Made by a program: the position numbers and the translations under genes. From contig OZ242010.1 of assembly GCA_965204745.1 (NCBI GenBank), positions 704,001-768,000 on the forward strand: 64,000 nucleotides of DNA, read 5' to 3'. Within the stretch, counting starts at the first letter, position 1. Each line of letters opens with the position of its first letter. Origin of the DNA: Candidatus Latescibacterota bacterium (lineage in GTDB: Bacteria > Latescibacterota > UBA2968). Below the pieces are notes generated by a model. It saw nothing but the letters and a program-made list of their open reading frames with translations. It searched no databases and was not told the DNA's origin. This document shows, one piece after another, positions 1-64,000 of the stretch.

Positions 1-195
1 ATTGCCGACAGCGTGTACAGGATTGCATCCGCTTTTTCGCTCGGTGTGCCGGAAAGCAGGCGCGTCACAGGATCAAACGTCAAGCCGGGCGAAGGATCAG
101 GCGTCAGTGCATAGGTCAACACACCATCCCCACCCACGGCCTTGGGCAACCTGACGGGAGATATCGCTTGGTTCTCAACGAACTGCTGTGCCGTC
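1..195 (-). CDS. Continuation of the giant surface protein (putative-Ig repeat), runs off the window edge
   Basis: Minus strand reads openly as AQQFVENQAISPVRLPKAVGGDGVLTYALTPDPSPGLTFDPVTRLLSGTPSEKADAILYTLSA, the same repeat as at ~1520-1710. Confidence 0.7.
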
Positions 196-670
196 ACCGC
201 ACCAAATCGCCTCAATCCGTGAACACGGGCACCAAATCTGCTTCAACCTCAACCGTGAAGACCAAAACCGCCGTATCCCCATCCGCATCTGTCACAGTCC
301 AGATACATTCCGTCTCATCTATCGCCTCAATCGGCGTGCCGGAAAGCAAGCGCGTCAACACACCATCCCCACCCACAGCCTTGGGGACCTGACCGGAGAT
401 ATCACGAACTGCTGTGCCGATCAAACGTCAAGCCGGGCGAAGGATCAGGCGTCAGCGTGTACGTTAGTGGGGCATCCCCACCAGACGCCAAGGGCAACCT
501 GACAGGCTTAATCGCTTGGTTCTCAACGAACCGCTGTGCCGCCACCGTATCCGTGAACACCGGCACCAAATCTGCCGCTACCTCAACCGTGAAGATCCGC
601 TTTTTCGCTCGGTGTGCCGGAAAGCAGGCGCGTCACAGGATCAAACGTCAAGCCAAGTGCATAGGTCAAC
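196..670 (-). other. Scrambled mosaic of fragments of the ~276-bp putative-Ig repeat (probable assembly artefact, or local decay)
   Basis: Short pieces of the neighbouring repeat joined out of order, with frame breaks; this produces the apparent stop at 641-643. Confidence 0.6.
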
Positions 671-3600
671 CGCCGTATCCCCATCCGCATCTGTCGCAGT
701 CCAAACACACTCCGTCTCATCTATCGCCTCCGTCGGTGTGCCGGAAAGCAGGCGCGTCGCCGGGTCAAACGTCAAGCCGGGCGAAGGATCAGGCGTCAAT
801 GTGTACGTTAGCGGGACATCCCCACCAGACGCCAAGGGCAACCTGACAGGCTTAATCGCTTGGTTCTCAACGAACCGCTGTGCCGCCACCGTATCCGTGA
901 ACACCGGCACCAAATCTGCCTCAACCTCAACCGTGAAGACCAAAACCGCTGTATCCCCATCCGCATCTGTCACAGTCCAAACACACTCCGTCTCATCTAT
1001 CGCCTTAATCGGTGTGCCAGAAAGCAGGCGCGTCGTAGGATCAAACGTCAAGCCGGGCGAAGGATCAGGCGTCAGTGCATAGGTCAACACACCATCCCCA
1101 CCCACAGCCTTGGGCAACCTGACCGGAGATATCGCTTGGTTCTCAACGAACTGCTGTGCCGCCACCGTATCCGTGAACACCGGCACCAAATCTGCCTCAA
1201 CCTCAACCGTGAAGACCAAAACCGCCGTATCGCCATCCGCATCTGTCACAGTCCAAACACACTCCGTCTCATCTATCGCCTCAATCGGTGTGCCGGAAAG
1301 CAGGCGCGTCACAGGATCAAACGTCAAGCCGGGCGAAGGAGCAGGCCTCAACGTGTACGTTAGCGGGGCATCCCCACCAGACGCCAAGGGCAACCTGACA
1401 GGCTTAATCGCTTGGTTCTCAACGAACCGCTGTGCCGCTACCGTCTCTGTGAACACCGGCACCAAATCCGGCTTCACCACCTCAACCGTGAACATCAGTT
1501 TCGCCATGTCGCCATCCGCGTCCATTGCCGACAGCGTGTACAGGATTGCATCCGCTTTTTCGCTCGGTGTGCCGGAAAGCAGGCGCGTCACAGGATCAAA
1601 CGTCAAGCCGGGCGAAGGATCAGGCGTCAGTGCATAGGTCAACACACCATCCCCACCCACAGCCTTGGGCAACCTGACCGGAGATATCGCTTGGTTCTCA
1701 ACGAACCGCTGTGCCGCCACCGTATCCGTGAACACAGGCACCAAATCCGCCTCAACCTCAACCGTGAAGACCAAAACCGCCGTATCCCCATCCGCATCTG
1801 TCGCAGTCCAAACACATTCCGTCTCATCTATCGCCTCCGTCGGTGTGCCGGAAAGCAGGCGCGTCGCCGGGTCAAACGTCAAGCCGGGCGAAGGATCAGG
1901 CGTCAATGTGTACGTTAGTGGGGCATCCCCACCAGACGCCAAGGGCAACCTGACAGGCTTAATCGCTTGGTTCTCAACGAACCGCTGTGCCGCCACCGTA
2001 TCCGTGAATACTGGCACCAAATCCGCCTCAACCTCAACCGTGAAGACCAAAACCGCTGTATCCCCATCCGCATCTGTCACAGTCCAAACACACTCCGTCT
2101 CATCTATCGCCTTAATCGGTGTGCCAGAAAGCAGGCGCGTCGTAGGATCAAACGTCAAGCCGGGCGAAGGATCAGGCGCCAATGTGTACGTTAGTGGGGC
2201 ATCCCCACCAGACGCCAAGGGCAACCTGACAGGCTTAATCGCTTGGTTCTCAACGAACCGCTGTGCCGCTACCGTCTCTGTGAACACCGGCACCAAATCC
2301 GGCTTCACCACCTCAACCGTGAACATCAGTTTCGCCATGTCGCCATCCGCGTCCATTGCCGACAGCGTGTACAGGGTTACATCCGCTTTTTCGCTCGGTG
2401 TGCCAGAAAGCACCCGCGTCGCAGGATTGAAACTCAGCCCCTCCGGCAACCGCGGCATCAGAACATAAGTCAACACACCATCGCCACTGGTCGCCTCGGG
2501 CAACGTCAGCGCGTCAATTTTCACATTCTGCACGTAGTTCTGCGCGGACACGCTATCCGTGAACACGGGCACCAAATCTGGGATAACCTCTATCGTGAAC
2601 CGCACCATAGCCGTATCGCCATCTTCATCCGTCGCGGTCCACAGATATTCGGTCGTGTGCATCGCCTTGGTCGGCGTACCCGAAATCGTGCGCGGACCTT
2701 CGTCGAAATCCAAACCCGCAGGCAACGCAGGCGCCAACTCGTAGGTCAGCACACCATCGCCACCGGTTGCCTCGGGCAATGTCAGCGCGTCAATTTTCGC
2801 ATTCTGTACATAGTGTTGCGCGGACACGCTATCCGCAAACGACGGCAACAGATCTTCGTCCACCACAACGAAGAAACTCACGCTCGCCTCGTCCCCATCC
2901 TCATCTGTCGCGGTCAGGGTGTAGCGCGTCTTGGCCTGTGGCTCGGGCGGCGTGCCAGCCATGATACCGCCATGATCGTCCCCTTCCACAGGGGGCGTAT
3001 AAGTCAGCCCGGCAGGCGGGATCAGCGCGTAAGTCAACGCGCCATCCCCACCGGTCGCGGGTGGGAAGACCAACGGCGTGATGGGTGTGCCTTGCCGATA
3101 GCGTTGAAAATCCACCGCATCCGTGAATGTCGGCACCAAATTGGGCGGCACTTCCTCTGTCAAAACCACAGTTTGCAAAATCGCCGCAGTTTTGGCCTTC
3201 GGCCCTGCACCGGCCGCGTTCACCGCTCGCACATAGAACATGTACTCTATGTTATTTGCCAACCCGGGTAGCGTGTGCTCAGTGGTCGTTGCGTCGCTAC
3301 CCGTTATCGTTGCCCAAGCGACAGCGAGAATGTCTTCGTCCTCATGCGCGTACCGAACCTCATAGCGCGTGATGGTGGGGTTATTGGGATTAGCCCACAT
3401 GAGGGTCGCTTGCTCGCTGCCAGCGACTGCCCGCAAGTTGGCAGGCGGATCAGGGACCGCAAATCTCACCGTGATGCTGAACGTCAAGTCCGCCGTATCG
3501 CCATCGATATCCGTCGCGGTCAGCGCGTACGTGGTCTTGGATTTCGTCTCTGTCGGCGTTCCAGAAATCACCCGCGTCGTCCCGCTGAAAGAGAGTCCAT

Positions 3601-6600
3601 TCGGCAAAGTCGGCGCTAGTGTGTACGTCAGATCACCATCGCCGCCACTGGCTGCCGGCAAAGTGACCGGGGTGATCGTCTTGTACAGGAGATAATGCTG
3701 GTCATCATAGGTATTTGGGCTAAAAATCGGCGTCAGACCGACCTGTCCTCCTCTGGGAATTGATACCACTTCGATTGTGAATGTCAGCGCGGCTTGGGCG
3801 TTGCTTGTGTCTGTCGCTGTCCATGTGTACGTCGTCTTGTCCAAGGCCACACTCGGCGCACCGCTGACCCGGTGTGCGGCGTCCTTGGTTACCCCATCGG
3901 GCCAGGCAGGAGCAATGTCGTAGCTCAAAGTGCCGGTACCACCGATCGCAGTCGGCAAAGTGAACGCCGTGATCGTCTCGTTCTTCGTCCAAGACTGGTT
4001 ATCTATCGCCGAACCAAACGACAGCTGACGTCCCCAAAATGATCCCCCTTCAGGGTTCTCGACGCGTTGTGGTCCAACCTGGATCGTGAACTTCAGTGTC
4101 GCCGTGTCGTTATCTGCGTCCGTCGCAGTCCATGTGTACGTCGTCTCGCTCATCAACCGGGTCGGCACACCGCTGACCCGGTGTGCGGCGTCCTTGGTTA
4201 CCCCATCGGGCCAGGCAGGAGTAATGCTGTAGGACAAACTGACATCACCACCGGTCGCAGTCGGCAAAGTGAACGCCGTGATTGTATCGTTCTGCGTCCA
4301 AGACTGGTCATCTATCGTCGCCGAACCAAACGACGGCACCCCATCCACCACAATGGTGAACGTCAATTCCGCCTTGTCCCCATCCGTTTCCGTCGCTGTC
4401 CATGTGTACGTCGTCTTGCCCAAGGCCACACTCGGCGCCCCGCTGACGCGATGATTGGCGGCCTTGGACACGCCATTCGGCAGATTAGGCGATAGGGTAT
4501 GGATCGCGGTGCCATCGCCACCACTGGCCGTAGGCAAGGTGAACGCCGTGATCGCCTGGTTCTGCGTCCAAGCCTGATCGTTCACCGTTGTCGAGAAAGA
4601 CGGAGCCTCGTCGTCATCGCGGATGGTCAGGGTTACATCAGAGGGATCGGTTATGCCTTGAGTGTTACTCACCGAACCCGAAACAGTCACTGACTTATCC
4701 GCCGAATCCTTCGTATTGTCCACCGCTGAGATCGTCACGGTGCCACTACTCGTCGTCTGACTGGTCGCTATCGTCAGCGTTGTCGCATTGGACAGCGTGA
4801 AATCGCCAGCCACCGCATGCGTGCCAGCCGTTGCCGATACCGTGATAGTTGTCACCGCGCTTGATGCGCCGCTCAACTTTGCGGTCACTGTCGCCACTCC
4901 GCCATCCTCTGAAATCGACGCGGGCGACAGAATTAGAGATACCGTCGGTGTACCCTCATCATCGGTAATCGTCAGCGTCGCGTTAGATGGGTCAGACACA
5001 CCAAGACCACCGCTCGCTGAACCCGAGACCGTCACGCTCTTGCTCGGCTCATCTTGATTGTTGTTCACCGCCGTAATCGTCACGGTGCCACTACTCGTCG
5101 TCTGACCGGCCGCGATAGTCAGTGTCTTGTCCGCGCTCAGCGTAAAATCGCCTGCTACCGCATTCGTGCCAGCCGTTGCGGTTACGGTGATCGTCGTGAC
5201 CGCGCTCGACGCCCGAGAGAGCGTAGCTGTCACCGTCGTCACGCCGCCATCCTCTGAAATCGACGAGGGCGACAGAACCAAAGATACCGTCGGTGTACCC
5301 TCATCATCGGTAATCGTCAGCGTCGCGTCAGACGGGTCAGACACACCAAGACCACCACTCGCTGAACCCGAGACCGTCACGCTCTTGTTCGGCTCATCTT
5401 TGTTGTTGTTCACCGCCGTAATCGTCACGGTGCCACTACTCGTCGTCTGACCTGCCGCGATGGTCAATGTCTTGTCCGTGCTCAGCGTGAAATCGCCTGC
5501 TACCGCATTCGTGCCAGCCGTTGCCGATACCGTGATGGTCGTCGCCGCACTCGATACGCCGCTTAACTTTGCGGTCACTGTCGTCACGCCGCCATCCTCT
5601 GAAATCGACGAGGGCGACAAAACCAAAGATACCGTCGGCGCACCCTCATCATCGGTAATTGTCAGCGTCACGTTAGACGGGTCAGCCACACCGAGACCGC
5701 CACTCGCTGAACCCGAGACCGTTACACTTTTGTTCGGCTCATCCTTATTGTTGTTCACCGCCGTAATCGTCACGGTGCCACTACTAGTCGTCTGACCGGC
5801 CGCGATAGTCAGCGTCTTGTCCGTGCTCAGCGTGAAATCGCCAGCCACCGCATGCGTGCTTGCCGTTGCCGATACCGTGATCGTCGTCGCCGCGCTCGAT
5901 GTGCCGCTCAACTTTGCGGTCACCGTCGCCACACCGCCATCCTCTGAAATCGACGAGGGCGACAGAACCAAAGATACCGTCGGCGCACCCTCATCATCGG
6001 TAATCGTCAGCGTCTCGTCAGAGAGGCCGGACACACCAAGACCACCGCTCGCTGAACCCGATATGGTCACGCTCTTGTTCGGCCCATCTTGATTGTTGTT
6101 CACCGCCGTAATCGTCACGGTGCCACTACTCGTCGTCTGACCCGCCGCTATTGTCAGCGTTGTCGTATTGGACAACGTGAAATCGCCTGCTACCGCATTC
6201 GTGCTTGCCGAAGCAGAAACCGTGATCGTTGTCGCCGCGCTCGACGCGCCGCTCAACTTTGCGGTCACCGTCGTCACGCCGCCATCCTCTGAAATCGATG
6301 TTGGTGACAAAGTCAGAGATACCGTCGGTGTACCCTCATCATCGGTAATCGTCAGCGTCGCGTTAGACGGGTCAGACACACCGAGACCACCGCTCGCTGA
6401 ACCAGATACCGTCACGCTCTTGTTCGGCTCATCTTTGTCGTTGTTCACCGCCGTAATCGTCACGGTACCACTACTCGTCGTCTGACCGGCCGCGATGGTC
6501 AGCGTCTTGTCCGTGCTCAGCGTGAAATCGCCAGCCGCCGCATTCGTGCCTGCCGTTGCCGATACCGTGACCGTTGTCGCCGCGCTCGATGCACCACTCA

Positions 6601-9600
6601 ACTTTGCGGTCACTGTCGCCACGCCGCCGTCCTCTGAAATTGACGAGGACGACAGAACCAAAGATACCGTCGGCAACCCCTCATCATCGGTAATCGTTAG
6701 CGTCGCGTCTGACGGGTCAGCCACACCAAGACCGCCACTCGCTGAACCAGACACGGTCACGCTCTTGTTCGGCTCATCCTTATTGTTGTCGTTAGCCGTA
6801 ATCGTCACGGTACCACTACTCGTCGTCTCTCCCGCCGCGATAGTCAGCGTCTTGTCCGTGCTCAGCGTGAAATCGCCATCTGCCGCATTCGTGCCAGCCG
6901 AAGCAGAAACCGTGATCGTTGTCGCCGCACTCGATACGCCGCTTAACTTTGCGGTCACCGTCGTCACGCCGCCATCCTCTGAAATCGACGTTGGTGACAG
7001 AATTAGAGATACCGTCGGCGCACCCTCATCATCGGTAATCGTCAGCGTCGCGTTAGATGGGTCAGCTACACCGAGACCGCCACTCGCTGAACCCGAGACC
7101 GTCACACTCTTGTTCGGCTCATCCCTGTCATTGTTCACCGCTACAATCGTTACCGTCCCGGTGCTCGTCGTCTGACCGGCCGCGATAGTCAGCGTCTTGT
7201 CCGTGCTCAATGTGAAATCGCCTGCTACCGCATTCGTGCCAGCCGTTGCGGATACCGTGATGGTCGTTGCCGCACTCGATGCGCCGCTCAACTTTGCGGT
7301 CACCGTCGTCACACCGCCATCCTCTGAAATTGACGAGGGCGATAAAATTAGAGATACCGTCGGCAACCCCTCATCATCGGTAATCGTCAGCGTCGCGTTA
7401 GACGGGTCAGACACACCAAGACCACCGCTCGCTGAACCCGAGACCGTCACACTCTTGTTCGGCTCATCTTGATTGTTGTTCACCGCCGTAATCGTCACGG
7501 TGCCACTACTCGTCGTTGATCCCGCCGCGATAGTCAGCGTCTTGTCCGTGCTCAACGTAAAATCGCCAGCCACCGCATTCGTGCTTGCCGTTGCCGATAC
7601 CGTGATGGTCGTTGCCGCGCTCGATACGCCGCTCAACTTCGCGGTCACTGTCGCCACGCCGCCGTCCTCTGAAATCGACGAGGGCGACAGAACCAAAGAT
7701 ACCGTCGGCAGACCCTCGTCATCGGTAATCGTCAGCGTCGCGTCAGAGGGGGCGGACACACCAAGACCACCACTCGCTGAACCAGACACGGTCACACTCT
7801 TGTTCGGCTCATCTTGATTGTTGTTCACCGCCGTAATCGTCACGGTGCCACTACTCGTCGTTGATCCCGCCGCGATGGTCAGCGTTGTCGTATTGGACAG
7901 CGTAAAATTGCCATCCGCCGCATTCGTGCTTGCCGAAGCAGAAACCGTGATCGTTGTCGCCGCGCTCGATACGCCGCTCAACTTTGCGGTCACTGTCGTC
8001 ACGCCGCCATCCTCTGAAATCGACGAAGGCGACAGAACCAAAGATACCGTCGGTGTACCCTCATCATCGGTAATCGTCAGCGTCGCGTCAGACGGGTCAG
8101 ACACACCAAGACCACCACTCGCTGAACCCGAGACCGTCACGCTCTTGTTCGGCTCATCTTTGTTGTTGTTCACCGCCGTAATCGTCACGGTGCCACTACT
8201 CGTCGTCTGACCTGCCGCGATGGTCAATGTCTTGTCCGTGCTCAGCGTGAAATCGCCTGCTACCGCATTCGTGCCAGCCGTTGCCGATACCGTGATGGTC
8301 GTCGCCGCACTCGATACGCCGCTTAACTTTGCGGTCACTGTCGTCACGCCGCCATCCTCTGAAATCGACGCGGGCGACAAAATTAGAGATACCGTCGGCG
8401 CACCCTCATCATCGGTAATCGTCAGCGTCATGTTAGACGGGTCAGACACACCGAGACCACCACTCGCTGAACCAGACACGGTCACACTTTTGTTCGGCTC
8501 ATCTTGATTGTTGTTCACTGCCGTAATCGTCACTGTCCCACTACTCGTTGTCTGCCCCGCCGCGATAGTCAGCGTTGTCGTATTGGACAATGTGAAATCG
8601 CCATTCGCCGCATTCGTGCTTGCCGTTGCCGATACCGTGATCGTTGTCGCCGCACTCGATGCGCCGCTCAACTTTGCGGTCACTGTCGTCACGCCGCCAT
8701 CCTCTGAAATCGACGAGGACGACAGAATTAGAGATACCGTCGGCACACCCTCATCATCGGTAATCGTCAGCGTCGCGTTAGACGGATCAGACACACCGAG
8801 ACCACCGCTCGCTGAACCCGACACGGTCACGCTCTTGTTGTTCGGCTCATCTTGATTGTTGTTCACCGCCGTAATCGTCACGGTGCCACTACTCGTCGTC
8901 TGACCGGCCGCGATGGTCAGCGTTGTCGTATTGGACAACGTGAAATCGCCATTCGCCGCATTCGTGCCAGCCGTTGCCGATACTGTCACCGTCGTCGCCG
9001 CGCTCGATGTGCCGCTCAACTTCGCGGTCACTGTCGTCACACCGCCATCCTCTGAAATTGACGAGGGCGACAGAATTAGAGATACCGTCGGCGCACCCTC
9101 ATCATCGGTAAGCGTCAGCGTCGCGTCTGACGGGTCAGACACACCGAGGCCACCACTCGCTGAACCCGAGACCGTCACGCTCTTGTTCGGCCCATCTTGA
9201 TTGTTGTTCACCGCCGTAATCGTCACGGTGCCACTACTCGTCGTCTGACCGGCCGCGATAGTCAGCGTCTTGTCCGTGCTCAACGTGAAATCGCCTGCTA
9301 CCGCATTCGTGCTTGCCGAAGCAGAAACCGTGATCGTTGTCGCCGCGCTCGACGCGCCGCTCAACTTTGCGGTCACCGTCGTCACGCCGCCATCCTCTGA
9401 AATCGATGTTGGTGACAAAGTCAGAGATACCGTCGGTGTACCCTCATCATCGGTAATCGTCAGCGTCGCGTTAGACGGGTCAGACACACCGAGACCACCG
9501 CTCGCTGAACCAGATACCGTCACGCTCTTGTTCGGCTCATCTTTGTCGTTGTTCACCGCCGTAATCGTCACGGTGCCACTACTCGTCGTCTGACCCGCCG

Positions 9601-12600
9601 CGATGGTCAGCGTCTTATCCGTGCTCAACGTGAAATCGCCATCTACCGCATGCGTGCCAGCCGTTGCGGAAACCGTGATCGTTGTCGCCGCGCTCGATAC
9701 GCCGCTCAACTTTGCGGTCACTGTCGCCACACCGCCATCCTCTGAAATCGACGAGGGCGACAGAACCAGAGATACCGTCGGTGTACCCTCATCATCGGTA
9801 ATCGTCAGCGTCTCGTTAGAGGGGTCAGCCACACCGAGACCACCGCTCGCTGAACCCGAGACCGTCACGCTTTTGTTCGGCTCATCCTTGTTGTTGTTCA
9901 CCGCCGTAATCGTCACTGTCCCACTACTCGTTGTCTGCCCTGCCGCGATGGTCAGCGTCGCCGCGTTCGACAGCGTAAAATCGCCATTCGCCGCATTCGT
10001 GCTTGCCGTTGCCGATACCGTGATCGTTGTCGCCGCGCTCGATGTGCCGCTCAACTTTGCGGTCACTGTCGTCACTCCGCCATCCTCTGAAATCGACGTT
10101 GGCGACAAAATTAGAGATACCGTCGGCGCACCCTCATCATCGGTAATCGTCAGCGTCTCGTCAGAGGGGGCGGACACACCGAGACCACCGCTCGCTGAAC
10201 CAGATACGGTCACGCTCTTGTTCGACTCATCTTTGTTGTTGTTCACCGCCGTAACCGTCACGGTGCCACTACTCGTCGTCTGACCGGCCGCGATAGTCAG
10301 CGTCTTGTCCGTGCTCAACGTGAAATCGCCTGCCACCGCATTCGTGCCAGCCGTTGCGGTTACGGTGATCGTTGTTACCGCGCTCGATGTGCCGCTCAAC
10401 TTTGCGGTCACTGTCGTCACTCCGCCATCCTCTGAAATCGACGAGGACGAAAGAATTAGAGATACCGTCGGCGTTCCCTCATCATCGGTAATCGTCAGCG
10501 TCGCGTTAGACGGGTCAGCCACACCAAGACCGCCACTCGCTGAACCAGATATGGTCACGCTCTTGTTCGGCTCATCCTTACTGTTGTTCACCGCCGTAAT
10601 CGTCACGGTGCCACTACTCGTCGTTGATCCCGCCGCGATAGTCAGCGTTGTCGTATTGGACAGCGTGAAATCGCCAGCCACCGCATGCGTACCAGCCGAA
10701 GCAGAAATTGTGATCGTTGTCGCCGCGCTCGATACGCCGCTCAACTTTGCGGTCACTGTCGTCACGCCGCCATCCTCTGAAATCGACGAAGGCGACAGAA
10801 TTAGAGATACCGTCGGCAACCCCTCATCATCGGTAATCGTCAGCGTCGCGTTAGAGGGGGCGGACACACCAAGACCGCCACTCGCTGAACCCGACACGGT
10901 CACTGACTTGTTCGGCTCATCCTTGTTGTTGTTCACCGCCGTAATCGTCACGGTGCCACTACTCGTCGTTGATCCCGCCGCTATCGTCAGCGTTGTCGTA
11001 TTGGACAGTGTAAAATCGCCTGCTACCGCATTCGTGCCAGCCGAAGCAGAAATTGTGATCGTTGTCGCCGTGCTCGATGTGCCGCTTAACTTTGCGGTCA
11101 CTGTCGTCACACCGCCATCCTCTGAAATCGACGCGGGCGACAAAGTCAGAGATACCGTCGGCGTTCCCTCATCATCGGTAATCGTCAGCGTCGCGTTAGA
11201 TGGGTCAGCCACGCCAAGACCACCACTCGCTGAACCCGAGACCGTCACGCTCTTGTTCGGCTCATCTTGATTGTTGTTCACCGCCGCAATCGTCACGGTA
11301 CCACTACTCGTCGTCTGACCGGTCGCGATAGTCAGCGTCTTGTCCGCGCTCAATGTGAAATCGCCTGCTACCGCATGCGTGCCAGCCGTTGCCGATACCG
11401 TGATTGTTGTCGCCGCGCTCGATACACCGCTCAACTTTGCGGTCACTGTCGCCACACCGCCGTCCTCTGAAATCGACGCGGGCGACAGAATTAGAGATAC
11501 CGTCGGCGCACCCTCATCATCGGTAATCGTCAGCGTCGCGTCTGACGGATCCGACACACCAAGACCACCACTCGCTGAACCCGACACGGTCACGCTCTTG
11601 TTCGGCTCATCCTTATTGTTGTCGTTAGCCGTAATCGTCACGGTGCCACTACTCGTCGTCTGACCTGCCGCTATTGTCAGCGTTGTCGTATTGGACAGCG
11701 TGAAGTCGCCTGCTACCGCATTCGTGCTTGCCGTTGCCGATACCGTGATCGTCGTCGCCGCACTCGATACGCCGCTTAACTTCGCGGTCACCGTCGTCAC
11801 TCCGCTGTCCTCTGAAATCGACGAAGGCGACAAAATTAGAGATACCGTCGGCGTTCCTTCATCATCGGTAATCGTCAGCGTCGCGTTAGAGGGGTCAGAC
11901 ACACCGAGACCACCGCTCGCTGAACCCGAGACCGTCACGCTCTTGTTCGGCTCATCCTTACTGTTGTTCACCGCCGTAATCGTCACGGTGCCACTACTCG
12001 TCGTCTGACCTGCCGCGATGGTCAATGTCTTGTCCGTGCTCAGCGTGAAATCGCTATTCGCCGCATTCGTGCTAGCCGTTGCCGATACCGTGATCGTTGT
12101 CGCCGCGCTCGATACGCCGCTCAACTTCGCGGTCACTGTCGTCACACCGCCATCCTCTGAAATCGACGCGGGCGACAGAACCAAAGATACCGTCGGGGTG
12201 CCCTCATCATCGGTAATCGTCAGCGTCGCGTGAGACGGGGCAGCCACACCGAGACCACCGCTCGCTGAACCCGAGACCGTCACGCTCTTGTTCGGCTCAT
12301 CTTTGTTGTTGTTCACCGCTGAGATCGTCACGGTGCCACTACTCGTCGTTGATCCCGCCGCGATAGTCAGCGTTGTCGTATTGGACAGCGTGAAATCGCC
12401 AGCCACCGCATGCGTACCAGCCGAAGCAGAAATTGTGATCGTTGTCGCCGCACTCGATGCGCCGCTTAACTTTGCGGTCACCGTCGTCACTCCGCCATCT
12501 TCTGAAATCGACGTTGGTGACAGAATTAGAGATACCGTCGGCGCACCCTCATCATCGGTAATCGTCAGCGTCGCGTTAGACGGGTCAGCTACACCGAGAC

Positions 12601-15600
12601 CGCCACTCGCTGAACCTGACACGGTCACGCTCTTGTTCGGCTCATCTTTGTTGTTGTTCACCGCTGAGATCGTCACGGTACCACTACTCGTCGTCTGCCC
12701 CGTCGCGATAGTCAGCGTTGTCGTATTGGACAACGTGAAATCGCTATCTGCCGCATTCGTGCTTGCCGTTGCCGATACCGTGATCGTTATCGCCGCACTC
12801 GATGCGCCGCTCAACTTTGCGGTCACCGTCGTCACGCCGCCATCTTCTGAAATCGACGAGGACGACAGAATTAGAGATACCGTCGGCGTTCCCTCATCAT
12901 CGGTAATCGTCAGCGTCGCGTTAGACGGGTTAGACACACCGAGACCACCGCTCGCTGAACCAGAGACCGTCACACTCTTGTTCGGCTCATCCTTATTGTT
13001 GTTCACCGCCGTAATCGTCACGGTGCCACTACTCGTTGTCTGACCTGCCGCTATCGTCAGCGTCTTGTCTGTGCTCAATGTGAAATCGCCTGCTACCGCA
13101 TTCGTGCTTGCCGTTGCGGATACTGTCACCGTCGTTGCCGCACTCGAGGCGCCGCTCAACTTTGCGGTCACCGTCGTCACTCCGCCATCCTCTGAAATCG
13201 ACGTTGGTGACAGAATTAGAGATACCGTCGGTGTACCCTCATCATCGGTAATCGTCAGCGTCTCGTCTGACGGGTCCGCCACACCGAGACCACCACTCGC
13301 TGAACCCGACACGGTCACGCTCTTGTTCGGCTCATCTTGATTGTTGTCGTTAGCCGTAATCGTCACGGTGCCACTACTCGTCGTTGATCCCGCCGCGATA
13401 GTCAGCGTTGTCGTATTGGACAGCGTGAAGTCGGACGCCACCGCAGGTGCCACTGGCGTTGCCGATACCGTGATCGTTGTCGCCGCGCTCGATGTGCCGC
13501 TCAACTTTGCGGTCACCGTCGTCACACCGCCATCCTCTGAAATCGACGAGGACGACAAAACTAGGGATACCGTCGGTGTACCCTCGTCGTCCGTAATCGT
13601 CAGCGTCGCGTCAGAGGGGTCAGCCACACCGAGACCACCGCTCGCTGAACCCGATACGGTTACACTCTTGTTCGGCTCATCTTTGTTGTTGTTCACCGCC
13701 GTAATCGTCACTGTCCCACTACTCGTCGTCTGACCTGCCGCGATAGTCAGCGTCGCCGCGTTCGACAGCGTGAAGTCGGTCGCCACCGCAGGTGCCACCG
13801 GCGTTGCGGTCAAGGTGATTGTTGTCGCCGCACTCGATACGCCGCTCAACTTTGCGGTCACTGTCGTCACGCCGCCATCCTCTGAAATCGACGCGGGCGA
13901 CAAAATTAGAGATACCGTCGGTGTCCCCTCATCATCGGTAATCGTCAGCGTCGCGTTAGACGGGTCCGCCACGCCGAGACCACCGCTCGCTGAACCAGAC
14001 ACGGTCACGCTCTTGTTCGGCTCATCCTTGTTGTTGTTCACCGCTGAGATCGTCACGGTGCCACTACTCGTCGTTGATCCCGCCGCGATAGTCAGCGTTG
14101 TCGTATTGGACAACGTGAAATCGCCAGCCACCGCATGCGTGCCAGCCGTTGCCGATACCGTGATCGTTGTCGCCGCGCTCGATGCACCGCTTAACTTTGC
14201 GGTCACTGTCGTCACTCCGCCATCCTCTGAAATCGACGAGGGCGACAGAACCAACGAAACCGTCGGCAGACCCTCATCATCTTGGATAGTCAACGTCACG
14301 TCTGACGGATCCGCCACGCCGCTCGTGCCGCTCGCTGTCGCCGACACGGTCACCGATTTGTCCGGCTCATCTCGATTGTTGTCCACTGCCGCTATCGTTA
14401 CCGTCCCAGTGCTCGTCGTCTCTTCCGCCGCGATGGTCAGTGTCTTGTCCGTGCTCAACGTGAAATCGCCATTCGCCGCATTCGTGCCAGCCGTTGCAGA
14501 AACCGTGATCGTTGTCGCCGCGCTCGATGCACCGCTCAACTTTGCGGTCACTGTCGTCACGCCGCCATCCTCTGAAATCGACGCGGGCGACAAAATCAGA
14601 GATACCGTCGGTGTCCCCTCATCATCGGTAATCGTCAGCGTCGCGTCAGAGGGGGCGGACACACCGAGACCACCGCTCGCTGAACCCGATACGGTCACAC
14701 TCTTGTTCGGTTCATCTTTGTTGTTGTTCACCGCCGCTATCGTTACCGTCCCACTACTCGTCGTCTGACCTGCCGCGATAGTCAGCGTTGTCGTATTGGA
14801 CAGCGTGAAATCGCCATCTACCGCATGCGTGCCAGCCGTTGCGGAAACCGTGATCGTTGTCGCCGCGCTCGATGTGCCGCTCAACTTTGCGGTCACTGTC
14901 GCCACGCCGCCATCCTCTGAAATCGACGTTGGTGACAGAATTAGAGATACCGTCGGCGCACCCTCATCATCGGTAATCGTCAGCGTCTCGTCAGAGGGGG
15001 CGGACACACCGAGACCACCGCTCGCTGATCCCGAAACAGTCACGCTCTTGTTCGGCTCATCCTTATTGTTGTTCACCGCCGTAATCGTCACGGTGCCACT
15101 ACTCGTCGTTGATCCCGCCGCTATTGTCAGCGTTGTCGTATTGGACAATGTGAAATCGCTATCCGCCGCATTCGTGCCAGCCGTTGCCGATACCGTGATC
15201 GTTGTCGCCGCACTCGATACGCCGCTCAACTTCGCGGTCACCGTCGTCACGCCGCCATCCTCTGAAATCGACGAAGGCGACAGAATTAGAGATACCGTCG
15301 GTGTACCCTCATCATCGGTAATCGTCAGCGTCGCGTTAGATGGGTCAGACACACCAAGACCACCGCTCGCTGAACCCGACACGGTCACGCTCTTGTTGTT
15401 CGGCTCATCTTGATTGTTGTTCACCGCCGTAATCGTCACGGTGCCACTACTCGTCGTCTGACCCGCCGCTATCGTCAGCGTTGTCGTATTGGACAGCGTG
15501 AAATCGGTCGCCACCGCAGGTGCCACTGGCGTTGCGGTTACGGTGATCGTTGTCGCCGCACTCGATACGCCGCTTAACTTTGCGGTCACCGTCGTCACAC

Positions 15601-16474
15601 CGCCATCCTCTGAAATCGACGTTGGCGACAAAATTAGAGATACCGTCGGCGTTCCCTCATCATCGGTAATCGTCAGCGTCGCGTTAGACGGGTCCGCCAC
15701 GCCGAGACCACCGCTCGCTGAACCAGACACGGTCACGCTCTTGTTCGGCTCATCCTTGTTGTTGTTCACCGCTGAGATCGTCACGGTGCCACTACTCGTC
15801 GTCTGACCGGCCGCGATGGTCAGCGTCTTGTCCGTGCTCAACGTGAAGTCGGTCGCCACCGCAGGTGCCACTGGCGTTGCCGATACCGTAATCGTTGTCG
15901 CCGCGCTCGATGTACCGCTCAACTTTGCGGTCACCGTCGTCACACCGCCATCCTCTGAAATCGACGAGGACGAAAGAATTAGAGATACCGTCGGCGCACC
16001 CTCATCATCGGTAATCGTCAGCGTCATGTTAGACGGGTCAGCCACACCGAGACCACCACTCGCAGAACCCGATACCGTCACGCTCTTGTTCGGCTCATCC
16101 TTGTTGTTGTTCACCGCCGTAATCGTCACGGTACCACTACTCGTCGTCTGACCTGACGCGATGGTCAGGGTCTTGTCCGTGCTCAACGTGAAATCGCCAT
16201 CTGCCGCATTCGTGCTTGCCGTTGCCGATACCGTGATCGTCGTCGCCGCACTCGATACGCCGCTCAATTTCGCGGTCACTGTCGTCACACCGCCATCCTC
16301 TGAAATCGACGTTGGTGACAGAACCAAAGATACCGTCGGTGTACCCTCATCATCGGTAATCGTCAGCGTCGCGTTAGAGGGATCAGCCACACCGAGACCA
16401 CCGCTCGCTGAACCAGACACGGTCACACTTTTGTTCGGCTCATCCTTATTGTTGTTCACCGCCGTAATCGTCAC
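641..16474 (-). CDS. Giant repetitive surface protein/adhesin, C-terminal part: Calx-beta-like 115-aa repeats, putative-Ig (He_PIG-like) repeats, one FN3 domain
   Basis: 5277-aa ORF; repeats with SISEDGG...TLTITDDE; LPxAxGGDGxLTYxL...LSGTP units; FN3-like PDPPANLRAVAGSEQATLMW...YMFYVRAVNAAGAGP. It has no start of its own and continues from the upstream ORF across a 1-bp deletion. Confidence 0.9.
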   Translation of the reverse strand: MTITAVNNNKDEPNKSVTVSGSASGGLGVADPSNATLTITDDEGTPTVSLVLSPTSISEDGGVTTVTAKLSGVSSAATTITVSATASTNAADGDFTLSTDKTLTIASGQTTSSGTVTITAVNNNKDEPNKSVTVSGSASGGLGVADPSNMTLTITDDEGAPTVSLILSSSSISEDGGVTTVTAKLSGTSSAATTITVSATPVAPAVATDFTLSTDKTLTIAAGQTTSSGTVTISAVNNNKDEPNKSVTVSGSASGGLGVADPSNATLTITDDEGTPTVSLILSPTSISEDGGVTTVTAKLSGVSSAATTITVTATPVAPAVATDFTLSNTTTLTIAAGQTTSSGTVTITAVNNNQDEPNNKSVTVSGSASGGLGVSDPSNATLTITDDEGTPTVSLILSPSSISEDGGVTTVTAKLSGVSSAATTITVSATAGTNAADSDFTLSNTTTLTIAAGSTTSSGTVTITAVNNNKDEPNKSVTVSGSASGGLGVSAPSDETLTITDDEGAPTVSLILSPTSISEDGGVATVTAKLSGTSSAATTITVSATAGTHAVDGDFTLSNTTTLTIAAGQTTSSGTVTIAAVNNNKDEPNKSVTVSGSASGGLGVSAPSDATLTITDDEGTPTVSLILSPASISEDGGVTTVTAKLSGASSAATTITVSATAGTNAANGDFTLSTDKTLTIAAEETTSTGTVTIAAVDNNRDEPDKSVTVSATASGTSGVADPSDVTLTIQDDEGLPTVSLVLSPSSISEDGGVTTVTAKLSGASSAATTITVSATAGTHAVAGDFTLSNTTTLTIAAGSTTSSGTVTISAVNNNKDEPNKSVTVSGSASGGLGVADPSNATLTITDDEGTPTVSLILSPASISEDGGVTTVTAKLSGVSSAATTITLTATPVAPAVATDFTLSNAATLTIAAGQTTSSGTVTITAVNNNKDEPNKSVTVSGSASGGLGVADPSDATLTITDDEGTPTVSLVLSSSSISEDGGVTTVTAKLSGTSSAATTITVSATPVAPAVASDFTLSNTTTLTIAAGSTTSSGTVTITANDNNQDEPNKSVTVSGSASGGLGVADPSDETLTITDDEGTPTVSLILSPTSISEDGGVTTVTAKLSGASSAATTVTVSATASTNAVAGDFTLSTDKTLTIAAGQTTSSGTVTITAVNNNKDEPNKSVTVSGSASGGLGVSNPSNATLTITDDEGTPTVSLILSSSSISEDGGVTTVTAKLSGASSAAITITVSATASTNAADSDFTLSNTTTLTIATGQTTSSGTVTISAVNNNKDEPNKSVTVSGSASGGLGVADPSNATLTITDDEGAPTVSLILSPTSISEDGGVTTVTAKLSGASSAATTITISASAGTHAVAGDFTLSNTTTLTIAAGSTTSSGTVTISAVNNNKDEPNKSVTVSGSASGGLGVAAPSHATLTITDDEGTPTVSLVLSPASISEDGGVTTVTAKLSGVSSAATTITVSATASTNAANSDFTLSTDKTLTIAAGQTTSSGTVTITAVNNSKDEPNKSVTVSGSASGGLGVSDPSNATLTITDDEGTPTVSLILSPSSISEDSGVTTVTAKLSGVSSAATTITVSATASTNAVAGDFTLSNTTTLTIAAGQTTSSGTVTITANDNNKDEPNKSVTVSGSASGGLGVSDPSDATLTITDDEGAPTVSLILSPASISEDGGVATVTAKLSGVSSAATTITVSATAGTHAVAGDFTLSADKTLTIATGQTTSSGTVTIAAVNNNQDEPNKSVTVSGSASGGLGVADPSNATLTITDDEGTPTVSLTLSPASISEDGGVTTVTAKLSGTSSTATTITISASAGTNAVAGDFTLSNTTTLTIAAGSTTSSGTVTITAVNNNKDEPNKSVTVSGSASGGLGVSAPSNATLTITDDEGLPTVSLILSPSSISEDGGVTTVTAKLSGVSSAATTITISASAGTHAVAGDFTLSNTTTLTIAAGSTTSSGTVTITAVNNSKDEPNKSVTISGSASGGLGVADPSNATLTITDDEGTPTVSLILSSSSISEDGGVTTVTAKLSGTSSAVTTITVTATAGTNAVAGDFTLSTDKTLTIAAGQTTSSGTVTVTAVNNNKDESNKSVTVSGSASGGLGVSAPSDETLTITDDEGAPTVSLILSPTSISEDGGVTTVTAKLSGTSSAATTITVSATASTNAANGDFTLSNAATLTIAAGQTTSSGTVTITAVNNNKDEPNKSVTVSGSASGGLGVADPSNETLTITDDEGTPTVSLVLSPSSISEDGGVATVTAKLSGVSSAATTITVSATAGTHAVDGDFTLSTDKTLTIAAGQTTSSGTVTITAVNNDKDEPNKSVTVSGSASGGLGVSDPSNATLTITDDEGTPTVSLTLSPTSISEDGGVTTVTAKLSGASSAATTITVSASASTNAVAGDFTLSTDKTLTIAAGQTTSSGTVTITAVNNNQDGPNKSVTVSGSASGGLGVSDPSDATLTLTDDEGAPTVSLILSPSSISEDGGVTTVTAKLSGTSSAATTVTVSATAGTNAANGDFTLSNTTTLTIAAGQTTSSGTVTITAVNNNQDEPNNKSVTVSGSASGGLGVSDPSNATLTITDDEGVPTVSLILSSSSISEDGGVTTVTAKLSGASSAATTITVSATASTNAANGDFTLSNTTTLTIAAGQTTSSGTVTITAVNNNQDEPNKSVTVSGSASGGLGVSDPSNMTLTITDDEGAPTVSLILSPASISEDGGVTTVTAKLSGVSSAATTITVSATAGTNAVAGDFTLSTDKTLTIAAGQTTSSGTVTITAVNNNKDEPNKSVTVSGSASGGLGVSDPSDATLTITDDEGTPTVSLVLSPSSISEDGGVTTVTAKLSGVSSAATTITVSASASTNAADGNFTLSNTTTLTIAAGSTTSSGTVTITAVNNNQDEPNKSVTVSGSASGGLGVSAPSDATLTITDDEGLPTVSLVLSPSSISEDGGVATVTAKLSGVSSAATTITVSATASTNAVAGDFTLSTDKTLTIAAGSTTSSGTVTITAVNNNQDEPNKSVTVSGSASGGLGVSDPSNATLTITDDEGLPTVSLILSPSSISEDGGVTTVTAKLSGASSAATTITVSATAGTNAVAGDFTLSTDKTLTIAAGQTTSTGTVTIVAVNNDRDEPNKSVTVSGSASGGLGVADPSNATLTITDDEGAPTVSLILSPTSISEDGGVTTVTAKLSGVSSAATTITVSASAGTNAADGDFTLSTDKTLTIAAGETTSSGTVTITANDNNKDEPNKSVTVSGSASGGLGVADPSDATLTITDDEGLPTVSLVLSSSSISEDGGVATVTAKLSGASSAATTVTVSATAGTNAAAGDFTLSTDKTLTIAAGQTTSSGTVTITAVNNDKDEPNKSVTVSGSASGGLGVSDPSNATLTITDDEGTPTVSLTLSPTSISEDGGVTTVTAKLSGASSAATTITVSASASTNAVAGDFTLSNTTTLTIAAGQTTSSGTVTITAVNNNQDGPNKSVTISGSASGGLGVSGLSDETLTITDDEGAPTVSLVLSPSSISEDGGVATVTAKLSGTSSAATTITVSATASTHAVAGDFTLSTDKTLTIAAGQTTSSGTVTITAVNNNKDEPNKSVTVSGSASGGLGVADPSNVTLTITDDEGAPTVSLVLSPSSISEDGGVTTVTAKLSGVSSAATTITVSATAGTNAVAGDFTLSTDKTLTIAAGQTTSSGTVTITAVNNNKDEPNKSVTVSGSASGGLGVSDPSDATLTITDDEGTPTVSLVLSPSSISEDGGVTTVTATLSRASSAVTTITVTATAGTNAVAGDFTLSADKTLTIAAGQTTSSGTVTITAVNNNQDEPSKSVTVSGSASGGLGVSDPSNATLTITDDEGTPTVSLILSPASISEDGGVATVTAKLSGASSAVTTITVSATAGTHAVAGDFTLSNATTLTIATSQTTSSGTVTISAVDNTKDSADKSVTVSGSVSNTQGITDPSDVTLTIRDDDEAPSFSTTVNDQAWTQNQAITAFTLPTASGGDGTAIHTLSPNLPNGVSKAANHRVSGAPSVALGKTTYTWTATETDGDKAELTFTIVVDGVPSFGSATIDDQSWTQNDTITAFTLPTATGGDVSLSYSITPAWPDGVTKDAAHRVSGVPTRLMSETTYTWTATDADNDTATLKFTIQVGPQRVENPEGGSFWGRQLSFGSAIDNQSWTKNETITAFTLPTAIGGTGTLSYDIAPAWPDGVTKDAAHRVSGAPSVALDKTTYTWTATDTSNAQAALTFTIEVVSIPRGGQVGLTPIFSPNTYDDQHYLLYKTITPVTLPAASGGDGDLTYTLAPTLPNGLSFSGTTRVISGTPTETKSKTTYALTATDIDGDTADLTFSITVRFAVPDPPANLRAVAGSEQATLMWANPNNPTITRYEVRYAHEDEDILAVAWATITGSDATTTEHTLPGLANNIEYMFYVRAVNAAGAGPKAKTAAILQTVVLTEEVPPNLVPTFTDAVDFQRYRQGTPITPLVFPPATGGDGALTYALIPPAGLTYTPPVEGDDHGGIMAGTPPEPQAKTRYTLTATDEDGDEASVSFFVVVDEDLLPSFADSVSAQHYVQNAKIDALTLPEATGGDGVLTYELAPALPAGLDFDEGPRTISGTPTKAMHTTEYLWTATDEDGDTAMVRFTIEVIPDLVPVFTDSVSAQNYVQNVKIDALTLPEATSGDGVLTYVLMPRLPEGLSFNPATRVLSGTPSEKADVTLYTLSAMDADGDMAKLMFTVEVVKPDLVPVFTETVAAQRFVENQAIKPVRLPLASGGDAPLTYTLAPDPSPGLTFDPTTRLLSGTPIKAIDETECVWTVTDADGDTAVLVFTVEVEADLVPVFTDTVAAQRFVENQAIKPVRLPLASGGDAPLTYTLTPDPSPGLTFDPATRLLSGTPTEAIDETECVWTATDADGDTAVLVFTVEVEADLVPVFTDTVAAQRFVENQAISPVRLPKAVGGDGVLTYALTPDPSPGLTFDPVTRLLSGTPSEKADAILYTLSAMDADGDMAKLMFTVEVVKPDLVPVFTETVAAQRFVENQAIKPVRLPLASGGDAPLTYTLRPAPSPGLTFDPVTRLLSGTPIEAIDETECVWTVTDADGDTAVLVFTVEVEADLVPVFTDTVAAQQFVENQAISPVRLPKAVGGDGVLTYALTPDPSPGLTFDPTTRLLSGTPIKAIDETECVWTVTDADGDTAVLVFTVEVEADLVPVFTDTVAAQRFVENQAIKPVRLPLASGGDVPLTYTLTPDPSPGLTFDPATRLLSGTPTEAIDETECVWTATDADGDTAVDLCTWLDV
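670..3140 (-). repeat. Tandem ~276-279-bp putative-Ig repeats (about 9 copies, the proximal ones near-identical)
   Basis: Recurring DLVPVFTDTVAAQRFVENQAI...LVFTVEVE units of ~92 aa. Confidence 0.85.
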
Positions 16475-18390
16475 GGTACCACTACTCGTCGTCTGACCGG
16501 CTGCGATAGTCAGCGTTGTCGCATTGGACAGCGTAAATCGCCATTCGCCGCATGCGTGCCAGCCGTTGCCGATACCGTGATGGTCGTCGCCGCGCTCGAT
16601 ACGCCGCTTAACTTCGCGGTCACCGTCGTCACTCCGCCATCCTCTGAAATCGACGAGGACGACAAAGTTAGAGATACCGTCGGCAGACCCTCATCATCGG
16701 TAATCGTCAGCGTCGCGTCTGACGGGTCCGACACACCGAGACCACCACTCGCTGAACCCGATACGGTCACACTTTTGTTCGGCTCATCTTGATTGTTGTC
16801 GTTAGCCGTAATCGTCACGGTGCCACTACTCGTCGTTGATCCCGCCGCGATAGTCAGCGTTGTCGTATTGGACAGCGTGAAATCGCCTGCTACCGCATGC
16901 GTGCTTGCCGTTGCAGAGACCGTGATCGTTGTCGCCGCGCTCGATGTGCCGCTTAACTTCGCGGTCACCGTCGCCACACCGCCGTCCTCTGAAATCGACG
17001 AAGGCGACAGAACCAAAGATACCGTCGGCAGCCCCTCGTCATCGGTAATCGTCAGCGTCGCGTTAGACGGGTCAGCCATACCAAGACCGCCACTCGCTGA
17101 ACCCGATACGGTCACGCTCTTGTTTGGCTCATCCTTATTGTTGTTCACCGCTGAGATCGTCACGGTGCCACTACTCGTCGTCTGCCCCGCCGCTATCGTC
17201 AGCGTTGTCGTATTGGACAGCGTGAAGTCGGACGCCACCGCAGGTGCCACTGGCGTTGCGGTTACGGTGATCGTTGTCGCCGCGCTCGATGCGCCGCTCA
17301 ACTTTGCGGTCACTGTCGCCACACCGCCATCTTCTGAAATCGACGAGGGCGACAGAACCAACGAAACCGTCGGCAGGCCCTCATCATCTTGGATAGTCAA
17401 CGTCACGTCTGACGGATCCGCCACGCCGCTCGTGCCGCTCGCTGTCGCCGACACGGTCACCGATTTGTCCGGCTCATCTCGATTGTTGTCCACTGCCGCT
17501 ATCGTTACCGTCCCAGTGCTCGTCGTCTCTCCCGCCGCGATAGTCAGCGTCGTCGCGCTCGACAGCGTGAAATCACCCGCCGCCGATACCGTCAGTGTCA
17601 AAGCCTCGCTCGACGCATGATCCAGTGTCGCGGTCACTGTCGCCGAAGTTGTCGTGCCGCGCTCGTCAATCGTCGATGGCGTCAGCACCAAAGTCGCCGT
17701 CGGCGTCGCCTCGTCGTCCGTCAGCGTCAGTGCCACGCCAGTCACACTGCCTATGCCGTGGCCGTTCGTCGCTGTCCCGGACACGGTCGCGCTCCGGTTA
17801 CCCACATTGTCAAGGTCGTCATTCACCGCCGTGATCGTCACGCTGTCGGTGGTGTTCGACGTTTCGCCAGCCGCTATCTCAATCGTCGCGTCCGCCCCCA
17901 CCGTATAGCTCCCGGTCACTGCGGTCACAGTAACGGTTGTCGCCGCGCTCGACGCCCGAGAGAGCGTCGCCGTCACGGTCGTCACACCGCCATCCTCTGC
18001 TATCGCGCCATCTGCCACCGCTAGCGTCACCGCGGGCGCGGCATCGTCGTCGGCAATGGTCAGCGTCACATCCGACGGGGCAGTCACGGCCGCGTTGCCG
18101 CTCGTGCCCGCCACGGTCACCGTCTTATCCGGCGCATCCACCTCGTTGTCCACCGCCGCTATCGTCACCGTCCCAGTACTCGTCGTCCCTCCCGCCGCGA
18201 TAGTCAGCGTCGCCGCGCTCGACAGCGTGAAGTCGGTCGCCACCGCAGGCGCTACCGGCGTCGCGGTCACGGTGATCGTCGTCGCCGCGCTCGATGCCTT
18301 GTCCAGTTTCGCGGTCACTGTCGCCGAAGTTGTCGTACCGCTCTCGTCGATCGTCGATGGCGTCAGCACAAGCGTTGCAATGGCCTTGTC
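4615..18390 (-). repeat. Tandem array of ~40 copies of a 345-bp (115-aa) Calx-beta-like unit
   Basis: 345-bp period, e.g. 5281-5610 equals 8041-8370 (offset 2760 = 8x345); two units carry a 3-bp insertion (EPNNK). Confidence 0.92.
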
Positions 18391-21300
18391 GGCTACGGTC
18401 ACGTCGAAGGTCAGCGACGCGGTATCGCCATCTCTATCGGTGGCTGTCCAAGTGTATTCGGTCTCTGCCGAGGTCACAGTCGGCGTGCCGGAGACCACGC
18501 GGGTGGTCGCATTTCGGATCACGCCAGTCGGCAACGCGGGCGACAGCGTGTACGTGAGGCTGCCATCGCCGCCGGTCGCTTCGGGCAAGGCGAAGGAATC
18601 GATCTGCACATCCTTGATCCAATTATGATCGGCAATCGCCGCGTCGCCAAAACTCGGCAGAGCATCTACGCTGATGGTGAACGTCAGCGTCGTAGCATCC
18701 CCATCGCCGTCCGTGGCTGTCCACGTATAGGTCGTCAACGCCTTGGCCGCCGTCGGCGTGCCGGAGACTTCGTGGGTGGCGGCATCCCGCACCACGCCGC
18801 TGGGCAACTCGGGCGACAGCGCGTAGGTCAACGCGCCATTGCCGCCGGTCGCCGCCGGCAGGGTGAATGCGGTGATGAGCACATCCTTGATCCACGATTT
18901 GTCATCCACTGTGGCACTGAACGACGGCGTTAAGTCCGCGGCAACGGCCACGGTGAACGTCAGCGTCGCCGCATCGCCATCGATGTCCGTGGCCTTCAGG
19001 GTGTAGGTCGCTTGGGCCGCGGCAACGGTCGGCGTCCCGATAAGTGCGCCGCCCTCGGCCGCGTTTCTGGACTGCTGATACGTGAGCCCGGCGGGCAGGG
19101 TCAAGTTGGTCGCAGTGCCCGGCCCGGACAGGGCGTAGGTCAACGCGCCATTGCCCCCCATGGCCGCGGGCAAGGTAACCGTGCCGATAGGCGTGTTCTG
19201 AATGTAGTTCTGGGCAGTCCAAGTGTTGGGGTTGAAGGCCGGGATGGCGTCTGCTTGCACCTCTATCGTAAAAGTGAGCGAAGCCGCGTCGCCCTCGGCA
19301 TCGGTAACCGTCAGCTTGTAGGTCTGCGCGGCTGCGGCTGTGGTGGGCGTGCCGGCAATCGTGCCGCCGTTGGTCGTGCCGGTGGGCTGGGTGTACGTAA
19401 CGCCCGCGGGCAGGGTCAAGCTAGTCGTCGAAGTGCCCGGCCCGGACAGACCGTAGGTCAACTCGCCATTGCCCCCCATGGCCACGGGGAGCGCGACCGC
19501 CGGCGAGATGGGCACATTCTCGACATAGAGTTGCGCGGGGAAGGTCGAACCGAACGTCGGAACCGAGTCCTCGACGATTTCGATAGTGAAGCTCAAGGAC
19601 CCGCTGTCGTTATCCGAGTCCGTCGCGGTCAATTGGTACTGTGCTTGGCGCGTCACCGCAGTCGGCGTGCCGGTAATCGTGCGCGTGCTCGGCGTGAACG
19701 TGAGCCCAGCGGGCGGACTGGTGGGCATGGAGTATGTCAGGGTGCCCTCGCCAGTGGCCGCGGGCAACCGGTACCTGACCGGTTCCCGAACCGTCCAGCG
19801 CAAGGCCGGCACGACGGCCCCGCGAAACACCGGAATCGACTCCACCCGGTAATCGACCTTGTGCCCGGCCTGATTGCCCAAGCCCCCAAAGGTCCGAGAC
19901 GCATCTTGACCGCCCAGGTCCCGAATGGTGCCGCCGGTCAGCGGATTGGCGGGAATACTGATGCCGTCGGTATCTAAATCCGGCGACTGCACTGTATAGA
20001 CAAAAGAATGTTGAGTGCCGTGATTGAGAGCACCGCTTGCGTACCGCGTCTGACCGCCGATGTTCATCGCCAAATTGACGACACTGCTGGCGCTCACCAG
20101 CTTGCCAAACCAGACCTGTAACTGAATCCTCTCGCCATTGCCGTAGGTTTGGCGTTGGCGGGGGCGCGAGACGAAGAAGATGCTCTGGATTAGGGCCGGA
20201 TGGTTGACGCTACCGTCAACCAGGTAGGAGAACGTGCGGTTGCCAACGGACAGGCGGGCATTGCCGTTGGTCGCCGCGGCTCGGATGCTGCCGCCGTTGA
20301 GGGTCAAGGCGTTGTCCGCGATGCTAATGCCGTCGGTGTCCCGATCCGACGACTGCACGGTATAGCGGAATATCGTGTGAGTGCCCGTCCTACCGCGATA
20401 AGTCAGTTGCCGCTTATAGGTGCCGATAGTCAACGCGAGTTGGGGCGAACCGCTGACGTTCACCGGCACACTGAAATGCACATGTGCATCGATGTATTCG
20501 TGTACATCGAACGAATTGTTGTATTGCGGGGCAGAGATCGAGACGCGCGTCACGCTCGGCAGGCGGCTTTCGCTGCCATCGACCTTGTGCGCCGAGGCGT
20601 TGGTTATCGCATGGCTGCCCAGTCCGAGGGCCGCGGCATTGTCGTTGGCCGCCCCCACAATGCTCCCGCTCAGCGCGCCCGCCGCGATGCTGATGCCGTC
20701 GGTGTCCGCGTCCCCGGGCTGCACCGGATACATAAAACCTAACGCATTGCGTCCGCTGGCCACATTCTGGCTACCGGGCACCCACGCTTGGCGCGTATAA
20801 GTGCCGATGCTCAATGCCAGTTGCGGATTGCCGCTGAATTTCACCTTGTCGCTAAACGACACCGCCACATAGACGGTCTCGCCGATGATGTATTCGCCGT
20901 TGGCATGGGGATGACCCGTGAACCGCACGCCGGTTACTGTCGGTCGCCGCCCGTCGACCTTGTGGCCTATGGCCGCGCTGATCGCGTGACTGCCGAGGTT
21001 GATGTTGGCATCCACGCCGCCGCTGCGAACAGTGCCGCGGCCACCGTTCAAGTCCAGCGCATTGGCGGCAATGCCGATCCCGTCGCTGTCGTAGTCGCCT
21101 TCCACTACCGTATAGCGAAACGTGTGGGTGGTGCTCGGCGGATCCGCAAGATATTCACGCGGGGCCTTGTTGATCGCCCGTCGCGTCGCGTTGCCGATAG
21201 TGAGATTCAAAAACGGAAAGCCGTTGTTGTTTCGAGTGTAGGTCCTGCGGCCTACCACCACCGCCTTGCTGAACGTGACCTGCACGGTGATGGTCGCGCC

Positions 21301-24300
21301 AATGTTGTAGGAGGTACCCCGAGACGGGCTAGAGGTGAACGACACGCCGGTTATGACCGCCGGATGGTTCACGCTGCCATTGACCTTGTGCCCGGATTGG
21401 TTGCCGAGCGCGAAGGTGCCCAGGCCGATTTGGGCGTCTTCGCCCTGGGCATTGCGGATGGTCACGCCAGAGGGCAGGGTCAGCGCCGAAGTCCCGATGC
21501 TAAGCCCGTCCGCATCCCGATCAGACGCCTGTACCGCGTACTCAAAGGCCATGGCCGTGCCGCTCCCCGGGACCATGCCGCGATAGGTGGCCTGCCGGGT
21601 ATAGCTGCCGATAGTCAACGCCAGTCGCGGCGAACCGTTCACCGCGGCCCCTTGGTTGAAGCGCACCTGTACGCGGATGACCTCGCCGAGGCTGTATTCG
21701 TTGGTCGTGGTGTTTTGCGGCCTGGAGACCAGACGCACGCCGGACACCTGAAAGGCGCGGGTCACGCTACCATCGACCTTGTGCGCCGACTGATTGCCCA
21801 AAGCGTAGATGCCCAAGCCGAGCACTGCGTTGTGCGTGCCCCCCCGGTTGCGGATGGTGCCGCCATTGAGCGTCAGGGCATTGGCCCCGATGCTGATGCC
21901 GTCGCTGTCCCGATCCGACGCCTGCACTGTGTAGCGGAACACCACAGAAGATCCCACCACACTGGCGTATGCCGCCTGCCGGGTGCTGCTGCCGATAGTC
22001 AACGCCAACTGCGGCGTGCCGGTGACCTTCACCGTCTTGTCGAACCGCACATAGACCGCGATCTCCTCGCTACGGGCATACGTACCATCGCGTAGCGGCG
22101 TCTGCGCGAGGGATACCCCGGTAACCGCGGGGCTTTCCCCGCTCACCTTGAGGGTGAAGGGCAGCGTATCTCTGTCGCCATTGGCGTCGGTCGCGATCAA
22201 GTTGTAACGGATCTGAGGCGAGGCATTCTGCGGCGTGCCGGAGAGGACAACCGTCTGGCGGAGACGACCATTGACAACGACCGCCCCGCGTCCGAGTCTC
22301 AGGCCGCTGGGAAGCGAGGGCGAGGTCGTATAGGCCAAGGGGGCGTCCCCAGTGGGTGATGCGGGCAAGTTATAGAGGGCCGCCATGCCGACCGTCAGCG
22401 CCAAGTTGGGACCCGTCGCCGAGCCAAAGTCCGGCCACTGCCCTTGCTTGCTGCCATCGACCTTGGCCGTGGTCACATTGGTCAGGATGTGGGTGCCGAG
22501 GTCGAGCACTGCATCTTCGGTATCCACGCCCCGAATGGTCGCGCTAGAGGGCAGGGTCAGCGCGTCCGCCGCGATGCTGATCCCATCGGTATCCGCATCT
22601 TCGGCCACGACGGTATAGGTGAAGTCAAGGGAGGCGGCTGGCGTGGAGGAGGCACTGGCAGTCGCCTGGCGCGTGTACGTGCCGATAGCGAGGGCCAGTT
22701 CCGGGCTGCCGGTCACCGTCACGGATTGATCGAACGTGACCCGCGCCGTGATCGTCCCGCCTCGGGTGTAGGTGTTGGCTTGTTGCGGCGTGGAGGAGAT
22801 GGACACGGCCGTGACCTTCGGCGGCGAGGACACCTTGTGGCCCGCCGAGTTGGCGATAGCCTGACTGCCCAAGCCGAGGATCGCGTCGGCATTGGCCGCA
22901 TCCCGCAGGGTCGCGCCAGAGGGCAGGGTCAGCGCGCCCGCCGCGATGCTGATGCCATCGGCGTCGTAGTCGGCTTTGGTCACCGTGTAGCTAAACCGAA
23001 AAATGGTGCGCTGGCCGTTGACGATGGGAGCAGTGTCTCCATCGACGGTGTACGCTGTGGCTTCGCGCGTGGAGGTGCCGATGGTGAGGGCCAGTTTGGG
23101 AGCGGCGGACGCCGTAACCAACTCCGAAAACCAAACACTCACATTGATAAATTCGCCCTCGCCGTACGCGTCCCCGGAGCTGGGATTGCTAATTATGTCC
23201 ACCCTTGTGATCGCAGGCAGTGCATTGCCGCTGCCGTCCACCTTGTGGCTCGGGTCGTTGGTGATGGCATGGCTACCGAGGCCCAGCGCGGCGTCGACGT
23301 TAGAGGCATCGCGGATCGTGCCGCCATTCAGGGTCAGCGCGCCGCTGCCGATAGTGATGCCGTCGTTATCCGCATCGGACGCCTGCACGAAGTATTGGAA
23401 TGTGTGGTAAGGATGGTTGAAGGTTGGGCTACCAACGTGGGTTGCTTGGCGCGTGGTGCCGCCGATAGTCAGTGCCAGTTGCGGCGTGCCGGTCACCGTA
23501 ACGAGTGGCGTGAACTCGATCCCTACCGCGATGGGCTTGCGCGGGTTGACAAAGTAGAAATTGTTGGCTCCGGGCCCCGGGTCGGACAAAAAGGTCACTT
23601 CGGTCACATTGGGCGCGTTGGCCGCCGCCACCGTGATCGTAAATGCCAGCGGCGCGGCGTCGCCATCCCCATCCGTCGCTGTCCAAGTGTACGCCCGCGC
23701 CGGCCCGACCGCTTGCGCTGTCGGCGTGCCGGTGATCTTCCGGGTCGTCGCGCTGTACGAAAGCCCGCCGGGCAACGTCGAAGGCGACAAGGTGTGGGTC
23801 ACCGTCCCGTCGCCGCCCGTCGCCGTGGGCAGGGTGAAATCTACCGCTGTCCCGGCGATGAAGTGCTGTGCCTCCAACCTGCCAAAGGTCGGCTTGGTGT
23901 CCCGCACCGTGTGGTCCGGGTCGTTGGCGATAGCGTGCCTGCCCAAGCCCACCAGTGCCCGTCGCGGAAAGGTGCCCGGAACAAAATAAGTAGAAAAGCC
24001 GGTGTTGGCGGTCACCGCGTCCGCGGCGATGCTGATGCCGTCGCCGTCGAAGTCCGACGACTGCACGGTGTAGCTGAAGGTGTGTTGAGGAGTGCCGGTC
24101 GTCCACGTCGCCGTGCGGGTGTGGGCGCCGATAGTGAGCGCCACCGTCGGGGGGTTGTTGTGCACGATCACTTGCTCGGTGAACGCGAGGCGAACCTCAA
24201 TCGCCTCGCCCGCGTCGTAAGTGCCGTTCGCCCCGGGGCTGGACGAGATGGTGACGCCAGAGATGATCGGCGGCGTATCCACTTTGTGGCCGGTGGCGGT

Positions 24301-27300
24301 GGCGATAGCGTGGCTACCGAGGGCGAGATTGGCGTCGCGCGTGTTCGTCGCGTCGCGCAACTTGCCCGTGCCAGTCAGGGTGAGCGCGCCCGCGGCGACG
24401 CCGATGCCGTCGTCGTCATCGTCTGCCGCCTGCACTTGGTAGCCAAAGCGCAAGGTGCTGGCGTTGGGCTTGCTGGCAAACGCCGCGCTGCGCGTGACCG
24501 TGCCGATAGTGAGTGCCAAACTGGGGTTGGGCGCCGTAACCGTTACCTCTTGGTCGAACTGCACATCTACGCTGATGGTCTCCAGCGCGCCGTAGCTGTC
24601 GCCGCTTCCCGGGCTGGAACTGATGGAAACCGCGCTCACCGCAGGGGCCGTGGTCACCGCCAGCGAAAAGGTCAACGAGGTCGCGTCGCCATCGCCGTCG
24701 GTCGCCGTGTACGTGTACGTCGCGGTTGCGGTTCGCGTGGTGGGCGTGCCGTGGATGCGGCGCTGGGCCGCGTCAAAGGAGAGACCTGCGGGCAGAGCCG
24801 GCGTCAAGGAGTAGCGACGGTTGCCGTTGCCGCCGGTCGCTACGGGCAGATATTCTGCTACTGCCGTGGCCGCCGGGTAGTTCTTGGCGGCTACCGTGGC
24901 GCTGCCAAACGAAGGCGACATGTCGTTCACCGTGCGCCCCGTGGCGTTGATAATGGCGTAGGCACTGAGGTCGAGCGCGGCGGCTTTCCTGTCGGCACCA
25001 TGGATGCTACCGCCGTTCAGGGTCAACGCGGCGGCGCCAATGCTGATGCCGTCGCCGTCGAAGTCCTGCGACTGCACGGTGTACCCAAACATAATGGCGT
25101 CCTCTGTAGTGAGAGGTGTGTGAGTCGCTTGGCGCGTGTTTTCGCCGATAGTCAGCGCCAGTTGCGGCGCGCCGGTCACCGTGACGGGCCGATTAAATGC
25201 GATAATCACAGAAATGATCTCACCCGTGGCGTAGTCGCCATCGAACGTTGGAGATACCGGGATCATTAGGCTACGCGGCCTCGGCGCATCGGCCGCCGCC
25301 ACCATGACGGTGAACGGGCCGAGCGTCGCCTCGTCGCCGTCGACATCCCGCACCGTCAGCGTGTGCGTGGTCGTGCCCGAAACCGTGGGCGTCCCGGTTA
25401 TGGTCGGAGTCGCGCGCTCCAGCGAGAGACCGCTGGGCAGTGCCGGTGACACGCTATAGGTCAACGCGCCATCGCCGCCCGTCGCCAAAGGCAACGTCGA
25501 GGACGTCTGCATATTCGGCGCGAGCGACCGGTTGGCGGCACTCGCGTTCTGGGTAAAGGAAGGCGACGTGTCCTGCACTCGCATCTTTCGGCTGGTCGCG
25601 TCGCCGTTCGCAATCGCGTGCGTTCCCAGGCTGAGCTTGGCGTTCGCGCCGTCGTCCGACGCCAGGATGGTCCCCCCGTTCAGGCTCAGCGCGTCCACTG
25701 GGACCGCGATGCCGTCGCCGTCGAAATCGTCTGACCGCACCGTGTAGGTGAAGATCAGTATGTCGTATGGATCGTTGTCCGTCGCCCGCCTCAAATAGGC
25801 CGTCGCGGTGGCGTCATAATTGGCCTTGCGCTTCCTGTTGCCGACGACCAGCGTGACCTGCGGCGTCCCGGTGACCGTCACCTTCTCGGGATACTGGACC
25901 AGGAACATTATCTCATCCCCGGGCCAGTGGTTGACTTTGGTGCGGCCGTTCACATGCTCCAGGCGCACGCTGGTACCCTCAATCGCCGGCCCCCTGGGTG
26001 CCCACACCCGCAACGAGAAGGTCAGGGTCACGGCGTCGCCGTCGGCATCCGTCGCCCGATAGGTGTAGGTGGTGGTGGCCGTGGCCGTGGTCGGCGTGCC
26101 CGCAATGGTGCGCGTCGAGGCCGTCCATGTCAGGCCCGCTGGCAACGTGGTCGGCGAAATCGAGTAGGTCAACGCGCCATTGCCGCCCGTGGCCGCTGGC
26201 AACGCAATCGGCGTGATCGCCGTGCCGGTGTCGTACAACTTGCTCTCGACGGTCGCCGTGCCAAAGGAAGGAGAAGAGTCGTTCGCCGTATAGGGCGGGT
26301 CATTATCGACCGCGTGCGTGCCGAGGCCGAGCACTGCGTCGTTGGCGTCCGCGTCGCGGATGGTGCCCCCGTTGAGCGTCAGCGCGGTGGCGGCAATAGC
26401 GAGGCCGCCGCTATCACTTGACTGGACTGTGTGGGTGAAGGTCAGCGCGGTACTGGTCTGGCTACTTTTGGATGCCTGTTGCGTGAACGTGCCGATAGTG
26501 AGGGCCAACCTGGGGCTGCCGGTCACTGTCACCGCCTGATTGAAATCGACCGTCACGGTGATCACCGCGCCCGTGATGTAGTCGCTATTGGCGGGCGGCG
26601 ACACGAGGCGCACGCCGGACACGCGCGGCGGCGTCTTCACCTTGTGGCTTGTGGCGTTGGCAATGGCGTGCGTGCCAAGGCCGAGCAACGCATGCCGGCC
26701 TCTGGCGCCGCGCAGGGCGCCGCTGCCAGTCAGGGTCAGCGCGGTGGCGGCGATAGTGATGCCGTCGGCATCTTGGTCCGCCGTCTGCACGGTGTAGCGG
26801 AAGCTCAAGGTGGTGAAGTTCTGGCTCAGGCTGTGGAAGGCGGCGGTGCGCGTGTACGTGCCGATAGTCAGCGCGAGGCTGGGATTGGGCGGATACACCG
26901 CGACAGGTTCGTCAAACGTCACATTCACCGCAATCGTTTCCCCGGCGTCGTAGGCGTCGCCGGTCGCCGGGGTAGAGGTGATGGTCACTCCGCTCACCAC
27001 GGGATGACTGCTCACCGCGATAGTGAATGTCTGGGAGATCGCGTCGCCATCGCCATCGGTCGCCGTGTAGGTGTAGCTGGTGGCCGCCGTGACCGTGGTG
27101 GGCGTGCCCGCGATAGTGCGCGTCGAGGCCGTCCACGTCAGGCCCGCTGGCAACGAGGTCGGCGAAAGCGCGTAGGTCAACGTGCCATCGCCACCCATCG
27201 CCGCTGGCAGTTGGTCATTCACCGGCGCGTCCTTTTGGTAGTACCTCGCGTTCATCGCAGAGCGGAAGGTGGGCGAAGCGGTGTCCCGCACCTTGTGCCC

Positions 27301-28425
27301 GGCCGCGTTGGCGATGACGTGGTTGCCGAAGCGGAGCGAGGCGTCCAAGCCGCCGGTTCTGGCGCGGATGGTACTTGGGTAGGGTCGTCCCAACGCGGCG
27401 ATGCTGATGCCGTCGCTGTCCGAGTCCTCTGATGTGATGGTGTAGCTGAAGGACAGGGTGACGCTGTCGGCGGCGATGCTCTGGTAGGTCGCATAGCGAT
27501 TGGCGTCGCCGATGCCGAGCCTCACGTTGGGCGTGCCGGTAACGACTACCGCCTCGTCAAAGACGACTTCCACCGATAGGTCTTCGCCTGCGATGTAGTT
27601 GCCAGTGTTCAGCGGCGTGGAGCTGATCCGCACCCGGCTCACCTGAGGCGCGTTCTCGTTCGCCACCGTGATCCAGAACGACAACAACGCATAGTCGCCA
27701 TCGGCGTCGCTGGCTCGTATGTAGTAAGCAGTTTGCGCCAGGGCCGTCGTGGGCGTGCCGGAGAGAACGCGGGTGGCGTTGTTGAAGGTGAGGCCGTTCG
27801 GCAGAGCACCCTGGAGGCTATAGGTCAAGGTCCCGTCGCCGCTGTTGGCCGCCTCCAGCGTCTCGCTGACCGAGTTGTTTTGCACAAAGTGGAGTACCGG
27901 GCCGTGGTATCCCCCAGGGGCGCCGAAGTACGGACGGGTGTCGTTGACCGTGTGGCGCGTGGCGATGGCGATGGCGTGACTACCGAGGGATAGATTGGGA
28001 GGAGTGCCGTTGGCGTCTGCGATGCGACCGCCGTTGAGCGTCAGCGCGGTCGCGGCGATGCTGATGCCATCGCCATCGTGATCCGTCGCCTGGACGACAT
28101 ATTTGAATTGCAGGGAGGAGTCGTTGGTGGTGCTGTGGAAAGACGCGCGGCGCGTCTGACTGCCGATGCCGAGCGCGAGATAGGGCGTGCCAGATGCCGT
28201 GTTCACCGTGAAGCGGGCCGAAGTGAACGACACCTGCACGGTAATGGTATCCCCGGCGGCGTAGGTATTGGCGCGCGATGGCGTGGACGTGATGCTTACA
28301 CTGCGAACAGTCGCGGCGGTTTGCGCCTCGGCCGGGACAGCGCATAACAGCGAAGTAATGGCAGAGAAAATCGCAAAAAATTGAACGCATCGAGCATGGA
28401 TGCTATGTATCGCACTAGCATCCAT
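16510..28425 (-). CDS. Giant secreted surface protein/adhesin, N-terminal part: signal peptide, 17 divergent DxDxDGI beta-sandwich domains interleaved with putative-Ig domains, first Calx-beta-like repeats
   Basis: 4016-aa ORF (to 28560). The likely start is ATG 28425 with GAGAGG RBS and signal peptide MDASAI...SLLCAVPAEA|Q. The apparent end arises from AAAA>AAA at 16535-16537. Confidence 0.9.
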   Translation of the reverse strand: MDASAIHSIHARCVQFFAIFSAITSLLCAVPAEAQTAATVRSVSITSTPSRANTYAAGDTITVQVSFTSARFTVNTASGTPYLALGIGSQTRRASFHSTTNDSSLQFKYVVQATDHDGDGISIAATALTLNGGRIADANGTPPNLSLGSHAIAIATRHTVNDTRPYFGAPGGYHGPVLHFVQNNSVSETLEAANSGDGTLTYSLQGALPNGLTFNNATRVLSGTPTTALAQTAYYIRASDADGDYALLSFWITVANENAPQVSRVRISSTPLNTGNYIAGEDLSVEVVFDEAVVVTGTPNVRLGIGDANRYATYQSIAADSVTLSFSYTITSEDSDSDGISIAALGRPYPSTIRARTGGLDASLRFGNHVIANAAGHKVRDTASPTFRSAMNARYYQKDAPVNDQLPAAMGGDGTLTYALSPTSLPAGLTWTASTRTIAGTPTTVTAATSYTYTATDGDGDAISQTFTIAVSSHPVVSGVTITSTPATGDAYDAGETIAVNVTFDEPVAVYPPNPSLALTIGTYTRTAAFHSLSQNFTTLSFRYTVQTADQDADGITIAATALTLTGSGALRGARGRHALLGLGTHAIANATSHKVKTPPRVSGVRLVSPPANSDYITGAVITVTVDFNQAVTVTGSPRLALTIGTFTQQASKSSQTSTALTFTHTVQSSDSGGLAIAATALTLNGGTIRDADANDAVLGLGTHAVDNDPPYTANDSSPSFGTATVESKLYDTGTAITPIALPAATGGNGALTYSISPTTLPAGLTWTASTRTIAGTPTTATATTTYTYRATDADGDAVTLTFSLRVWAPRGPAIEGTSVRLEHVNGRTKVNHWPGDEIMFLVQYPEKVTVTGTPQVTLVVGNRKRKANYDATATAYLRRATDNDPYDILIFTYTVRSDDFDGDGIAVPVDALSLNGGTILASDDGANAKLSLGTHAIANGDATSRKMRVQDTSPSFTQNASAANRSLAPNMQTSSTLPLATGGDGALTYSVSPALPSGLSLERATPTITGTPTVSGTTTHTLTVRDVDGDEATLGPFTVMVAAADAPRPRSLMIPVSPTFDGDYATGEIISVIIAFNRPVTVTGAPQLALTIGENTRQATHTPLTTEDAIMFGYTVQSQDFDGDGISIGAAALTLNGGSIHGADRKAAALDLSAYAIINATGRTVNDMSPSFGSATVAAKNYPAATAVAEYLPVATGGNGNRRYSLTPALPAGLSFDAAQRRIHGTPTTRTATATYTYTATDGDGDATSLTFSLAVTTAPAVSAVSISSSPGSGDSYGALETISVDVQFDQEVTVTAPNPSLALTIGTVTRSAAFASKPNASTLRFGYQVQAADDDDDGIGVAAGALTLTGTGKLRDATNTRDANLALGSHAIATATGHKVDTPPIISGVTISSSPGANGTYDAGEAIEVRLAFTEQVIVHNNPPTVALTIGAHTRTATWTTGTPQHTFSYTVQSSDFDGDGISIAADAVTANTGFSTYFVPGTFPRRALVGLGRHAIANDPDHTVRDTKPTFGRLEAQHFIAGTAVDFTLPTATGGDGTVTHTLSPSTLPGGLSYSATTRKITGTPTAQAVGPARAYTWTATDGDGDAAPLAFTITVAAANAPNVTEVTFLSDPGPGANNFYFVNPRKPIAVGIEFTPLVTVTGTPQLALTIGGTTRQATHVGSPTFNHPYHTFQYFVQASDADNDGITIGSGALTLNGGTIRDASNVDAALGLGSHAITNDPSHKVDGSGNALPAITRVDIISNPSSGDAYGEGEFINVSVWFSELVTASAAPKLALTIGTSTREATAYTVDGDTAPIVNGQRTIFRFSYTVTKADYDADGISIAAGALTLPSGATLRDAANADAILGLGSQAIANSAGHKVSSPPKVTAVSISSTPQQANTYTRGGTITARVTFDQSVTVTGSPELALAIGTYTRQATASASSTPAASLDFTYTVVAEDADTDGISIAADALTLPSSATIRGVDTEDAVLDLGTHILTNVTTAKVDGSKQGQWPDFGSATGPNLALTVGMAALYNLPASPTGDAPLAYTTSPSLPSGLRLGRGAVVVNGRLRQTVVLSGTPQNASPQIRYNLIATDANGDRDTLPFTLKVSGESPAVTGVSLAQTPLRDGTYARSEEIAVYVRFDKTVKVTGTPQLALTIGSSTRQAAYASVVGSSVVFRYTVQASDRDSDGISIGANALTLNGGTIRNRGGTHNAVLGLGIYALGNQSAHKVDGSVTRAFQVSGVRLVSRPQNTTTNEYSLGEVIRVQVRFNQGAAVNGSPRLALTIGSYTRQATYRGMVPGSGTAMAFEYAVQASDRDADGLSIGTSALTLPSGVTIRNAQGEDAQIGLGTFALGNQSGHKVNGSVNHPAVITGVSFTSSPSRGTSYNIGATITVQVTFSKAVVVGRRTYTRNNNGFPFLNLTIGNATRRAINKAPREYLADPPSTTHTFRYTVVEGDYDSDGIGIAANALDLNGGRGTVRSGGVDANINLGSHAISAAIGHKVDGRRPTVTGVRFTGHPHANGEYIIGETVYVAVSFSDKVKFSGNPQLALSIGTYTRQAWVPGSQNVASGRNALGFMYPVQPGDADTDGISIAAGALSGSIVGAANDNAAALGLGSHAITNASAHKVDGSESRLPSVTRVSISAPQYNNSFDVHEYIDAHVHFSVPVNVSGSPQLALTIGTYKRQLTYRGRTGTHTIFRYTVQSSDRDTDGISIADNALTLNGGSIRAAATNGNARLSVGNRTFSYLVDGSVNHPALIQSIFFVSRPRQRQTYGNGERIQLQVWFGKLVSASSVVNLAMNIGGQTRYASGALNHGTQHSFVYTVQSPDLDTDGISIPANPLTGGTIRDLGGQDASRTFGGLGNQAGHKVDYRVESIPVFRGAVVPALRWTVREPVRYRLPAATGEGTLTYSMPTSPPAGLTFTPSTRTITGTPTAVTRQAQYQLTATDSDNDSGSLSFTIEIVEDSVPTFGSTFPAQLYVENVPISPAVALPVAMGGNGELTYGLSGPGTSTTSLTLPAGVTYTQPTGTTNGGTIAGTPTTAAAAQTYKLTVTDAEGDAASLTFTIEVQADAIPAFNPNTWTAQNYIQNTPIGTVTLPAAMGGNGALTYALSGPGTATNLTLPAGLTYQQSRNAAEGGALIGTPTVAAAQATYTLKATDIDGDAATLTFTVAVAADLTPSFSATVDDKSWIKDVLITAFTLPAATGGNGALTYALSPELPSGVVRDAATHEVSGTPTAAKALTTYTWTATDGDGDATTLTFTISVDALPSFGDAAIADHNWIKDVQIDSFALPEATGGDGSLTYTLSPALPTGVIRNATTRVVSGTPTVTSAETEYTWTATDRDGDTASLTFDVTVADKAIATLVLTPSTIDESGTTTSATVTAKLDKASSAATTITVTATPVAPAVATDFTLSSAATLTIAAGGTTSTGTVTIAAVDNEVDAPDKTVTVAGTSGNAAVTAPSDVTLTIADDDAAPAVTLAVADGAIAEDGGVTTVTATLSRASSAATTVTVTAVTGSYTVGADATIEIAAGETSNTTDSVTITAVNDDLDNVGNRSATVSGTATNGHGIGSVTGVALTLTDDEATPTATLVLTPSTIDERGTTTSATVTATLDHASSEALTLTVSAAGDFTLSSATTLTIAAGETTSTGTVTIAAVDNNRDEPDKSVTVSATASGTSGVADPSDVTLTIQDDEGLPTVSLVLSPSSISEDGGVATVTAKLSGASSAATTITVTATPVAPAVASDFTLSNTTTLTIAAGQTTSSGTVTISAVNNNKDEPNKSVTVSGSASGGLGMADPSNATLTITDDEGLPTVSLVLSPSSISEDGGVATVTAKLSGTSSAATTITVSATASTHAVAGDFTLSNTTTLTIAAGSTTSSGTVTITANDNNQDEPNKSVTVSGSASGGLGVSDPSDATLTITDDEGLPTVSLTLSSSSISEDGGVTTVTAKLSGVSSAATTITVSATAGTHAANGDLRCPMRQR

Positions 28426-28441
28426 GCTCAATGCCTCTCGC

Positions 28442-28492
28442 CGTAAATCGCTGTAAAAGAGCGATTTACGAGGGGGGGGGGGGGGGGGGGGG
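28442..28492 (-). promoter_or_regulatory. Perfect 11-bp hairpin directly adjacent to a 21-nt G/C homopolymer in the leader of the giant gene
   Basis: CGTAAATCGCT-gtaaaag-AGCGATTTACG at 28442-28470; G21 at 28472-28492. Confidence 0.7.
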
Positions 28493-28611
28493 TACGGAGT
28501 ACAACGAAAGGAAAGACAGCGCCGACAGGCTAACACCGCCCGCCCCTTTGATGTGAACATTCGTCGTCATCTGAACACTCGTTCCGCACAAACGCGCGGA
28601 AAATCGCGTCA

Positions 28612-28947
28612 CTACTCCGCATCTAACACGCGCTGAAATGCCTCTAGATCATCGACTTGCACCGCCGCACGATGCAACCGCTTGAGCCGTTGCAAATCGT
28701 CAATGACCGCAATGCGATCAGCCAATCGCCGCACCGCGCCCGGATGAAATCGAATTTCCAATGCTTCAAGGAGAAATTCAATGGCGTTTTCTCTTTCCCC
28801 TTGCTCAATGCCCTGCTCAATGCCCTGCTCAATGCCCTGCTCAATGCCCTGCTCAAGGAACTGTTCCTTGAATTGTTCCTTGAACTGTTCTTTGAACTGT
28901 TCCTTGAGGTATTGGGCAAATGATGATTCACGCATAATTGCGTCCAT
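28612..28947 (-). CDS. Stand-alone Rpn/YhgA-family C-terminal-like small protein with (K/I)EQ(F/G) tetrapeptide repeats
   Basis: MDAIMRESSFAQYL(KEQF)n(LEQG)(IEQG)n...LEIRF...IDDLQRLKRLHRAAVQVDDLEAF; AGGAGG RBS before ATG 28947; 12-bp tandem repeats at ~28797-28908. Confidence 0.75.
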   Translation of the reverse strand: MDAIMRESSFAQYLKEQFKEQFKEQFKEQFLEQGIEQGIEQGIEQGIEQGERENAIEFLLEALEIRFHPGAVRRLADRIAVIDDLQRLKRLHRAAVQVDDLEAFQRVLDAE

Positions 28948-28963
28948 AAGACCCTCCTGGACA

Positions 28964-28992
28964 ATAATAACAAATATAGCAAGGGATGTCAA
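28964..28992 (-). promoter_or_regulatory. Sigma70-type promoter
   Basis: TTGACA-N17-TATTAT on the minus strand just upstream of the RBS/ATG at 28947. Confidence 0.7.
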
Positions 28993-29060
28993 AGGATATC
29001 AAGGGTTTTGGAACGGAGAGATTAGAAAAAATTGAAGAGTGAAAAATCTGTCTGATTCAC

Positions 29061-29100
29061 AAAAAAAAGCGACCCAGATCTTTCGACCTAGGCCGCTTTC
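29061..29100 (-). terminator. Rho-independent terminator after carbonic anhydrase
   Basis: GCGGCCUAGGUC-GAAA-GAUCUGGGUCGC stem (with GU pairs) followed by U8. Confidence 0.85.
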
Positions 29101-29122
29101 ATTTATTTCCTACAACACATTT

Positions 29123-29863
29123 TCACTGCAACACAACCCGTGCGTTGGTCGCTTGAATCGGGCGATTATTGGGGTGTTGGATCGTGCGGGCGAACTTTTC
29201 GATTTGTTCCTTAGACGCAGAGACCTGATGTTTCATCACGAGCCAGCGGACGCCCTCTGTGCAGGGGGGCGTCGTCAGCGATCCGTTGAAACGATAGTAG
29301 TCGCGGTCCACAGGCAGAAGGTCCGAAGCGTCAATGAGGGACGAAAAAGCGTGCTCGTCTCCCGCGTGTTGCGGCATTTTCGCCCATGCCTTGGCCAGTG
29401 CCTCGTTGGCCTTTCCCTGCGTGAACAAGATCGCGACGACCGCCAAGTTTCCGTCTTTGTCGGCGTGTACAAGGTGCGCTTCCAGTGGAAATGATTTGCC
29501 GTCGAGGTGGTTTTCGCTCGGCGCGTGGAAGTGAAACTGCAAGAGGTGGAATGTCTGCCCGTCAACGCCGATGGTGCTACCCTCCTCGTAGGACACCTGC
29601 ACGGTGTGACCGTTGTTGGAGATTTTATCGCCGCCGGCGCGGTAGGCAAATATTATCGGCGCCAGGTCCGCCTCGATGAACTCGGTCAAATTGATCGGTG
29701 CTTGGTTCTCGCCCGAACACGCGCTGTATTGCGGGGACAACTCTGCCCAGTGTTCCGGGCCTTTGTCACCGGAATAGCTCCAGTGTGGAAGGTCGCCCGA
29801 ACACGCGATTCCCAACGAGGCCGCTATGCCTGCGCCGAGTATTGTCATTTTCGTGCTGGTCAT
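29123..29863 (-). CDS. cah: Alpha-class carbonic anhydrase, probable lipoprotein
   Basis: HWSY, QAPINL, NNGHTVQ, QFHFH, EAHLVH, GSLTTPPCTEGVRW, NNRPIQ motifs; AAGGAG RBS; LGIA-C lipobox. Confidence 0.93.
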   Translation of the reverse strand: MTSTKMTILGAGIAASLGIACSGDLPHWSYSGDKGPEHWAELSPQYSACSGENQAPINLTEFIEADLAPIIFAYRAGGDKISNNGHTVQVSYEEGSTIGVDGQTFHLLQFHFHAPSENHLDGKSFPLEAHLVHADKDGNLAVVAILFTQGKANEALAKAWAKMPQHAGDEHAFSSLIDASDLLPVDRDYYRFNGSLTTPPCTEGVRWLVMKHQVSASKEQIEKFARTIQHPNNRPIQATNARVVLQ

Positions 29864-29983
29864 TTTATCATCTCCTTTGAACGGGGGTTTGGGATCCCAT
29901 CTGCTCCAGCAAGGGGAGTGCGTCACAGAAACGCGATCTCCGCAATTCTTAGGGATCGGGTCAAAAAAAGAATTGGGAGCGGA

Positions 29984-31711
29984 TCAATATTTTCGGCAAC
30001 GATTGGTAATGGGCAATCGCCTGTCGCGGCCGAATGCGCGAGCCGTGATCTTGATGCCCAAAGGGGCTTGGCGGCGTTTGTACTCGTTGTGGTCAACCGT
30101 GCGGATAATGCGCGTGACCAAGGCTTCGTCATAGCCCAGCGCGATGAGGTCTTGCAAACTCGCGTCGTCTTCCACATACGCTTTGAGAATGGGATCGAGC
30201 ACCGGATAGGGAGGCAAGCTGTCCGTGTCTTTCTGGTCGGCGCGCAATTCCGCAGTGGGGGGGCGTTCGATAATGGAAAGGGGAATGACGGGCTGATCGG
30301 ACAGGGCATTGCGATAGTGCGCGAGATCGTAAACCAAGGTTTTGTAGATGTCCTTGATAACCGCGAACCCGCCGGCCATATCGCCGTACAGCGTGGCATA
30401 GCCCATGCTCAATTCGCTCTTGTTCCCGGGCGCGAGCACCAAGGCGCGGAACTTGTTGGCGAGTGCCATGAGCAACGTGCCCCGAATGCGCGGTTGGATG
30501 TTTTCCTCTGCCGTGTCCGAGGGCAGATCGCCAAATTCGTCGGCGAGCAGACCGAGGTACTGGTCAAACAGCTTTTGAATCGGCAACGCGAGGATGCGAA
30601 TGTCCAAATTGCCCGCCATCTGCAACGCGTCGTTAAGCGTGCCTTCTGAAGAGTATTGCGTGGGCATGGTCACGCACACGACATTTTTCGCACCCAGTGC
30701 GTCTCGGGCTATCGCCGTGACAAGCGCGGAATCGATGCCGCCAGACAGCCCGATAAAAACCTTCTCAAACCCGTTCTTCACCACATAATCGCGCGTGCCC
30801 AAAACCAACGCATCGTAGATGGTTTCGAGGCGATCAGCGGGACGCGGAGACTCGAGAGGCCGAAGCGGTGAAAGGGGAACGGATCGGGGGCGTAGATCGG
30901 GCAACTCGATGGCGATCACTGGGGTAACATCGCGTTTTTCCTTGCGCCGCCGCGAATCGTGCAGGCGATTGCGGAAAACCGTTTCCGCGTCGATATCGGC
31001 CACGAGCATGTCCTCCCGAAACCGAGGCGACCGCGCCGTGACGCGCCCTTCTTGATCGACCAACAGGCTGCCGCCATCGAAAATCAACTCATCCTGTCCA
31101 CCCACCAAATTGCAATACCCGAGCACCGCGCTGTTATCCGTGGCGCGCGTGGCGATCACCTGTTCGCGCAACAATGCTTTGCCATCGTGGAAGGGGGAAG
31201 CCGAAATGTTGATGAGAACTTCGACATTGCCGGCCAGTCCTTGTTGCCGCGCAGGGCCTCCGGGATACCAGATATCCTCGCAAACAGTGACGCCGAAGGT
31301 GACGCCGTTGAGGCGGTACACGCCAGCGGTCTTGCCAGATTGGAAGTAGCGCTCTTCGTCAAAGACGCCGTAGTTGGGCAGGTAGGTTTTGTGATACACA
31401 TCGATCAAGCGTCCGTCGCAAGCGATGGCCGCGGCATTGTAAATGTCGTCTTGCCGATCCACAAATCCGAAAACAGCGGCAATGCCCTGCGTGGCCTGAA
31501 CGAGTTCGTCCAGCACCAGGAGGTTGGCTTGGATGAACCGAGGCTTAAACAGCAAATCCTCGGGCGGATAGCCCGTGACCGCGAGTTCGGGAAAAACGAC
31601 GATATGCGCGCCCAACTCGCGTGCTTTGTGCATGTGGTCGAGAATTTTTTGACGGTTGCCCGTCAAATCGCCCACAGTGACATTGATCTGCGCTAAGGCG
31701 AGGCGAATCAC
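29984..31711 (-). CDS. nadE: Glutamine-dependent NAD+ synthetase
   Basis: Nitrilase domain (FPELAVTGYPPEDL, K, VCEDIW) plus synthetase domain (GLSGGIDS, ENIQPRIR, GNKSE, EYKRRQAP). Confidence 0.96.
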   Translation of the reverse strand: MIRLALAQINVTVGDLTGNRQKILDHMHKARELGAHIVVFPELAVTGYPPEDLLFKPRFIQANLLVLDELVQATQGIAAVFGFVDRQDDIYNAAAIACDGRLIDVYHKTYLPNYGVFDEERYFQSGKTAGVYRLNGVTFGVTVCEDIWYPGGPARQQGLAGNVEVLINISASPFHDGKALLREQVIATRATDNSAVLGYCNLVGGQDELIFDGGSLLVDQEGRVTARSPRFREDMLVADIDAETVFRNRLHDSRRRKEKRDVTPVIAIELPDLRPRSVPLSPLRPLESPRPADRLETIYDALVLGTRDYVVKNGFEKVFIGLSGGIDSALVTAIARDALGAKNVVCVTMPTQYSSEGTLNDALQMAGNLDIRILALPIQKLFDQYLGLLADEFGDLPSDTAEENIQPRIRGTLLMALANKFRALVLAPGNKSELSMGYATLYGDMAGGFAVIKDIYKTLVYDLAHYRNALSDQPVIPLSIIERPPTAELRADQKDTDSLPPYPVLDPILKAYVEDDASLQDLIALGYDEALVTRIIRTVDHNEYKRRQAPLGIKITARAFGRDRRLPITNRCRKY

Positions 31712-31719
31712 GTTGTCCT

Positions 31720-33537
31720 CTAATAGTTGGCGTAAAAGAAATGGCGATTATCGACGATTTCGGCATTCTCGCGCAACGCGGCAAACCACGCCTCGATCAC
31801 CTCTTGGCGTTTTTGCGACAACAACTGCTGGGTCAAATCCCCTTTTGCCGACTCCAATTCATCCGCAGGCAATTTTTCATCCACGCGGAGAATATACGCG
31901 CCGAGATCCGTGGTGACGATGTCGCTGGCCTGGCCCTCGGTCAAGCGAAACGCCGCGCCGACAAAGGCATTGCGACTGCCCACGCCGAGGACAAAGCCCA
32001 GGCGCGCAAACGGCTGTGGGGTCTTCACCTCGAGATTGAAAAACGCCGCCGCGTCTTCGAGGGACTTGCCCGTCTTGATCTGCCCGAGCACCTCGGTCAA
32101 CCGGCCCTCCGCCACCTTCACTTTCTTCTTTTGCTTCACGCGGGCTTGGATCTGTGCTTTGACTTCGTCCAAAGGCCGCGGCCCGGCACCCCGAATCTCC
32201 CGAAGCCCAAAAACGTGAATGCCCTGATCGTTCTCATACACGCTGGAAACATCCCCGACAGAACCGCGCAGGAACTTGTTGACCAAGCCCGACGTGCTGT
32301 TGCCCAAAATCGGGAAAAAGCTCCCGGCAGTGATAAAATCCGAATCCTGGCTTTGCAACTCCTTCTGGTTGACCGCCGCGTCAAACCCGATGTCCTCGGC
32401 GATCTCTGCAAACTCCTCGGCCAACACGCGCAAACTGTCCAAGGTATCCCGCCCGGGGCGCACCTCGATGAGGACGTGCCGCGCGTGAACCTCGAGGCTA
32501 TCTGCCGCCCCCCGCGTCTCCTCCACCTTGATAACGTGCCAGCCGAACTGGGTTTTGACAGGCTCCGACACCTCCCCCGGCTCGAGCGCGAATGCCACAT
32601 CCTCAAAGGGCTTGACCATGCGCCCTTTGCCAAAAAAGCCCAAGTCTCCGCCGCTCGGCCCGCTCGGCCCGTCGGAATACACCCGCGCGAGTTCGGCAAA
32701 ATCCTCGCCCGCCTTGGCCTCCTGAAAAACGCGATTGATCTCGGCTTTGGCTTCGGCTTCATCGCGCTCTGTCGCCGTCTTTGGCAACGACACATAAGCC
32801 GTGCGGATGGCCGCATCTTGCTGGTACTCGTCCAAGTGCTCATCGTAATAGGTCTGAATTTCCGCATCGGCGATCAGCGCGAGCGAGTCGGGAATATCAC
32901 TCGCATCAAACCCGATGTACGACACGCGCACCTTTTCATTCCGTTCGAGATAAGTCTGCTCGACTTCGGTATCGGTCACTTTCACCGCACCCGCGATGAG
33001 CGTTTCGAGTTTTTGCGACAGCAACAGGCTGCGCGCATTGGCTTCGGCAGCAAAGACAAATTGCTTCGCCTGTAGGTCGCTGTGCGTGCCGGGATTGTCG
33101 AGGAATTGGTTGTATTTGGCGAGGTCAAACGCGCCATCGGTCTGGAAAGATTCTTGTTGCTGCACCCACTCGGCGGGTTGCGTGCGGTTGACGTGATTGA
33201 CTTCGGTATCGGAAACCTCAATGCCGTATTTGTCAATCTGTTGCCCGATCAAAATTCGCGTCACCACGCGCTCCCATGTTTGAGAAATAACCTGGCTGAT
33301 ATCCGGATCTTCATCGCCCTGCGCTTTGGCCTGTTGCAAGTCATTCCGAATCTCGGCCTCAAACTCCTTGACAGAAATTTCCCGTCCATTCACAGACCCG
33401 ACATTGTCGCTAGCCGTGGCAAACCCCCGGCTGCTAAAATCGGCCCCCCATTCAAACACCATCAAACCGACAAAAGCAACGGCAACGATAATCATCATCG
33501 CTTTGATAAACGCAGCACTACGCATTTGGGCGAGCAT
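31720..33537 (-). CDS. PpiD/SurA-like membrane-anchored peptidyl-prolyl isomerase chaperone
   Basis: N-terminal TM, SurA-N-like region, parvulin motif DFAELARVYSDGPS..GGDLGFF..GRMVKPFEDVAF..TQFGWHVIKV. Confidence 0.9.
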   Translation of the reverse strand: MLAQMRSAAFIKAMMIIVAVAFVGLMVFEWGADFSSRGFATASDNVGSVNGREISVKEFEAEIRNDLQQAKAQGDEDPDISQVISQTWERVVTRILIGQQIDKYGIEVSDTEVNHVNRTQPAEWVQQQESFQTDGAFDLAKYNQFLDNPGTHSDLQAKQFVFAAEANARSLLLSQKLETLIAGAVKVTDTEVEQTYLERNEKVRVSYIGFDASDIPDSLALIADAEIQTYYDEHLDEYQQDAAIRTAYVSLPKTATERDEAEAKAEINRVFQEAKAGEDFAELARVYSDGPSGPSGGDLGFFGKGRMVKPFEDVAFALEPGEVSEPVKTQFGWHVIKVEETRGAADSLEVHARHVLIEVRPGRDTLDSLRVLAEEFAEIAEDIGFDAAVNQKELQSQDSDFITAGSFFPILGNSTSGLVNKFLRGSVGDVSSVYENDQGIHVFGLREIRGAGPRPLDEVKAQIQARVKQKKKVKVAEGRLTEVLGQIKTGKSLEDAAAFFNLEVKTPQPFARLGFVLGVGSRNAFVGAAFRLTEGQASDIVTTDLGAYILRVDEKLPADELESAKGDLTQQLLSQKRQEVIEAWFAALRENAEIVDNRHFFYANY

Positions 33538-33750
33538 TGAAACATTCCTCCAGCTAGTAATGGATGAGACGAGGGCCGCAGAGCACTCATTTTGAGGTCC
33601 TTACGATACCGGAATCCCGATCCGCATTGGGTTTCGCGCTCCCTCTCGAACGGATTTGGTAATCTACTCGTTGGGTTATGGACTGGCAAGTTTTTTTTCA
33701 AAATGCGGGTCAATTGATGGCTTAGGTTGCTCTGATGGCGTTGCGCGAGG

Positions 33751-34140
33751 GGACCTATCCCCCCGGCCCCGTTATTCGCTTCGCTCATTGTAGGCTACGC
33801 CTGTGCCTATGAGGAAAGGGGGAGTAAAGTTCCTTTGATGGCTTATATCAAGGGTTGCTCTGATGGCGTTTTGCGAGGGCATAAAGCGATTAAATATCCC
33901 TCATCAATACCCTCGCAAAATCGATCCTCATTGCCCAATGGGACCTATCCCCCCGGCCCCCTTTCCTAAGAGGAAAGGGGGAGTAGGGCTTTCTGGATAG
34001 CTGAACGCAAAGGCTGTGCGTGATGGCTTTGGCGCGTGTGGATCAGGCCATGAATACCCCCAAAACCTCTCACATAATCCTTCGCAAAACCGCTCACAGT
34101 TCCCCCCTTCCTCGCAGGAAGGGGGGTTAGGGGGGTAGGT
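33751..34140. mobile_element. Two adjacent copies (one truncated/composite) of a MITE/REPIN-like element
   Basis: GGACCTATCCCCCCGGCCCC...GAGGAAAGGGGGAGT at 33751 and 33941; inverted end CCCCCCTTCCT..AGGAAGGGGG..GGGGGGTAGGT at ~34102-34140; internal sequence shared with 63680-63867. Confidence 0.75.
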
Positions 34141-34159
34141 AAAAATAAAGAGCGGTCAC

Positions 34160-34188
34160 TTGACGCGCCTTGGGAAAAGTCCTATACT
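34160..34188 (+). promoter_or_regulatory. Sigma70-type promoter for the M23 peptidase-rhomboid operon
   Basis: TTGACG-N17-TATACT. Confidence 0.7.
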
Positions 34189-34231
34189 GACCTTACATCC
34201 TGTAAATGTTCCAATCCTTCAATCCCGATCC

Positions 34232-36241
34232 ATGAGCCGTTTCTCCACCATAACCTGCATCTTGCTCTGCCATATCGTTGCGAGCGCGGAAGATTACCAT
34301 TGGCCGCTAGACGCGCCCCCGGCATTGACCTCGACCTTTGGCGAATATCGCGGCGGGCGATTGCACGCGGCCATCGATTTGAAAACCTGGGGCGATGAGG
34401 GGTACCCCGTCACAGCCGTTGCCGATGGGCATGTCTGGCGCGTGCGAACCTCGCCATGGGGATACGGTCGCGTGGTCTATGTCCAACTCGACAATGGCCG
34501 TTTCGCGCTGTGGGCACACTTGTCGGGATTTTCCAAGCGCATCGAGCACTACGTCCAACAAGAGCAAGCGCGGCGCGGCGCGTACAGCGTGAACCTGTAC
34601 TTTCGCCCGGATCAACTGCCCGTCAAGCGCGGTGAAATCGTGGGCTACTCGGGCAGCACGGGCATTGGCGTGCCGCACCTGCATTTTGAGATGCGCGATG
34701 CCGACCATCGCCCCATCAACCCACTTCTCCACGGCTTTGACATTGAAGACACCTTGCCCCCAACCATCCAAGCCATCGGCCTCGCCCCCTTAGACGCCGA
34801 GGCGCGGGTCGACGCCGGGCACAATCCCATGTCCTATCCCATGACCTGGCGCGCCCAAGAAAAGCAATACACCCATCGCAATACCGCGGTGATCTGGGGC
34901 CGCGTGGGCATCGGCGTCAAAGTCTATGACCGCGCAAACGCCTCGCAACTCGCAAACCGCTTGGCCCCGTATCGGATGCGCCTGCTCGTCGATGGCAAAG
35001 ACGTCTTTCAAAAAACCTTCGGGCAATTCGGCTACGACGCAACGCACCACGGGGAACTGGCTTATGATTTCTTCATGAGCCGCCGCGGTCTGGGGCGGTT
35101 TCACAGCCTGTACCGCAAACCGGGCAATCAACTGCCTTTTTACAACGATGCCGAAGTGGGAGAAGGCGTATTATTCGCGGGCACAGCGTCCGATGGGGTG
35201 GGATACGAACTCGCGCCGGGCGCGCATCGCGTACAAATCATAGCCGAAGACGTCATGGGAAACCGCGCAACCGCCGTGCTAAACGTGCGCGTTGCGCCAG
35301 AGCCGACCGGTCAAACGCGCAAACCGGCCCGATTGGAAAAACCGCGATTGGCAAAGCTCATCGGCAGGGTCTCCTACTTTCCCACCTTTGCCGTTATCCA
35401 CCTCAAAGCCGATCAAACGCCGACAACAATGCCCAAAGTGCAGGCACTGTTCCCCAACGGGCAAACCCAAGCACTCGACACGCGCCAAACCGGGGTGCAA
35501 ATCTATGAGGCCGCACTCGCTTTTGACGAAACACACACCGGTGACATTCAGGTGCAAATCGAGCGCGACGGACCGCCCTTGCGGGTCATCCAGCAAACCG
35601 TGACAAAACGGGGCGGAGAACTCCGTTCAGACGATGGGATGGCGCGGGCGCGATTTGAAAAAGAAGGCGTTTACCAAACCCTCTATGGCCGCATCTTGCC
35701 CGACAGCCAGAGAACAGACGCGCAGATGGTGGGAACAGCGTATCGGTTGATGCCCGAGGACGTCGCATTCCAAGAAGCGGAGATCGCGTTTGTCTATCCC
35801 CGAGATCATCCAGACGCGACTAAACTCGGCATCTATGAATGGAACGCGAGGAAGGGGTGGGTTTTCGTGGATATGGGCCGCGACTCAACCCTGGGCGTCA
35901 TCACCGGCAAAGTGAGGTCCTTCGGCGTGTTCGCCTTGTTGTACGACAATGTGCCGCCTACGATCTCCAGCGTATTCCCCCCCCACGGCGCCGTGCTCTC
36001 GGCGCGCCAGCCAAAAGTCGTCGTCCAGGTTACAGACGAGTATTCGGGTATTTGGCGAGAGGAAGACATGGTGATGCGAATGGATGGCAAGCCCCTGATC
36101 GTGGAATACGACCCGGAAGAAAACCGCATGGTTGCCCAGCCGCGACACCCCCTGATGCCCGGATCCCACCGCTTGGAAATTGTGGTGCGCGACATATCGG
36201 GCAATGAATCGCGGCGCGCGACCGCGTTTAGGATCAAATAG
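34232..36241 (+). CDS. M23-family metallopeptidase with C-terminal beta-sandwich extensions, secreted
   Basis: Signal peptide; FGEYR..RLHAAIDLK (HxxxD), WAHL, GYSGSTG..PHLHFE..PINPL. Confidence 0.88.
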   Translation: MSRFSTITCILLCHIVASAEDYHWPLDAPPALTSTFGEYRGGRLHAAIDLKTWGDEGYPVTAVADGHVWRVRTSPWGYGRVVYVQLDNGRFALWAHLSGFSKRIEHYVQQEQARRGAYSVNLYFRPDQLPVKRGEIVGYSGSTGIGVPHLHFEMRDADHRPINPLLHGFDIEDTLPPTIQAIGLAPLDAEARVDAGHNPMSYPMTWRAQEKQYTHRNTAVIWGRVGIGVKVYDRANASQLANRLAPYRMRLLVDGKDVFQKTFGQFGYDATHHGELAYDFFMSRRGLGRFHSLYRKPGNQLPFYNDAEVGEGVLFAGTASDGVGYELAPGAHRVQIIAEDVMGNRATAVLNVRVAPEPTGQTRKPARLEKPRLAKLIGRVSYFPTFAVIHLKADQTPTTMPKVQALFPNGQTQALDTRQTGVQIYEAALAFDETHTGDIQVQIERDGPPLRVIQQTVTKRGGELRSDDGMARARFEKEGVYQTLYGRILPDSQRTDAQMVGTAYRLMPEDVAFQEAEIAFVYPRDHPDATKLGIYEWNARKGWVFVDMGRDSTLGVITGKVRSFGVFALLYDNVPPTISSVFPPHGAVLSARQPKVVVQVTDEYSGIWREEDMVMRMDGKPLIVEYDPEENRMVAQPRHPLMPGSHRLEIVVRDISGNESRRATAFRIK

Positions 36242-36243
36242 CG

Positions 36244-36924
36244 ATGATGATTCCCCTCAAAGACGAGACCCCGTCCCGCCGCGTACCCGCGTTGGTCATT
36301 GCAATTTTGCTGGGCAATGTGGGTGTTTTTGTGTACGCATACCTGTTGGGCGACGTCGGTTTTCACGTCTTCACAGCGCGATACGGCGCGATTCCCTTTG
36401 AGGTGCGGTACGGCGTGGATGCGATTTCCCCTACGCCTGTCCCGGTGTATCTCACCTTGCTCTCGTCGATGTTCTTGCACGGCGGCATCGTCCATCTGGG
36501 CGGCAACATGCTGTACTTGTGGATTTTTGGAAACAAAGTGGAAGAAGCCCTAGGCCATGCGCGGTTTGTGTGCTTCTATCTGCTCTGCGGCATCATCGCA
36601 ACGCTGGCACACGTCTTTTCCGATTCGGAATCCACCATCCCCATGGTGGGCGCCAGCGGGGCCATTGCCGGCATTTTGGGCGCGTACTTGGCGGCGTTTC
36701 CCAGCGCGCGAATTTTGGTGCTGGTGTTTTACTTCATCCTCCGCGTGCCCGCGCTGATCGTCTTGGGCGGGTGGTTCGTCATCCAACTGCTCAACGCTTC
36801 AAACGACGCGAGCGATGTGGCGTGGTACGCGCATATCGCCGGCTTCGTCATCGGCTATATCCTAATGCACCGCTGGGCGACCAGAATCCCCGCCAAACGA
36901 TTGTACGAGCGATGGGAGTATTAA
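36244..36924 (+). CDS. Rhomboid-family intramembrane serine protease
   Basis: MIPLKD start, SMFLHGG..HLGGNM, VGASGAIAG (catalytic Ser), AHIAGF (catalytic His). Confidence 0.93.
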   Translation: MMIPLKDETPSRRVPALVIAILLGNVGVFVYAYLLGDVGFHVFTARYGAIPFEVRYGVDAISPTPVPVYLTLLSSMFLHGGIVHLGGNMLYLWIFGNKVEEALGHARFVCFYLLCGIIATLAHVFSDSESTIPMVGASGAIAGILGAYLAAFPSARILVLVFYFILRVPALIVLGGWFVIQLLNASNDASDVAWYAHIAGFVIGYILMHRWATRIPAKRLYERWEY

Positions 36925-36927
36925 CCC

Positions 36928-36953
36928 GTAAGGACAGGCCCCCGTGCCTGTCC
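36928..36953 (+). repeat. GTAG-type REP palindrome; further copies at 43043-43068, 54808-54831 (minus), 63959-63983, and a degenerate copy at ~53876-53899
   Basis: Consensus GTAGGGACAGGC-n-GCCTGTCC hairpin in intergenic positions. Confidence 0.7.
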
Positions 36954-37010
36954 GCATATCATAGAGGTCAGCAGTCAACCCAGCCGACAACCAACCCATC
37001 ACAAAAAAAC

Positions 37011-37045
37011 AAAAAGCCCGAGTTCGCAATGAACCCGGGCTTTTG
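37011..37045. terminator. Bidirectional rho-independent terminator
   Basis: AAAAAGCCCGAGTTC-gcaat-GAACCCGGGCTTTT between convergent genes. Confidence 0.75.
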
Positions 37046-37113
37046 CACTGAAACAGGATATAGACTACATCTTCGGCATCTTGGTCAGAATGTCAAAGAG
37101 AGCGGTATCGCCA

Positions 37114-37674
37114 TCAATCTATTAGAGAGGTAGGCGGGCAATGTTGGTTCCAGAGATCACGGGAAAGGTTATTATCTACACTCTTGATAGGGAGCAAAGT
37201 TTTGGGTGTGAACGAGTTCACGATTTTGCCCGGCACAGAGGACTTGTTGCCTACGCAGACAAATTCGACCTCGCGTATGTTGACCATATCGGCATTTTTG
37301 AATTCAACAGCCGGCTCGTAACGCCATTCGCTGGTTACCCGTGCCAGTAAATATTCCCCGTTCAATTTGGTCATTCTCGTCCAGACAAGGTCGCCAATTT
37401 CAACATCTTCCTTCCAACGCCGGACATTATCGTTCAACTTCCCCCCGTCTCGGGCCTGATTTTCTTTTTTGTATCGGGCCACATATTCAGGCCAGGAGAT
37501 GTTTTCACCTGGATCGGCCTCCACTGACCATCCCATTCCGAGCACCGAGCGATCAAGGCACAAGATTTGAGCCCCCTTGCGGATTTCGGCAATTTTTTGC
37601 CAATCATCTTCCCCGCGCGTGGGCAGGAGGTGGAGTCGCCAGATTGTTGCTGGATCATTTATTGTCATGATCAA
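37114..37674 (-). CDS. Hypothetical protein (lower GC; resembles N-terminal domains of restriction-type proteins, unverified)
   Basis: 186-aa ORF, GGAGG RBS, overlaps the upstream stop; LGMGW...EIGDLVWTR...YLLARV pattern. Confidence 0.6.
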   Translation of the reverse strand: MIMTINDPATIWRLHLLPTRGEDDWQKIAEIRKGAQILCLDRSVLGMGWSVEADPGENISWPEYVARYKKENQARDGGKLNDNVRRWKEDVEIGDLVWTRMTKLNGEYLLARVTSEWRYEPAVEFKNADMVNIREVEFVCVGNKSSVPGKIVNSFTPKTLLPIKSVDNNLSRDLWNQHCPPTSLID

Positions 37675-37940
37675 CCTCCATTGCTAAAGTGTTGATTTTT
37701 TGGGATTCCGTGAAAACCAAAAGTAACAAATTTGAATCTTATGTCACGCACTTTTTTTGAATCCATCGCCGCTTTGCTTATCTCAACGACATTTCTATCG
37801 CGCCAGAGCTGTCGTTGCCACTTTGTATAATCAAATGGTTCTCGCAAGATCAAGTTGATGAATCTCTCGGCTTCAACAGCACCCAAAACTTCTACCAGCG
37901 CGTGAAGTCCATCTACTCGTATTTCCGTGTCGGTTCTCAT
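37671..37940 (-). CDS. Small antitoxin-like protein of the type usually paired with PIN toxins
   Basis: MRTDTEIRVDGLHALVEVLGAVEAERFINLILREPFDYTKWQRQLW; the upstream part of ORF 37671..38420 is spurious (overlaps recG). Confidence 0.65.
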   Translation of the reverse strand: MRTDTEIRVDGLHALVEVLGAVEAERFINLILREPFDYTKWQRQLWRDRNVVEISKAAMDSKKVRDIRFKFVTFGFHGIPKNQHFSNGG

Positions 37941-38080
37941 AGATTCATCTCGCAAATGCAGTTCATCGGTTAAGCGGTAGGGCGGTGGGGGTAATCCGCG
38001 CAATCCCCTAATCCGCGAAAATCCGCGATTCAGACACGGTGGAACGGATGGGCACGCACGGGCGGTTGGGCACGCACCGC

Positions 38081-40168
38081 CTACCCCGCCTCCACAATCT
38101 GCATATCCCCGAGCGAGACCGCGTCTAATTCGCGTTTTAATGCCGCGTGCGACGTCAGGTTTGGGTCGTGGGCTAATAGGGTGCCTGCTTCTCGGCGGGC
38201 CGCGCGAATGATCGCGCCATCGCGGCCGAGATCGGCAAAGTGAAACCGGGGAAAGCCGGCTTGTTGCGTGCCGAAAATGTGCCCGGGGCCGCGGATGCTC
38301 AAATCCGCTTCTGAAATCTCGAATCCGTCCGTCGTGCGCGCCATCGCGTCCAAGCGGTCGCGTGCGTCTGCTGATAGCGCGTCTTGGGGATCGGCGATCA
38401 AAATACAGTAGGATTGGCATGGCCCGCGCCCCACGCGGCCGCGCAACTGGTGCAACTGCGACAGGCCAAACCGCTCCGCGTGTTCGACCATCATGACCGT
38501 GGCATTGGGCACATCCACGCCCACTTCGATCACGGTCGTCGTCACCAGCGCGTCCAAGTCCCCGCGCCTGAAACCCGCCATCACCGCCTCTTTTTCCTCG
38601 CGCTTGAGCCGGCCGTGCAACAAGCCCAAGCGAAACTTGGACAGCGCGCCCCGTTGCAAATTTTCAAACGCCTCGGTCGCTGCTTGCAGGTCGCTCTTTT
38701 CGGATTCGGAGACCAGGGGATACACGATATACGCCTGGCGGCCCTGTTCCAATTCGCCACACAAAAATTGCAACGCCCTATCGCGGTCGCGTGCAAAACG
38801 CCACCCCGTACGCACGGGCAACCGGCCAGGCGGCAAAGCATCGATGACCGTCACGTCCAAATCCCCGTACAGGGTCAGGGATAGGGAGCGCGGAATCGGC
38901 GTGGCGGTCATCACCAAGAGATGCGCTGCCTGGCCCTTTTCGCGCAACGCAGCGCGCTGAACCACGCCGAACCGGTGTTGCTCATCCACCGCGATCAGCG
39001 CGAGATCGGCAAACGCCACCTCGGGTTGCAACAAGGCGTGCGTGCCCACGACCAGTTTGATGGCGCCAGAACCCAATCCCTCTATCGCAGCCGCGCGTTC
39101 GGCCTTTCGCATGCGCGCGGTGATCGACGCCACCTCCAGGCCCAAGGGCGCGACCCATTCCCGGATGGTGCGGGCGTGTTGCTCGGCCAAAATCTCGGTC
39201 GGCGCCATCAATGCGGCCTGCGCGTCGCTGTCTGCGGCGGTCAACATCGCCAGAAGAGCCACCAGTGTTTTGCCAGACCCCACGTCGCCTTGCAACAAGC
39301 GGTGCATGGGCACGGGCCGCTGTAAGTCGCGTTGGATCTCTGCGATGGCACGCGCTTGGGCCTGCGTCAATGCAAAGGGCAAGCGCGCGATGAGGGCTTG
39401 CGCGAGTGGGCCATTGCACGCGAGCACGCGCCCGGGCATGCGTTGGCGCGTCTTTTTTCGCTGCCCGATATGGAGTTGGATGTAGAGAATCTCGTCAAAC
39501 GCCAGCCGTTGCCGTGCGGCATCCACGTCGGTCATGGCGTCTGGAAAATGGAGTTTTTCCAGTGCCTCGCGCAGGCCCATTATCCCGTATCGCTCGCGTA
39601 TCTCCTCGTCCAATGGGTCTTCAACGCCCACCGCTTCCAATGCCGCGAATAACAAGCGGCGAAGCGCGCGCGCCGTGAGCCGATCCGCCTTCATCTTCCC
39701 CGTCGTGGAATACAGGGGGATAATGCGCCCGGTGTGCAACCGCCGATTGTCCTCGCCCTCATTTGCCAGCACTTCGACTTCCGGATGCACCATCTGCAAC
39801 ACACGTCCAAACCGCGTCAACTTCCCCCCAAGCGCGACGATATCGCCGGCCTGATACGCATTTTTGAAGTACTGAAACCCGGCAAACCAGGTACACGCAA
39901 TCGCCCCGGTCACGTCCTCAACCGTCATCACAAACCGCCGCCGCTTGCCCGGGATCACCTGCATGCTCACGATCTCGCCGACCGCGGTCACTTCCCGGTC
40001 CAACGGCAACCGCGCGATCCGCACCTCGGTCGATCTATCCACATACCGGTAGGGCAAGTACAACAACAGATCGCCCACCGAAGCTATGCCGGCGTCCTCC
40101 AATACCTTTTCGCGCTTCACCCCAATGCCCGGCAGGGTTCTCAAGGGTTGGTTCAAATTCGAGAGCAT
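38081..40168 (-). CDS. recG: ATP-dependent DNA helicase RecG
   Basis: Wedge/OB domain, RLLQGDVGSGKT, DEQHRFG, MTATPIPRSL, TTVIEVGVDVPNAT, QLHQLRGRVGRG, DGFEISEADL. Confidence 0.97.
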   Translation of the reverse strand: MLSNLNQPLRTLPGIGVKREKVLEDAGIASVGDLLLYLPYRYVDRSTEVRIARLPLDREVTAVGEIVSMQVIPGKRRRFVMTVEDVTGAIACTWFAGFQYFKNAYQAGDIVALGGKLTRFGRVLQMVHPEVEVLANEGEDNRRLHTGRIIPLYSTTGKMKADRLTARALRRLLFAALEAVGVEDPLDEEIRERYGIMGLREALEKLHFPDAMTDVDAARQRLAFDEILYIQLHIGQRKKTRQRMPGRVLACNGPLAQALIARLPFALTQAQARAIAEIQRDLQRPVPMHRLLQGDVGSGKTLVALLAMLTAADSDAQAALMAPTEILAEQHARTIREWVAPLGLEVASITARMRKAERAAAIEGLGSGAIKLVVGTHALLQPEVAFADLALIAVDEQHRFGVVQRAALREKGQAAHLLVMTATPIPRSLSLTLYGDLDVTVIDALPPGRLPVRTGWRFARDRDRALQFLCGELEQGRQAYIVYPLVSESEKSDLQAATEAFENLQRGALSKFRLGLLHGRLKREEKEAVMAGFRRGDLDALVTTTVIEVGVDVPNATVMMVEHAERFGLSQLHQLRGRVGRGPCQSYCILIADPQDALSADARDRLDAMARTTDGFEISEADLSIRGPGHIFGTQQAGFPRFHFADLGRDGAIIRAARREAGTLLAHDPNLTSHAALKRELDAVSLGDMQIVEAG

Positions 40169-40286
40169 GAGGTGTCCAGTGGGTTTTAAGTTCTGCGGTG
40201 TGTGCGACCTGAAAACTTGAAAAAAATAAAACAGAGGCTATATTCTGTCATGAACTCTTTTCTTTTTTTTGCGAAGGGAGCAAATC

Positions 40287-41354
40287 ATGTCTGCAAGACG
40301 CCCAAATCACACGGCCCTCCATCTTCCCAGTCTGGCGGTCAAAGGCTTTCGCGGGATCGCTGATCTCTCGATTCCGCGGCTGGGTCGCGTGACGCTGATC
40401 GCCGGGAAAAACGGAGTTGGCAAGACCACATTGCTCGATGCGGTTCGCATCTATGCTGCACGCGCCAGTTTTTCCGTTCTCTGTAACATATTGCAAAACC
40501 GGGAAGAGCTCAGCGTCATCGTTGACGAAGATGGCGCCGAGGTGTCCGTGCCCGATGTTGAAGCACTTTTCTATAGCCGAGGTGCCGCATCTGATTCTCG
40601 CATCTCAATAGGGCCATGTGAAAAGCAACAACTCAGCATCGGGATCGTCGACGACGGTGAATTGTCGCTCATTATCAAATTCCAAGGCAAAGAGCAAAAA
40701 ATACCCGTGGATTTCCCGTTTCACAACTCTCGTTCCCCATATCGCAGATCGCGGAATGACGACTCCGCACATCCATCCGAAATTCGGTGTGCGTCTCTGG
40801 GGCCGAGTTTGCCGAGCAATAGCGATATAGCGCGATTTTGGGATGACGTCGCCCTTACGGATGACGAAACCCAAGCCGTACACGCATTGCGGCTGATTTA
40901 CGGCGATGACGTGGAGCGCGTTGGCGTGATTGGCGATGAAAGCTCAAGGCACATCGGTCGGCGGGCGATAGTGAAGTTCAACGGGCAAGCGCGGCCAGTT
41001 CCATTAAAAAGCCTTGGCGATGGTGCCGTGCGCTTGTTCGGCGTGGCTTTGGCACTTGTCCACAGCCGGGACGGCTTTTTGGTTATCGACGAAGCGGAAA
41101 ACGGCGTCCATCATTCGGTGCAACGCGATTTCTGGAAGATGGTTATGAAAACAGCACTTCAAAACAACGTGCAGGTTTTGGCGACAACACATAGCTGGGA
41201 CTGCGTCGCGAATTTCGCGCAAGCGGCAACGGATTTAGAGGGAATGGAAGGCATGCTCATTCGCCTTGAAGAAAAGGGCGAACACATGCGCGCCGTAGAA
41301 TATTCCGAGGAAGAACTCCAAATCGCGGCCAGCCAGGGCATTGAGGTGAGGTAG
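40287..41354 (+). CDS. ABC-type AAA ATPase (AAA_15/AAA_21-like)
   Basis: GFRGI, Walker A GKNGVGKT, signature SLGDG, Walker B LVIDEAENG, H-loop ATTHS. Confidence 0.88.
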   Translation: MSARRPNHTALHLPSLAVKGFRGIADLSIPRLGRVTLIAGKNGVGKTTLLDAVRIYAARASFSVLCNILQNREELSVIVDEDGAEVSVPDVEALFYSRGAASDSRISIGPCEKQQLSIGIVDDGELSLIIKFQGKEQKIPVDFPFHNSRSPYRRSRNDDSAHPSEIRCASLGPSLPSNSDIARFWDDVALTDDETQAVHALRLIYGDDVERVGVIGDESSRHIGRRAIVKFNGQARPVPLKSLGDGAVRLFGVALALVHSRDGFLVIDEAENGVHHSVQRDFWKMVMKTALQNNVQVLATTHSWDCVANFAQAATDLEGMEGMLIRLEEKGEHMRAVEYSEEELQIAASQGIEVR

Positions 41355-41357
41355 GTT

Positions 41358-42337
41358 ATGAACAATCCAAATACACCGGTGCCAAACCGTATCCTTTTAG
41401 TCTAAGGGAAAAACGATGAGCATGTCGTCAGACATATCCGTGATCGCCATCCATCAGCACCGTCGTTTGACATTGTCAATGCGAATAAAGCGTTGAATCC
41501 ATTTATTGGGACCTACCCCCCTGGCCCCCCTTCCTGTGAGGAAGGGGGGAATGGCGAGAGGTTGTGCGAGGGGTTTGGGTTTCCAGGGCGTGATCTATTT
41601 GCTCAAAGCCATCAGAACAGCCAGGGAGACAAACCTTCAAAAAACCATGCGCTCCCCCTTTCCTTGTAGGAAAGGGGGCCGGGGGGATAGGTCCTACGAG
41701 GAAGGGGAAGAACCTCTCTCGTTTGTTTTACGACGAGTTCTAAAAGGCGATTCGGTAATGGATGACTCGTCCATGTCTTTGGGCGATTGGGCGCGGCTTG
41801 CTTCCTACTCGCTTTCTACTCTTAATTCGCATTGTAAATAAGGAGGGCATCGACGGAGTGCTCAAGTCCATTAGCGGTGAAATTAAGGCGTCGGGCCGGC
41901 TGGCCGTTGGCATTCTCGTGGATGCAAATAGCACTTTGATGGACCGTTGGAAATCTGTAAGAGATAGAATTATGAGGGCAAATATCCAAGTGCCCACACA
42001 TCCCAATCCCGATGGGACAATTATTGAGGGCACGCCCCGAGTCGGCATCTGGCTGATGCCCGATAATGAATCGAGCGGCGAACTTGAGGATTTCGTCAAG
42101 CAAATGATTCCCACGGACGATCCCGTGTGGCCTTTGTCTCAGCGTTATATTGACGGGATTCCGCAAGCCAATAGAAAATTTGCAGATCATAAGAAACCGA
42201 GAGCACAACTTTACGCTTGGCTAGCAACCAGAGAAGATCCCAAAAAAATGGGTTCGGCCATTGGGGCACACGATTTGAATGTGGATGGCACACTCTGTAA
42301 GAAATTTGTTGCTTGGCTTATGGCATTGTTCGAGTAA
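41358..42337 (+). pseudogene. DUF3226-like (TOPRIM-type) partner of the ATPase, disrupted by an in-frame TAA and a 358-bp insertion
   Basis: MNNPNTPVPNRILLV*GKNDEHVV...SFDI|V at 41358-41476 resumes in frame as NKEGIDGV...GILVDAN...GIWLMPDN...GELEDF after 41834; TAA at 41403-41405 replaces the E of LLVEG. Confidence 0.85.
41477..41834. mobile_element. Non-autonomous MITE-like insertion containing an inner palindromic REPIN-like unit (41509-41694)
   Basis: Ends CAATGCGAATAAAG / CTTAATTCGCATTG (14-bp IR, 1 mismatch); removing it (with one duplicated base) restores the interrupted frame; the same end occurs at 63888-63914. Confidence 0.85.
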
Positions 42338-42389
42338 TACGAATTTGATTTTCTGTTGGCCTAATGCGATGCGATATGCTACCCGCCAG

Positions 42390-42590
42390 CGATCCGCCTT
42401 TCCTCCGCCTTCCTCTGCGCCATCCGTTTAATCCGTTTAATCCGTGATCCGCCTTTTATCCGCGCCATCCGCATAATCCGTTTAATCCGCGATCCGCCTT
42501 TCCTCCGTGCCATCCGCGTAATCCGTTTCCTCCGTGATCCGCCTTTCCTCCGCGCCATCCGCGTAATCCGTTTAATCCGCGATCCGTCTT
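42390..42590. repeat. 45-bp tandem repeat (about 4 copies) built from 9-bp nnnATCCGy subunits
   Basis: GATCCG restarts at 42446, 42491, 42536 and 42581; related AATCCGCG motifs at ~37991-38035, 53908-53935 and 54731. Confidence 0.8.
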
Positions 42591-42979
42591 TACTTTTTGT
42601 TTTTTTTGTCGTCCGTCTCGCCATCTTCTTTCTTTTGTTTGCGTTTGTCCTTGAACGCCTTGATTTTTTCGAACAGGCCGGGCGCGTATTTGAGCAAATC
42701 CCCGATAGACATGCTCTTGTCATCCAGTGCAAGCAGTTGGGCCTTGCCCTTTTGAATGACGATAAAGGCCACGGGTTGCACGGATCCGCCGCCGCCCGTG
42801 CCACTGCCGCCGTCGTCCTTTTCGCTCTGTGACCCACCCGCGCCGAAGCCAAAGGAAATTTTGGACACCGGGATGATGGTCACATCGCCTGTGACGACAG
42901 GCTCGCCCACCACGGTTTCGGTTTTCACAATCTCGCGCAATTCGTGCAACATCGTTCTCACCACGTCTTCAATAGCCAT
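42590..42979 (-). CDS. YtfJ/GerW-family protein
   Basis: TVVGEPV..GDVTIIPVSKISFGFGAGG...GTGGGGSVQPVAFIVI; GAGGAG RBS. Confidence 0.88.
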   Translation of the reverse strand: MAIEDVVRTMLHELREIVKTETVVGEPVVTGDVTIIPVSKISFGFGAGGSQSEKDDGGSGTGGGGSVQPVAFIVIQKGKAQLLALDDKSMSIGDLLKYAPGLFEKIKAFKDKRKQKKEDGETDDKKNKK

Positions 42980-43102
42980 GTTGTCTCCTCAGTTGTCAGT
43001 TATCAGTCCACCCCGTCCCAAGCCCCAAGTGGTACATCAATCGTAGGGACATGCTCCCGTGTCTGTCCTCAGTCCATACATCGGGGGATGGACTGAGGAT
43101 CG

Positions 43103-43852
43103 TTATTTTTCGGCGGTCAGCGTGGCTTCGCGTTGAACCTTGCGCTGTGCCCACCAAACGCTCGCGGCCAAGCACCCGCCGCGTGCTGCCAATGCGAGGG
43201 CGGCCCACAGCAAGCGCGAGAGATAAACCGAAAGCCGAACGGACCCGGAACCCGCAAAGCGCGGTTGCATAAAATCGGGCGTTAGGGAAATGCGAACGCG
43301 CTTGCCGAGAACGCGCTTGACCGCTTCGACATAGCCGAACAAACGCCCGGTGAAAGCGGGATCGCCCAACCCCACCTCCAAATCCATTGCCGCATCCCGA
43401 AATCGAATCGCGCGCAACAACCGCTTGGCAAATCGCATCACAATGGGGCGCGCATCCGCGGCATAGCCCATGTATTGTTTCGCCTGCGCGTAACGCGACC
43501 GCCATGGCGACTCGGCTACCGGCATCGCATCCGCCGCTTTTTCCGCACGCGCCGCTTCATCGCCCCCTCCTTCGGGATCCCCCTCCGCATCGGATTCGAC
43601 CACTCGCGGCGCAGGTGCCTTGGGCCGCCAAACCGTGCAAGGCCCCAACACCACGCGCCATTGCAACCCGGTATCATCGACCTCGCACACAACGCCGCAC
43701 AGGCCGCCCCATGCCCGCGCAAATCCGGATACGCGGTACGCGTCCTCGCGGTAAAAACCCGCCGCACCGACCCGGATGGGCAAGACGATAAAGCCCGCCA
43801 ACACCGCGAAGATAATCGAGCCAATGCCAATGAAAACTTCCGCGAGCATCAT
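43103..43852 (-). CDS. DUF2953 (YtfI-like) membrane protein
   Basis: N-terminal TM; GLGDPAFTGRLFG...PDF motif; sits upstream of the ytfJ-like gene as is usual for this pair. Confidence 0.75.
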   Translation of the reverse strand: MMLAEVFIGIGSIIFAVLAGFIVLPIRVGAAGFYREDAYRVSGFARAWGGLCGVVCEVDDTGLQWRVVLGPCTVWRPKAPAPRVVESDAEGDPEGGGDEAARAEKAADAMPVAESPWRSRYAQAKQYMGYAADARPIVMRFAKRLLRAIRFRDAAMDLEVGLGDPAFTGRLFGYVEAVKRVLGKRVRISLTPDFMQPRFAGSGSVRLSVYLSRLLWAALALAARGGCLAASVWWAQRKVQREATLTAEK

Positions 43853-43867
43853 GGATAACCTTTCGCA

Positions 43868-44098
43868 TCTTGTATCTTTGGGCGAGGCACAGGGCATCGC
43901 CTAAAAAGGTGAGAGGTGAGAGGCAAGACGTGAGAAGGCCACCCCTCTCCCCTCTTGCGTCTCCCCTCTTGCCTCTCCCCTCTTGTATCTTTGGGCGAAT
44001 ACAGGGCATCGCCCAAAAAGGTGAGAGGTGAGAGGCAAGACGTGAGAAGGCCACCCCTCTCCCCTCTTGCGTCTTCCTTCTCCCTTTTTGTATCTTTG
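43868..44098. repeat. Dispersed ~113-bp repeat, two tandem copies; inverted copy at ~48044-48157, fragments at ~48296-48323 and ~59079-59122
   Basis: TCTTGTATCTTTGGGCGA...CATCGCCCAAAAAGGTGAGAGGTGAGAGGCAAGACGTGAGAAGGCCAC at 43868 and 43981. Confidence 0.8.
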
Positions 44099-44133
44099 GC
44101 TTGCGAACCGCCTTTGGGCGGAGATGGGCGGGG

Positions 44134-44171
44134 ACTGACCACTGACTACTGACCACTGACCACTGACCACT
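44134..44171. repeat. Heptamer tandem repeat (CTGACCA)n; second array at ~61372-61403
   Basis: ctgacca ctgacta ctgacca ctgacca ctgacca. Confidence 0.8.
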
Positions 44172-44304
44172 GCCTCTCGCCTTTTCAAATAGCGAAAAAA
44201 GAAGCCGCAAAGTCAAGCGGTTTTGCCTCTGCACTTGACACGATGGGATAGCGCGTGCAATATATGGCAAATGGCTACAAGGCAACGCGATAAACGGAGA
44301 CTTT

Positions 44305-46140
44305 ATGACCGCACATCGACAGATCGAAACATGGGCCGCGGAAGGACGGATTTCCGCCTCGGCATCGCACGCGCTTTTGCAATGGCTGGCGGACCCGAAA
44401 TTTGCCGATTTTGTGGCCGACATTCAACGGCTCGTACAAACGGGAGATACGGACGAACTCGACGATGCGTTTCGCACCCACATCGAGTTTGGCACGGGCG
44501 GGATTCGGGGCGAGATGGGGCCAGGGCCCAACCGCATCAACCTGCGAACCATTGGCGAAGCCGCGCAGGGCTTGGCGCGGTACATCCTCAACTCGGGCAT
44601 TGCAAACGCCCGGGAAATGGGCGTGGTCATCGCGCACGACACGCGCAACAACTCGGCCCGCTTTGCTCGGGAAACCGCCTCGGTCATCGCCGGGCATGGC
44701 ATTGTCGCCCGCTTGTTTGACGGGCATCGCGCAACGCCCCATCTCTCTTTCGCGCTCCGGCAAACCGGCGCCGTTGCGGGCGTGGTCATCAGCGCGAGCC
44801 ACAACCCGCCTGCGGACAATGGCTTCAAGGCGTATTGGACAGACGGCGGGCAGGTCGTTCCCCCGCACGACAAAAACATCATCGCCGAAGTCATCGCGGG
44901 GCAAAACACGCGCATTAAAAAAATGGACTACGAAACCGGGGTCAAGCGCGGCCTCATCCAACCCCTCGCCGCACCCCTCGACGCGCACTACATCGAAAAA
45001 CTCGCGGGCGTCTCCCTGTCAGACGCGCGGGACATCCGCATCGTCTATACGCCCCTACACGGGGTCGGCGCGACGAGCATTGTGCCCGCGCTTCAAAAAC
45101 TCGGGTATGACCAACTCCACCTCGTCGAAGCGCAAACCATCCCGGACGGGAATTTCCCAACCGTGGCGGGTGGCATTGCCAATCCCGAAGCCCCCGGCAC
45201 ATTCGCGCTGGCAATCGAACGAGCCGCGCAACGCCACGCGGACCTGGTCATCGCCAGCGACCCAGACGCGGACCGGCTCGGCTGCGCGTTGCCCCATCCG
45301 CAACAGGGCTGGCATGCCCGCCCGGAAGAACTCGCCCTCACCGGCAACCAGATCGGCGTGATTTTGTGTCATTATCTCCTCAACGCCCTCAAAACCCAGC
45401 ACGCCTTGCCGACCCAAGGCGTCGTGTGCAAAACCATCGTCACCACGGACCTCATCAGCTTGATCGCCGCGTATTTTGGCATGACCCCGGTGGATAACCT
45501 CCTCGTCGGCTTCAAATACATTGCAGACGTCATCGACAACCTGCAAGCGGACCAAACCTTTGTGTTCGGCGCGGAAGAGAGCCACGGGTACTTGGCGGGC
45601 GATTTTGTGCGCGACAAAGATGCGGCCATTGCCGCGGTCTTGCTCGCAGAATGCGCGGCCCAACTCAAATCGCAGGGCCGCACCGTGCGCGATTACCTCG
45701 ATGAAATTTATCGCACATTCGGCTATTTTTGCGACATCCAAAAATCCGCGTACCGCACGGGCGCGCAGGGCAACGAGGAAATCGCGCGGATCATGCAGGG
45801 CCTGCGCCAAAATCCACCGCGCGCGATAGGGGGGCACGAGGTCATCGAAGTCATCGACTATCAAACCCTCGCGGCGCGCCATTTGAAAACGGGCACCACG
45901 CGCTCGCTCAAAGGCACGGCTGGCAATGTGCTCGCGTTCACCCTCACGGAACGGGGCCACACCCGGGTCACGGCGCGGCCTTCGGGCACGGAGCCAAAGA
46001 TCAAATACTACGTCTCGGCAACTTGGGCGGATCGCGCGGATGTGCCGCGCGCGCGCAGCTCCATTGACCGCCTCGCGGACGACCTCATGCGCGGCATGCG
46101 CCACGCGGCAGAACGCGCCCTTCTATCGGTAACGCCATGA
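44305..46140 (+). CDS. Phosphoglucomutase/phosphomannomutase (alpha-D-phosphohexomutase)
   Basis: FGTGGIRG, ISASHNP (phosphoserine), DPDADR (metal loop), GAEESHG, RPSGTEPKIKYY. Confidence 0.95.
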   Translation: MTAHRQIETWAAEGRISASASHALLQWLADPKFADFVADIQRLVQTGDTDELDDAFRTHIEFGTGGIRGEMGPGPNRINLRTIGEAAQGLARYILNSGIANAREMGVVIAHDTRNNSARFARETASVIAGHGIVARLFDGHRATPHLSFALRQTGAVAGVVISASHNPPADNGFKAYWTDGGQVVPPHDKNIIAEVIAGQNTRIKKMDYETGVKRGLIQPLAAPLDAHYIEKLAGVSLSDARDIRIVYTPLHGVGATSIVPALQKLGYDQLHLVEAQTIPDGNFPTVAGGIANPEAPGTFALAIERAAQRHADLVIASDPDADRLGCALPHPQQGWHARPEELALTGNQIGVILCHYLLNALKTQHALPTQGVVCKTIVTTDLISLIAAYFGMTPVDNLLVGFKYIADVIDNLQADQTFVFGAEESHGYLAGDFVRDKDAAIAAVLLAECAAQLKSQGRTVRDYLDEIYRTFGYFCDIQKSAYRTGAQGNEEIARIMQGLRQNPPRAIGGHEVIEVIDYQTLAARHLKTGTTRSLKGTAGNVLAFTLTERGHTRVTARPSGTEPKIKYYVSATWADRADVPRARSSIDRLADDLMRGMRHAAERALLSVTP

Positions 46141-47825
46141 CCCATTCCACACACGCGGGCATCTATCGCAACCCGACCAGTTACGCGGACCCGGAATTTA
46201 GCAAGTACCTGCGCCGCGCATTTCTCGCGGCCGTGGGCTATGACCGCGAAGACATCACGCGGCCCGTCATCGGCATTGCCTCGACAGCGTCGGATTACAA
46301 CCCCTGCCACGCGCAGATGCCGGATTTGATCGAAGCGGTCAAGCGCGGGGTGCTCGAAGCCGGGGGCCTGCCCTTTGTGTTCCCCACGCTTTCGCTGAAC
46401 GAAATTTTCTTTTCGCCCACCACCATGCTCTTTCGCAACCTGCTGGCGATGGAAACCGAGGAACTCATCACCGCGCAGCCGATGGACGCGGTGGTGCTCA
46501 TGGGCGGGTGCGACAAAACCGTGCCCGCGCAAGTGATGGCCGCTGCGTCGGCCGATATCCCCGCGATCCAAGTCGTATCCGGCGCGATGCGAACCGGCGC
46601 GTGGCAAGGCGACCGCTTGGGCGCGTGTACAGATTGCCGCCGGTACTGGGCGCGCTACCGCGCAGGCGAACTCACCGAGCCGCAGATCCAAGGCGTGACC
46701 CAATCCCTTTGCAGCACCCCCGGAACCTGCATGGTGATGGGCACGGCCTCCACGATGGCCTGTGTGGTCGAAACCCTGGGGCTGATGCTTCCCGGGGGCG
46801 CGGCTCCGGTCTCGGGCACGGGCGACCGGTTGCGCGTGGGCACGCGCTCTGGACGCATGGTCGTCGCCCTTGCCCGCGCAAACCGCGGCCCATCGCAACT
46901 GCTCACCCGCGCGTCATTTCTCAATGCCCTCACCGTGCTCACTGCTGTGGGCGGCTCGACCAATGCAATCGTTCACCTCTTGGCTATCGCACGCCGCGCA
47001 GGCACTCGCCTCACCCTTGAAGACATGCACACTGTGGCGCAACGCGTGCCCTTGCTCGTAGATTGCAAACCCGCGGGCGAGGGATACATGGAGGACTTTC
47101 ACCGCGCGGGCGGCCTTCCCCCCTTGCTCAAAACGCTCGAACCCCTGTTGCACACCGATGTGCCCACGATCACGGGGCAATCCCTCGGGGAATACTTGAA
47201 CGCGGTACAACCGCCTCAAGCGTGGCAAACCACGATTCGCACGTTGGACGATCCCCTGGGTCCAACCGGCGCGCTCGCGGTGATTCGCGGGAATCTCGCC
47301 CCAGAAGGCGGGGTGCTCAAGGTCGCCGCAGCAACGGCTGACCTGCTCGCGCACCGAGGCCCGGCCATTGTATTCGACTCGGCCGAAGACGCCGCCGAAC
47401 GCATCGACGACCCCGGGCTCAAAATCACGGCCGACCATGTGATGATCCTCCGCAATGCCGGCCCGGTCGGAGGCGGGTTTCCCGAAGCCGGCTCGTTGCC
47501 CATTCCCAAGTACCTCGCGCAAAAGGGCGTCAAAGACATGGTGCGCGTTTCCGATGCGCGCATGAGCGGCACGTCTTACGGCACGGTGGTCTTGCACTGT
47601 TCGCCCGAAGCCGCGACCGGCGGCCCGCTCGCCCTGGTGCGCGATGGCGACCTGATCGAATTGAACACCGCAGAACGCCGCCTCGATTTGCTCGTCAACG
47701 CCCCAGAACTCGCACGACGCCGCGAAGCCTTCGTTCCCCCGCCAATCCCCGAGCGCGGCTGGCGCCATCTACACGCCAACCACGTCCTCCCCGCACACCT
47801 CGGCGCGGACTTGGACTTCTTGTGA
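46137..47825 (+). CDS. IlvD/Edd-family dehydratase (dihydroxy-acid or sugar-acid dehydratase)
   Basis: NPCH, GGCDKTVPA, GTCMVMGTASTM, GGSTNA, SDARMSGT, HCSPEA; ATGA overlap with the mutase gene. Confidence 0.93.
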   Translation: MTHSTHAGIYRNPTSYADPEFSKYLRRAFLAAVGYDREDITRPVIGIASTASDYNPCHAQMPDLIEAVKRGVLEAGGLPFVFPTLSLNEIFFSPTTMLFRNLLAMETEELITAQPMDAVVLMGGCDKTVPAQVMAAASADIPAIQVVSGAMRTGAWQGDRLGACTDCRRYWARYRAGELTEPQIQGVTQSLCSTPGTCMVMGTASTMACVVETLGLMLPGGAAPVSGTGDRLRVGTRSGRMVVALARANRGPSQLLTRASFLNALTVLTAVGGSTNAIVHLLAIARRAGTRLTLEDMHTVAQRVPLLVDCKPAGEGYMEDFHRAGGLPPLLKTLEPLLHTDVPTITGQSLGEYLNAVQPPQAWQTTIRTLDDPLGPTGALAVIRGNLAPEGGVLKVAAATADLLAHRGPAIVFDSAEDAAERIDDPGLKITADHVMILRNAGPVGGGFPEAGSLPIPKYLAQKGVKDMVRVSDARMSGTSYGTVVLHCSPEAATGGPLALVRDGDLIELNTAERRLDLLVNAPELARRREAFVPPPIPERGWRHLHANHVLPAHLGADLDFL

Positions 47826-48334
47826 AAAGACCCCGATTCGTTTGTGAATTAGGACAGCAAATTCCAAATATCGGAGTTAGCAACCGCAGTGCCATTTATG
47901 TCGATTTTACTCGATTCGATACCGCCCGAACAAATCGACAAAATTTCTTTGAGTCATGACGCGCTGTAAAATAGGTTGCGGGCAGGGCAAATGGGCTTAT
48001 ACTTCAACATGCCTTTCTGACGCCCCGCCCAACCCCCTTCGGTAAGACGGGAGAGGCAAGACGCAAGACGCAAGAGAGGAGTGGCCTTCTCGCGTCTTGC
48101 CTCTCACCTCTCACCTTTTTGGGCGATGTCCCGTGCTCGCCCGAAGATACAAGAGACAAATCGCATGCCCGGGAATGTGAAACGCACACAGCAGGGTGGG
48201 GATGGGACGGGCACGCACGGGTGGCGGGGTTAGGATGGGCAGGGAAACGCACACGGTGGGGCAGGGTAGCGGATGGGATCGCACTTGGGCGGATGAGGGG
48301 AGAGGGGTGGCCTTCTCACGTCTTGGGAGAGAAA

Positions 48335-50683
48335 ATGGCAGATCGAAAATCCGTGATGATACAGTTGTTGCGCGGGGAGGTGACGGTCGAGCAGGCGGCC
48401 GGTGAATTGGGGGTTTCGCGCCGAGGGGTTCGGGATATGCAGCGGCGGTTTTTGCAACAGCGATTGCCCAAAGCGCGGGAGGTGGTGCGCGCGCCGGTGG
48501 ATCAACCGGTGACGGTGTTGCGCGACAAGTGGGGCGTGGCGCACATCGAGGCCGCGTCTGTGGGCGATTGTTTTACCGCGCTGGGCTATGCGATGGCGCA
48601 GGATCGGCTGTGGCAGATGGATTATATGCGGCGGTTGGCGCACGGGCAGTTGGCGGAAATTTTGGGTGCGGAGTATGTGGCGCGAGATCGGTTGCATCGC
48701 ACGATTGGCCTGACGCGCGCAGCACGGGATGCGGCTTCGGCGATGTCGAGCGAGGTGGCGATGGTGTTGCGGTCTCTGTGCAATGGGATCAATGCGTGGA
48801 TGGCTGCGATGGGCGAGCGGCGGTGCGTGGAGTTCGACATTTTGGCGTACGACCCGACGCCGTGGACTGCGGTGGATTCGATAGCGATATGGAAATGGCG
48901 ATGGTGGATGCTGACCGGGCGATTGGACATGATCGCGATCAACGAGGCGGCAAAACGGCATTTGCCCGCGGAGTTGTTCGATTTGTTTTTGATGACCGAG
49001 GCCGCAGAGGAGACCATTGTGCCATCTGACGAACCCGCGGGCATCGGGGGATACGACGCGGGCATTGGCAGCAACAACTGGGTGGTCGGGGGACGGAGTA
49101 CCGCGAGTGGCAAGCCGGTGTTGGCGACAGATCCGCACAACGACGTGAGTTTGTGCAGGCAGTGGTATCAGGCGCAGGTGTGCGCGCCGGGCATGGATGC
49201 GGTGGGCGCGTTTTTCCTGGGCACGCCGGGGATTTATTTGGGGCATACGCGCGATACGGCGTGGGGCGTGACGAATCACACGGCTTCGGCGCGCGATTTG
49301 TACGTGGAAGAGCTGTCCGCAGGAGATGGGGATTTGTACCGCGATGGCGATGCGTGGCGGGTGGTCGAGGTGGAGCGGCAGGAGATTCCGGTGCGCGGTG
49401 CCGATGCGGAGGAGTTGGTGATTCGCCGAACCCGGCGCGGGCCGATTGTCGATGCGTTTGTGCCTGCGGTAGATGATGGGGAACGACCCGTGCTGTCGTT
49501 GCGCTGGGTGGGGGCCGAGGCGACCACCGGGTTTGAAGCGATGCTCGCGTTGATGAAGTCGCAAAATGTCGCGCGGGTTTTAGACGCGCTGGCACAGTGG
49601 CCCATGCCCATTTTGAATTTTGTGTTTGCCGATTCAGAGGGGCGCATCGGGTACCACGCGGTCGGGCATGTGCCTAAGCGCAAGGCGGTGCATTTTGGGT
49701 TTCGCCCGGCCAATGACCCCGCGCACGAGTGGGGCGCGCCGCATGCGTTTGACGAATTGCCGCAGTTGATCGATCCCGACTGCAACTGGGTGGCAACCGC
49801 GAACAATCCCCCGTGGGGTGGCAAGGGTGCGTACATGAGCTTGGGCGGCTGGTCAGAGGGGTATCGGTTTCGCAGAATCAAGGCGCGCATCGAGGCATTG
49901 GAGACGCATACGCAGGAAAGCGTGGGGGCGATCCAAGCGGATGTGGTTCACGGTCGCGGGCAAGCCTTCGCGCCCATTGTGGCAGCGATGGCGCTGAAAG
50001 CGCGGGACGAGGGCTTGCGCGAGTGGGGCGCGTTGTTGCGCGACTGGGATGGCGCGTATTCGGTCGATTCCGTAGCGGCGACCTTGTTCACGGCATTTTG
50101 GGAGCACTGGGTGCGGCGGGTGATGCGCGTGCGGTTTCCGGACGGGGTGGTGCGATTGGTGGCCGGGCGCGGGGGCAGTGTGGCGCGGCGCGTGTTGGCG
50201 GGCGATGCGCGAGAATGGACGCCCGAGGGGTGGGATGTCGAGGAGGAGGTGTGCGCCGCATTGCTCGACGCACGCGATTGGTTGCACCGGCATGTGGGCA
50301 CGCGCGAGGCGCAGTGGCGTTGGGGGCGGTTGCACACGGTTACATTTCGGCATCCCTTGAGCGATGGCGGGGCCTTGTCGCAGGTGTTTGACGTGGGGCC
50401 GTTTGAGTCGTCTGGCAGCGCGGGCACGGTGCGCGCAACCGGGTACAATTTTGGCGAGCCGTTTGAGGTGACCGGGCTTTCGACCTATCGCATGGTGGTG
50501 GATCTGGACGATCCCGCCCACGGCGTAGCAACCGCGGCCGGTGGACAATCCGGGCATCCGGGCAGCGCGAATTACCGCACGCAATCCGAACTGTGGGCCG
50601 TTGACGCATATCACCCCCTGCTGATGGACAGGGCAGATGTCGAAGCAAATTTGCAGAGCAGGTTGGAGATGTCGTGTAGTTGA
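48335..50683 (+). CDS. Penicillin acylase family (Ntn-hydrolase, S45) protein with an N-terminal HTH-like segment
   Basis: RDKWGVAHIEA..LGYAMAQDRLWQMD, G|SNNWVV autocleavage site, LATDPH, WGRLH, GQSGHPGS; GGGAGA RBS before ATG 48335. Confidence 0.92.
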   Translation: MADRKSVMIQLLRGEVTVEQAAGELGVSRRGVRDMQRRFLQQRLPKAREVVRAPVDQPVTVLRDKWGVAHIEAASVGDCFTALGYAMAQDRLWQMDYMRRLAHGQLAEILGAEYVARDRLHRTIGLTRAARDAASAMSSEVAMVLRSLCNGINAWMAAMGERRCVEFDILAYDPTPWTAVDSIAIWKWRWWMLTGRLDMIAINEAAKRHLPAELFDLFLMTEAAEETIVPSDEPAGIGGYDAGIGSNNWVVGGRSTASGKPVLATDPHNDVSLCRQWYQAQVCAPGMDAVGAFFLGTPGIYLGHTRDTAWGVTNHTASARDLYVEELSAGDGDLYRDGDAWRVVEVERQEIPVRGADAEELVIRRTRRGPIVDAFVPAVDDGERPVLSLRWVGAEATTGFEAMLALMKSQNVARVLDALAQWPMPILNFVFADSEGRIGYHAVGHVPKRKAVHFGFRPANDPAHEWGAPHAFDELPQLIDPDCNWVATANNPPWGGKGAYMSLGGWSEGYRFRRIKARIEALETHTQESVGAIQADVVHGRGQAFAPIVAAMALKARDEGLREWGALLRDWDGAYSVDSVAATLFTAFWEHWVRRVMRVRFPDGVVRLVAGRGGSVARRVLAGDAREWTPEGWDVEEEVCAALLDARDWLHRHVGTREAQWRWGRLHTVTFRHPLSDGGALSQVFDVGPFESSGSAGTVRATGYNFGEPFEVTGLSTYRMVVDLDDPAHGVATAAGGQSGHPGSANYRTQSELWAVDAYHPLLMDRADVEANLQSRLEMSCS

Positions 50684-50707
50684 TATTTCGTTGACTACTG
50701 TTAAACA

Positions 50708-50960
50708 TTGTTGGCTATGTTTGATTGGAAGGAGGTGGGCTTTGTTGCCCTATTGGAGCAGTTACGTAGCCGGGAAGAGTCGTGCGTTGTGGTTGCCTGG
50801 CGATTCGTCGTTGGCGGTGTTAGAGGGCTGGCAGAGCAAGACGGGTGCGGCGTCGTGGTTTTCTGTGGCGCAGAGCATGGTGCGGAAGCACCGTGCGAAA
50901 AGGCTGTTCTGTCCTTTTGCCATCGGTTCTCTCGTTAGCACGGCGAGCAACAAAGCCCTT
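50708..50960 (+). pseudogene. tnpA: Decayed IS607 serine-recombinase tnpA remnant
   Basis: FDWKEVGFVALLEQL...VVVAWR...LAEQDGCGVVVF...VLSFCHRFSR*HG resembles the C-terminal half of IS607 TnpA; the HTH and catalytic YxRVSS are missing. Confidence 0.6.
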
Positions 50961-52070
50961 GTGACGAAGGCGCGGAAGGTGCGTATCTCTCTGTCGGCTG
51001 ATCAGCGTGCGCTGGTGAAGCATTGGATGGCTGGCAGTCGGTGGTGGTATAACAAGGCCGTCGAGCTGTACCGGGCAGGCTTCAAAGTGTCGGAGTATGA
51101 CCTGCGTCGTATTGTCCGTGCGGTCAGTCCCAAGTGGTTTGCGGATGTTCCGAGCAAGATTCTGTGCGGTGCGATAGCCGATGCTCACCGGGCCAATCAA
51201 GCCGTATGGCGTAAGCGAAAGACAGGAGAAAAAGCAGCGTTGCATTATCGTAGCCGGAAGAATCCTATTCAATCCTTGTCGTTGTGCAATGTGGCGTGGA
51301 ACAAGGATCGGTCAACGATCTATCCACTCAGTCTGGGACAAATCCGCTTATCCCGCCCGGTTCCGGAAGCTCCGAAGGATGGGCGGCTTGTTGTTCATCA
51401 GGGCCGGTACTATGTGACCGTGCCCTATTCGAGTCCACGGCGCGTAGCCGAGAGCCAAGGGCGCGTCGTGGCACTCGATCCGGGTATTCGTCGTTTCTTG
51501 ACGTTCTATTCTGAAACGGATTGTGGTAAAATTGGCGAAGGTGATTTTGGTCGCATCCAGCGGTTGTGTGCTCACCTGGATAGTTTGATTGGTCGCATGG
51601 TGAAAGCGTGCGGCTTTCTCAAGGTGCGCCTAAAGCGTGCCATCGAGCGCATGCGCTGGCGCATCCGCGACCTCATCGATGAACTCCACAAGCAGGCAGC
51701 ACGATGGCTTGTGGACAACTACGATGTCATCCTGTTGCCAACGTTTGAGACGAGCGAGATGGTTGTGCGCGGTAAGCGGTGCCTTCGCCGCAAGTCTGTC
51801 CGCAACCTGCTCACCTTCGCCCATTATCGCTTCAAGCAATTCCTCAAGCACAAGGCTTTCGAGACCGGCAAGTTGGTCTTAGATGTGAATGAGGCATACA
51901 CGTCCAAAACAGTCAGTTGGACAGGCGAGATTGTGAAGAACTTGGGCGGAGCGAAAGTCATCCGTAGCAGAATGGATGGCCATACCATGGATCGAGATAT
52001 CAATGGCGCACGGGGTATTTTTCTCCGTGCTTTGGGCGATACACCCAAGTTGCGTGATTGCCTGGCGTAA
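50877..52070 (+). CDS. tnpB: RNA-guided endonuclease TnpB (IS607 type); start uncertain
   Basis: SRWWYNKAV, RuvC-I VVALDPGIRRF, DELHKQAA, ILLPTFE, NEAYTSKT, RuvC-III DRDINGARGI. Confidence 0.92.
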   Translation: MVRKHRAKRLFCPFAIGSLVSTASNKALVTKARKVRISLSADQRALVKHWMAGSRWWYNKAVELYRAGFKVSEYDLRRIVRAVSPKWFADVPSKILCGAIADAHRANQAVWRKRKTGEKAALHYRSRKNPIQSLSLCNVAWNKDRSTIYPLSLGQIRLSRPVPEAPKDGRLVVHQGRYYVTVPYSSPRRVAESQGRVVALDPGIRRFLTFYSETDCGKIGEGDFGRIQRLCAHLDSLIGRMVKACGFLKVRLKRAIERMRWRIRDLIDELHKQAARWLVDNYDVILLPTFETSEMVVRGKRCLRRKSVRNLLTFAHYRFKQFLKHKAFETGKLVLDVNEAYTSKTVSWTGEIVKNLGGAKVIRSRMDGHTMDRDINGARGIFLRALGDTPKLRDCLA

Positions 52071-52136
52071 CTTGCACTCGTTGAACCACTATTGGAAGGT
52101 CAATAATGGTCAACAGAAAGGTATCAGTTTTGACCC

Positions 52137-53225
52137 ATGAAATTGACGCTTTTAAGTCCGCGTTCGCGGGCGGCGCATTTGGCGGTTATTTCCGCGCCTG
52201 AAGGGTGCGACGCACGGTTGTTGCAGTTGCAGGGCAAAGGGGAGACGTCGATTGCCGAGCGCGATCCGGTATCCCCTGTTTATCACGTCAATCTGCCCGC
52301 GCTGGACAAAGGGCAAGAGATGAGTTTTGAGGTGTCGGCGTTGGACAGTGCGGATGCGGCATCGGGGATTTCGCATTGCAATGCCGCTGGGAAATTGGAT
52401 GTTTCGCTGGCTGGATCGCCGTTTATAGTATTTCACCACGAGACGGATTATCCCAAGCCGGTTATCAATCCGATTTTGACCCCGAAAGGCGCGAATATGT
52501 TGCGCGAACCCATGCCCGCATGGGGCGAGGGCGAACACCCATGGCAGCGCGGGTTGACCCTGATGCAGGGCGCCATCAATGGGGTGGATTGCTGGAACGA
52601 GCGGCCCAACCGACCGGGGTATGGGCGCACGGCACAAGATGCGATTTCAATTTCGCACGCGCCCCTGTCTTTGGTGATCGCGTCTGAAAATACGTGGTAT
52701 GAAGGGGACCGGCCCCTGATGACGGATAGCCGATGGTATCGGTTGTTCGATTCCGGGCGCGATGCCGCGGTGTTGGATGTCGCGCTGACCCTGAAGGCGT
52801 CTCATGGCGCGGTGACGATAGGCGATACCAAAGAGGGCGGCTTTTTGTGCATTCGCGTGAATCCGTCCATGAATGCCAATGCGGATGGGCAGATGTGCAA
52901 TGCGTATGGCGCGACCGATGAGGCCGGGTGTTGGTCACTGCCGTCGCACTGGATGGATTATTGCGGGCCGGTGGGCGATGAGGTGGCCGGGTTTGCGATT
53001 TTTGACCATCCGCAGAATTTCCGGTATCCCACCACTTGGCATGTGCGCGGCTATGGCTTGTTCGCGCCCAACTGCTGGATGTTTAAGCCGGATCACCACT
53101 TGCCCGCAGGCGCGTCCATGACCTTTCGCTGGCGCGTGATCGTGCATACGGGAGATACGGCGCAGGCCGATATCGCAAATCGCTTTTTGGATTATGTGGA
53201 TGGCCCTCGTGCGACGTGGGAATGA
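52137..53225 (+). CDS. DUF6807-like ('PmoA family') hypothetical protein
   Basis: KPVINPILTP, EHPWQRGL, DCWNE, DTKEGG..IRV, WMDYCG, DHPQNFRYPTTWHVRGYGLFAPN. Confidence 0.75.
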   Translation: MKLTLLSPRSRAAHLAVISAPEGCDARLLQLQGKGETSIAERDPVSPVYHVNLPALDKGQEMSFEVSALDSADAASGISHCNAAGKLDVSLAGSPFIVFHHETDYPKPVINPILTPKGANMLREPMPAWGEGEHPWQRGLTLMQGAINGVDCWNERPNRPGYGRTAQDAISISHAPLSLVIASENTWYEGDRPLMTDSRWYRLFDSGRDAAVLDVALTLKASHGAVTIGDTKEGGFLCIRVNPSMNANADGQMCNAYGATDEAGCWSLPSHWMDYCGPVGDEVAGFAIFDHPQNFRYPTTWHVRGYGLFAPNCWMFKPDHHLPAGASMTFRWRVIVHTGDTAQADIANRFLDYVDGPRATWE

Positions 53226-53257
53226 GAGGCGGATCGCGGATTGGCGTCGGGCGAAAG

Positions 53258-53285
53258 TTGACATCTGTCAAAAAGGGCGTATATT
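53258..53285 (+). promoter_or_regulatory. Sigma70-type promoter
   Basis: TTGACA-N16-TATATT upstream of the AAAGGA RBS and ATG 53308. Confidence 0.55.
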
Positions 53286-53307
53286 TGTAAGACGCAACTG
53301 AAAGGAC

Positions 53308-53793
53308 ATGAACATGAAAAACATCTTCTGGATCGTTTGCCTTCCATTGGGCTTGATGCTCGACGCACCGATTGGCGCGCAACAGCAGGCCAGTCAAAAA
53401 CCCGCACCAACCACAAGCGCGTCGCAAAACCAAACCGAACTCGGCAAGTTGATCGGCATAGTTGAACAAATGGACAAACGGCTTGATCGCATGGAAAATA
53501 GATTTGATCGCATTGAAAACAGACTTGATCGCATTGAAGACAGACAAGACGTGCTCGACAAAAAGATGGACGCCAAGTTTGAACATTTGCACAATCGGAT
53601 GGATACCATGTTCTATTGGTTTATGGGCATTATTTCGGCTCTTGTCGCGCCCATTGCCATTACCCTTGGCTTCGACACGTACAGACGATTGAAGAACCCA
53701 AGCCCCCTGTTCCCAGGTGAGGGAGCCGCCCATCCGCCAAGCCCTCAAACGATCAGGGAGCAGGAGTCGGCAAAGCAAGCGACCGGCAGTTAA
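53308..53793 (+). CDS. Hypothetical exported/membrane protein with heptad coiled-coil repeats
   Basis: Signal-like N-terminus; MDKRLDR-MENRFDR-IENRLDR-IEDRQD 21-bp repeats; C-terminal TM. Confidence 0.7.
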   Translation: MNMKNIFWIVCLPLGLMLDAPIGAQQQASQKPAPTTSASQNQTELGKLIGIVEQMDKRLDRMENRFDRIENRLDRIEDRQDVLDKKMDAKFEHLHNRMDTMFYWFMGIISALVAPIAITLGFDTYRRLKNPSPLFPGEGAAHPPSPQTIREQESAKQATGS

Positions 53794-53810
53794 TGCCCCG
53801 TAGCCTCGAA

Positions 53811-53900
53811 AAAAACAAAAGCGGCGATCTGAAGATCGCCGCTTTTTTGTGTTCATTTTTGACATTGACCACAAAGACAAGCATAGAGCCTGTCTCGACG
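53811..53900. repeat. ~90-bp direct repeat, copy 1 (terminator hairpin plus REP); copy 2 at ~54744-54832
   Basis: AAAACAAAAGCGGCGATCT-nnn-GATCGCCGCTTTTTTGTGTTCATTTTTGACATTGACCACAAAGACA.GCAT.GAGCCTGTC in both copies. Confidence 0.85.
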
Positions 53901-53948
53901 GGGCGGGGTAATCCGCGCAATTCGCGATTCAGACAACTGACTACAACC

Positions 53949-54626
53949 TCAATGCACCAATTGAAGACCCCAATCAGCACACCGCTCTTCAACCTGATTG
54001 AGCGGGGCCATCGTGACGATCACGCCATCAACGATCTTTTCCGGATGCAAGGTCCGCATCAATGCCACTTTATCGGCAAAGCGATCCACATCTTCCAACT
54101 CGCACACGGACTTGACCTCAAACACCAACAAGGCACTGTTATGCACCAAAATATCGACCTCGTAGCGACGACCCGCAGGCCCGATCATCCCCTCGGCATC
54201 TTCAAGGGGTTGGCGCAAGCGCACATGCTCCGAGAGAACATCGTCCCGGCCGAGTACCAGCCGCATCGTGCCGGCGACCACATCTTCCAATTTTCTGCCG
54301 GATCGGGTTTGAAAGCGTCCCACGATCATTTCGACCCAATCTCGCAGATCGGAGAATTGTTGCCCCATCTGATCAAGCCTGCCCTCGACTCGGTCAAGTC
54401 TAGCCTCGACTCGGTCAAATCGTTTATCGACTTGCACGCGATATTCGTCAAATTCGTTCCGAAACTCGCGCAATTCGGACAGCACTGCCGCCACTTCGTC
54501 CTTCGTGGCAAACGTCCGCATGAACGTCGAATAGACGCGCATCTCAAATTCGGGATGCCGTTCGAGCAAGGCCGGTAGTTGTGTCTCCAGCGTGTCCATC
54601 AATTCCTCATCGGTCAACAGAGCCAT
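53949..54626 (-). CDS. Coiled-coil plus PD-(D/E)XK nuclease-like protein (DUF3782-like)
   Basis: FATKDEV..heptad repeats (VDKRFDR-VEARLDR-VEGRLD)..G.KLED..YEVDIL..VFEVKS; AAGGAGG RBS. Confidence 0.75.
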   Translation of the reverse strand: MALLTDEELMDTLETQLPALLERHPEFEMRVYSTFMRTFATKDEVAAVLSELREFRNEFDEYRVQVDKRFDRVEARLDRVEGRLDQMGQQFSDLRDWVEMIVGRFQTRSGRKLEDVVAGTMRLVLGRDDVLSEHVRLRQPLEDAEGMIGPAGRRYEVDILVHNSALLVFEVKSVCELEDVDRFADKVALMRTLHPEKIVDGVIVTMAPLNQVEERCADWGLQLVH

Positions 54627-54743
54627 TGTGCCCTCCTTAAAAAAGTTTTACAACGCACTTCTTCATCCCCACCTACTCGCGACAAATATAGCCACCTTTT
54701 GCCCGATCTGCAACCCCAAATCTGTGTGTGGTAATCCGCGCAG

Positions 54744-54832
54744 AAAACAAAAGCGGCGATCTTCGGATCGCCGCTTTTTTGTGTTCATTTTTGACATTGA
54801 CCACAAAGACAGGCATGGAGCCTGTCCCTACG
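54744..54832. repeat. ~90-bp direct repeat, copy 2
   Basis: Near-identical to 53811-53900. Confidence 0.85.
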
Positions 54833-54964
54833 ATTGATGGCGGCGAGGGATGCGACGGACAGACGGAGCTAACGCACACGGCAGGGCGGTGATGGGACGG
54901 GCACGCACGGGCGGTTGGGTGGCGAGGTGAGGTCGCACGGGGGAGGCCGGAAGGGTGGGGATAA

Positions 54965-56560
54965 TCACCGCATCCATTTTTGAATGTCGGCGCGGATTTT
55001 TTTGGCGTCTAGGTGATCGGGTTGCAGGCGCAGCGCGGTTTGGAGTTGTTGGATGGCGAGGTCAAAGCGTCGGTGTGCGGCGTGGAGATAGCCGAGTTGG
55101 AGACGCGATGGGATGTGCGCTGGGCTGATGGCGATGGCGTGTATGTAGTGGGCCACCGCGCGGTCATAGTCGTCGTTTTGCCGGGCGATTTCGGCCATTT
55201 GAAAATGCGGGCGGTGGTCGTCCGAGACAAGGGCCGCGTATTGCTGAAAGGCGTGATACGCCTGTTGGGGTTGCGCGGTCGCGAGATGGGTCAAGGCGAG
55301 GTGATAGCGCGGGATGGCGTAATTGGGTTCTGCGTCAATGGCGTTTGCAAAGGCTTCGATGGCCGCGTCGTAGCGTTTGATCAAGTAGAGGATGCTACCC
55401 AAGCGGAAATGGACGCGGGTGAATTGGGTGTTGTGCGCGGCGGCTTTTTGCAGGTGGTCAACGGCTCGTTCGTGATCGCCCTTGCGGTGCATGATCAGGC
55501 CGAGTTTGAAATGCGCGTCTGCCAGTGTGGAATCGCGTTCCAAGGCTTGCAGGTAGTACTCGGTGGCTTCGTCGATGCGGTCGAGTTCGTCGTACGCATT
55601 GGCTAATTCATAGCAGGCGACGGGATCGTCCGGGTTGGCTTGGATGGCTTCTCGCAGTTGCGCGGTGATGGTCTCAAAGGTCTGGGCGTATTGGTTGAAA
55701 AACATGCCGGACAGCGCGGCTTGGATGTCGGCGTCTAAGGGCGATAGCCGGATGGCTTGTTCGAGTTCGCTCATGGCCTCGTCTGCGCGCCCGCGCTTTT
55801 TGAGGATGAGGCCGAGGCGATAGCGCGCGACGACGTGTTCAAAGTCGATTTCCAAGGCTTTGCGATAGGCGGTTTCCGCGGCTGCGAGGCGGTTGCGCGT
55901 TTCGTAGATGCGCCCGAGATAATAGTGGGGCATCGCGCTTTTTGCGTCGCGTTGGGCCGCGCGTTGCAGGCCGGTTTCGGCTCGTGCGAGCAAGGCGTGG
56001 TCGATGGGCGATTGGCGCAGGCTCTGATGCAGGGCCATCAGGCTTTCGGTCGCCATGCGGAGGCTTTCCGAGTCGCGGAACAGGGGCAGTTGCAACCGGG
56101 TTTTCTCATGCGCGGTGAGGGTGATCTTGAAGTGATCCGCGATGGCGTAGAGCACGGGCAAGATCGCGTCCAATGGCGCGGAGACGGACGCCTGTCCCAT
56201 AAAGGTTTCGATGACCTCGCCCGTGGATGCCCGAAGCACGTCGGTTTTGAGATGGATGCGCGATCCCGCGATGTGGTACTGCCCGGTCAAGATCAAGTGG
56301 ATGTTCAATTTGTCGGCGAGGTCAGCAGAGGTCACGCGCGTTTCCCCGAGGGTGTGGCGCAGGTAGTCTTCGTCAACCGCGTAGATTTTGGGGACGTGGT
56401 AATAGGCGTTGACATACCCTTCGACAATGCCCAACGAGAGCCAATTCCACTGCGGGTCGCCGCTGGTGTTTTCGTGTGGCAAGACGGCGATGTGCCACTG
56501 CGCGTCGATGGGCGCGTGGGTCAGGGCGATGAGGATGCAGAGTTGGAGGAGTTTTTTCAC
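54965..56560 (-). CDS. Secreted TPR-repeat protein with an N-terminal TolB-N/CsgG-like domain
   Basis: Signal peptide; IAVLPHENTSGD..WLSLG..LILTGQY; many TPR units (AHFKLG..A...LQKA). Confidence 0.85.
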   Translation of the reverse strand: MKKLLQLCILIALTHAPIDAQWHIAVLPHENTSGDPQWNWLSLGIVEGYVNAYYHVPKIYAVDEDYLRHTLGETRVTSADLADKLNIHLILTGQYHIAGSRIHLKTDVLRASTGEVIETFMGQASVSAPLDAILPVLYAIADHFKITLTAHEKTRLQLPLFRDSESLRMATESLMALHQSLRQSPIDHALLARAETGLQRAAQRDAKSAMPHYYLGRIYETRNRLAAAETAYRKALEIDFEHVVARYRLGLILKKRGRADEAMSELEQAIRLSPLDADIQAALSGMFFNQYAQTFETITAQLREAIQANPDDPVACYELANAYDELDRIDEATEYYLQALERDSTLADAHFKLGLIMHRKGDHERAVDHLQKAAAHNTQFTRVHFRLGSILYLIKRYDAAIEAFANAIDAEPNYAIPRYHLALTHLATAQPQQAYHAFQQYAALVSDDHRPHFQMAEIARQNDDYDRAVAHYIHAIAISPAHIPSRLQLGYLHAAHRRFDLAIQQLQTALRLQPDHLDAKKIRADIQKWMR

Positions 56561-56563
56561 GTT

Positions 56564-58339
56564 TTACCTCGGGGTTTCATCGTCGTTGGTGACGTAGAGA
56601 AAGGCCGTACACATTTCGTCGGTCGCGTTTTCGCCCCAGCGCACCAAGCGGGGCGGATCGTTGGGGTTTCGGGGGTTGTCGGCGGAGTTGTCGTAATGGG
56701 CTTCAAGGGCGATGCGAGTGCCGCGTGGGAGCGGGACCGGAGTTTTGTACACGTAGGTTTCCTGCCAGTTGAAGTCCCAGGGTTTGACCCAGATCAAGGG
56801 GTGTTGCGTGCCATCGGGATAGGTGGCGGTGAGTTTCATCTCCGTGCCGAGCAAGTGCATGTGGGGCAAGATGCCGAGCAGGTGCTGGTCTTGGGCTATG
56901 GTGATCGACCCCGCGACCCGGTGGCGTTTGACATTGGGCGGGATGAACAGCAGGCGGCTGTTGATGACGACCTCGCGGAGGCGTTTTTCGACGGGTTTTT
57001 TGGCAAAGTAAATGCCCAACCGAGAGTGGTCGGTTGCGGCGCGTCCAATTTTGTGGTAGTGGATTTGGAGAATGATGTCGCTGTTGGGCGGCAGATGTCG
57101 CCCGATGCCATCGGGGAGGATGAACGGCGTATTGCCGGGTGCCCATCCCCCCAGGGATTCGTAGAGGGGCACGCCAATGCCGCCGAAACACGGATAGCCC
57201 GGCCCCGGCGCGTTGTTCTGTTGCAGGCGCGCTTTGCCCGAGACGTCGATGTACGCGCTGACGTGGTGGACGACTTCGCGGTCCCCGGGCAGGACTTCGA
57301 TAGCCGAGACATAGTTGGCGGCGGCCCGTTCGGTGGGCAAGACAAAACAGCGGTATTCGTCGCGGCCCGCGGCTTCGAGGGGATACGGGGCTTCGGGCGT
57401 GAGGATCAAGTCGGGCGTGCCCAAGGTCCAGCCGGTTGGAAAGGCGCGGGGTTCGGGGCGATGCGCGGGATCGCCTTCGGGCATGCCGCCATCCACCCAT
57501 TGCGCGAAGGTGTGGATTTCCGCGTCCGTGAGCCTGCGGGAATTTTTGAAGTCGCCGTATTCCGGGCGGGCTTTCCACGGGGGCATGATGCGGGCTTGGA
57601 TGGAGTCGCGCATCTGATAGGCCCAGGCGAGTACTTCCGCGTAGTCGAAAAAGGGCACGCGGCCCATGCCGCCCGGGCGGTGGCAGGTTTGGCAGCGGTT
57701 TTGAAGCACGGGCAAGATGTCGCGGTAAAATGTCGGGGCGGATGCTTGCGCGGCAGGGGTTACGCGGGGCAGGCGTCTGATTTCACAGCCAAAGCTGGGC
57801 AGGATGGGATCGGCGATTTCCCGGTCGGCGAGCAGGGCGTCGAGGGCGTCCCACAGACCGCGCGAGGTCGCGTTTTCGGCTATGCCCCAACCGTTGTCGA
57901 GTTCGCCTTTGTAGCGCAGGCGGCGTTGCGCGTCAAAGAGGAAGGCTTGAGGGGTGTGCGTCGCGCCCAAGTGGTCCGCGAGTTCGGCGTGCGGGTCGCG
58001 CAGGACGATGAAGGGCACGGGATTTTGGGCGTAGTGGGCGCGGATGTCTCGGTCGGTTTCGTTGAAGTTGGCATTCACGGCGATCAGGCGAATGCCTTTG
58101 GGCGCGTACTGCTCGTGAAGTTGCGTGCGGACGAGGTCGTATTTGACCGAGGCCGGGCAGACGATGGAACCGAAGACGATGACGAGGGCGCGATTGATGG
58201 GCAAATCCGCGAGGGAGACGGGCGCGCCATCGAGGTCCGCGAGGGCAAAATTGCCGAGGGGGGCGCCGATGCCGAGGGGTTCGGCGCATGCGTGGCGCGG
58301 CAAGGCGAGGAAGAGGGCGATGGCGAGGAGGCGTTTCAT
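56564..58339 (-). CDS. Secreted redoxin + c-type cytochrome + copper type II ascorbate-dependent monooxygenase-like fusion
   Basis: Signal peptide; redoxin (VCPAS..ATHTPQAF..YKGELDN..GCEI); CQTCH heme motif; Cu ligands VVHHV, QIHYH, PHMH, DEMC. Confidence 0.85.
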   Translation of the reverse strand: MKRLLAIALFLALPRHACAEPLGIGAPLGNFALADLDGAPVSLADLPINRALVIVFGSIVCPASVKYDLVRTQLHEQYAPKGIRLIAVNANFNETDRDIRAHYAQNPVPFIVLRDPHAELADHLGATHTPQAFLFDAQRRLRYKGELDNGWGIAENATSRGLWDALDALLADREIADPILPSFGCEIRRLPRVTPAAQASAPTFYRDILPVLQNRCQTCHRPGGMGRVPFFDYAEVLAWAYQMRDSIQARIMPPWKARPEYGDFKNSRRLTDAEIHTFAQWVDGGMPEGDPAHRPEPRAFPTGWTLGTPDLILTPEAPYPLEAAGRDEYRCFVLPTERAAANYVSAIEVLPGDREVVHHVSAYIDVSGKARLQQNNAPGPGYPCFGGIGVPLYESLGGWAPGNTPFILPDGIGRHLPPNSDIILQIHYHKIGRAATDHSRLGIYFAKKPVEKRLREVVINSRLLFIPPNVKRHRVAGSITIAQDQHLLGILPHMHLLGTEMKLTATYPDGTQHPLIWVKPWDFNWQETYVYKTPVPLPRGTRIALEAHYDNSADNPRNPNDPPRLVRWGENATDEMCTAFLYVTNDDETPR

Positions 58340-58356
58340 GGGGCAACGGTTGGGGG

Positions 58357-59070
58357 TCAGCGGTCGCGCTGCCGCAGATGGTCGATGAGGAAAACGAGCG
58401 CGAGGATGCCGAAGAATGCGGCGACAGCGAGGGCGATAAAGTGGCTTTCATCCGGCAGGCGCCAGTATTGTACCCCGACAAATATCAGGGCGGGAACGAA
58501 GAAGATGAGCGCGCCCAACAAGGCATAGATGGATCGCGCGCCCGGTTCGGGTTGGGGATTTTGGTCGCGCTGTGGTCGTGTCGGCCGGATCGTGGGAGGG
58601 GCTGTCTTGGGCTTGACCGGTTCGGGTGGTTTGACTTGGGCGAGCATGGCGATGACGCTTTTGCGATAGGCGTTGTCCGCCGCCGCATAGACGGTCCAAA
58701 ATGCCGCGATTTCCTCCGCGCCTGTGCGGGTGAATTGCTTTTCGAGTGCGCGTTTGCGGTCGAGGGGCAGTTCGGCCGGGGCCTGTTTTTGGTGCTTTTT
58801 GAGGTCGTGGAGGATGTGCGTGAGGCTGGCGTCGTACCCGTGAATCCAGGGATAGGTGGCGTGCTGGAGCAGTTTTTCGTCGGGGTTGGTGGTGGCAAAT
58901 TCGCGGGTGTACGCGGCGATGAGTTTTTCGCGGCCGATTTTAGACCCCGCGCCGGGAAAGTGTTTTGCCCGCAACGCACTGTCGCGCTGAAAGGGCTGCG
59001 AGAGATGGGCGTGATCCGCGATTTCGAGGATGCGGTTGAATGCAGCGATGAGGGGTTGGCGACAGGACAT
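58357..59070 (-). CDS. Hypothetical membrane protein
   Basis: 237-aa ORF with a Pro-rich linker and two C-terminal TM helices, 17 bp upstream of the next gene. Confidence 0.6.
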   Translation of the reverse strand: MSCRQPLIAAFNRILEIADHAHLSQPFQRDSALRAKHFPGAGSKIGREKLIAAYTREFATTNPDEKLLQHATYPWIHGYDASLTHILHDLKKHQKQAPAELPLDRKRALEKQFTRTGAEEIAAFWTVYAAADNAYRKSVIAMLAQVKPPEPVKPKTAPPTIRPTRPQRDQNPQPEPGARSIYALLGALIFFVPALIFVGVQYWRLPDESHFIALAVAAFFGILALVFLIDHLRQRDR

Positions 59071-59163
59071 ACGAAAGGCGTGAGAGGGGAGAGGCGAGAG
59101 GCAAGAGGGGAGAGGCAAGAGAGACAGCGCGGCGGTGCTGAACGCCGATAGCCAGTTTTCAAA

Positions 59164-59511
59164 TTATGCAGGAACACCAGAATAACTTTCCCGCTTTGAA
59201 ACCGCGCTTGACGACAATGGTTGGGAAACGCTTTGATCTCTTTCACGAGACGCCTTCCAGCATACAGCGAGAATATGACCAACATGTTCGCGGATATAAT
59301 CGCGCTGACTTGCAACGTGTTCAAGAATATGCTCGACCTCATTCATATCAATATCATACTTTTTAAGTGCAGGTACAATCTCTTTCGTCAAAGCGGCCTT
59401 AAACAAAGGCACATCTCCATCTTCCAACAACACATCGATGTATTCGACAATATCCTCCGGCGTATCCAAACCAAACAACGGATCATAAGGCTCAGGTTGC
59501 GTTTTTCCCAT
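59164..59511 (-). CDS. Addiction-module antidote-like (HI1420-type N-terminus) hypothetical protein
   Basis: PYDPL..LDTPEDIVEYIDVLLEDGDVPLFKAAL; GGGAG RBS; no clear Cro-HTH follows. Confidence 0.55.
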   Translation of the reverse strand: MGKTQPEPYDPLFGLDTPEDIVEYIDVLLEDGDVPLFKAALTKEIVPALKKYDIDMNEVEHILEHVASQRDYIREHVGHILAVCWKASRERDQSVSQPLSSSAVSKRESYSGVPA

Positions 59512-59669
59512 GACAACACTCCCTAAAATCTAAGTAACCAGACAAATTCTAAGAAGCGATCTAAAAACAGGCCCCCTCCCCGAAACAGGGAGGGGGAGAT
59601 GTTCTCTGGTAGGGAGTGGCTCAATTCCCCCATTTCTTCAATGAGCGGAGCGAAGGGGGTAGATCACAT

Positions 59670-61286
59670 TCAGTTGACTGACTTTCCAAAATTTGCGACA
59701 AAGATGAGAAAATCGGGAAAATCCACGCTACCCGAGTTGTCGAGATCGAATTTTTCATTGGCTGTGCCAAAAGCTTGGGCAAACAAGAGGAAGTCTGAAA
59801 AGTCAATCTTGCCCGACTCATCAAAGTCGGAGCGTTTGAGTGGCCCGGTGACCGATCCGGTGAGGGTCAGGCTGATCGTGGCGTTTTCCGGATCGTCCGA
59901 TTGAATGTCAATGGTGCCTGTGATTGCCCCTTCGGATTGCGGGTCAAACGTCACGGTGATGTCGTGAGATTGACCGGCGGGCACGGTGAATTGGGTTTCC
60001 GAAAATGTGATGCCCGCAATGTCGGATCGGATGTCCGTAACGGTGAGCGGGCCTGTGCCGCTGTTGTCGATAGTGATCGTTTCCGTGATGCGGTTGCCCA
60101 CCTCAATTTCGCCCAAACTCACACTTTCTCGAATGAGTGCAATGCTCGGGACGGGGATAGCAGTGACCGATCCGGTGAGGGTCAGGCTGATCGTGGCGTT
60201 TTCCGGATCGTCTGAAAGGATGTCAATGGTGCCTGTGATTGCCCCTTCGGCTTGCGGATTGAACGTCACGGTGATGACGCGAGATTGACCGGCGGGCACG
60301 GTGAATTGGGTTTCCGAAAATGTGATGCCCGCGATGTCAGATCGAATGTCCGTAACGGTGAGCGGGCCTGTGCCGCTGTTGTCGATAGTGAATGTTTTTG
60401 TGATGCGGTTGCCCACCTCAATTTCACCCAAACTCAAACTTTCTTGAATGAGTGCAATGCTCGGCAATGGAGCCATTTCAATGGTGAGATTCAACACAGG
60501 TACTCGCAAGGTGCCGACGCTTTGGTCCCTGTGTTGCAAGGTGAGGCTGCCCGAAAAAGTGCCGGGTTGCGTTGGCGTGAGGGTGATTTGAACGGTTGCA
60601 GTTTCGCCGGGGCCGATAGTCAGGGTCTCTGGCGTCATGGTGATGCCGTCGGGTGCTCTGTATCCGGTGATTTCGAGCGGCCCCGTGCCCGTGTTGCGGA
60701 TTTCGAGTTCAACGGTTTTGGACTGCCCCACTTCAAGCGTTCTGCCAAAGTAAAGCCCTTGAGTGGGATCAGGAAATAGGGAAATCACCGGCCGGCGATT
60801 GATGAGGGCGTCGACTTCTCTGTTGACTGCGGCATAATTGCCAGTGCCGAGTGCATTGGTCCTCAGGCGCAAGATGCCTTCTTGGTCAATGACGAGGATA
60901 GCTTCGTTGCGGGTGCCATACTCTCTGGATATGTCGTGCGCCTGCATGATCATAGGCGTCGTTACCCTGGCTCGTCTCCGATAGGACTCTGCCTGCTGAC
61001 GATTGCCTCTGTATCTGTCGAGCGTGAGGACTTGGACGCCGGGTTTGTTGCGGTTGGGTTGATGAACCTGGGATTCAAAGGCGGGACCCGCCCCTATACA
61101 GGTATCTCAGTTCCATCCGACAAAAAAGAGGACGGAGATCGTGTTGCTCGAATGGCTGACGCCATACGACCGACCATCGGTGGCCCCAAGTTGAAATTCG
61201 CTCATTTTGTCACCCACCCGTGGTTGGGCGAAAGCGGTCGTACACAGACCAAGCGACAAAAGAAAAAAGAAAATACGGTGTTTCAT
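59670..61286 (-). CDS. Secreted selenoprotein: UxxC redoxin domain + 3 ASH/choice-of-anchor-D-like Ig domains + C-terminal EF-hand/dockerin-like tag (538 aa, Sec60)
   Basis: ATG 61286 with GGAGG RBS and signal peptide; in-frame TGA 61107-61109 in LFFVGWN-U-DTC; the frame stays open into ORF 59670..60953; SECIS-like hairpin follows. Confidence 0.88.
61077..61095 (-). promoter_or_regulatory. Putative bacterial SECIS element
   Basis: AGGGGCGG-GUC-CCGCCUUU stem-loop; the G-initiated apical loop begins 19 nt 3' of the UGA. Confidence 0.75.
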
Positions 61287-61521
61287 GGTGTTCCTCCATA
61301 AAAGGTGTGAGACGGGACGTTGGCTACGCTTGCGCGTGCGCCAGAGTGACGATATGGTTGGGCGGGGTGGACTGACCACTGACTACTGACCACTGACCAC
61401 TGAATATAGCAAATCTCTTTCGTTCGCGCCAAGAAAATGTATCGGGGTTTGCGCTTGATTTTGGGGGGTGGCTTTTCTACATTGTGTTCACGTTTTGGCG
61501 TTTTTGGAGTTCCCATTTTTT

Positions 61522-62655
61522 ATGTCTCTATCTTCAAATGACTTTGACGCCGCGATTCAGCAGGCGATAGCGCGCCGCGATAGTGGCGATTTGGACGCGG
61601 CGATAGCGGGGTTTGATGCGGCTATCGCGATCTGCGATAGCGACCCGGCGGCGTATGTGCATCGCGGGATCGCAAATGGGCAACTGGAGCGATTCGACGC
61701 GGCAATAGCGGATTTTGACCGCGCCATCGCGCTCGCGCCCGGCGATCCATGGGTGTGGACGAATCGGGCGATAGCATGCGGGTTGATGGGGCAATTCGAC
61801 GCGGCGATAGAGAGCTTCGACCGGGCTATCGCGCTCGATCCAAGGGATACGCAGGCCCTCGCCAGCCGCGGGGAAACCCTGCGCGAGATGGGGCGGCTTG
61901 ACGAGGCGTTGGCGGATCTCAACCGGGTTTTGGAATTGGATGCGGATTATTTTGGCGCGTTGATCAGCCGAGGGCATGCGTGCCTGGCGATGGGACAATG
62001 CGATGCGGCAGCGGGTGATTTTGATCGGGCCATCGCCGTGGGCAATGGGCATCCGGATGCGTTTGCCGGGCGGGCCGAGGTCTATCGCCGGGTGGGGGCG
62101 AGCGAGGCCGCGATTGCGATGTACGGGCAGGCCCTCGGCGCGATGCCCGATCACTTGGGCGCGTTGATCGGCCGGGCCGAGGTGTTGCGGGCGAATGGGC
62201 AATGGGCAGACGCGCTCGCGGATTTTGACCGCGCGCTCGGTCTCGCGCCGGATGATCCCGATTTGTTGGCCGGACGAGGGGATGTCGCGTTGCAACTGGG
62301 GCAAAGTGCCGAGGCGATCCGCGATTTTACCGCGGCATTGAATCGGGCGCCGGATCATCTGTGGGCGTTGATGGGGCGTGGGGTCGCGCTGCGAATGGCG
62401 AATGATCTGGAGGCGTCGCTCGCGGATTTTGACCGGGCCGTGCAAATCGAGACCGGGGATACGTGGGTTTGGGCACAGCGCGGGGAGACGCGGCGGATGC
62501 TCGGGGAATACGAAGAAGCGGTTGCAGATTTTACGCACGCGCTGGATCTCGATCCGGAAAACAGCTACGCACGGGAATGCCGGGCAGAGGCGTTTCGGCA
62601 ACTGGGCCGCTTTGTGGAAGCGGTTGAAGATCTGAACAGAGCAAGGGCGGAATGA
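61522..62655 (+). CDS. All-TPR protein (about 11 repeats), cytoplasmic
   Basis: 34-aa repeats A...RG......G....A.ADFDRA..L.P; no signal peptide. Confidence 0.9.
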   Translation: MSLSSNDFDAAIQQAIARRDSGDLDAAIAGFDAAIAICDSDPAAYVHRGIANGQLERFDAAIADFDRAIALAPGDPWVWTNRAIACGLMGQFDAAIESFDRAIALDPRDTQALASRGETLREMGRLDEALADLNRVLELDADYFGALISRGHACLAMGQCDAAAGDFDRAIAVGNGHPDAFAGRAEVYRRVGASEAAIAMYGQALGAMPDHLGALIGRAEVLRANGQWADALADFDRALGLAPDDPDLLAGRGDVALQLGQSAEAIRDFTAALNRAPDHLWALMGRGVALRMANDLEASLADFDRAVQIETGDTWVWAQRGETRRMLGEYEEAVADFTHALDLDPENSYARECRAEAFRQLGRFVEAVEDLNRARAE

Positions 62656-63659
62656 GCGAATCGCATCACATTGTCATTGCGGACCGCACGGTTGCGTTTG
62701 AAGAGACGATAGCCCGGTTTGGCGCGGCATTGTCCAAGATGTGTCGGTTTCAAACGCGGGCGCGGCGGTTTTACAAGACCGTGTGGATCGCGGATTGTTA
62801 TACGGATTACGTGCAATCCGCGCTGTTTCGCAAGTACGAAGGGCCGCTGATGGAGGGCATTGCCCTGCGGACCATGGGCAAGGGGTTGTCCAAAGCGCAA
62901 GTGTTGGCAGGGGCCCTGGCCGAGGCCGTGGAGCGCGTGTCGTTTTTTGACGCGCTAGCCCATGGGCGCGAGACCCCGATTTACGAGTTGACGCCGGATG
63001 TCGCGCTTGTGCAGACTGACATGAAAGCGGCGGATGTGCCGCATTTGAACGATTCGGCCAATGGAGTCTCGGCGGGCAATACCGTGCTGGAGTGCGTGTT
63101 TCACGGCTTGTTGGAGATGCACGAGCACCTGGATGTGGGGATGCACTTTTACTGGCCGGGGTTGAAACACCGGCAATTTGTCGATCCCATGCTGACGGGA
63201 TTTCCCGCACACATTGCCGAGAAGATGCTGGCCGTGGCCGCGCCGGGGGAAAACGAAAAGGTGACGACGGTTCACGCGGTTGTGTGTCCCAAAGACCTGG
63301 GGCCGCTGGTTCGCACATGCACGCATTTGGACGGGCGAATGGCGTTGCAACGGGCGTTTAATGAAACGGTGCAGAGTCACAAGACCCGGTTTGTGTCCGA
63401 TTTGCAGACGTTTGCTCCGGAGATCGACGTGTGGGATTTGCCCAATCATTTTACGGATGATTTGGTTGCGGATATTCAGGTGGTGATGAGCGGCATGAAG
63501 CATCCGGTTTACGTGCAAGATTGGACGCATCCCGAGATGCAGATTCCGGTGTTGCGCCCCTTTAGCTTGCAGACACCAGCACGCGATCACGCGATGGTCG
63601 AGACGTATGTCCATCGCATTATGGTGGATTCGGGGGATTATATGGTGTGGGGATTTTAG
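62652..63659 (+). CDS. YcaO-like family protein (compact, 335 aa)
   Basis: GKGLSKAQVLAGALAEAVER, SANGVSAGNT..ECVFHGLLEMHE, ALQRAFNETVQ motifs; ATGA overlap with the TPR gene. Confidence 0.82.
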   Translation: MSESHHIVIADRTVAFEETIARFGAALSKMCRFQTRARRFYKTVWIADCYTDYVQSALFRKYEGPLMEGIALRTMGKGLSKAQVLAGALAEAVERVSFFDALAHGRETPIYELTPDVALVQTDMKAADVPHLNDSANGVSAGNTVLECVFHGLLEMHEHLDVGMHFYWPGLKHRQFVDPMLTGFPAHIAEKMLAVAAPGENEKVTTVHAVVCPKDLGPLVRTCTHLDGRMALQRAFNETVQSHKTRFVSDLQTFAPEIDVWDLPNHFTDDLVADIQVVMSGMKHPVYVQDWTHPEMQIPVLRPFSLQTPARDHAMVETYVHRIMVDSGDYMVWGF

Positions 63660-63679
63660 GGCGTGTTGACATTTAAGGA

Positions 63680-63914
63680 GGACCTATCCCCCGGCCCCTT
63701 TCCTACGAGGAAAGGGGAGTAAAGCTCTTTTGGTGGCTTATAGCTATGGTTGCTCTGAGGGCGTTGACCGAGGGTATAAAGCGATTAAAAATCCCTCATC
63801 AATACCCTCGCAAAACCGCTCGCCATTCCCCCCTTCCTTGCAGGAAGGGGGCCAGGGGGGTAGGTCCAAACAAAAAGACAAGTACGCAATGGATTCAACG
63901 CTTAATTCGCATTG
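63680..63914. mobile_element. MITE/REPIN-like element of the same family as 33751-34140 and 41477-41834
   Basis: GGACCTATCCCCCGGCCCCTTTCCT..AGGAAAGGGG ... CCCCCCTTCCT..AGGAAGGGGGCCAGGGGGGTAGGTCC (63680-63867), then GGATTCAACGCTTAATTCGCATTG. Confidence 0.78.
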
Positions 63915-64000
63915 TCAGTAGTCAGTAAAACCAGTCAGTTCACCCAGTCCCATCAGTCGTAGGGACAGGCCCCGTGCCTGTCCATTGAGGTGCGAGGGTC

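What the first reader, a model, noticed from the sequence alone, without database searches (positions are those of the whole stretch)
59670..61286. Hidden secreted selenoprotein: UxxC redoxin on an Ig-domain stalk with a dockerin-like tag
Seen: the ORF track splits this into 61107..61379 and 59670..60953, but they share a frame (61109-60953 = 156) with no other stop. Read-through gives MKHRIFF...AFA|QPRVGDKMSEFQLGATDG...VLFFVGWN-U-DTC-IGAGPAFE...VQVLTLD...TTPMIM...YG...ILVIDQEGILR, a complete thioredoxin/AhpC-TSA-like fold with UGA at the first Cys of CxxC. A GC-rich hairpin with a G-initiated loop follows 19 nt downstream. Then come three ~100-aa ASH/choice-of-anchor-D-like domains (two near-identical) and SDFDESGKIDFSDFLLFAQAFG..DLDNSGSVDFPDF. 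Established: UxxC plus an immediately downstream SECIS is the bacterial Sec signature. Inference: an exported, surface- or scaffold-docked selenium redox enzyme, an architecture I do not know as described and one that annotation pipelines would miss.
Basis: partly seen in the sequence, partly recalled or inferred. Interest (0 to 1): 0.86.

Follow-up and report, generated by a model that had tools for sequence, protein, structure and literature searches.

The report
Secreted selenocysteine redoxin on Ig stalk
A gene that gene-callers cut in two at an in-frame UGA is really one exported protein whose thioredoxin-like active site uses selenocysteine, carried on Ig-like domains with a calcium-binding, dockerin-like tail, and it is conserved across a whole order of Latescibacterota.

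Summary
On the minus strand, 61286..59670 is one frame of 538 codons with a single internal TGA (61109-61107, codon 60) in a U-x-x-C motif. An AhpC/TSA (TlpA/ResA-like) domain runs across it.

The genome has selA, selB, selD and tRNA-Sec. The TGA sits in the same alignment column in all 34 homologous gene copies I fetched from 30 genomes (25-84% identity). Full-length relatives with the same architecture carry Cys there. A 9-bp hairpin with a G-first loop starts 19 nt after the UGA, which 1.2% of random genomic TGAs match.

So it is almost certainly a true selenoprotein: signal peptide, Sec-x-x-Cys redoxin, three choice-of-anchor-D Ig-like domains (two are a 93% tandem duplicate), and an EF-hand/dockerin-like tail. 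About 80 loci in this genome carry that tail.

The catalytic domain belongs to an already listed class, "Prx-like thiol:disulfide oxidoreductase, UxxC". The multidomain secreted architecture and the lineage are new, and public ORF calls truncate the protein. Cohesin domains fused to T9SS sorting tails exist in the genome, but docking is an inference, not shown.

Verdict: new variant of a known kind, interest about 0.55.

The parts
59670..61286 (-). Whole selenoprotein gene: 538 codons plus the terminal TGA at 59670-59672
   Evidence: a single frame with one internal TGA
61292..61297 (-). Shine-Dalgarno-like GGAGGA, 5 nt before the ATG at 61286
   Evidence: read from the sequence
61227..61286 (-). 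Signal peptide, residues 1-20, ending A-F-A before Q (A-x-A|Q type). No signal-peptide predictor was run.
   Evidence: the hydrophobic N-terminus and A-x-A-Q are kept in all rows of A3 that reach the N-terminus. Read by eye.
60792..61223 (-). TlpA/ResA-like thioredoxin-fold (AhpC/TSA) domain, residues ~22-165
61107..61109 (-). Sec codon UGA (codon 60), first position of U-x-x-C
61098..61100 (-). Resolving Cys63 of U-x-x-C, invariant in the family
61076..61096 (-). Candidate bSECIS core hairpin: 9 bp, loop G-U-C, with G22/G23 (counted from the U of UGA) invariant in 33 sequences. An outer helix may extend it to 61066-61103.
60471..60773 (-). Ig-like (choice-of-anchor D / ASH / DUF1573) domain 1
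60163..60462 (-). Ig-like domain 2, one copy of the tandem duplicate
59848..60147 (-). Ig-like domain 3, the other copy of the tandem duplicate (93% DNA identity to domain 2)
59673..59840 (-). C-terminal tail: two EF-hand-like Ca-binding loops each followed by a helix (dockerin-like)
59572..59596 (-). Terminator-like hairpin (11 bp, then a T run) about 75 nt after the stop. A consensus match only.
61403..61432 (-). Promoter-like site (9 of 12 matches, TG-extended). A consensus match only, not above the shuffles.
58357..59118 (-). Conserved downstream neighbour: 253-aa protein with no family match and a hydrophobic C-terminus
   Evidence: found next to the ortholog in 16 of 17 loci
56564..58339 (-). 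Conserved downstream neighbour: Redoxin domain fused to a copper type II monooxygenase-like domain (591 aa)
   Evidence: found in 15 of 17 loci; flanks were cut at 3 kb

Best explanation
This is one gene for an exported selenoprotein. The ribosome reads UGA at codon 60 as selenocysteine. It does so with SelB and tRNA-Sec, guided by a small G-loop hairpin that lies inside the coding sequence 19 nt downstream.

The mature protein has four parts:
- after removal of an A-x-A|Q signal peptide, a TlpA/ResA-like thioredoxin-fold domain whose attacking nucleophile is Sec60, with Cys63 as the resolving residue (U-x-x-C at the start of helix 1, with the cis-Pro loop at P111);
- a spacer of three choice-of-anchor-D Ig-like domains, whose number varies between strains by tandem duplication;
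- a C-terminal pair of EF-hand-like calcium loops (dockerin-like), a tail shared by about 80 loci in this genome.

Inferred mechanism: the selenolate attacks a disulfide, or another oxidised sulfur or peroxide substrate, outside the cytoplasm. Cys63 then resolves the resulting selenenylsulfide, and the Se-S bond is re-reduced by an unidentified donor.

Shown here: the recoding signature, the fold, the architecture and the conservation. Inferred: the export route, the substrate, the electron donor, and that the tail anchors the enzyme, possibly on the T9SS-tailed cohesin proteins of the same genome.
For: Sec machinery:
- tRNA-Sec at 70.1 bits with anticodon TCA, next to selD, which itself contains one TGA (372.8 bits).
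- selA at 489.4 bits, next to selB (72.6 bits).

Conservation of the TGA:
- N-domain matches with exactly one TGA are listed for 38 of 41 related genomes. The three without are G021, G024 and G026. A further 1297 matches were not listed.
- In all 34 gene copies fetched (32 loci, 30 genomes), the TGA is in the same column of a G-x-x-U-x-x-C-x-x-x-G-P motif.
- For 32 copies, mean identity to the window protein is 55% upstream and 51% downstream of the TGA, so both sides are constrained.

Cys forms:
- One adjacent paralogue has C-x-x-C (L031).
- All 12 of 12 representatives fetched from the best 150 have C-x-x-C.
- P0015 and P0019 are 37-40% identical to the window protein over the same redoxin + 2 Ig + tail architecture.

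Reads: contigs of 4 of 4 runs laid cover 61107-61109 with no listed difference, while 61104, 61105, 61111, 61113 and 61114 vary.

Fold:
- AF2 model with pLDDT 87.5 and pTM 0.80; U60 lies just before helix 61-78.
- The profile hits 2ls5 at 7.6e-17 and ResA at about 1e-9, with U aligned to the first Cys of C-x-x-C.
- The top Foldseek hits are 2ls5, DsbE and ResA.

Hairpin:
- 9 bp with a G-first loop 19 nt after the UGA. That fits the consensus quoted in PMC13188914: G in the first two loop positions, 16-37 nt from the UGA (passage seen).
- A hairpin this long occurs at 1.2% of 5000 random TGAs.
- In 13 distant homologues the 5-pair helix is 87.7% paired, against 29-46% when slid, and 2 pairs change on both sides.

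Export:
- Cys relatives carry T9SS sorting tails (P0020, P0012).
- The tail lies within 70 aa of the ORF end in 56 of 80 loci.
Against: - There is no direct evidence of selenium incorporation or of expression.
- Hairpin stability alone is unremarkable: z = -1.30, and 25 of 200 shuffles fold as well.
- RNAalifold on all 33 sequences proposes a different, weak helix (-4.21 kcal/mol) with no compensatory pair.
- In the distant homologues the helix is only 4-6 bp long, and a hairpin of 5 bp or more occurs at 29.5% of random TGAs.
- The loop-region bases also encode the conserved A-G-P, so their invariance may owe as much to the protein as to the RNA.
- No NCBIfam redoxin or selenoprotein model reaches its cut-off: ResA scores 13 bits against 170.
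- The signal peptide was judged by eye.
- The tail scores below both dockerin cut-offs.
- No electron donor is encoded next to the gene. The only DsbD_TM match in the genome is elsewhere.
Confidence: 0.88

Rival explanations
1. The TGA is a real stop. The locus is then either a pseudogene or two separate genes: a 59-residue secreted peptide and a 427-aa Ig-domain protein that starts at the internal Met.
For: Table-11 ORF calling gives exactly this split. Public databases hold the 419-529-aa downstream form. The gene's own terminator codon is also TGA.
Against: The split would cut a thioredoxin fold in half, although Pfam and the AF2 model run across the TGA. The stretch between the TGA and the internal Met is as conserved as the rest. 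The TGA is kept in the same column in 34 of 34 fetched copies down to 25% identity, which a nonsense mutation would not be. Cys-containing full-length forms exist.
Confidence: 0.02
2. It is a selenoprotein, but it works as a peroxidase (Prx- or GPx-like removal of peroxides by the selenol) and not as a thiol:disulfide reductase.
For: The best Pfam family is AhpC/TSA. Bcp/PrxQ and AhpE structures are among the top Foldseek hits. Two other AhpC/TSA genes with an in-frame TGA exist in the genome. As general knowledge, Sec resists irreversible over-oxidation, which would suit an oxidising exterior.
Against: The peroxiredoxin signature, recalled as P-x-x-x-T/S-x-x-C plus a conserved Arg, is absent. 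Position -3 is an invariant Gly, and there is no Pro at -7 (by inspection). The profile's best sequence matches are TlpA/ResA/DsbE-type proteins with C-x-x-C.
Confidence: 0.2
3. The protein stays in the periplasm. The tail would then be a calcium-binding EF-hand pair with a role in folding, stability or a secretion step, and not a cohesin-docking module. On this reading nothing is 'docked'.
For: Only EF-hand models pass their cut-off on the tail; Dockerin_1 and dockerin_GC do not. There are about 80 tail loci against 4 cohesin-like loci. TlpA-like reductases are normally recycled in the periplasm by DsbD/CcdA (general knowledge), and one DsbD_TM protein is encoded.
Against: Relatives of the same redoxin domain carry T9SS type A sorting tails, which send cargo to the cell surface. 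Choice-of-anchor D domains are named for sitting before alternative surface anchors (recalled). Of the 4 cohesin-like loci, 3 have a T9SS tail match within about 320 nt, directly after the cohesin in 2 and just upstream in the third, and a SprA homologue is present.
Confidence: 0.35
4. The TGA is an assembly or sequencing error in this genome.
For: None found.
Against: The same codon is present in 34 copies from 30 genomes and in contigs of 4 of 4 public runs laid.
Confidence: 0.01

Closest known systems
'Prx-like thiol:disulfide oxidoreductase' selenoprotein class (PF00578, UxxC/UxxU), listed as predicted with high confidence in the tables of PMC9312934 and PMC13188914 (passages seen)
   Same: PF00578 match above its cut-off, Sec as the first residue of U-x-x-C, and a thioredoxin fold.
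   Different: The listed class is defined by domain and motif only. The passages I saw mention no signal peptide, Ig-like stalk or anchor tail. The terms 'signal peptide', 'secreted', 'dockerin' and 'periplasm' have 0 occurrences in PMC13188914. I did not compare with the reference protein of that class.
TlpA/ResA/DsbE extracytoplasmic thiol-disulfide oxidoreductases (e.g. PDB 1st9 ResA; 2ls5 from Bacteroides thetaiotaomicron)
   Same: The fold (Foldseek probability 1.00, TM about 0.65-0.8 on the target), the position of the active site, the Pro five residues after the second Cys, the cis-Pro loop, and export.
   Different: Sec replaces the first Cys. Trp sits at -2 instead of -1. The acidic residue before the conserved Pro is missing. 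The ResA NCBIfam model scores 13 bits against a cut-off of 170. The domain is fused to Ig-like domains and a tail.
Cys-containing homologues P0015 and P0019 (metagenomic, unnamed)
   Same: The same order of parts: signal peptide, redoxin, choice-of-anchor D domains and EF-hand/dockerin-like tail, at 37-40% identity.
   Different: C-x-x-C instead of U-x-x-C, and two Ig-like domains instead of three.
Redoxin + T9SS type A sorting domain proteins (P0020, P0012)
   Same: The same redoxin subfamily motif, G-x-x-C-x-x-C-x-x-x-G/A-P.
   Different: Cys, not Sec. The C-terminal Por_Secre_tail replaces the Ig stalk and calcium-loop tail.
Type I dockerin / cohesin pairs of cellulosomes
   Same: A tail made of two duplicated Ca-loop-plus-helix segments at the extreme C-terminus of many secreted proteins, with cohesin-domain proteins encoded in the same genome.
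   Different: The tail is below the Dockerin_1 cut-off. The cargo is a redox enzyme, not a glycoside hydrolase. The cohesins here are on T9SS-tailed proteins. Binding was not shown.

Membership tests
Bacterial selenoprotein gene | In-frame UGA kept at the same position in orthologues | tested here: met
   34 of 34 fetched copies from 30 genomes. One-TGA N-domain matches are listed for 38 of 41 related genomes.
Bacterial selenoprotein gene | selA, selB, selC and selD present in the genome | tested here: met
Bacterial selenoprotein gene | bSECIS: a stem-loop just downstream, with G in the first two positions of a small apical loop, 16-37 nt from the UGA (consensus as quoted in PMC13188914) | tested here: met
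   9-bp stem, loop G-U-C, 19 nt after the UGA; 1.2% of random TGAs match. Covariation support is modest, and RNAalifold disagrees on the pooled set.
Bacterial selenoprotein gene | Homologues with Cys at the Sec position | tested here: met
Bacterial selenoprotein gene | Selenium actually incorporated (75Se labelling or MS) | not testable with these tools
   No listed run is on record as RNA. No proteomics tool is available.
Prx-like thiol:disulfide oxidoreductase selenoproteins (PF00578 + UxxC) | PF00578 match above the gathering score, with Sec in U-x-x-C | tested here: met
   32.7 bits against 26; the motif is seen.
TlpA/ResA-like thioredoxin fold | Active-site pair at the N-terminus of helix 1, and a conserved cis-Pro loop | tested here: met
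   DSSP puts the helix at 61-78 after strand 50-56. P111 is invariant. U aligns to the first Cys of C-x-x-C in 2ls5 and 3kcm. The cis conformation itself was not checked.
ResA (NCBIfam NF002854) | Score above the curated cut-off of 170 bits | tested here: not met
   13.2 bits
Peroxiredoxin | Pro/Thr(Ser)/Cys signature around the peroxidatic residue and a conserved Arg (signature recalled) | tested here: not met
   An invariant Gly at -3 and no Pro at -7 in alignment A3, by inspection.
Type I dockerin (PF00404) / GC-type dockerin (NF041540) | Score above the curated cut-off | tested here: not met
   19.8 against 22.9, and 24.8 against 29. EF-hand_1 passes, at 31.6 against 25.4.
Type I dockerin (PF00404) / GC-type dockerin (NF041540) | Binds a cohesin | not testable with these tools
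   Cohesin domains are present. No binding evidence was obtained.
Choice-of-anchor D domain (NF012200) | Score above the cut-off | tested here: met
   176 bits against 45, in 3 stretches
OS_HP2 (seleno)protein (NF041425) | Score above the cut-off of 100 bits | tested here: not met
   93.2 bits, and the match lies on the Ig-like domains, not at the Sec site.

The most novel reading that the evidence does not exclude
Sponge- and marine-associated Latescibacterota display an extracellular set of enzymes on their surface. In this reading, a few cohesin proteins fixed to the outer membrane through T9SS sorting tails hold about 80 proteins with calcium-loop (dockerin-like) tails. One of those is a selenoenzyme held away from the cell on an Ig stalk of adjustable length. 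It would be the first selenocysteine enzyme known to work as cargo of a cohesin-dockerin-type scaffold. It would use the selenol's resistance to over-oxidation to do thiol or peroxide chemistry in oxygenated host tissue or seawater, without a periplasmic reductant.
Probability: 0.15. Interest if true: 0.8.

Novelty: new variant of a known kind. Interest (0 to 1): 0.55.

Why it matters
Nearly all described bacterial selenoproteins are single-domain cytoplasmic or periplasmic redox proteins. Here the same U-x-x-C chemistry is built into a secreted, modular, probably anchored protein, and it is conserved across an order of an uncultured phylum.

It raises a concrete, testable question: what reduces a selenenylsulfide outside the cytoplasm, and what is its substrate?

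It is also a clear annotation failure. Every public ORF call I inspected lacks the signal peptide and the active site, so surveys of selenoproteomes and of secreted redox enzymes in these bacteria will undercount.

Matched Cys and Sec forms with identical architecture make a natural pair for asking why Sec is chosen.

Tried and rejected
- Complex prediction, cohesin domain of the L066/L069 protein (alignment A5) against the tail (alignment A6): score 0.06 against a mark of 0.32. The verdict was 'no answer', which is no evidence either way.
- The look-up of sequencing runs: no RNA holder is listed, so nothing can be said on expression.
- The search for related loci with the 23-row alignment A3 failed because no stretch was conserved enough. 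With the window's N-domain alone it found 52 pattern matches but no relative.
- RNAalifold on all 33 downstream segments gave a weak alternative helix with no covariation. I attribute this to a one-base register shift between the genus-level and order-level groups. I therefore counted the proposed helix only on the 13 distant sequences. That choice favours my structure.
- Deiodinase-like reading: NCBIfam deiodinase_rel hits some Cys relatives weakly. Nothing of the kind hits the window's domain at E <= 1, so I dropped it.
- Lipoprotein reading of the N-terminal Cys15: residue -1 is Leu in the genus and the Cys is absent in distant relatives (by eye), so I dropped it.
- Other selenoproteins with the same tail: of the 80 tail loci, 28 have TGA as the first upstream in-frame stop followed by 40 or more open codons. 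Only the target shows a redox-type context. Twenty of the others are a repeated small-ORF family. That scan looked only at the first upstream stop.
- Literature searches:
  - 'selenoprotein' + 'dockerin': 2 papers, both irrelevant by title and abstract.
  - 'Latescibacteria' + 'selenocysteine': 4 papers held, 3 listed; none is about this by title and abstract.
  - 'Latescibacteria' + 'dockerin': 2 papers, both on fungal microbiomes.
  - Sponge / symbiont / selenoprotein / Latescibacter: none of the 12 listed papers holds both 'selenoprotein' and 'Latescibacter'.
  - Selenoprotein / T9SS / secreted: the 10 listed papers are all irrelevant by title.
  - PMC12993501, on sponge Latescibacterota, has 0 occurrences of dockerin, cohesin, selen* or thioredoxin.
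  - Supplements were not opened, and they may hold selenoprotein lists that I could not see.
Full report
**1. What is in the sequence**

Read with TGA=U, the stretch is one open frame with a single internal TGA and a terminal TGA.

The likely start is the ATG at 61286, five bases after GGAGGA. From it the product is 538 residues, with U at codon 60 (61109-61107) in the context W-N-U-D-T-C.

Pfam AhpC-TSA matches residues on both sides of the TGA. It scores 29.4 bits on the whole protein and 32.7 bits on the isolated domain, against a cut-off of 26.

Downstream of the redoxin come:
- three Ig-like domains (Pfam ASH, DUF1573 and HYDIN-type, 3 stretches each; NCBIfam choice_anch_D at 176 bits against 45);
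- a 56-residue tail of two EF-hand-like loops.

For the tail, EF-hand_1 scores 31.6 against 25.4. Dockerin_1 (19.8 against 22.9) and dockerin_GC (24.8 against 29) are below their cut-offs.

Two of the Ig-like domains are a tandem duplicate: 300 nt at 93% identity with 315-nt spacing.

**2. Can this organism decode Sec?**

The window lies in a single-contig genome of 5.48 Mb. That genome has:
- a tRNA-Sec (70.1 bits against a gathering score of 47; ARAGORN anticodon TCA);
- selD directly beside it, which itself holds one in-frame TGA;
- selA (489.4 bits) next to selB (SelB-wing_3, 72.6 bits).

Two further AhpC/TSA-type genes with one in-frame TGA exist elsewhere in the genome. Sec decoding is therefore in active use here.

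**3. Is the TGA conserved?**

A six-frame search of 41 related genomes listed N-domain matches with exactly one TGA for 38 of them. G021, G024 and G026 showed none among the listed rows, and 1297 matches were not listed.

I fetched 32 loci from 30 genomes. They hold 34 gene copies, at 25-84% identity to the window in the stretch upstream of the TGA. In all 34 the TGA is in the same column of a G-x-x-U-x-x-C-x-x-x-G-P motif. One search shows 33 of them, and the 34th (L032) was found by motif search.

Both sides of the TGA are conserved: mean identity is 55% upstream and 51% downstream over 32 copies. Invariant residues are G57, U60, C63, G67, E71, L87, G94, P111 and V132.

Contigs of all four public runs laid on the region cover 61107-61109 without a listed difference. 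The neighbouring positions 61104, 61105, 61111, 61113 and 61114 do vary, and the variants give the residues seen in orthologues.

This excludes sequencing error and a recent nonsense mutation.

**4. Cys homologues**

One paralogue, adjacent to the Sec copy in locus L031, has C-x-x-C.

A profile search of 1.84 billion representatives found 18,011 proteins at E <= 0.001 and 73 at E <= 1e-30. All 12 that I fetched from the best 150 have C-x-x-C in the aligned motif.

P0015 (435 aa) and P0019 (440 aa) are 37-40% identical to the window protein. They have the same architecture: redoxin, two choice-of-anchor D domains and the same tail. P0020 and P0012 instead end in a T9SS type A sorting domain.

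The redoxin subfamily is therefore typically joined to extracytoplasmic sorting or anchoring modules.

**5. SECIS**

A 9-bp hairpin with loop G-U-C starts 19 nt after the UGA. This meets the consensus quoted in PMC13188914: G in one of the first two loop positions, 16-37 nt from the UGA (passage seen).

By energy alone it is unremarkable, with z = -1.30 and 25 of 200 shuffles folding as well. However, a hairpin of 9 or more uninterrupted pairs that meets the rule occurs at only 1.2% of 5000 random TGAs in this genome. For 5 or more pairs the figure is 29.5%.

Across the 33 aligned downstream segments, G22 and G23 (counted from the U of UGA) are invariant. The best rule-conforming stems are 4-9 bp long.

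Stems differ in sequence between lineages. L034 and L046, for example, have different complementary arms.

On the 13 distant sequences, the helix 17-21/26-30 behaves as follows:
- 87.7% of positions are paired, against 29-46% when the helix is slid;
- 2 of 5 pairs change on both sides;
- 0 of 500 shuffles reach its covariation score.

Three caveats apply:
- I derived this helix from these same sequences.
- The loop bases also encode the conserved Ala-Gly-Pro.
- RNAalifold on the pooled 33 sequences prefers a different, weak helix with no compensatory change.

The SECIS is therefore plausible and fits the rule. The weight of the selenoprotein call rests on points 2-4.

For comparison, this genome's selD can form a 6-bp hairpin with a G-G-U loop starting 20 nt after its UGA, at positions 24-26 counted from the U (read by eye).

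**6. What the catalytic domain is**

The AF2 model built from the 23-row alignment has pLDDT 87.5 and pTM 0.80. U60 lies just before helix 61-78 and after strand 50-56, which is the thioredoxin-fold active-site position.

The profile matches 40 distinct PDB sequences at E <= 0.01. The best is 2ls5 (7.6e-17), followed by Geobacter thioredoxin-family proteins and ResA at about 1e-9. U is aligned to the first Cys of their C-x-x-C. Foldseek ranks 2ls5, DsbE, ResA and Bcp-type chains highest.

The peroxiredoxin signature (recalled) is absent, because position -3 is an invariant Gly.

I therefore read it as a TlpA/ResA-like thiol:disulfide oxidoreductase with Sec as the nucleophile and Cys63 as the resolving residue. 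By the naming rule of PMC9312934 (domain plus motif; passage seen) it falls into the listed class 'Prx-like thiol:disulfide oxidoreductase, PF00578, UxxC/UxxU'. A peroxidase role is the main functional rival.

**7. Export and anchoring (inference)**

The N-terminus is a hydrophobic stretch ending A-x-A before Q. This is kept wherever the alignment reaches the N-terminus (by eye; no predictor was run).

The tail occurs at 80 loci in the genome, and in 56 of those it lies within 70 residues of the ORF end.

Cohesin-like domains are encoded at four loci: 3 Pfam matches, plus one paralogue. At three of the four a T9SS sorting-tail match lies within about 320 nt of the cohesin:
- at 1966845 and at 5247028 the tail match follows the cohesin directly;
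- at 3220839 a tail match lies just upstream and another lies at the end of the 2048-aa frame;
- the cohesin protein at 3719649 instead ends in the dockerin-like tail.

A SprA homologue is present. The cohesin of the 1966845 protein is conserved in 21 of 21 genomes of the genus.

This fits a model in which T9SS-anchored cohesins hold the tailed proteins, but nothing here shows binding.

One DsbD_TM protein is encoded elsewhere in the genome, and no reductant gene is adjacent.

**8. Context**

Record titles of 17 related loci name Candidatus Latescibacterota or uncultured Latescibacteria MAGs.

Of the 17 listed runs that hold the stretch or part of it, 5 are labelled sponge metagenome and 3 marine metagenome. 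Contigs from one sponge-labelled run per study (X2, X5) and one marine run (X9) were laid and match at 90-99%.

Synteny is conserved in the genus. In 17 of 17 loci a YcaO gene and a TPR gene lie upstream on the other strand. Downstream, a 253-aa protein of no known family is found in 16 of 17 loci. Beyond it, a Redoxin + copper type II monooxygenase-like protein is found in 15 of 17, with flanks limited to 3 kb.

A terminator-like hairpin lies about 75 nt after the stop (a consensus match only).

**9. Annotation status and novelty**

The word-index search of 5.8 billion proteins found 7 relatives, each covering only 39% of the queried N-domain. The 5 that I read all start at the internal Met, after the active site. 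They carry different numbers of Ig-like repeats, so stalk length varies between strains.

No NCBIfam selenoprotein or redoxin model reaches its cut-off on the domain.

The literature searches listed under Tried and rejected found nothing on this protein, on dockerin-tailed selenoproteins, or on selenium use in Latescibacterota. Supplements were closed.

My verdict: a real, conserved selenoprotein. Its catalytic domain is a new member of a known class. Its secreted multidomain architecture and its lineage are new.

Noticed in passing
window 61371-61401 and genome-wide: Tandem heptamers (GGTCAGT and AGTCAGT units) sit between the promoter-like site and the gene. The 13-mer made of two units occurs 200 + 183 times on the two strands of the genome (249 non-overlapping sites). 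Most of the 40 sites printed look intergenic by eye, and some arrays exceed 150 nt. Contig depth over 61372-61400 rises by about 100- to 1000-fold over the neighbouring bins in all four runs laid. Function unknown.
   Followed up: partly
genome G000, e.g. C1:235356-235535, 416090-416269, 1066445-1066618 (20 loci): A family of about 20 near-identical small ORFs of 75-122 aa (most 75-81). Each consists of little more than an N-terminal leader and the dockerin-like tail, and each is preceded by the same conserved upstream sequence. It could be a repeated mobile unit or a family of free 'dockerin-only' proteins.
   Followed up: no
genome G000 C1:1966845-1967519, 5247028-5247663, 3220522-3221153, 3719649-3720206: Cohesin-like domains. 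At two loci a T9SS type A sorting tail follows directly, and at a third one lies just upstream. Two of the cohesin proteins also carry the dockerin-like module, at 1966623 before the cohesin and at 3720042 as the C-terminal tail. This suggests a T9SS-anchored cohesin-dockerin display system.
   Followed up: partly
window 56564-58339 (-): A 591-aa protein with an N-terminal Redoxin/AhpC-TSA domain fused to copper type II ascorbate-dependent monooxygenase-like domains. It is conserved two genes downstream of the selenoprotein in the genus.
   Followed up: partly
window 50637-52070 (+): A TnpB/Cas12f1-like ORF: TNB domain at 53 bits plus HTH_OrfB_IS605.
   Followed up: no
window 62652-63659 (+): A YcaO-domain protein (52.4 bits). 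Its start overlaps the stop of the TPR gene at 61468-62655. The pair is conserved upstream of the selenoprotein gene in 17 of 17 loci.
   Followed up: no
genome G000 C1:5439109-5439480 (-), 2439543-2440034 (+), 2158845-2159765 (-): Three further genes with one in-frame TGA: two AhpC/TSA-type (contexts G-G-U-T and T-W-U-R) and selD (G-G-U-A). The selenoproteome of this genome was not surveyed further.
   Followed up: partly
window 59164-59511 (-): A 115-aa ORF between the selenoprotein gene and its conserved neighbour. It has no family match and no counterpart in the 17 related loci. It may be a lineage-specific insertion or may not be a gene at all.
   Followed up: no
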